A DNA stretch of 28,864 nt from Gammaproteobacteria bacterium (GTDB lineage: Bacteria; Pseudomonadota; Gammaproteobacteria; GCA-001735895): assembly GCA_050298595.1 (NCBI GenBank), contig JBNKUM010000025.1:1-28864 (forward strand). Reading direction: 5' to 3'. Positions 1-28,864 of the stretch are shown piece after piece. How positions within the stretch are numbered: position 1 is the stretch's first letter; each line of letters starts with the position of its first letter. The notes below the pieces were generated by a model. The model saw only the letters and a list, made by a program, of their open reading frames with translations, was not told the DNA's origin and ran no database searches. The position numbers and the translations under genes were made by a program.

Positions 1-16
1 AGGTGTTAATTTTCTG

Positions 17-2326
17 TTGATCCTGACCATTGTCCTTTCACTTTCCGCCTGTGGTAAAAGTAGCAATGATGGAAGTTCTAATTCGACGCCAACGCCCACT
101 GAGGATGTTTCTAAAGCGGTCAGTCTACAGGCCGATGCCAATAGTGATTCGGTGACGCTAAGCTGGTCCCTGACTAGCATTAATCCCAGTTCACAGGAGA
201 TATTGCGTGACAGCGATCCTGATCCGACGGGTAGCATTAGCATCAGTTCAGTGGATAAAGATAAGGTCGAATTCATCGATAAAAACGTGATAGCTGGTGA
301 GACCTATTATTACTGGGTCAAAGTGACGGATGCTGATTCGAGTGTAATCCTCTCTCAGGTGGTATGGGTTATGGTTGAGAGTGGCTCATCGGGCACTGCA
401 CCGACTCCTGTACCGAATCCCAATCCGGTTCCAACACAGGTACCAACTCAGGTACCAACACAGGTACCAACACAGGTCCCAACACAGGTCCCAACACAGG
501 TCCCAACACAGGTCCCAACACAGGTCCCAACACAGGTCCCAACACAGGTCCCAACACAGGTCCCAACTCAAGTACCTACTTCGACTCCAACACTTAATCC
601 TGGTACTGAGGAGGCAATAAACGTAATTGATGACAGTACCTATGACGGCGATATTCCATTGTCACAGAAGGTTATCGGTGACACGTCTGCCAGTTTGCAA
701 ACCAACGCTAATCCTTTTGAGAATGCATACTTTTACCTAAGCCCAGACGTTAAAACGATGATGAACTACTCTCTAAATATCGTTGAAGCAGATAACGATA
801 CAGAGATGGTAAATAAAATTAAATACGTGCAGCGCCAGCCAAGCGCCATCTGGATGGATTCAACAGAGACCATTTATGGAGTCCCTGGTACAGGCCGTAC
901 CTCCTTAGTTGGCCACCTTGATGCAGCACTGGCTCAGCAGCAATACTATGCCGATAAAAACGGCGGTAAAATAGCGCCTATGACGGTTGTGGTTATTGTC
1001 TATAATCTGCCTGATCGTGATTGTGCAGCTTTTGCTTCAAACGGAAAGTTGATCCAGGTTGGTAACCCAAAAGATTACAAAATCAATGCAAATGGCGACG
1101 GATTAGCAAAATATAAACAGGAGTATATTGGACCTATTGCGGAAATTTTTGACGATCCTAAATATCGCAATTTACGTATCGTAGCCCTGTTGGAACCCGA
1201 CTCGTTTCCTAATATGATTACCAATACAGCTGAGTCGGGCACCAGTGAGACTGCGAATACCAGCCTGAATCCGGATAATAACGCATCCCTGGCAAGCGGT
1301 GGTTACTGCGACCGTATTTTGAACTACGATGGGGAAGATTCTACTGTAAGCGGTGAAGGAGGTTCGACCGGCAAGCCGTCATTAGGCCTTTATGCTGCCG
1401 GGCTTCGTCATGCTATTAACGCTTTTGCTAAAATTCCAAATGTTTATACCTATATGGATATAGGTCATGCAGGCTGGTTGGGTTGGGATAAGACCGAGCA
1501 AAACAGTGAATCAAACATGAAGAATGGTGTTAAATTTTTCAAGCAACTGGTCGATGGGGCTGATGGCGCCGTGGATGGTAAAGGCCTCGATATGATTCGC
1601 GGCTTTGCTTCCAATACCTCTGGTTACACTCCGGTAGATGAGCCAAAGATTTCCGGTGGCCTCGATAATCTGCCTGCCTTGATGCAAAGTGGTGGTGAAA
1701 AATTCTATGCATGGAATCCAGCGGTTGATGAATTAACCTATATAAAAATGCTGCAAGGTTACTTCACCTCAACTGGCCCATTGATTGGCGATACCGCTTT
1801 TGATTCAAATAAACTTGGTTTCATCATTGATACCGCGAGAAATGGATGGGGAGCTCCTAATCGTCCAACACCTGCTAATAGCACTAAAAGTACGGATGCT
1901 TCTGATGCTAATCGCGTTGATAAACGAGTGCATCGTGGCCATTGGTGTAATATAAATAAGGCCGGTGTTGGCGAGCCTCCCAAGGCAAAACCATCATCAG
2001 CACACCCCTACCTGGATGCATTCTTCTGGATGAAACCACCTGGTGAGTCTGATGGTATCTCTTTCAAAGTTAGTGATTATCTGCCTGGTAGTGCCGCGTA
2101 TAACAACCTGAATCCGATTGACAAAGCCATTGTTGACCAGGCGAATGATCCTGTTTACGCGGGTAAGTCATTGGATACCATGTGTATTCCGGGTGAAAAT
2201 CGCGAAAATGTTACCGTCGATGTTGTACCTGCAATGGCCCCACATGCCGGCGCATGGTTCCATAATCAATTCTTGATGTTGATTAAAAACGCTTACCCCC
2301 CACTTGGGGAAAGTGATTTTGATTAA
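17..2326 (+). CDS. Lipoprotein GH6 cellulase (cellobiohydrolase-like): lipobox, FN3-like domain, Pro/Thr linker, GH6 catalytic domain; true start probably upstream of the window
   Basis: LSAC lipobox; FN3-like segment (VTLSW...QEILRDSD...TYYYWVK); GH6 motifs [56 protein letters not shown]. The frame stays open back to base 2 (GVNFLLILT...). Confidence 0.93.
431..574 (+). repeat. 12 tandem copies of a 12-bp unit (CCAACACAGGTM) encoding a PTQV linker
   Basis: Counted directly: 12 in-frame units, the 8 from 467-562 identical, no spacers. Confidence 0.97.
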
Positions 2327-2350
2327 ATTAGTTTAAAACCCACCCCATTT

Positions 2351-2376
2351 AGCCCGCCCTTTGGCGGGTTTTTTTT
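2351..2376 (+). terminator. Rho-independent terminator of the GH6 gene
   Basis: CCCGCC-CTTT-GGCGGG hairpin followed by 8 T, about 25 bp after the stop codon. Confidence 0.9.
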
Positions 2377-2898
2377 GATGAATATAATGGTCAGTGGAAG
2401 CGGTCAACTGCTGAATCCAGGTTTAAGCAAAACACATTTGTTTGGGGTAGTCAGTACCCGAGCTGGATAAGCTCCTTGAGCGCTTCCGAACAGGCGGCAG
2501 AAATTGAAGAATGGATTAGTGATTTTTGCGCTCTCTACCCTGATATCGATTTCATTGATGTGGTTAACGAAACGACTCCAGGTCATGCGCCAGTAAATTT
2601 TGAAAAAAGTGCATTTGTAAATGACTGGATAATCAAATCCTTTCAATTAGCACGTAAATATTGTCCTTATGCAACATTGATATTATTTGATTGCAACGTA
2701 CTGAGCTGGGATATCGATAAATCCATGGTCCTGGCCAGGCCGGTGATAAACGCAGCTGTTGTTGATGGTATTGGATTGCAGGTGCACGGGCTTGAGGGGC
2801 GGAGTGTCCCAGAGCTTAAATCGAAGTTAGATAAACTGGTTACACTGGGTCTGCCGATGTATATCTCCGAATATGACGTTGCTAAATTAGAAACCTAA
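2377..2898 (+). pseudogene. GH10 endo-xylanase remnant (internal fragment)
   Basis: In frame from 2422: FKQNTFVWGSQYPSW, IDVVNE (acid/base Glu), DGIGLQxH, YISEYDV (nucleophile Glu). No signal peptide, no credible start, and it stops just after the nucleophile strand. Confidence 0.85.
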
Positions 2899-3027
2899 TC
2901 CTGGAATGGGAATACTCTATCAACAATAAGGTGAAAAAATTATTCCCACGCTTACATGGTGCCATATATCTTACAGGGCTATCTTGTAGCAGGGTGCCTT
3001 AGAAAGGGGCAATACTTTGGTCCTTGA

Positions 3028-5352
3028 TTATGCTGGTTTTTTTAGACGATAAATAAAAACCCCGTCTGGGTGTTGAAATACAGTATCCATAAAGTTGCTG
3101 AATTTTTTTAAATTATTACTCGCGTATTTTTGACGCTCCAATGTTCCTACAAATACAAAAGTAATGTTGTATTTTTCAATCAAGGTACGTGTCAGTTCAA
3201 TATCGCCTGACCCATACAAAGCATCAATGTCCGGAATCCGTTTACTGGGTTCATCATAATTACCGCGCCATTGTAACTCATGACCGGCCCATCCAAGCAC
3301 TGTAGTAAGCCCGGTAAAAGTGGAAACCCGTGCAAAATCTGAATATTGTCCACCGGTAGCTTCGAGTACTACAGGATTTCCCTTCGCATTATTACGCAAC
3401 CATTCAATCCCTTCCCTATCCGCTGAATATCTATGGCGCAAATATGCTGAACCATCCAAGGTGGGCTGATTGGAGAAATGACTGGTTTTTATCATCACAG
3501 ACACAGAGGGATAAACCACTGAAGCTGCAATCAATAGTATCAGCTGCAGTAAACACGCAAGCTTTAAATTGCGATGGAACATCGAGTAATGAAATACCCA
3601 GTACATACCATAAATCCCAGCAATCCCCATTAAAAACCATGTGATGTAGAAAAACTTAAACACCGTATTCATGCGATCAAGAGGAGGATTAAATGAATCC
3701 TTTACATGCAGAAACTCACATCCGAAAACTAAAAGCCCAGCGGTAAGCAACAAGATTAAAATAAATACAGTTTCTGGTTTATCTATTTTTGCTGCCAATA
3801 AGAAAAAAATACAAACCACAAATAGTAGCGAGAGCGCAAATAAAACTGGCAGCGGATTTGTTTCAGAACCCAAAAAATAGATTTTTAAAATTACCAGTAA
3901 AATAATCGAGCTTAAAATCCCCAGAGTAATCACAGCAAGTAGCCGCCCAATTCCTTTTTTTATTGATGTTATTGGCTGAAGAAAAAACTTGAAAAGTTCC
4001 AAAATCCAGACAGGCAGTTGGCTAGCCCGCTGTGTGAGTAGCTCGACTGTGGCCGACGATTTTGTTTGTGCGGATTGCTTTTGAGATACAGATAAAATCG
4101 CAACAAACCAGGCGTGGTAACGTGCCATTACAAACGTCATAACCATAAAAGTGAATAATCCGAAAATCAACAAAAAATCACTCAGGCGAGTATTCTGCGT
4201 TGTCCAGGCAATCCCCCTGGCTTGACTATGAAAGTTCATGTAAAAAGGCAAATAGGGAACAATCATAAATATCAGCATCACTACCAGTACCTGACCCATA
4301 TTCTTCCAGGGATATGTTTTCCAACCTGTGCGCTGTCGATATTGTTGGAGAAATATACTTAGTATTGCAATAAAAAAAACAGAGGGCAGGTCCCAGCTGT
4401 TTATAAAACCTAGCGATCCGATGACGAGACCCCATAACGAAAATCGAGCCAATTTTTCTGGCGTTTTGATCGAAATATCATGAGTCGTAATCAAGAGATG
4501 ATTTAACCCCATACCCAGACCAATCATAATAAAAGGCACCGCCATCATATGCGGATGCATATCACCTAATAAGAAAGAGAAGAATGGAAATTCATTAATT
4601 GTATCTGGCACAATGCGAGAAGAGGCCCACCAATTTAAATCCCAGATCGACTTGATGTTTAAAAGCTGCTTGAACCCATCCAGATTGCCCAGCATAAAGA
4701 TGGCTACCCAGCCTCCAAATGCATATTTCAAACGCCGTGTCAGGTTATACAGCATGGTAAAAACGCCAATCCCGGAAAGCGCAAAAAGCATAGCAAGAGA
4801 TAAGTTAAATCCAACTGCAGGCGCTATCTGCGAAAGCTTTAGTAGTATGGCCATCAAAAAATAGCCAAAATAATAATAGCTGATTGAAAAATCGCCTGAC
4901 ATCCAGGGATCATAAGGCGGCAGTGAAGTTGCGCGGGAGATTGCATTTAAAAATGCCATCTCCATAAACTTTTCTGATCCTGCAATATCCGGGTTGTACA
5001 TACGGAAAAAAGCAAACAGTATAAATAGGAAAACAAAAAATAATTCAATAATCAGGATATATCTTTTTTGTTTTACGAGCAGACAGATGATTTCTTCTTT
5101 AGCTTTCATCCACAGCCAAAGTGAGAACCAAAAAACCAGGGTGATCGAGATAAGTATAGTTAGATTAGAAAAATGTAAAAATCCAGTTAACCATGTCAAT
5201 AAGCCGACGAGAAGCAATCCCAGTGGTTTAGAAAAGCCATATCCTCTATCTGGTAAAAAATTAAAAACTTTTATGCTAATTGGTAAAGCGATAACGCCAA
5301 AAATACTGATCAAAGCCCACCAAACAAAAATGTTAATCAAAAGGAAGTGCAC
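3028..5352 (-). CDS. DUF2298 / Chlor_Arch_YYY polytopic membrane protein (putative GT-C-type glycosyltransferase), copy 1
   Basis: 774 aa with many TM segments; EKFME, PPYDPW, YYYFG, INEFP, LGDMHPH, NSWD, RMNTVFKF, LGWAGHE; soluble C-terminal domain. Confidence 0.88.
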   Translation of the reverse strand: MHFLLINIFVWWALISIFGVIALPISIKVFNFLPDRGYGFSKPLGLLLVGLLTWLTGFLHFSNLTILISITLVFWFSLWLWMKAKEEIICLLVKQKRYILIIELFFVFLFILFAFFRMYNPDIAGSEKFMEMAFLNAISRATSLPPYDPWMSGDFSISYYYFGYFLMAILLKLSQIAPAVGFNLSLAMLFALSGIGVFTMLYNLTRRLKYAFGGWVAIFMLGNLDGFKQLLNIKSIWDLNWWASSRIVPDTINEFPFFSFLLGDMHPHMMAVPFIMIGLGMGLNHLLITTHDISIKTPEKLARFSLWGLVIGSLGFINSWDLPSVFFIAILSIFLQQYRQRTGWKTYPWKNMGQVLVVMLIFMIVPYLPFYMNFHSQARGIAWTTQNTRLSDFLLIFGLFTFMVMTFVMARYHAWFVAILSVSQKQSAQTKSSATVELLTQRASQLPVWILELFKFFLQPITSIKKGIGRLLAVITLGILSSIILLVILKIYFLGSETNPLPVLFALSLLFVVCIFFLLAAKIDKPETVFILILLLTAGLLVFGCEFLHVKDSFNPPLDRMNTVFKFFYITWFLMGIAGIYGMYWVFHYSMFHRNLKLACLLQLILLIAASVVYPSVSVMIKTSHFSNQPTLDGSAYLRHRYSADREGIEWLRNNAKGNPVVLEATGGQYSDFARVSTFTGLTTVLGWAGHELQWRGNYDEPSKRIPDIDALYGSGDIELTRTLIEKYNITFVFVGTLERQKYASNNLKKFSNFMDTVFQHPDGVFIYRLKKPA

Positions 5353-5382
5353 TATGCTACAAGTGATTTAGGATGCCTTAAT

Positions 5383-6717
5383 TTACACACCATGAACTCC
5401 AGTAATCATCTTCGCAATATTTTTTCCAATGCGTCTTCCCTCTCGAATAGCATAGTTAGTCCCTCGGTCCTCTGGATAAATTTGCGCCATTGAGCAAATA
5501 TGAAAGCCTTCTAAAGGGCCATCTTCTTGAGGAATGAGTTTGCTGTAATGTTTTTCGACTACAGGCTGTGACCAACGAGCTCGCCACAGGTGATATTTTT
5601 GTATCCATTTTCTATCGAACTCGGGGAACATTTTCTTTAAAAATGGAAATGCAAAATCGAGAAAATCATCCGCATTCATCGAGTAAAGTCGATCTGTGTG
5701 GGGCAGATATTTTGAAAGATAGACGATGTGACGGCCTCCATACGTCTCAGGTCGTTCAAAATTGGTGTGCTCAATGACACCGACAAAAGGGAAGCTAGGA
5801 TCATTAACGTTCAGCCAGTAGGTTTTGGAAAGAGAGCGGTCAAGCTCCAGCACCAGGCAGACATTACCGATGTATTGAATGCGCCTCAGGTCAGTCAGGT
5901 ACTGCTCAGGTGCCCAGCCCTCAATCAAGTCAGCTATCAGAGGCAGCGCCGTGGTGATGACAACACGGCTTGAGGAAAAGGCACCTTTCTCAGTCTCCAC
6001 CATCCAGCTATCGTCGATATTTTGTACCTTCGTTACCGGTGTATTCAGTTCGATACGCCCCCCCAATTCACGAATCTTATTTGCAAGCGATTCCGCAAGG
6101 GCTACAAAGCCTCCATTGAAGTATGCCAGGCGTTCTTCTCCACCTTTTCCGCGACTACCGCCTCGTAACTTTAGCTTGTTCCAGAACCAGACAGCGGAAA
6201 CTTCTTCAGCATAGGGACCAAACTTTCCTTTTAGTAATGGTTGCCATACAACACGATAAACATTTTCTCCGCCCAACTCTTTTAACCACTCGTGGGCAGT
6301 CTTGTTTTCGAGCAGCTTCCAGTCTTTCACGCGCCTCGCTCGTAAAGCCAAAAGGCCAAGACGTATGCGATCAAAAAAACTTAGCGGGGTAAAATTCAGC
6401 AAATCCCAGGGGGTGGAAAGCTTAAAAAAATTATTAGCGTAATAAACTCCAGTATTTGTAGAATGCACTTTAACATGGTGACTCAGGCCCAGCTCATCTA
6501 TCAGCCCCATGACCTCAAGGTCATTGGTAAACCAGTGATGATAGAAACGGTCGAGTTTCTCGCCGCCAACATCGAACGCAGCTGCAAGTCCACCGATTTC
6601 AGACTCGGCTTCGAGAACAGTAACGGTGATATTCTTTTTTAGTAATTCGTAAGCAGCCGTCAAGCCAGTAAAGCCACCACCTACAATCGTGACCTGTGAT
6701 TTATGTGCTTGTTTCAT
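5383..6717 (-). CDS. FAD-dependent oxidoreductase (amine oxidase/HemY-like superfamily, glycosylation-cluster type)
   Basis: GGGFTGL dinucleotide-binding motif, E...GGL, FYHH, YPEDRGTN. Start reassigned to MKQAHK (ATG at 6717), overlapping the upstream gene by 17 bp. Confidence 0.85.
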   Translation of the reverse strand: MKQAHKSQVTIVGGGFTGLTAAYELLKKNITVTVLEAESEIGGLAAAFDVGGEKLDRFYHHWFTNDLEVMGLIDELGLSHHVKVHSTNTGVYYANNFFKLSTPWDLLNFTPLSFFDRIRLGLLALRARRVKDWKLLENKTAHEWLKELGGENVYRVVWQPLLKGKFGPYAEEVSAVWFWNKLKLRGGSRGKGGEERLAYFNGGFVALAESLANKIRELGGRIELNTPVTKVQNIDDSWMVETEKGAFSSSRVVITTALPLIADLIEGWAPEQYLTDLRRIQYIGNVCLVLELDRSLSKTYWLNVNDPSFPFVGVIEHTNFERPETYGGRHIVYLSKYLPHTDRLYSMNADDFLDFAFPFLKKMFPEFDRKWIQKYHLWRARWSQPVVEKHYSKLIPQEDGPLEGFHICSMAQIYPEDRGTNYAIREGRRIGKNIAKMITGVHGV

Positions 6718-7699
6718 TATAAATCGCCTTAAGCTTCTGCTTCTGTTTGATAGGATTGAACATAAGGTAAAGCCCTCCCGCAATCGATGGGGGGAGCCAC
6801 AGTACGGCATGTACCAGAAACGCGAATGCAGCTGAACCAGCAGCAGCATTTCCAAGCCCAGTCATCGCCTGGGCTGTAAAGTAGTCGAAAGTTCCAACAT
6901 ATCCTGGAGTGCTGGGTATCACTGTCGCGAGCGTCCCAACAGACAGGGCAAGCCACGCTGCAAGATGATTGGAAATCGAAGGAAGAGAAAGAGCTACTAG
7001 CCAAAATACAAATCCTTCTGCTATCCAGGCGAGCATTGACCAGAGAATCAATCTAAGCATTGTGTGACCCTTCGACGTATGCTCCAGGGCCGCAAAGATT
7101 TTGTGAAATTCAGCGAGGGTTTTATTCCCGAATTTTGGCAAAAACCTTACGAAAAATTGGCCCAACCAAAATGCCATGGGCTTAAAAATAGATGGAAATA
7201 GAAGGAGGAAAAGGATGGCCAGGCCCGCCACGATAAGAAAGCCGCCACCGACGCCAACAAACCTGGAGGACTCCATGCCGAAGTAAGTGAGCGCAAGCCC
7301 CAGGAAGGATACTACCATCAGTAGATCGAGTAGTCTTTCAACAAAAAGCGAGGTGACGGAAGTTGCGGCGCTGATTCCGAGTCTTCGATTAAAGCCAAAA
7401 GCACGTAAGATGTCACCTGCTCTAAATGGCAAAACATTATTAACTGCAACACTTGCCATTAGTGGGCCTACGCAGTTTTTAAAACGCAAGTCTGGATTTT
7501 CATGGGTCAACATGAGGCGCCAACGCTCAATCCTGCATGAATAGCCCACAAAAAAAACAATAATGGCAAGCCCTAGTAAAGCTATGTTGGCTTCACTAAA
7601 TGCATGCTTTATTTCATCAAGGCTGAGTTGCCTGAAAATAAGCCAGAGAAATATTCCTGCCAGTATGAAGCCAAATGTAAGGCGAATTATTCTTTTCAT
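6701..7699 (-). CDS. UPF0104 / lysylphosphatidylglycerol synthase TM-domain protein (putative flippase)
   Basis: RxxRW, NNVLPFRAGDxxR, ERLLD, PSTPGYVGTFD motifs; multiple TM helices. Confidence 0.88.
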   Translation of the reverse strand: MKRIIRLTFGFILAGIFLWLIFRQLSLDEIKHAFSEANIALLGLAIIVFFVGYSCRIERWRLMLTHENPDLRFKNCVGPLMASVAVNNVLPFRAGDILRAFGFNRRLGISAATSVTSLFVERLLDLLMVVSFLGLALTYFGMESSRFVGVGGGFLIVAGLAILFLLLFPSIFKPMAFWLGQFFVRFLPKFGNKTLAEFHKIFAALEHTSKGHTMLRLILWSMLAWIAEGFVFWLVALSLPSISNHLAAWLALSVGTLATVIPSTPGYVGTFDYFTAQAMTGLGNAAAGSAAFAFLVHAVLWLPPSIAGGLYLMFNPIKQKQKLKAIYNETST

Positions 7700-8709
7700 A
7701 CTTTCGTTCTGTTAACGACAGGGCTACGGGAAAGGGCCGGAGCTTCATCGACAAATCCAATATATTCCTGGACTACATACAGCGGTCTTTTTTTGATTTC
7801 GTTGTAGATGCGGCCTACGTATTCACCAAGTATCCCGACACTGATAAGCTGAATACCACCGATAAACAGAATGGCGATCATTAAAGCAGTCCAACCTTCA
7901 ACCCAGATACTCGTAAAGATGCGCAGATAGAGCGCGTAAACAATACCGATGAGTGAAAGGGCTGCGGACACCATCCCAAGTCCAACGGACAACTGAAGAG
8001 GTTTTGTCGAAAAGGAGAGTATGCCGTCTGTCGCAAAGCGGAGCATTTTTCTTAAGGGGTATTTGGTCTCCCCGGCAAAACGTTCAGCTCTCCTATATGG
8101 CAAAGCTGTTTGCTTAAAACCTACCCAACTAACCATGCCGCGTACAAAACGATCACGTTCAGGCATAGCACGCAAAGTGTCAACTACTGCGCGACCCATC
8201 AAGCGGAAGTCGCCTGTATCCAATGGCATCTGGACATCAGAAAGCCTATTAAGTAGCCTGTAGAACCCGCGAGCAGTCGCTAACTTGAAAGCTGACTCCC
8301 CTGGTCGTTCAGTACGAGTTCCATAGATGACATCAAATCCTTCCCGCCACTTTGCTACCATTTTGTGAATGACTTCTGGAGGATCTTGAAGATCAGCATC
8401 GATCAATACAACTGCGTCACCATTAGCAGCATCAATTCCAGCAGTTACGGCAATTTGGTGGCCAAAATTTCGTGCGAATCCAATAATTCTGACTCGATTG
8501 TCTTCTGCCGCAAAAACTTTCAGATGATGGCGGGTACGGTCGTGACTTCCATCGTCGATAAATATCAATTCAACTTCTAGATTATCAAGCTCCTGACAAA
8601 ATATCTTTAACCGCTTGATAGTTTCTTCTATGACTTCTTCTTCGTTATAACAGGGAATCACTACTGAAAGAAGTGAATTATTTACACTTGTTTCTACTGC
8701 TGTACTCAT
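7696..8709 (-). CDS. GT2 polyprenol-phosphate glycosyltransferase (GtrB/YkoT/DPM1-like)
   Basis: VVIPCYNEE, DDGSHD, RNFGHQxA, DADLQDPP, GDFRLM, two C-terminal TM helices, GEYVGRIY...RPLY; ATGA overlap with the next gene. Confidence 0.92.
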   Translation of the reverse strand: MSTAVETSVNNSLLSVVIPCYNEEEVIEETIKRLKIFCQELDNLEVELIFIDDGSHDRTRHHLKVFAAEDNRVRIIGFARNFGHQIAVTAGIDAANGDAVVLIDADLQDPPEVIHKMVAKWREGFDVIYGTRTERPGESAFKLATARGFYRLLNRLSDVQMPLDTGDFRLMGRAVVDTLRAMPERDRFVRGMVSWVGFKQTALPYRRAERFAGETKYPLRKMLRFATDGILSFSTKPLQLSVGLGMVSAALSLIGIVYALYLRIFTSIWVEGWTALMIAILFIGGIQLISVGILGEYVGRIYNEIKKRPLYVVQEYIGFVDEAPALSRSPVVNRTKV

Positions 8710-9503
8710 TAATACACCCTGGAATTAAAAATAATATTTTGCATTTATTGCTTGTTAGCCATTCTAGTGCATCGGCTTTGTCTACGCGATAAAATGTAAC
8801 GATTTCACCTTTTAGAACCCATACTCTCAGTAATGCATATGGAGAATAATCGATACATTTCCTAAAATCCATTGGTATTGGAAAGTCGTTTACGCGGGTT
8901 ACACAGATATCGAGTTCTTCACCGCAATGAGTAGTACTTTTGCAACCAGAAGATGGTGAAGATTGGAAAGCTCAATACACCTATATTCCTGTGCGTGTAT
9001 GAAAAGACCGGTTTGGCGAAATATCCCATCTGAGTTTTTTATATCGATTTAAAAAGTGCGTAATCAAGTCTTGCAATCATGCATTTATCAAACATGAATA
9101 GATCACTGAGTAGACTATAGTTCACTATTCAATAGTAAGCTGAGCCATAAGAAAATTTGAAGAATAGAAAGCATGGTTTCAAGATCTGACCTTGTTTTTA
9201 CTATGGCTCCAATAAATTCTACTGACATGCTGTCAAGTATTGTTCTGTGATTACGTGGAAAGATTTCGTCTATTATCTATGCCTGCTTGAGCGCGGCTAT
9301 GGCTTAGTATTCAAGCAGGATAATCTATTTTAATTTCAAATAAATTTCCTGTCTTATAATCTCTAGTTTCGGTGTGTCTCGTCTTGTAGGTGAAGGTTGC
9401 GTTGGCACACTCTAAACCCGTATTAAACGTGAGGAAATTACTTTTTATATGCCCTATACCTACTTTATAATCTTATACTTACAAATTTTATTGGAAAAAA
9501 GAT

Positions 9504-10994
9504 ATGGTCCGTTTAGCTTTACGTTTTCTTGCAGGTATTGCTCTCCTGGTAGCTGCCAATCTAAGTTATGCTCAGCAAGCAGATTTCCCCAAAATAAATT
9601 TTTACTACTTGATTCCTTCTGATCGTGATTTTAACCAGGCTTATCTGGATGGAATTGAAAAAGCTGTTTTAACTGTTCAATCCTTTTATTCTGAACAACT
9701 TGGGGGCTCAGTTTTTGCTACAACCAACCCCATTGTCCAGGTTGTACATAGTACCAGAAACACTTCATGGCATGCGGATAGAATGTGGTTCAGGGCAATT
9801 GATACGATAGGTGCAAAGTTTAATGACCCGAATAATATTCATGTGATTTTCATCGATGCGATGCAATCATGCCCGGAGGACAGCGCCGTGGGAGGCACCA
9901 GTGGTATCGCTGTTTTGCCAGAGAACGATTTAAGAGGTCTGGCTGGTCAACAGACACTGCCTAATTGCAAAGGTAAATTTGACAATAGAGGTGAGAAGCG
10001 CTGGATCGGCGGTTTGGCTCACGAGCTGGGCCATGCTCTAACCTTGCCACATCCTCCAGGTTGCGATGACGTACCACGTGGTGTTGAGTGTGACTTGAAA
10101 TCGATCATGTCGTTGGGATATGAAGATTATACTACTGCACACTTTAGTCTTGTTGACAAAGCAACGCTTATGAACAGCGGTTTCTTTAGTCCATATTATA
10201 AGAATCCCAGGGGCTTTCCAATTGAGGAAAGCTTTGAAAATGATATCACCTGGTACGATGTCGGTAAGTTTAAGTGGATTGTTCAGTCTAATCATTCGAG
10301 CACTGCATATACAGGCCCAAGCCAGGCCGCACATGGTTATTCGTATCTGTTTTTTGAAACCTCCTATGGTTTTGCATACCAGGCTGGCGATGAGGCAGTG
10401 CTAGAAAGCGATGTGTTTGCTGCGCAAGATGCAAAAATCAGTTTCCAGTATCATATGTATGGAGCGGATATCGGCACTCTCTCCATTGATGTGTCGAGCG
10501 ACGGACTGAATTGGGAGACGATATGGTCTAAAAGCGGTCAACAGCAATATTCAATTACTGCTGCCTGGTCATCTCAAGTCGTTCGGCTCGACAACTATAG
10601 CGGCAATATTAGGTTACGAATCCGCGCAACGGCTGCTGGCGGCGATCTCGGCGACATTGCCATTGACAATTTGAAAATTCACAATGGCATAGAAATATTG
10701 AATTCATGGTTTGATGGTACCTGGTTTTTCACCGAATGGACACCGGTGAGTTATGCGAGTAATTACTCTCAGTTCGTAATTGGTGATTTCAGTAATGGCC
10801 GTCGCTGGCTCAATGTTTTTAACTCAGGTGCTGTATGGAGTGGTCATGATTCTCTTTATCAGTACTATCATAGGGGTGATATTTGTAAAGAGTTTGGTCA
10901 GGGTACTTACAAACTGAGCGCTCAGGTATGGCCAGAGCTTTTGGGCAACTTAAGTGATTCATCGGATATTGTAGGCAATATTACCTGCAATTAA
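9504..10994 (+). CDS. Secreted metzincin-like Zn metallopeptidase with MAM domain
   Basis: Signal peptide ending SYA; HELGHALTLPH plus Met-turn (SIMS); MAM motifs TGP...HG.YLFFETS, FQYHMYGxxIGTL, GDIAIDN. Confidence 0.82.
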   Translation: MVRLALRFLAGIALLVAANLSYAQQADFPKINFYYLIPSDRDFNQAYLDGIEKAVLTVQSFYSEQLGGSVFATTNPIVQVVHSTRNTSWHADRMWFRAIDTIGAKFNDPNNIHVIFIDAMQSCPEDSAVGGTSGIAVLPENDLRGLAGQQTLPNCKGKFDNRGEKRWIGGLAHELGHALTLPHPPGCDDVPRGVECDLKSIMSLGYEDYTTAHFSLVDKATLMNSGFFSPYYKNPRGFPIEESFENDITWYDVGKFKWIVQSNHSSTAYTGPSQAAHGYSYLFFETSYGFAYQAGDEAVLESDVFAAQDAKISFQYHMYGADIGTLSIDVSSDGLNWETIWSKSGQQQYSITAAWSSQVVRLDNYSGNIRLRIRATAAGGDLGDIAIDNLKIHNGIEILNSWFDGTWFFTEWTPVSYASNYSQFVIGDFSNGRRWLNVFNSGAVWSGHDSLYQYYHRGDICKEFGQGTYKLSAQVWPELLGNLSDSSDIVGNITCN

Positions 10995-11041
10995 TGGGTT
11001 GTTATTAATCCTCTAACCAAAGTGCGCTTTGCAAATGAGAA

Positions 11042-11081
11042 CCTACCTACAGTTGGTTTTGATACACGGGCTGTGGGTAGG
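11042..11081. terminator. Hairpin between convergent genes (possible terminator or REP)
   Basis: CCTACCTACAG ... CTGTGGGTAGG, 10/11 complementary; no U tract. Confidence 0.4.
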
Positions 11082-11111
11082 CTTGCTTCGACTTGTCTTT
11101 AGGTCTATATA

Positions 11112-11138
11112 GGGTCAGAGTTAGCTAGCACTGACCCC
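11112..11138. repeat. GGGTCAG-N12-CTGACCC palindrome
   Basis: Perfect 7-bp inverted repeat; related motifs recur around the Y1 transposase remnant. Confidence 0.6.
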
Positions 11139-11155
11139 ATTCGCTTGATGGGCTG

Positions 11156-12088
11156 TTACCATTCAGATCTGTCGATAACCCATCTGGCGCTCCACCAACC
11201 ATCCTTGATAGGACCTGCCTTTAACTCCAGTCCTTCATAATTTATATATGCACCTGTCCAGCGGTTTTGAATTTTATAGGTTTTACCATAATAGGGGTCG
11301 TTTTTATCCAGAATAACCGGAATCAATTTCCATTGTGCACTCCACCAGGCGCTAGATATTTGGCTCGACTCCAGGTATCCATTTACAACATTAAGATACT
11401 CAGAAGGCTTCCAGTAGTTTTTTATACGATAATAGGTTTCTCCATTTACGTCTAATTCCTCAAACCCCCATCTCGCACTGTACCAGTTGGGTAGAATCTT
11501 GCTGGCCTGAAGTTGTCCTGACTCATTATTCAAATACCTGTCAGCAACCCAATAGTTCTGTAAACGATGATTTCCATTAAATGAAAATCTATCATATACC
11601 ATTGCACTAACTAGGCTACCGCCAACAGCAGGGCTATAGCCCTTCCATCCCACCAAAATATTATCTCTTTCGATATCTATACTCGATGGAACAAAGAACC
11701 TATTAGATACCGCGATTTTCTGCGATAGAGGATCATCAAACTGACCAGCAGATACCCACGAAGACGCTGAATTAGATTGATACATTTTAAAGGTATTGGA
11801 TTCAGACGAATTACCAGCTATTGCCTTAGATGCGGATATCGCTACCAGATCCATGCCGTAGGTATTATCCTGAGACACTTTCTGAATGGTGGAACCTGAA
11901 ATCTTTAAAAACTCTACGGATGAAGCCGATGACACAATAATTCGATTACCAGTTATTTCAACAGATTTACCAAACTCTGACGCTGAGCCTAAATAACTAT
12001 TTAGAAAGTTCCAAATGCTTCCTGTTTTTTGATAAACAAAGACTTGATTAGTAACAGATTCGCTTACAACAAATCTATTTTCATTCAT
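11156..12088 (-). pseudogene. N-terminally truncated protein: beta-propeller-like (FG-GAP-like) segment plus C-terminal ricin-type beta-trefoil
   Basis: Three repeats of (R/K)(L/I)xNxW...Y(L/I)N...W(W/Y)SAxW; FGKSVEI propeller-like motif. No signal peptide, and an in-frame stop lies about 18 codons upstream. Could instead be an intact short CDS. Confidence 0.6.
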
Positions 12089-12439
12089 TGCAAGAGTCCC
12101 GCGATATGCCGAAAAAGAATGGTTAGTTAAAAAAGTATATTATTTCAACTTCCCCAGTTATAAGCGTCCTTGACGTTAACCATCCTGTAAACAATGGTTG
12201 CGCATCTAATATATTTCTGTAAAGGACTCAGTATTAACCCACAAATCATAGTTTTCGCTCAAGCAAAAGCGCCAAACACTTATCTATACCGAATACGCAT
12301 ATGGATCAAGACAGTATTCTTATTCCAATATTGCCCTAGACGATAGTTATATCACCGTGGAAAAAAATCAGTACCTAATCAAAAACTGTTTAGAGTCAGA
12401 GCTAAATGGTACTTACTTGAGCCGAAAACCAAAAGAATT

Positions 12440-12520
12440 CGTCATTGCAAGGACGCCTACATGGGCGCAGGTGTTAGGGTGATGCAGGAAGCCAGAGCCG
12501 AGCTCGAGACGTGGCAATCT
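12440..12520. repeat. CGTC-type REP-like element with an inserted second repeat
   Basis: CGTCATTGC ... CGTGGCAATCT ends; the internal GCCTACATGGGCGCAGGT...GCAGGA resembles the 47-bp unit at 21651. Confidence 0.55.
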
Positions 12521-13122
12521 TTTCGCTTGACGCAAGCTATTGATCCCGCAGATGTTTAATAAGTGCGCGCTTAACCTAATACCTTCAGTGAAGTCAAAAG
12601 TTTTTGCTTTGGTGTTAAATTAATCTCTTACGTAATAATCTTGCCCAAAAGCCACGGATTCAGGTAGTAAAAAATGCATATCATGAAGGCTCAGGCTGGA
12701 AGCAAAATCAGCCTCCAGCATCCCGCTTCAGGCAGGTGATAAAACTGGCACTACAACACAGTTACGCTGAATCTTGAGCGGGTTAAGCCTGTCATTCGGC
12801 TTTCTCGTCATAATATTTAAATCTGGATTGCGCAGTTGAACGCCCCAAAAATACAACAGCAAACAACTTTCGTTTTATCGCCACTATTTTATAATTTATT
12901 ATTCCTGTGACATAGTTTTGTTGCATATATTGAACTATTTTGCCATGGTATGAATGGTACTGAGCTATTAAGCTGCGGCTAGTGTTAGCAAAGATCACTG
13001 ACCCTAACCTATTACATAGGCATTTCTGGCTATGTGTCTTATCATGCTTCTCGTATAAATATTTTATGAAACCTGCCTGGCAGCGACCATCAATTTGACC
13101 ACTTATCTATAGAGATTATATC

Positions 13123-15180
13123 GTGTATTTTATATATCTTGCTTCTACTCTACTGTTTATCTGGATAACTGTTGCAGGGGTTACTGTGATCAGCAACCGC
13201 TATCTTTCTGATATCGCAGTAGCGCGCTCTGCCGGCTTGTTAATTGTGGTTCTTGTTCTGTTTTTTATCGAACATTTAATTGGCCTGGGAAAAATCTTCT
13301 GGATGTTACCCATAACAGTGATTTTAGGCCTATGGATGATTTGGAATGTCAATACTAAAGAACAGGGTAAAATATTTTGGCAATCAGAGCTGGTATTTGT
13401 ATTTGCGTTTTTATATGGATTATTCTGGCGCTACTCATTCCCTTCAATATCGCCTTCCTCCGAAAAAATCACAGATCTTTTTTTCATCAGCAACTATTAT
13501 CCCGGCGATACTTTACCACCGCTGGATAACTGGAACCCGCCGCATTTATTTGATTACTACTACGCATTTCAACATTATGCGGCAGCTCTGCTTGGGAGGG
13601 TGTTCAATTTAGAAATTGGTACCTGTTATAACCTTGCTTTTGCATTAATTGCGGCTTTACCGCTGACACTGGCCTGGTCGATGAGTGGATACTACATTCA
13701 AAAAAAGGCGCTACGTTTTTTGCTTGTCTGCACTCTTGCCTTTGGTGGTACTGGGTTTTCTCCAATATTATATTTTACTAACCAGGCGTCTGATACACCC
13801 AGTACACAAAACAAAAACGAATGGGTACAGCATGGCCGCGATATTGAAAACATATCGCGTCAAAATATCATTTCCAGCGCTAGATATATTGGCGGCGAGC
13901 TTGATTCAACTTCTCAAAAGGACAGGCCAGTCAGTAAATCAACAAATAAAGGAGTAACGCCTGAAAGCAAAACACCGCTAGTTCTTCCCTCTGAAAATTA
14001 TGGATATCAGTTTTTTCTGGGTGATTACCACCCTCCAACTGGAGGTTTTTTAATCCTTTTTCTGGCAATAGCCCTGATTGCAAGTGCAGAGAACAGCAGG
14101 CAATCGCGTGCAAGCCAGGCCTTGCTTGCCCTGTGTGTACCGGTGATGTTGATCACCAATACCTGGACATTTCCTTTACTCGTTTTATTAATCTTAGGCT
14201 GGTTAGCATTCAGGTTGATGTACAAACTTCCTGTTGACTGGCTTGCTCTATTTGCTGGAGGGGTCGCGGGAACATTTCTAATTTATCCATTTTTGATTGG
14301 TTTTACTTCTAATTCACTGCCGACGCCAATTAAATTCGTTTCTGAAAACTTGCATACACCTATCTCTCGGTTCATTGGTTTGCATTGGCCCGTATTACTT
14401 TTGCTTAGTTTTGGTTTTTTTGAGAAAAAATACCGACGCTTTAGCTTAACACTTTCGATAACTTGGCTTTCACTTTTGTTTATTTCAGAGTTTGTCTATA
14501 TCGACGACCCGACGGGAGCGCAATATGAACGTACGAATTCTGTCATGAAATGGTGGGGGTGGATTCAAACAGGCGTCATTGCAACGCTTGGAGCAGTCTG
14601 TTTAGGCTCTTCAAGAAAATGGATTCGCTGGGCCACAGTGGTGGTTTTTATCATTATCAACATCGCAGCGATAGATCTCGCTAAATATTGGTATTACTCT
14701 GGCAAGCAATACCAGGGCAAGTTAGCAGGACACCATTGGTATACACAAACCGCCACAAACCGGATGATGTTTGAGTTCTTGAAAGAAGCACCAAAGGGTG
14801 TAGTACTTGAAAGAATTTTAGATAACTCTTTCAGTAATACCAGCATATATAGTATTTTTAATAATAAGCCTGTGTTATTGGGCTGGCCTTTGCACCTTAA
14901 CACCTGGCATGGAGATGTTCCACGCATCTGGATTTTAAAAGATGAAATCGAGAGTTTCTACAGAGGTGAAATGGATGGTTCTCTGGTATGGCTGATGAGC
15001 CATAACGTTGAATATATAGTATTTGGACCAAGCGACAACAATTCGAATTTTGACATAATCAATAATCAAATAAAATCCATGTATTCCTGGCAGGAATATA
15101 ATCATTCACGGCATCGTCATACCGGTATCTGGGTGAAAATATCTACTGCTTCGAACCTCAGCAATCGAGTTTATCAATGA
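13123..15180 (+). CDS. DUF2298 / YYY polytopic membrane protein, divergent copy 2
   Basis: EKITD, PPLDNW, DYYY, LGDYHPP, NTWT, RTNSVMKWW, LGWPLHL occur in the same order as the motifs of copy 1. Confidence 0.8.
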   Translation: MYFIYLASTLLFIWITVAGVTVISNRYLSDIAVARSAGLLIVVLVLFFIEHLIGLGKIFWMLPITVILGLWMIWNVNTKEQGKIFWQSELVFVFAFLYGLFWRYSFPSISPSSEKITDLFFISNYYPGDTLPPLDNWNPPHLFDYYYAFQHYAAALLGRVFNLEIGTCYNLAFALIAALPLTLAWSMSGYYIQKKALRFLLVCTLAFGGTGFSPILYFTNQASDTPSTQNKNEWVQHGRDIENISRQNIISSARYIGGELDSTSQKDRPVSKSTNKGVTPESKTPLVLPSENYGYQFFLGDYHPPTGGFLILFLAIALIASAENSRQSRASQALLALCVPVMLITNTWTFPLLVLLILGWLAFRLMYKLPVDWLALFAGGVAGTFLIYPFLIGFTSNSLPTPIKFVSENLHTPISRFIGLHWPVLLLLSFGFFEKKYRRFSLTLSITWLSLLFISEFVYIDDPTGAQYERTNSVMKWWGWIQTGVIATLGAVCLGSSRKWIRWATVVVFIIINIAAIDLAKYWYYSGKQYQGKLAGHHWYTQTATNRMMFEFLKEAPKGVVLERILDNSFSNTSIYSIFNNKPVLLGWPLHLNTWHGDVPRIWILKDEIESFYRGEMDGSLVWLMSHNVEYIVFGPSDNNSNFDIINNQIKSMYSWQEYNHSRHRHTGIWVKISTASNLSNRVYQ

Positions 15181-15692
15181 ATAATAAAAGCGATGAAAAT
15201 CGCACTACTGTTGTGGACGACTCAATTATTGGTACGTCTGACACTATGTTAGATTCAACTGCAATAATGAAGCAGACGTGATCCCTCTGTATATTTAAAC
15301 GAACACTTAATGTTTTAAATGGCGCAGGCATTAAGTTTGAATTTATCTGCGTGAATGATGGCTCCTCAGATACAACGTTGCATCTACTTCGCGAATATGC
15401 GGCAAAAGAACCTGGGATTAAAGTAGTATCTTTCTCGCTTAATTTTGTAAGGAAACCGCGATGACAGCCGCACTGGATTTCGCCACTGGAGACGCAGTCA
15501 TCCCAATGGATGTGGATCTTCAAGATCCTCCTGAACTGATTATCGAGATGCTGGCGAAATGGCGGGAGGGTTATGATGTGGTTTATGCGGCAAGATCCAC
15601 ACGGAATTCAGATAGTTTTTTTAAACGAAAAACAGCGCTCTGGTTTTACTTTATCTTCAACAAAATTCTCAATAATAACGCGGGTCTAACAG
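15177..15692 (+). pseudogene. gtrB: GtrB-like GT2 glycosyltransferase, frameshifted, C-terminal half deleted
   Basis: ATG overlaps the YYY stop (ATGA). Fragments NNEADVIP / FEFICVNDGSSDTT...FSLNF / AMTAALDFATGDAVIPMDVDLQDPPE are separated by frameshifts; similarity ends at FNKI. Confidence 0.88.
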
Positions 15693-16096
15693 ATGACCAC
15701 AAAAAATCTGCTTTGGCAGCTTTTTTACTTTGCTGTTGTCGGCGTTGCTGCGACAATCACAAATTATGTCACTGCCGTAGTCTTTCACGAGTATTTTTAT
15801 TTCAGCCTCTACATTGCTCAGTTAGTCGGTTATTGTTTTGCTGTTGCGATTTCATTGTTTGGCCATAGCAAACTTACTTTTAAAACATCTCTAAGCCGTA
15901 AGGTCTTTATAAGGTTTGTTACAGTTTCACTAGCTACCTTATTGCTAAGTGAATTATTACTGTTTTTTTGGAAATCTTACTTGCGCTGCCCAATCGTATA
16001 TTTCTGCTTGTCGTAGTAATGACGATTCCCGTACTGACTTTTGTGCTCAACAAAATATGGGTATTCCAGCAAGGCAAACAAGAATGTGAAATATAG
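15693..16096 (+). pseudogene. gtrA: GtrA-family flippase with a one-base frameshift in a T7 run
   Basis: QLFYFAVVGVAAT..., HSKLTF, RF. Adding one T at 15963-15969 restores ...LTFVLNKIWVF and a stop at 16096. Confidence 0.85.
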
Positions 16097-16230
16097 AAAT
16101 CTGAAAGGGGCAGGCTAAAGTTTAAAATACTATAAATGGATGTCACAATTAAGTGCCATTTGGTAAACGACCTGATTTGACTGAGCTTAATGTGTTAAGT
16201 GACTATGTCTTACTCACGATATATGCCTAC

Positions 16231-16928
16231 TTCAGTGAAGATATCATTGAGATTTGTTTTACCGGACATGAGCATATCGATGAGATGGAATTGATCCATA
16301 TGAATAGACGGGTTTATGACCCGATTGAAGGACGGTTCTTTAGTCCAGATACGATTGTGCAGGCTCCGAAAGATCCGCAGGGGGTGTGGCTTCTGTTGCT
16401 GGTGGTGGTAAGTTTAAGAATGGAGCATTTAATGGGGCATTTGCTTATTTAATCACTCCGTCAGGGGGCGGTAGAGCATGGAACGAAACTGAAGAGCAAG
16501 AAGGGTTGAGCGAAGCGGAAAAATCAGCGAAATACAAAAGGGATTTAAAAGCTATTAATGAAGGATTGGATGCGATTAGAAATACTACTGATCTTAATAT
16601 TCCATGCAGAGTGATAACTGTTGATGCCTCTGATAATGATGGAAATTTGGCGGGTGTAAAGTGTGCTCTGTTTGAGTGTGATCCTGGAGTATATGTTTCA
16701 AAACAATATTTGCAGACAGAAAGGGATCCAAGTGTAATTTTGTTAACTGCTTATCATGAAACACTTCATTTCAATGATCTTCTAATCACAAACTACACTA
16801 TTGATAATTTAAGTTCTTATCGCCACACAGAGATCTATCGGCTAGAGGATCAGTTAAGTTGGGGGGCTTTACCGGGAACTAGGGAGAGGAAAGTATATGA
16901 AGAATTTATGCGGCTACAACATAGATAG
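16231..16928 (+). pseudogene. rhs: Orphan Rhs module: partial Rhs-associated core, Gly/Ala linker and C-terminal HEXXH putative toxin domain
   Basis: FTGHEHIDEMELIHMNRRVYDPIEGRFFSPD..VQAP..PQ, then a deletion/frameshift at about 16382 into GVASVAGGGKFKNGA. The C-terminal domain has HETLH; the NPxxxxDPxG segment is missing. Confidence 0.82.
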
Positions 16929-16932
16929 AATT

Positions 16933-17319
16933 ATGAAGCTCTTATTAGTAACTGTTTTAATTATTATTAGTATTTATTTTTCTGATCCAAAGGTTAGCGT
17001 TGACCATCCCCTGAAAGAGGAGGAGAGAACTAAATTTACTTTGATGACGTTCTCAGCAACTATGGAGAAAATTAAAGAGGATTTTGGTTATTACCCAAAT
17101 ACATCAGATGGATTCAAAGTGATTTACGGAAATTTGGATGGAGATATGAAGTGGAATGGTCCGTATTTGCTTAGAAAAGCAGAGATTGTTGATGCGTGGG
17201 GGCAGCAGATTATTTATCGATCACCATCAGTTTGTAGTGTAGGTGATTATGAGCTTTATTCAATTGGTAGGAATGGTATTGACGAATGCCTTAAAGGGGA
17301 CGATATATCAATTAAATGA
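16933..17319 (+). CDS. Stand-alone GspG (T2SS major pseudopilin) globular-domain protein; putative Rhs immunity protein
   Basis: GYYPxTxxG, WNGPYL, DAWG..IIY.SP, YELYSIGxNG...GDDI. Hydrophobic N-terminus without the G|FTLIE prepilin motif; ATG 4 bp after the toxin stop. Confidence 0.75.
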   Translation: MKLLLVTVLIIISIYFSDPKVSVDHPLKEEERTKFTLMTFSATMEKIKEDFGYYPNTSDGFKVIYGNLDGDMKWNGPYLLRKAEIVDAWGQQIIYRSPSVCSVGDYELYSIGRNGIDECLKGDDISIK

Positions 17320-17539
17320 TTTTGGGGGCAGGCCTTGCAATTCCTAAAGAATTATTAAATATATTGAATAAAAGAATAATAATAGGGGCAGACCACGTTT
17401 TCTGAAGGGAGACAAAGGCAATTGTACTTGTAAAGCCCCACGGAAAATAAAAGGGACGGTGGGATTAAAAAAATAAACAATTCCGAATGTGGAGTTTTCT
17501 AGATTGTTTGAATGAGAAGCAAAAGGAGAAAGAAATACC

Positions 17540-18063
17540 ATGGAAAGCAGGCTTTATTTAACGGGTTATCCGTATCACATTGTTCAAAGAGACAATCATC
17601 AAGAAGCCTGTTTTTTAGAGCCTGAGAATTACCAGTTTTACCTGGAGCTTTGGCAGGAGTGTTAGATACGGTATTGTACCAGAGTACATGCATATTGCCT
17701 GATGACGAACCATGTACAATTCTAGTGATACCGGAGAAGAAAGATTCAATATCGAATGCGTCCAAAGTGGTCGGGAGTCGGTATGCACAGTATATGAACA
17801 AGAAGTATAAGCGAACGGGTACCTCTGAGAGGGGCGGCACTGCTCAAGTCTGTTTCAGTCTGAGAAATATTTGCTGACGTGTTACCAGTATATCGAGCTA
17901 CACCCGGTTAGGACTGGTATGATGGAATCAGCGGAGGAATATAAATGGACAAGTTATGGTGTGAATGCCTTGAGTGATAGAGGTTGGACCCTGTCCCATG
18001 AATAGTATTTGAAATTAGGTGATGACAAAGAAAATCGATGCTCTCGGTATCGAAAGTGGATAA
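17540..18063 (+). mobile_element. Y1/HuH transposase pseudogene (IS200-like / REP-associated tyrosine transposase type)
   Basis: AGGAG upstream, then MESRLYLTGYPYHIVQR.N...CF, HAYCLMTNHVQ (degenerate HuH), RYAQYMNKKYKRTGT, L*EGR, YIELHPVR.GM...EYKWTSY, with several stops and frameshifts. Confidence 0.88.
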
Positions 18064-18744
18064 ATTTAAATCTCTCTGTTCTCATTTATTCTGTTGATCC
18101 TGGTGTTGAAACAGCAATAAAAAAACATTAAATATTTACGCTATAAATTTTAAAGAAACTACAACTAATTTGTTAACCAAAGATGGGAATTCAGTTTTAG
18201 AATGCAGGATTGTGGTTGGTGATTACGGTTAGGGCATAATTTCAGACCATCTTGCGAAACCCCATGGGCAGTTACCTTTTGAAAGGCCAGTCAAAATACC
18301 GCTATCATACAGCTTACTAAATTGTCTGCGCTCAGGCTGTAGAAAATGACTTCTCCCAGGTTATTTCTTGCTGCCGGTAAACTATGCTTAATACCAAATG
18401 GAACTGACTTAAGAGCAAAGCGAAATCGACTAGTCGGTGAGCGATATGTTGCATCACGGATCATACGCAATATTGAAAAGCTCTGGCGATACGGAGATGG
18501 AGTGTCTAGTACTGCAAAGGATCGTACAGTCCAATATGGATGACCTTATAACCCTGGTGGCTAATACAAGGCTTGATAGAGGCTTGTTTGCTTTTACTGA
18601 TGATATGATTGGGATTTAGCTGTTTGCCGAGAGCATCATGCGGTTAAGGATTGTCTGTGTTCAAAGCTTGAATTTTCTGTAGTCTGGATAGAGGAAATAA
18701 TTTACTAATTCATCTTTCTATATAATTATTCATAGACCCAGGGA

Positions 18745-19011
18745 ATGAATAAAAATAATATAAGGTTACAAGCAATATATCTGCGACTTAGCAATTCCGT
18801 TAGTGAATATCGGGTGCTCCGGTGTTCGTCTTAAATCCGCAGATCAATTTAAAACCAATTTATATAAAGGTATGCAGAAATCAGCTAGAGAGCAGTATAG
18901 AAAAATGTATAACTCATACAGCTAGAGGAATGCATTCAAAGAACTCAAGAGTCTTACGGTGAATATTATGAAAAGAGAGAAAACCTATCAAATTTATTAT
19001 TCAAAGACTAA
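18745..19011 (+). pseudogene. Frameshifted small lipoprotein-like cassette gene
   Basis: Fragments LAIPLVNIGCSG...LYKGMQ...EQ and EECIQRTQESYGEYYEKRE* lie in different frames, just upstream of an attC-like site. Confidence 0.45.
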
Positions 19012-19055
19012 TATAAATTTATCCAAATTCAGGCAACTTGTTTTGATAAAAAATG

Positions 19056-19135
19056 CGCTAACAATTATTTCATGTCGCTCATAAAATCCGTCGGTTGTGA
19101 CGCTTTTCTGCGTGCTCCATATTTAGGCGTTAGGA
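19056..19135 (+). other. attC-like integron cassette recombination site
   Basis: CGCTAAC ... GGC-GTTAGGA ends, 80 bp, with an internal imperfect hairpin (CATAAAA/TTTTCTG, CGTC/GACG); the next gene's RBS follows immediately. Confidence 0.62.
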
Positions 19136-19156
19136 CTGTTTATCAGGAGACTGATT

Positions 19157-19789
19157 GTGCTTGATAGCTATTCATTACAAGTAAGGGTGAGCATGCTACC
19201 TCTATCTATATCCAGAACTTTGCCAGAGGCATTCAAGGAATGGTTTTTCACTGAGCATACAATAGATCATGGAGCTCAAATTAAAGATTGCCAGCTATGC
19301 AAGCAAGAGCACTTAAGGTATTGCTTCGAAATAAAGAATGTTCATACAGGCCACACTTTAATGGTGGGGCCCCAATGTATATTGAAGTTTAAACTTCAAG
19401 TTTTCGATAATGGGAAGTTGCTGGACGAAGTTGGAACAAAGAAGAAGCTCGATTCTATAATGAAGCAAATGAGACTAGAGTCATGTATTAAGGCATTGGA
19501 TAGAGTGGCTGAGGCTGAAAATAATGTCATATTGAATAATTCTCTCGCATACTATAAGAAGAATAAATACTTATCACCAAAACAGGCCTTTGTAGTTTTA
19601 TCGCGCCTGGAAAAACACAATATTGATTACCACCCCTCATTTTTTAAAGTCAACCTGAAAAAAGACAGGTATAAAAACGATTTGCGGCTAATGGAAGAAA
19701 GTAGTGTTCAGGCAATCTGGCCGGCTTTAGCCCCTAGTCAAAGGAAGCTTGCTGAGAAATATGGACACAAAGCACCAACCAGCACATAA
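19157..19789 (+). CDS. Hypothetical cassette-like protein with putative N-terminal Zn-binding motif
   Basis: AGGAG plus GTG start; CQLC...VGPQC; basic helical C-terminus; 210 aa, intact. Confidence 0.75.
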   Translation: MLDSYSLQVRVSMLPLSISRTLPEAFKEWFFTEHTIDHGAQIKDCQLCKQEHLRYCFEIKNVHTGHTLMVGPQCILKFKLQVFDNGKLLDEVGTKKKLDSIMKQMRLESCIKALDRVAEAENNVILNNSLAYYKKNKYLSPKQAFVVLSRLEKHNIDYHPSFFKVNLKKDRYKNDLRLMEESSVQAIWPALAPSQRKLAEKYGHKAPTST

Positions 19790-19872
19790 AAAGTTTCAAC
19801 GAAATAACTTTCAAATATCGCTCCAGGTTTGCTATTAAAAGTAGGCGTCTCATTGCTACCTGATATAAAACA

Positions 19873-20130
19873 ATGGCCTACTCATATAAAAATAGTTTTC
19901 AGGAAAAGGCATTTTTCCGCTCATGTATGCCTTTATATTATTTATTCCTATTAGAAACATCTTTCCCTCTTCTAACAAGTTAATTCAAATATATATTTAC
20001 AAGAAGATCATCAAGTACTGGAAATAGGTCTAGAGCCCGGGAATTTCAGTACACATATCGAAAAGAAGTTGAAAATGGGGGGTTAGTATTACTCGATATT
20101 CAACAGGAAATGCTAGACTTCGCAAATGAA
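19873..20130 (+). pseudogene. Class I SAM-dependent methyltransferase remnant
   Basis: Across frameshifts: KGIF/PLMYAFILFIPIRNIF, EDHQVLEIGLEPGNFS (degenerate motif I), LVLLDIQQEMLDFA. Confidence 0.65.
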
Positions 20131-20331
20131 GAGACCTGGAGCGCAGAGCTTCGGCGTTGCACTTCTTAAAAATGGAAATCTTTATTTGTGGAGCTAGCCT
20201 TGTGGCTTTACGCCAAGACTCGCAGAGATATAACATGCGATCAGAAGCCCCTTAAAATAATATCTTCATGTCGTATCAATAAAATGCTACTGTTTGTTGA
20301 TTATTCCCCAAATCTCATATGAGGTGCGCTT

Positions 20332-21279
20332 ATGGATATTGGCTTATCGAGATGCTTGAAGATTCGGCAGTTGCAACTGATTGCGGCTATTGCCGAATAT
20401 GGACAATTGAGCCTAGCAGCGGATTCTGTAGCTATTACTCAACCTGCGGCTTCACGTATGCTGGCAGAGATAGAGGTGAAAATGGGGGCAAGGTTATTTG
20501 AGCGACACGCAAAAGGCATGGTGCTTACTGTTGTTGGCCAGGCATTGGCACAACGAGCGCATAACTTACTTGTAGAACTACGAGATTTATCACGTGAGGT
20601 TGAAGAGTTAAAGCATGGTGCTGGAGGCTTGGCTTCAGTAGGTGCTGTAACCGGTGCGGCAGTAGGCTATGTTATCCCTGCTATCAAACAGCTGAAACTG
20701 CTGTCTCCACATGCCGAAATACATGTAAAAGTGGGCTCTAGCGAAGAGTTGGTGCATGACTTAGTCGCTGGAAAAAGTGATTTTGTGTTAGCGAGAATTC
20801 CCGCAGGTGTTGATCCTAATGATTTTGATATCGAACCAGCGCAAAACGAAACCGTTAAGTTGCATGTACGCCAGGATCATCCTCTGGTAATGCGCACTGA
20901 AAAAATATCCGTCAAAGAGTTATCGGATTATGAGTGGGTCATGCAACCTCTACGATCACCTATACGGGAGGCTGTAGAAGCGACATTTTTAAACGCAGGA
21001 GCAAAGCTTCCTTCAGTCGTTATCAATACAGCCTCATTTCTGCTTATAATCGCTGCACTAGCCTCTTCATCAGCAATAGCCCCATTATCACGTGAGGTTT
21101 CTGACTTGCTTCTAGGTGAAAACGTGGGGGCGAAATTTACTGTGCTGCCAGTGGCTGAAAAAATAGAAATGTCTCCCTACTATTTTATTCAAGTCAAAGG
21201 GCGAAAGTTATCGCCAATATCATCCCGTCTAAAATCACTGGTAAGAAACGAATATGAGGAACGTGCTTTTTTATCGTGA
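20332..21279 (+). CDS. LysR-family regulator (GbpR-like sugar regulator)
   Basis: N-terminal HTH with TQPAASR..LFER; LysR substrate-binding domain; GAGG RBS; adjacent to galactose genes. Confidence 0.9.
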   Translation: MDIGLSRCLKIRQLQLIAAIAEYGQLSLAADSVAITQPAASRMLAEIEVKMGARLFERHAKGMVLTVVGQALAQRAHNLLVELRDLSREVEELKHGAGGLASVGAVTGAAVGYVIPAIKQLKLLSPHAEIHVKVGSSEELVHDLVAGKSDFVLARIPAGVDPNDFDIEPAQNETVKLHVRQDHPLVMRTEKISVKELSDYEWVMQPLRSPIREAVEATFLNAGAKLPSVVINTASFLLIIAALASSSAIAPLSREVSDLLLGENVGAKFTVLPVAEKIEMSPYYFIQVKGRKLSPISSRLKSLVRNEYEERAFLS

Positions 21280-21461
21280 TACCAGTTTCTATATAACTTA
21301 AGTTAATTTTGGTATTTGATAGTTATGATAACTCCTATCATTATCGATGTAGCAACTAAGCTGGTATCATAAAGATTAAGCTACAAAAATAATAACAACA
21401 TACGATACAAAATCAGCGTTTGTATCAAAAATTTTTTTTTACCGTCCTCAGAAGGTTAATT

Positions 21462-21809
21462 ATCCTAGATTCCGCAGTTGACCGCTCATATTAATGGGTA
21501 ACCTTCATTTTCGTAAACGATCTTAGTCAGTTTGTATTTTCACGATCCTATCTTCCATGCATTCGCGAAATAACAGCATCCATGCTGAAAACCCAAAAGG
21601 TGAACCCCACTAGGAGCTGAATTGAAGGTTTGAGGCGGCGTATCTCTGCGTTGCCTATAGGGACATAGGTAAGGGGTGTGAGCAGGACGCGGAAGCTTTG
21701 CCTATAGGGACATAGGTAAGGGGCGTGAGCAGGACGCGGAAGCCTAGTAACTCCTTGATCTACACCACCACAAACGCACTACAACTCGTCCAGCTGCGGA
21801 TTCCAGGAT
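21462..21809. mobile_element. Non-coding MITE-like element with imperfect terminal inverted repeats
   Basis: ATCCTAGATTCCGCAGTTG ... CAGCTGCGGATTCCAGGAT, 16/19 complementary; no ORF; contains nested palindromes. Confidence 0.6.
21651..21744 (+). repeat. Two tandem 47-bp copies with a CCTAT-N6-ATAGG hairpin
   Basis: Units start at 21651 and 21698 and are 45/47 identical. Confidence 0.92.
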
Positions 21810-21840
21810 CATAGTCACAAAGCCGTCAATTGTTCCAGGA

Positions 21841-22872
21841 TTATGCTGCGCCGAATTTATAGATGCAGGTATGCGTGTAGGTTTCACCAGGGCTTAGTTC
21901 GGTAGACGGGAAGTTGGGGTGGTTGGGGCTGTCAGGATAATGCTGGGTTTCCAGACAGAAGCCTTGCTGCTTTTTGTAAACTGCACCAGCTTTACCCCTG
22001 GTATGCTCCAGGTAGTTGCCGGAGTAGAACTGAACCCCGGGCTCGGTGCTCCAGCATTCCAGCGTCCGTCCGCTCTTCGGATCGAGCACTGTTGCGGCCA
22101 GTGTGAGTGCACCGGGAGTAGACTGATTGATGCAGTAATTGTGGTCGTAACCCAGTCCCTGTACCTCATTGATGCGTTTGCCGATAGGCGTCGGAGCTGT
22201 CAGATCCATCTCTGTTCCAGTCACCGCAACAAGCTTGCCGGTCGGAATGGAATACTCATCCACTTCGGTATAGTGGTCAGCATTGATCTGGATGATCTGC
22301 TCATGGATAGAGCCGCTATCATGCCCTGCAAGATTGAAATAACTGTGATTGGTTAGATTCAAAACGGTTTTCCTGTCGCAGGTCGCGCAGTAATCCAGCC
22401 GTAGCTCCCCAGCGGAATTAAGGCTGCAGGTGAGATCAACCGTCAATGTTCCAGGGTAACCTTCTTCGCCATGCGGGCTGACCAGTGTCATTTTGAGCGC
22501 ATCGCCTATGATCCTGGCATTCCAGACCTTTTTGTCAAAACCGAGCAGTCCGCCATGCAGTGCATTCGGGCCATCGTTTAAAGCCAGTGAGTACTCATTT
22601 CCGTCAAGTGTGAATTTGCCATGGGCAATACGGTTCGCATAACGACCGCAGCAGGCCCCGAAGTAGGTGTTATCGGCGCTCTGGTAACCAGCCATGTCAT
22701 CGAAGCCGCAAACAACATCGGAGATGATGCCATCCCTGTCTGGTACTTCAATTGAAACTATAGTTGCACCATAGTTGATGATGTGGGTTTTCACACTGCC
22801 GTATTCCAGAATAAACACATCAATGTTGTGCCCATCGGAGGTCTTTCCAAATGCCTGTTTTATAATACTCAA
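21841..22872 (-). CDS. galM: Aldose 1-epimerase (galactose mutarotase)
   Basis: GRYANRI, LHGG, GYPG, NLTNHSYFNL, YDHNY, CLETQ; TTG start. Confidence 0.95.
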   Translation of the reverse strand: MSIIKQAFGKTSDGHNIDVFILEYGSVKTHIINYGATIVSIEVPDRDGIISDVVCGFDDMAGYQSADNTYFGACCGRYANRIAHGKFTLDGNEYSLALNDGPNALHGGLLGFDKKVWNARIIGDALKMTLVSPHGEEGYPGTLTVDLTCSLNSAGELRLDYCATCDRKTVLNLTNHSYFNLAGHDSGSIHEQIIQINADHYTEVDEYSIPTGKLVAVTGTEMDLTAPTPIGKRINEVQGLGYDHNYCINQSTPGALTLAATVLDPKSGRTLECWSTEPGVQFYSGNYLEHTRGKAGAVYKKQQGFCLETQHYPDSPNHPNFPSTELSPGETYTHTCIYKFGAA

Positions 22873-22918
22873 AACTTATGCTCTTTTATTGTAGGTGTGA
22901 TGAGTGTGACGTAGCTAG

Positions 22919-23701
22919 TCAAATATCACTCGGAAATTGCCAGTTCACTGCTTCTTTTCCTATGTCAGCAGCAGTGGCCAAAAGTAAAGATCGATATTCT
23001 TCCAGATCACTCAGGCTGTGTCGATTGGTGGAGCTGGTGATAGATACTCCTCCAATAACCTTGCCAGAGGCCAGTATCGCAGTGGCGATGCAGATAATAC
23101 CTGTTTCGTGTTCTTCTCTATCATAGGCGATTGCTGTCGCTTTTATTGCATCCAGCTCATTCTTTAGTGCTTTGGCACTATTAATTGTGTTAGGCGTGTA
23201 CGTAAAAAATGATTGCTGCTGAATGGCTAATTGCTGTTGTGATGCGGGCAAAAAAGCCATCATCGCTTTACCAATTCCTGTGCAGTAAGCAGGGCCAACC
23301 TTTCCCGCCTGACTAAACATGTCTACTGGGTCAGCTGCATTGCGTTTATCAATATATAAAACCTGGCCTTTATCCATTTGAGCCAGATGCACGGTCAGCG
23401 TAACGGCTTGTGCCAATTGGTCGATATAGCAACGGGCGAGTGGTGCGAGCGAAGACTGTTTCCAGGCTGCGTGTGCAAGTCGCAACAGGCGTATGCCTAA
23501 CGAATAGGTCTGCCGGTCCGCATCATAGGACAGCATGCCCTGGCCGCTCAGGGTTTGCAGAAAACGGTATAGCGTTGCTTTGGGGTGAGGGCTATTTTCC
23601 AGTAGTTCTGAAAAACGCACGGGTCGACCCAGTGCAGCGATCTGGTCGAGAATATCCAGCGCCTTACCGACTGTACCGCCTGTTGTAGGAGATTTATTCA
23701 T
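22919..23701 (-). CDS. IclR-family transcriptional regulator of the galactose/galactonate operon
   Basis: HTH KATLYRFLQTL; CTGIGKA, DREEHE motifs; divergent from the SDR operon. Confidence 0.92.
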   Translation of the reverse strand: MNKSPTTGGTVGKALDILDQIAALGRPVRFSELLENSPHPKATLYRFLQTLSGQGMLSYDADRQTYSLGIRLLRLAHAAWKQSSLAPLARCYIDQLAQAVTLTVHLAQMDKGQVLYIDKRNAADPVDMFSQAGKVGPAYCTGIGKAMMAFLPASQQQLAIQQQSFFTYTPNTINSAKALKNELDAIKATAIAYDREEHETGIICIATAILASGKVIGGVSITSSTNRHSLSDLEEYRSLLLATAADIGKEAVNWQFPSDI

Positions 23702-23744
23702 CTAGACCAGTTACACATTCAACACAATTTGTATGATTGCAAGG

Positions 23745-23813
23745 TTGACAGGTTTAACGGTTTTATCCAAACTTGTCAATATATGAAACATGGTTTCAAA
23801 TAATGAAACCATG
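23745..23813. promoter_or_regulatory. Overlapping divergent promoters and putative IclR operator
   Basis: TTGACA on + (23745) and on - (23779); perfect inverted repeat CATGGTTTCA-N5-TGAAACCATG at 23789-23813. Confidence 0.7.
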
Positions 23814-23909
23814 AAATCTGTTGCTGTATATTAAGGTTGATGCCTGTCGGCTGCTACAGCTCGCTCTGGCACATAACAGACTTACGAAATCTCTAATCGA
23901 GGGGGATCT

Positions 23910-24680
23910 ATGAATACCAATGCAACCTTTCATGACCTGAAGGGAAAGAGCGTGTTTATCACTGGTGGTGGTTCGGGTATCGGTGCGGCTTTAACCGAAG
24001 GTTTTCTACAGCAGGGGGCTAAAGTCAGTTTTGTGCAACGCTCCGACGCAACGGATTTCTGTGCCGAGATGCAAAAAAAGTACGCCCAGAAGCCCTTGTT
24101 TATACCCTGCGATATTACCGATGTGGATGCACTGAAGCAGGCGATCAAACAGGCTGCTGAGACTAATGGTCCTATCGAGGTGCTGGTTAATAATGCTGCG
24201 AATGATCAGCGTCATAGCACTGAAGAGGTGGATGAGCGCTTCTGGGACTGGTCGCAATCGATAAACCTGAAAGCTTATTTCTTTGCCTGTCAGGCGGTAA
24301 TCGCTGGCATGCGTGCGGCGGGCGGAGGCTCGATCATCAATTTTTCATCCATCAGCTATATGATGGGGAATAGCGGCTATGTTTCCTATACCACCGCCAA
24401 TTCTGGCATTAATGGCATGACTCGAAGTCTCGCGCGTGAGTTTGGGCCGGACAATATTCGGGTCAATGCTATTGCGCCTGGCTGGGTGTTAACTGATAAA
24501 CAACTCAAACTATGGGTGACACCCGAAGCGCTTGCCGCGCACATGGACAGGCAATGCCTTAAACAGCACCTGAAACCCGAAGACATTGTTGACTCGGTAC
24601 TTTTTCTGGCATCTCAATCCAGCCGTATGATGACTGGACAGGCTATGGTGGTCGATGGCGGCGTAGTGGTGAGTGGATGA
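23910..24680 (+). CDS. SDR aldose dehydrogenase (probable D-galactose 1-dehydrogenase)
   Basis: TGGGSGIG, LVNNAAND, active-site YTTAN; first gene of the dgoK-dgoA-lactonase operon. Confidence 0.85.
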   Translation: MNTNATFHDLKGKSVFITGGGSGIGAALTEGFLQQGAKVSFVQRSDATDFCAEMQKKYAQKPLFIPCDITDVDALKQAIKQAAETNGPIEVLVNNAANDQRHSTEEVDERFWDWSQSINLKAYFFACQAVIAGMRAAGGGSIINFSSISYMMGNSGYVSYTTANSGINGMTRSLAREFGPDNIRVNAIAPGWVLTDKQLKLWVTPEALAAHMDRQCLKQHLKPEDIVDSVLFLASQSSRMMTGQAMVVDGGVVVSG

Positions 24681-25603
24681 CCGCTGAGTCCCAAAACCCG
24701 ATTGCATGGGTTGCTGTAGACTGGGGTACCAGTAATTTACGTCTCTGGATCATGGGCGGAGATGGGCAGGTTTTGCGGCACCTGGAGTCAGACCGAGGAA
24801 TGAGCCAATTAAGCAAAGAACAATTTGAGCCGACACTTATCGAGCTACTGAAACCCTGGTTAAACAAGCAGTATAAACTGCCTGTCATTTGCTGTGGCAT
24901 GGTGGGTGCGCGTCAGGGCTGGAAAGAAGTCGACTATGTTTCTATACCCTGTAGTCCATCAGATATTTCTCAGGCGGTAGCGCTAACACTGGATGACCAG
25001 AGACTCTCAGTACATATATTGCCGGGTGTCAAACAACTCGATCCCCCCGATGTGATGCGCGGAGAAGAAACCCAGATCGCCGGATTTCTGCATCAGCATG
25101 CGAATTTTTCTGGCACGATCTGCCTGCCGGGCACGCATAGTAAATGGGTAAGCGTTGAGTCGGGTCTTTTGACCGGATTCAGAACGCAAATGACTGGGGA
25201 GTTATTCGCTTTGTTAAGTCAGCAGTCGATTCTCCGACACTCGATTGATAGCAGTGAATTCGACCCTGATGAATTTGATCGGTCGGTGATAGAAATGCTG
25301 GAAGCTAACAGTAGCTTTAGCGCAAAACTCTTTGCTCTGCGTGCGCGATCTCTGGTCACTGATGCCGCTACACAAAGTGCGGGGTCGCGTTTGTCAGGTC
25401 TGTTGATCGGTGATGAATTATCGGTTAGCAGATCCTGTTGGCAGGATAAAAAAGTCGCGCTCATCGGCGCGCCAAAATTAACAGCTCTTTATCAACGTGC
25501 ACTTGCCACGCAGGGTAAAGAAGTCATCTATACTGACAGCGAGCAAATGACCCTGTCCGGTTTAACAACGGCTTACCAGAGATTAAGAGAGGTTACAGCA
25601 TGA
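24677..25603 (+). CDS. dgoK: 2-dehydro-3-deoxygalactonokinase
   Basis: VDWGTSNLR, GMVGARQGW, DVMRGEETQ, LPGTHSKW, MTGELF. Confidence 0.95.
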   Translation: MTAESQNPIAWVAVDWGTSNLRLWIMGGDGQVLRHLESDRGMSQLSKEQFEPTLIELLKPWLNKQYKLPVICCGMVGARQGWKEVDYVSIPCSPSDISQAVALTLDDQRLSVHILPGVKQLDPPDVMRGEETQIAGFLHQHANFSGTICLPGTHSKWVSVESGLLTGFRTQMTGELFALLSQQSILRHSIDSSEFDPDEFDRSVIEMLEANSSFSAKLFALRARSLVTDAATQSAGSRLSGLLIGDELSVSRSCWQDKKVALIGAPKLTALYQRALATQGKEVIYTDSEQMTLSGLTTAYQRLREVTA

Positions 25604-26205
25604 CACGTAAACTGGTCGCGATACTGAGAGGTATCCGCCCCGAAGAAGTACGCGAGATTGGACAGGTGTTGGTTGATAAGGGTATCACGGTGATTGAGGT
25701 CCCACTCAATTCTCCTGATGCGATTAAAAGTATCGGCATATTGGCGGATGCCTTTTCCGATGTAGCCTTAATCGGTGCCGGTACGGTGCTGATGCCACAA
25801 CAGGTTGAAGCTGTTGCCGAGGTAGGCGGACGCCTGGTGGTATCACCCGACTGTAACCTTGAGGTGATAGCAACGACGCGGCGTTTGGGGCTTTTATCCT
25901 ATCCCGGCGTTATGACAGCAACTGAAGCTTTTAGTGCCTGGCGCGCAGGTGCAGATGCGTTAAAGCTGTTTCCAGCCAGTCAGGTCGGGGTTGCGGGATT
26001 CAAGGCTTATAAGGCCGTTTTGCCCCCTGAGTTGCCGGTGTATGCGGTCGGTGGCGTTGGCGCTGCCGATTTTTCAGAGTGGATAGCTGCAGGCATCACC
26101 GGGTTTGGTATCGGCTCAGAGTTATACCGTGCGGGTGATGATGTGAAGCTGCTGTCTGAGCGCGCCGAGCAGCTGGTGTCAACCTATGATGAGTTACGCC
26201 CATGA
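25600..26205 (+). CDS. dgoA: 2-dehydro-3-deoxy-6-phosphogalactonate aldolase
   Basis: AILRG, IEVPLNSP, GAGTV, LKLFPA, AVGGV; ATGA overlaps on both sides. Confidence 0.95.
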   Translation: MTRKLVAILRGIRPEEVREIGQVLVDKGITVIEVPLNSPDAIKSIGILADAFSDVALIGAGTVLMPQQVEAVAEVGGRLVVSPDCNLEVIATTRRLGLLSYPGVMTATEAFSAWRAGADALKLFPASQVGVAGFKAYKAVLPPELPVYAVGGVGAADFSEWIAAGITGFGIGSELYRAGDDVKLLSERAEQLVSTYDELRP

Positions 26206-27053
26206 CAACACAGCTGTTTGACAGGCGCATTCATCACCTGGGCGAAGGACCTCTGTGGCATCCATTACGCCAGCAGTTATTCTGGTTCGATATCCTCTCT
26301 CACAGGCTGTGTTCACAGGTGGATGGTAAGGAGCTTAGCTGGCAGTTTGATGAGTGTGTATCCGCCGCCGGCTGGATTGATAAAAACACCCTGCTGATCG
26401 CTTCTGAAACGGGGCTATACCGTTTTGATCTGGACACGTCAGCGCAACAGCTTGTGTGTGAACTGGAAAGTGATAATCCACTAACACGCTCAAACGATGG
26501 GCGCGCCGACCCCTGGGGTGGATTCTGGATTGGCACTATGGGTAAATCGGCAGAACCGAATGCTGGGGCGATTTATCGTTATTACCGGGGGGAGTTACGT
26601 AAGCTGGTAGCGCCGATTACCATATCAAACTCGATCTGTTTTTCACCCGATCGCCGCTTTGTCTATTTTACCGATACCCCTAGCGGAATAATTTGGCGCC
26701 AGTGTCTGGATGCTGAAACCGGTTGGCTAACGGGCAGTCCACAGGCTTTTATCGATTTGACCGCAGAAGGCCTGGCTCCCGATGGCAGTGTGGTGGATGT
26801 TGATGGAAACCTGTGGAATGCACAGTGGGGTGCTGGTCGAATAGCCTGTTATTCAGCGACGGGTGAGTTTGTAAGGTCCATTGAATTTGAGGCCCGCCAG
26901 GTCACCTGTCCCGCGTTTGGCGGGGTTGGTCTGGATCAGCTGTATGTCACGTCCGCCAGTGAAGCAATGGATAATCCGGGGCCGCATGATGGCTGTATTT
27001 TTGTGGCCGATAGCGCTACCAGGGGACAGGCTGAATTTCAGGTTGTTTTGTGA
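26202..27053 (+). CDS. SMP-30/gluconolactonase family (probable galactonolactonase)
   Basis: LGEGPLW, RSNDG, SNSICFSPD, PDG, CPAFGG. Confidence 0.92.
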   Translation: MTTQLFDRRIHHLGEGPLWHPLRQQLFWFDILSHRLCSQVDGKELSWQFDECVSAAGWIDKNTLLIASETGLYRFDLDTSAQQLVCELESDNPLTRSNDGRADPWGGFWIGTMGKSAEPNAGAIYRYYRGELRKLVAPITISNSICFSPDRRFVYFTDTPSGIIWRQCLDAETGWLTGSPQAFIDLTAEGLAPDGSVVDVDGNLWNAQWGAGRIACYSATGEFVRSIEFEARQVTCPAFGGVGLDQLYVTSASEAMDNPGPHDGCIFVADSATRGQAEFQVVL

Positions 27054-27233
27054 GCTGTACATTCGTTAATCTACAGGTTTGGCGGATGTCAGTAGAGTAA
27101 AGATGTGGCTCGATAGTCTAAGGTACATAGAAACTGGTGCTGAATTAGGAGGACAGCCGACATTTGTATTTTGCATTGCAGCAGGCAGGTATGTGTCATT
27201 TGCAGTAACTGATTAGTTTACCTATGAATGAGA

Positions 27234-27314
27234 ACATAATGCGGCGTAGTCCAACAGACATTTATGCATCGTGCTGCGCACTTTGTATAAATGCTAAGAA
27301 GTAAGTCGTTTAAT
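27234..27314 (+). other. Degenerate attC-like hairpin
   Basis: CATTTATGCA..GTGC-N3-GCAC..TGTATAAATG stem; the ends ACATAAT / GTTTAAT only partly fit RYYYAAC/GTTRRRY. Confidence 0.3.
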
Positions 27315-27379
27315 TAAGCGCAAAAAAACAAAATTTAAGTTTGATCCTGGGAGTCTGTCAGATTAAGTCTGAACTAATT

Positions 27380-27483
27380 CATAATTACAACCTTCAGAGG
27401 CTGCATACTGCGAATAGTGACAAGTCACCAATTAACTATGAGAATTCTCTAAAAAAAGTGTCCGGTTGGACTTGGCCAGTACA
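27380..27483 (+). mobile_element. IS3-family right-end remnant
   Basis: YNLQRLHTAN.DKSPINYE...KKVSG resembles the OrfB C-terminus and runs into GTGTCCGGTTGGACTTGGCCAGTACA, a CA-terminal inverted repeat. Confidence 0.72.
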
Positions 27484-27900
27484 CACCCCGCCACCCTCTC
27501 AATGTAGCCTGGCCTGGGCAGACAACCCTTAAACCTGCAAAAAGTTGTTAAATATGTCGAAAAAAAGCTGTGTCAGTAAGTTTTTTTGGATAACTATAAA
27601 GCAGATATTGATGGCATTTTTAAGTCATTTATAACCCTGTTTTAGCTTAGTCATTTCTGATGGAGCGTGAGTGAATATGATGTTAGCAATATATAGTTAT
27701 AGCTTTTTGTCTTATGAAATTATCATGCTCTGGCTGTCATTCTAAAGCACGATTTGACACTCTATAAGCCGCCTATTCTTGGCAAGAAAAATACAACATT
27801 GTTTCGATCTCTGATAATAGCGTGCGGGCTGAATTGTCTCCGAAAAAAATCATAACAGACCAAACTTAAAGGGGTAGCCATATTAAAAGTACTGCATAAA

Positions 27901-27922
27901 ATTTGTGTGAAAAGTCACATAT
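27901..27922. promoter_or_regulatory. CRP-like site
   Basis: TGTGT-N6-TCACA (1 mismatch to TGTGA-N6-TCACA) with AT-rich flanks; target gene unclear. Confidence 0.35.
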
Positions 27923-28552
27923 TAATTCTAACTTACCAAGCAAACAGGAAAACTTTATGAAAGAAAGAATTGATATTTTAAATGTCAAGTATTTGATAGC
28001 TCTTTATGATTAAAGCTCTTCCTTCACTGAATGAGGAGTTAAAGCGCGTTTTATAGACTGAAGAAAGAGTCTCAGTTTAACATCTGATTAATAAAACTGG
28101 ATCAGCTGTAAATTTAATGGGGCAGAGTAAGTTATGCGTCATAAATACAAAAAATGAGTTGGTGTTATCCGTGGATTTATCTGCTCAAAAGAACCCCGGT
28201 ATATAAATAGTAAACAGAGTGGTTGAGTAAAATTTTTATAGGAGGCAGTGTTGAGCCCGCTTATGTTTCTACCAAATATGTTTTTAGCTCATTAAATTCT
28301 GATCAAATTAACTACGTTTGAAGAAAGGAGATAGGCTGTGTAGCATTTGATGTCACAGTTGCATTGAGTAACTTTTAGAATGCGGCAAAAGCAGCTCTCC
28401 ACAAAGCAGGAATTAACATCCTGAACGTTCTTTAAGGGAAGCTTGGTCGACGCTTAATGTTCTCAGCCAAAAAATGCAATCAATATTGAGAATGCAGCAA
28501 TCAGCCTTCCAGGCACTTGAATTGCTAAGAGTAAATAAAATTAGGAGCTTAA

Positions 28553-28864
28553 ATGAATATGTTTTCCCATAGTCCAGGTATGCAGCCAAGGCGTTCAGTT
28601 TTGGCTGGTTTATTAGTATCTCTCGTTTCCATCGGTGCATTTACCACAACCACTCCGGCACAGGCATTCAGATCAGATCTCAGAGCATTTCAGTCTGCCT
28701 ACCCTAATTCAATGACTGATGATAATCTGTCTGAAGATTGTTCACTGTGCCACACCGACAACTACGACGAATTCAATGCCTATGGCTGGGATTATATCCA
28801 GTACAATGAAAATTTTAGCACCCTTGAATCCCTCAACTCTGACAATGATCCGACTGGCTCGACC
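28553..28864 (+). CDS. Secreted c-type heme (CxxCH) protein, runs off the window end
   Basis: Absent from the ORF track because it has no stop. AGGAG RBS, ATG at 28553, signal peptide ending AQA, then CSLCH...NAYG.D...LNSDNDPTG. Confidence 0.8.
   Translation, partial: MNMFSHSPGMQPRRSVLAGLLVSLVSIGAFTTTTPAQAFRSDLRAFQSAYPNSMTDDNLSEDCSLCHTDNYDEFNAYGWDYIQYNENFSTLESLNSDNDPTGST

Follow-up and report, generated by a model that had tools for sequence, protein, structure and literature searches.

The stretch of DNA analysed here, hereafter the window, spans 28,864 nucleotides and carries on its plus strand the remains of an Rhs protein, a toxin tip with an HExxH motif and, directly behind it, a gene for a protein with the globular domain of GspG, a pseudopilin of type II secretion systems (T2SS). 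A sequence-only reading of the same DNA had pointed to an orphan Rhs tip with the motif HETLH and a GspG-like gene next to it. Our analysis confirms this observation and places the orphan Rhs C-terminal module at positions 16258-16928. The reading had let the module start at 16231; Rhs homology is present in this region, but it begins near 16250 and not exactly at that position.

The Rhs-associated core remnant (FTGHEHIDEMELIHMNRRVYDPIEGRFFSPDTIVQAPKDPQ; 16258..16380, + strand, frame +1) was identified by a profile search as well as by comparison with related loci. The Rhs_assc_core model TIGR03696 matched the open reading frame 16153-16452 with 31.5 bits (E 1.8e-7), without reaching its cut-off of 32.5, and the Rhs proteins of three related loci (L002, L003 and L004) matched positions 16258-16380 in frame +1 over 29-35 residues (tblastn, E 1e-5 to 6.5e-8). 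All that the window retains of the core is a stub of ~40 residues, and no Rhs repeats were found upstream of it in the window. The stub ends at a junction scar of ~29 nt (16381..16409, + strand), where the reading frame shifts from +1 to +3 and ~155-170 codons present in the relatives are gone; the tblastn matches flank this junction at residues 39 and 211 of L002 and at residues 40 and 194 of L003. In the relatives, the missing segment encodes NxYSYVxNNPL...DPSGY and a Gly-rich pre-toxin linker. The deletion has also taken away the DPxG(L/Y) motif that marks the border between core and tip, so that the window does not contain it, while DPSGY is found in L002, L003 and L004; among the Rhs C-terminal modules, the copy of the window therefore counts as a decayed one. 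The core remnant is read in frame +1 and the tip in frame +3. The toxin of the window is thus disarmed: it lacks an Rhs shell as well as the deleted DPSGY and linker, and its tip is no longer in frame with the core. Disconnected from any carrier by frameshift and deletion, it cannot be deployed as it is, a point that the sequence-only reading had missed.

The tip itself (16410..16928, + strand) comprises the end of the linker (GGKFxNG) and a minimal zincin-like domain of ~150 amino acids, and terminates at a TAG codon (16926-16928). Its open reading frame (16386-16928, 180 codons) is intact; given the local composition, the chance of such a frame staying open is ~6e-7, and the other five frames contain 8-23 stops. 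The HETLH motif (16755..16769, + strand), putatively zinc-binding and catalytic, contributes H118, E119 and H122 (tip numbering from 16404), and His141 within RHxxIY (16824..16826, + strand) is a candidate third zinc ligand. In an alignment of the window tip with four homologous tips (A3), the three motif residues as well as the downstream histidine are invariant (5/5). The HETLH motif noted earlier is therefore no chance match.

Searches with the tip against Pfam, NCBIfam and PDB sequences gave no meaningful match; OXA beta-lactamases among the PDB sequence matches (E 0.017-1) were taken as chance. A word-index protein search found no relatives of the tip among longer proteins, a profile of the five tips retrieved P0151 as its sole match in the same kind of search, and tblastn against plasmids gave no match. 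A feature search of the Atlas yielded a weak lead (0.79) to a cluster in which 15% of the members contain Tox-MPTase4. The AlphaFold2 (AF2) model of the tip, built from five sequences and reaching a pLDDT of 69.9, shows a helix, a three-stranded sheet, the HExxH helix (109-128) and further helices, with H141 in the next one (135-152). Based on this moderate model, Foldseek gave minigluzincins as best matches, but these were weak (E 0.18 at best, none <=0.001).

Small zincin-like tips of RHS polymorphic toxins have been described as Tox-MPTase1-5 (Zhang et al. 2012, PMC3482391). Like the tips studied here, they are RHS-borne, C-terminal HExxH domains of about the size of Wss1 or a minimal zincin, and a small gene comes next. 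In contrast to them, none of our five tips matches the Pfam Tox-MPTase models, even at E<=10. The table of that paper gives no immunity family for Tox-MPTase1-5, and the parts of its text considered here do not mention pilin, pseudopilin or GspG. The absence of any match to Pfam, Tox-MPTase or other families, together with the weak fold matches, could also mean that the tip is a toxin but no peptidase, and that HExxH and histidine serve another zinc-dependent or a non-catalytic activity, such as that of a lipid- or glycan-directed hydrolase or of a binding toxin. However, in the model the HExxH helix follows a small sheet and the downstream histidine lies on the next helix, which is the layout of a zincin. 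In addition, the top fold matches, though weak, are nearly all metallopeptidases (selecase, jannalysin, zincin-like 3e11, deuterolysin-type and lethal-factor-type), and Tox-MPTase1-5 already establish small zincin tips on RHS proteins (PMC3482391). We consider a non-peptidase activity unlikely, and the tip probably acts as a zinc peptidase.

The GspG-like gene (16897..17319, + strand) encodes 140 amino acids from ATG 16897 or 128 amino acids from ATG 16933. A Shine-Dalgarno-like sequence (GGGAGAGG; 16882..16889, + strand), read directly from the DNA, lies 7 nt before ATG 16897; it is a strong one, and from this start the gene would overlap the tip by 32 nt. The earlier statement that the gene follows the tip 4 bp later holds for ATG 16933 but not for ATG 16897. 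By chance, a 140-codon frame would stay open here with a probability of ~1.4e-5. The T2SSG domain (17023..17283, + strand; residues 43-129 of the 140-aa form) was detected by PF08334 with 48.1 bits (E 1.4e-12, cut-off 21), and among PDB sequences the protein matched the GspG/XcpT structure 2kep (E 8.7e-5). In its AF2 model (pLDDT 94.8), the fold is that of a major pseudopilin: all Foldseek matches at E<=1e-3 (15/15) were EpsG, XcpT, PulG and related proteins, with EpsG 4lw9 as the best (2.8e-5). The proposed GspG globular domain is thereby upheld at the level of profile and fold. With GspG pseudopilins the protein shares W-GPYL, DxWG, Y-Y, YS-G-(N/D)G and the terminal acidic D-I motif, and its globular domain superimposes on theirs with a Foldseek TM-score of ~0.55-0.7, normalised to the target. 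The C-terminal GDDI and an added Cys pair, both noticed before, are present as well: the span from Cys113 to Cys131 (PSVC ... NGIDEC; 17233..17289, + strand), followed by GDDI, is the signature of a 'DEC' subfamily. The 13 closest relatives all have both cysteines (C113 and C131 in the 140-aa form), which likely form a periplasmic disulfide. In a FastTree tree, all proteins with the DEC motif (21/21) fall inside one supported set of 27.

The N-terminal part of the protein differs from that of GspG pseudopilins. A hydrophobic segment (MKLLLVTVLIIISIYF; 16933..16980, + strand) may serve as signal anchor or signal peptide, but it has no G-1/F+1/E+5 prepilin site. Alignment with full-length PulG (5wda) places a lysine at E+5 and an isoleucine at G-1, which bears out the absence of a prepilin cleavage motif, and no N_methyl domain was matched in the protein. 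In the AF2 model, the N-terminal helix (4-29) is separated from the first helix of the domain (41-63) by a non-helical, Pro-containing linker (30-40). The NCBIfam equivalog model for GspG (TIGR01710) scored 44.9 bits, below its cut-off of 88.85. As had been stated, the window holds no other T2SS genes: none of the other 24 open reading frames scanned matched a T2SS family in Pfam. Without G-1 and E+5, with an equivalog score below the cut-off, a broken helix and no gsp genes nearby, the protein is not a pseudopilin in function. Further features that set it apart from GspG are the added Cys pair and its place, outside any gsp operon, in the immunity slot of a toxin module.

Proteins of this kind are numerous. 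The wider prepilin-less T2SSG family comprises 1459 representatives at E<=1e-3. Among the best 150 relatives, 110/150 have no prepilin motif but an N-terminal hydrophobic segment, while a prepilin motif is found in 14/150, which do not include the window protein. All relatives tested matched the T2SSG domain (43/43), and the nearest Atlas clusters carry T2SSG and the automatic name 'type II secretion system protein G'. In the word-index protein search, the sole match of the GspG-like protein was the window's own copy. Against plasmids, tblastn matched 158 records at <60% identity; among the 40 listed, 23 are annotated as gspG and 17 have no listed feature, and the single record inspected contains a real T2SS-like operon. 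Some prepilin-less relatives have tandem domains, some are fused to TonB_C or LRR and some are anchored C-terminally. The wider family may have other roles, too.

In order to see whether the pairing recurs, we scanned genomes on the basis of a 13-sequence alignment subset, which gave five loci, all found via one C-terminal pattern, NG[IV]DEC[MLG]xGD. Four of these five loci (L001-L004) lie in genomes of Microbulbifer, Pseudoalteromonas, Thalassotalea and a Rhodanobacteraceae MAG and show a homologous HExxH tip with a GspG-like gene directly behind it. This gene is likewise homologous and prepilin-less, and it overlaps the tip or begins at most ~65 nt after it; L005 is reduced to 19 residues. 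The occurrence of a prepilin-less GspG gene behind HExxH Rhs tips is thus seen elsewhere and in different genera. Identity to the window tip is 43% (L001), 42% (L002), 33% (L003) and 17% (L004), with H-E-H-H invariant in A3, and the GspG-like proteins of the related loci show 32-51% protein identity. With tips at 17-43% and GspG-like proteins at 32-51% identity, the related loci are therefore not recent copies of one mobile segment. The copy of L002 is frameshifted, and the GspG-like partner of L004 is too divergent for Pfam. A full carrier with RHS repeats was seen at one locus only: the L004 protein (at least 1929 aa; FG-GAP, TcdB_toxin_midN, RHS_repeat) ends in the homologous HExxH tip, while the other three are orphans or short. 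No T6SS gene was seen near this carrier within 5.8 kb, and no gsp genes were seen beside the GspG-like copies of L001-L004.

The related loci also allow the downstream gene to be compared between tips of different type. L001 contains a second orphan with a Gly-rich linker as in the first one, followed by a lipase-like tip and a gene for an ankyrin protein; a pair of lipase tip and ankyrin gene is also present in L003. Altogether, a GspG-like gene follows 4/4 HExxH tips and an ankyrin gene 2/2 lipase-like tips. The downstream gene tracks the type of the tip and not the Rhs carrier.

Structure prediction of the pair gave a complex with a score of 0.85 in all three runs, compared to 0.02 for the best of three controls. 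In the calibration of this score, the mark was reached by 116/157 solved complexes and by 2/215 mismatched pairs, although the prediction for the tip and the GspG-like protein used custom alignments and a zinc ion, which the calibration did not. The three runs share at least 79% of their contacts, and the pLDDT of the partner is at least 88. The predicted interface takes in H118, E119 and H122 of the toxin and thus covers the HExxH motif; on the side of the GspG-like protein, it is formed by the alpha1C helix (43-58) and the WNGPYLLRK loop (86-95). Within this interface, positions of the GspG-like protein vary more than those elsewhere in the domain (mean top-residue fraction 0.35 vs 0.48), as would be expected if the modelled surface determined specificity. 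The prediction suggests that the GspG-like protein physically binds the toxin.

Taken together, we assume with good confidence that the locus represents a new family of Rhs toxins with their immunity proteins, in which a periplasm-acting minimal zincin is paired with a membrane-anchored, disulfide-bearing immunity protein of pseudopilin fold, and that the window holds a disarmed orphan of it with intact immunity. In intact relatives, a large Rhs/YD-repeat carrier would lead via DPSGY and a Gly-rich linker to a zincin-type domain of ~150 residues with HExxH, downstream histidine and a Cys pair, and the gene directly 3' of the tip would encode the cognate immunity protein. This protein would correspond to the GspG globular domain minus the prepilin-peptidase site and the continuous polymerisation helix, and it would be held in the inner membrane or exported via its plain hydrophobic N-terminus, with a conserved Cys pair. 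In the periplasm, presumably the site of action of the toxin, it would bind the incoming toxin 1:1, so that the alpha1C helix and the W-x-G-P-Y-L loop cover the HExxH cleft and block the active site. The idea, put forward in the sequence-only reading, that a pseudopilin fold may have been recruited for exported immunity is hence supported in silico by synteny at 4/5 loci, tracking of the tip type, export signals, Cys pairs and the predicted complex.

Functionally, such a pair would resemble the periplasm-acting T6SS metallopeptidases and their immunity proteins VgrG2b C-ter/PA0261 and Tpe1/Tpi1 of Acinetobacter baylyi (Wood et al. 2019, PMC6899460). There, the Tpe-Tpi immunity proteins are periplasmic, contain cysteines and depend on DsbA, and their anchoring relies on a signal peptide, on a lipobox or on an N-terminal TM helix (PMC6899460). 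The likeness is functional only and consists of an antibacterial, periplasmic HExxH toxin that a small immunity protein, likewise periplasmic and encoded downstream, binds directly and neutralises; the toxin is carried by a VgrG spike there and by an Rhs protein in the window family. No sequence or fold link between the tip and VgrG2b became apparent, since VgrG2b is absent among the Foldseek matches listed.

A more specific version of the immunity reading holds that the tip attacks major pseudopilins or type IV pilins in the target cell by cleavage and that the immunity protein imitates this substrate: a copy that neither polymerises nor can be cleaved would sit in the active site. This decoy would be a special case of the immunity reading and not an alternative to it. 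The immunity protein is indeed a true homologue of the proposed target, as seen with PF08334 and Foldseek, and the W-x-G-P-Y-L loop, conserved in the family (G88 0.88, P89 0.91 and Y90 0.88 among 43 relatives), is part of the predicted interface, which reaches the catalytic H-E-H. Most of the predicted interface, however, consists of variable alpha1C positions that do not follow the GspG consensus. Immunity proteins of polymorphic toxins are also generally unrelated to the target of the toxin, which counts against a decoy. We therefore regard it as a rather improbable refinement.

A different role was suggested by Rhs families of Xanthomonas and Ralstonia that are 'associated with gspG' and have been read as substrates of T2SS secretion (10.1101/2025.05.08.652813). 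By analogy, the GspG-like protein could assist in secretion or assembly, connecting the Rhs protein with an export route that resembles the T2SS, and would then not be an immunity protein. That preprint reports a link to gspG for 180 Rhs toxins of Xanthomonas and 56 of Ralstonia, and, as in the window, the Rhs toxin locus adjoins a gene with a GspG domain. The L004 carrier, which is of FG-GAP/TcdB_midN type and shows no T6SS gene within the 5.8 kb available, would also be compatible with such a role. In those families, however, the association with gspG follows the N-terminal Rhs family, whereas the GspG-like gene described here follows the tip type and has no prepilin features. The one Ralstonia record checked (OE1-1, megaplasmid) shows a different arrangement, with a canonical gspG heading a T2SS-like operon (gspG-F-E...) beside Rhs remnants. 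Moreover, the GspG-like protein has no prepilin site as needed for entry into the pseudopilus, its gene stands behind the tip even in carrier-less orphans (window, L001) and is replaced by an ankyrin gene when the tip differs, and the protein is predicted to lie over the catalytic site. An export accessory is thus very unlikely.

A scan for promoters and terminators showed no enrichment (5 found vs 6.0 expected), and neither tRNA nor Rfam families were found in the window. For the region 17540-18005, a resemblance to a REP-associated tyrosine transposase was not confirmed, as Pfam gave no transposase family for the three fragments at E<=1. That a degenerate pseudopilin relic merely happens to lie beside an Rhs fragment in a zone of gene decay is hardly credible, despite the broken genes all around (remains of GT2 and GtrA at 15461-16016, a GH10 in truncated form at 2476-2898 and, at 17540-18005, short ORFs that are shifted), given that the pairing recurs in four other genera with divergent sequences and that the GspG-like frame is open (~1.4e-5 by chance) and has a strong Shine-Dalgarno sequence.

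Returning to the zincin with its pseudopilin-fold immunity protein, the two halves of the module have fared differently in the window. The immunity gene, intact and preceded by a good ribosome-binding site, is the only one of the two that is likely functional. Most likely, it persists as an orphan that protects against neighbours in which the toxin is still in use, or it is a recent relic.

While Rhs toxin-immunity modules as such are known, both halves of the present one are unclassified; the minimal HExxH domain of the toxin belongs to none of the Tox-MPTase families in Pfam. In the literature searched, no description of an Rhs HExxH tip with a GspG-like immunity protein was found, in agreement with the earlier remark that the pairing is undescribed. 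As far as this literature shows, it would be the first instance in which a pseudopilin domain from type II secretion has been put to use for immunity. The pair offers a small, defined object for structural work, that is, a pilin head plugging a zincin cleft, and it raises the question whether the pilin family itself is the target of the toxin. If the decoy were true, the toxin would disable the T2SS or type IV pili of competitors, and immunity would be provided by a target-derived, non-assembling, disulfide-locked GspG head; the link to cellulase export drawn in the sequence-only reading is speculation. In the same case, the prepilin-less T2SSG family would represent a widespread class of modules that originate from secretion-system pilins and act in the periplasm as anti-toxins or inhibitors, a joint reading to which we give little credence. 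For the annotation of genomes, the consequence is more immediate: as the relatives match T2SSG and the nearest Atlas clusters carry automatic names as T2SS protein G, a stand-alone 'gspG' beside Rhs genes may denote immunity and not be evidence of T2SS secretion.

Two adjoining reading frames were found on the plus strand by ORF analysis, and the second codes for a protein that has a GspG domain without being a pseudopilin. This gene ends at 17319 and starts at either of two alternative ATGs. The sequence-only reading had placed its start 4 nt past the tip, which is possible (ATG 16933 against the tip's TAG), as is a second start at ATG 16897, preceded 7 nt upstream by GGGAGAGG and overlapping the tip by 32 nt. 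The product matched the Pfam family T2SSG (PF08334) with 48 bits (E 1.4e-12) and, by sequence, also the solved GspG proteins XcpT and PulG. Using an AlphaFold2 model based on an alignment of 43 relatives (pLDDT 94.8), Foldseek retrieved 15 matches at E ≤ 1e-3, all of them major pseudopilins (EpsG, XcpT, EHEC GspG, PulG etc.), confirming that the GspG domain is real. The absence of a prepilin motif was likewise borne out: in a full-length alignment with PulG, the protein has Lys at E+5 and Ile at G-1, and the GspG equivalog model scored it at 44.9 bits, under the cut-off of 88.85. In the model, a non-helical linker containing Pro comes between an N-terminal hydrophobic helix (residues 4-29) and the domain helix (41-63). 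As the earlier reading had also stated, the window holds no other T2SS genes, with none of the remaining 24 scanned ORFs matching any T2SS family.

Searching 1.84 billion representatives in full with HMMER yielded 1459 matches at E ≤ 1e-3, the best non-self match showing 44% identity. Among the best 150 of these 1459, a prepilin-like motif was present in 14, whereas 110 showed an N-terminal hydrophobic segment without it; a C-terminal TM-like segment was also found in 24. T2SSG was matched by all relatives tested (43/43). The closest relatives have the C-terminal signature YSxGxNG(I/V)DECxxGDD(I/V) in common, two Cys are invariant across the 13 nearest, and all 21 proteins with the "DEC" motif fall inside one supported set of 27 (FastTree, SH-like 96). 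The match list further contained T2SSG proteins with other architectures (P0004, P0021, P0030, P0070, P0075, P0085): some distant relatives carry two to five T2SSG domains in tandem, others are fused to TonB_C or LRR, and a C-terminal TM anchor occurs on other T2SSG proteins of the list. The T2SSG domain seems to be used more widely, beyond pseudopili.

A genome scan with the pattern NG[IV]DEC[MLG]xGD gave 11 pattern matches, 5 of which were confirmed as loci, a sample deriving entirely from this one sequence pattern. An Rhs tip lies directly upstream of the GspG-like gene in 4/5 loci, namely L001 (Microbulbifer), L002 (Pseudoalteromonas luteoviolacea), L003 (Thalassotalea litorea) and L004 (Rhodanobacteraceae MAG). 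Counted from the stop codon of the tip, the gene starts at -20/-8, about +65, +10 and +18 nt, respectively. The L002 copy is frameshifted, and just the last 19 residues of the gene remain in L005. All four tips share homology with the window tip (43, 42, 33 and 17% identity), and in these loci prepilin-less GspG-like genes do follow Rhs tips with an invariant HExxH. His118, Glu119, His122, His141 and Ile144 are invariant in the aligned tips, an aligned Cys pair is common to 4/5 of them, and YHETLHFND of the window tip is identical in L002. In L004, a complete carrier bears the tip; this protein measures at least 1929 aa and includes FG-GAP, TcdB_toxin_midN and RHS repeats.

As an internal control, L001 encodes another orphan whose Gly-rich linker is the same but whose tip is lipase-like, followed by an ankyrin-repeat protein; this tip-ankyrin pair is also found in L003. 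Since lipase-like tips are followed by ankyrin-repeat proteins and HExxH tips by GspG-like proteins, the downstream gene goes with the type of tip, as is typical of immunity genes. These second toxin-immunity pairs (L001 6582-8214 and L003 3005-5136, minus strand) comprise a tip with GHSLGG and a weak Lipase_3 match (E 2.4e-4), and an ankyrin-repeat protein with a hydrophobic N-terminus. The Gly-rich linkers of the lipase-like and HExxH orphans in L001 are nearly identical, as expected of recombination cassettes. GGxFxxG(F/A) motifs repeat in a Gly-rich, hydrophobic region of ~150-170 residues between DPSGY and the toxin domain (L002, L003 and L001 tips, e.g. L002 1257-1880), which has no Pfam match and may represent a membrane-active pre-toxin or translocation segment.

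The toxin copy in the window is a disconnected orphan, because codons are deleted, the frames differ and no Rhs repeats were found upstream of the remnant in the window. The Rhs core remnant (ORF 16153-16452, plus strand, frame +1), containing FTGHEHIDEMELIHMNRRVYDPIEGRFFSPDTIVQAPKDPQ, just missed the cut-off of the NCBIfam Rhs-associated core model (31.5 bits, E 1.8e-7; cut-off 32.5). In tblastn with the Rhs proteins of related loci as queries, 16258-16380 (frame +1) aligned with the relatives' residues up to ~39, and the tip (frame +3, from 16410) with those from ~194/211. About 155-170 codons are missing, which in the relatives encode NxYSYVLNNPL...DPSGY and the Gly-rich linker, and core and tip are mutually out of frame. 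The tip ORF (16386-16928, plus strand, frame +3; 180 codons, HETLH at 16755-16769) is still open, with a by-chance openness at that length of ~6e-7 at local composition; the other five frames carry 8-23 stops across the stretch. The immunity gene is intact and, of the pair in the window, this half alone looks functional.

Upstream of the remnant, Pfam identified pieces of a glycosyltransferase and of a GtrA-like protein. The region 13123-16016, with a DUF2298 protein (685 aa, 113 bits) followed by GT2 and GtrA fragments in overlapping frames, appears to be another, partially decayed copy of the membrane glycosylation cluster on the minus strand at 3028-8709, where the DUF2298 protein (774 aa, 335 bits) and the GT2 are both intact and an LPG_synthase_TM protein is also encoded. 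Together with a truncated GH10 at 2476-2898, this decay points to many broken genes in the source genome. Just downstream of the immunity gene, at 17540-18005, lie three short ORFs whose frames shift. They begin ...YPYHIVQRDNHQEACF and resemble a REP-associated tyrosine transposase, but no Pfam transposase family matched these fragments at E ≤ 1; they may be a frameshifted mobile-element gene. GC content is 0.37-0.40 across 16001-20000 compared to 0.45-0.54 further right, and GC skew is strongly positive at 16-18 kb (0.24-0.27). This low-GC stretch, which may be an acquired islet, spans the Rhs module, the broken ORFs and a 210-aa ORF (19157-19789) with a sub-threshold Pfam match only. Elsewhere, the Pro/Thr/Gln/Val-rich linker of a GH6 cellulase (ORF 17-2326, 769 aa, with a GH6 catalytic domain) is coded by a 12-nt tandem unit at 379-617 (fourteen overlapping register copies of GGTCCCAACACA and variants), and a 47-nt tandem duplication (21648-21741, copies 96% identical) lies between genes for a LysR-type regulator and an aldose 1-epimerase.

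The window tip ORF had no match among Pfam, NCBIfam and PDB sequences, no family model matched any of the five tips, and a tip profile against PDB sequences gave nothing credible. An AF2 model from 5 sequences (pLDDT 69.9) shows an N-terminal helix, a three-stranded sheet, the HExxH helix and then the His141 helix. Its best fold matches are the minigluzincins selecase (E 0.18, probability 0.84) and jannalysin, followed by other metallopeptidases, none at E ≤ 0.001. We read the tip as a putative new minimal zincin tip and infer peptidase activity; as such it would resemble in kind the Tox-MPTase1-5 tips that RHS proteins carry (PMC3482391).

Co-folding of tip residues 30-174 (5-row alignment) with the GspG-like head 33-140 (43-row alignment) in the presence of a zinc ion gave a complex score of 0.85 in 3/3 runs, compared to 0.02 for the best of 3 controls. 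The score mark was reached by 116/157 solved complexes versus 2/215 mismatched pairs in a calibration set up differently from our run with its own alignments and added zinc. At least 79% of contacts were common to the runs, with a partner pLDDT of at least 88. The predicted interface comprises 118, 119 and 122 (H-E-H) plus 145-169 of the toxin, and 36-58 (alpha1C) plus 87-95 (NGPYLLRK) of the immunity protein. Across relatives, the interface positions of the immunity protein vary more than the other positions of the domain (mean top-residue fraction 0.35 versus 0.48), G-P-Y being the conserved exception. The predicted complex supports a model in which the immunity protein would occlude the active site. 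A decoy or substrate mimic, with a toxin that would cleave pilins, is compatible with these results but not specifically favoured by any of them, and is considered unlikely. The GspG-like protein could also be conceived as a secretion accessory, following a preprint in which Rhs families of Xanthomonas and Ralstonia are associated with gspG (10.1101/2025.05.08.652813). However, in the one Ralstonia megaplasmid inspected (R. solanacearum OE1-1), gspG heads a gspG-F-E operon beside Rhs remnants, which is a different situation. Within 103421-121675 of this megaplasmid, the T2SS-like operon (gspG, an F-family gene, an E-type ATPase, a TPR protein and minor pseudopilins) adjoins a fragment listed as "RHS repeat protein" and ~5.7 kb without a listed gene, an arrangement that probably underlies the published association. 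Chance adjacency of tip and GspG-like gene is contradicted by the conservation of the pairing across loci.

In the proposed mechanism, a small zincin would reach the target cell's periplasm through the carrier, and the pseudopilin-fold head, membrane-anchored or exported, would bind over the HExxH cleft and shield the producer and its kin. The periplasmic site is suggested because the immunity protein appears exported and Cys-bearing and the tip has a Cys pair. Functionally, the nearest precedent comes from the Tpe-Tpi group (VgrG2b C-ter/PA0261, Tpe1/Tpi1; PMC6899460), in which metallopeptidase toxins of the periplasm are countered by immunity proteins that are themselves periplasmic, depend on DsbA and differ in their anchors.

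The Rhs toxin-immunity module itself is of a known kind. In agreement with the earlier impression that the pairing is undescribed, no description of a pseudopilin-fold immunity protein was found in the literature searched, and the text examined of Zhang et al. 2012 (PMC3482391) does not mention pilin, pseudopilin or GspG. For annotation, the lesson is that a T2SS should not be assumed from a solitary "gspG" next to an Rhs gene.
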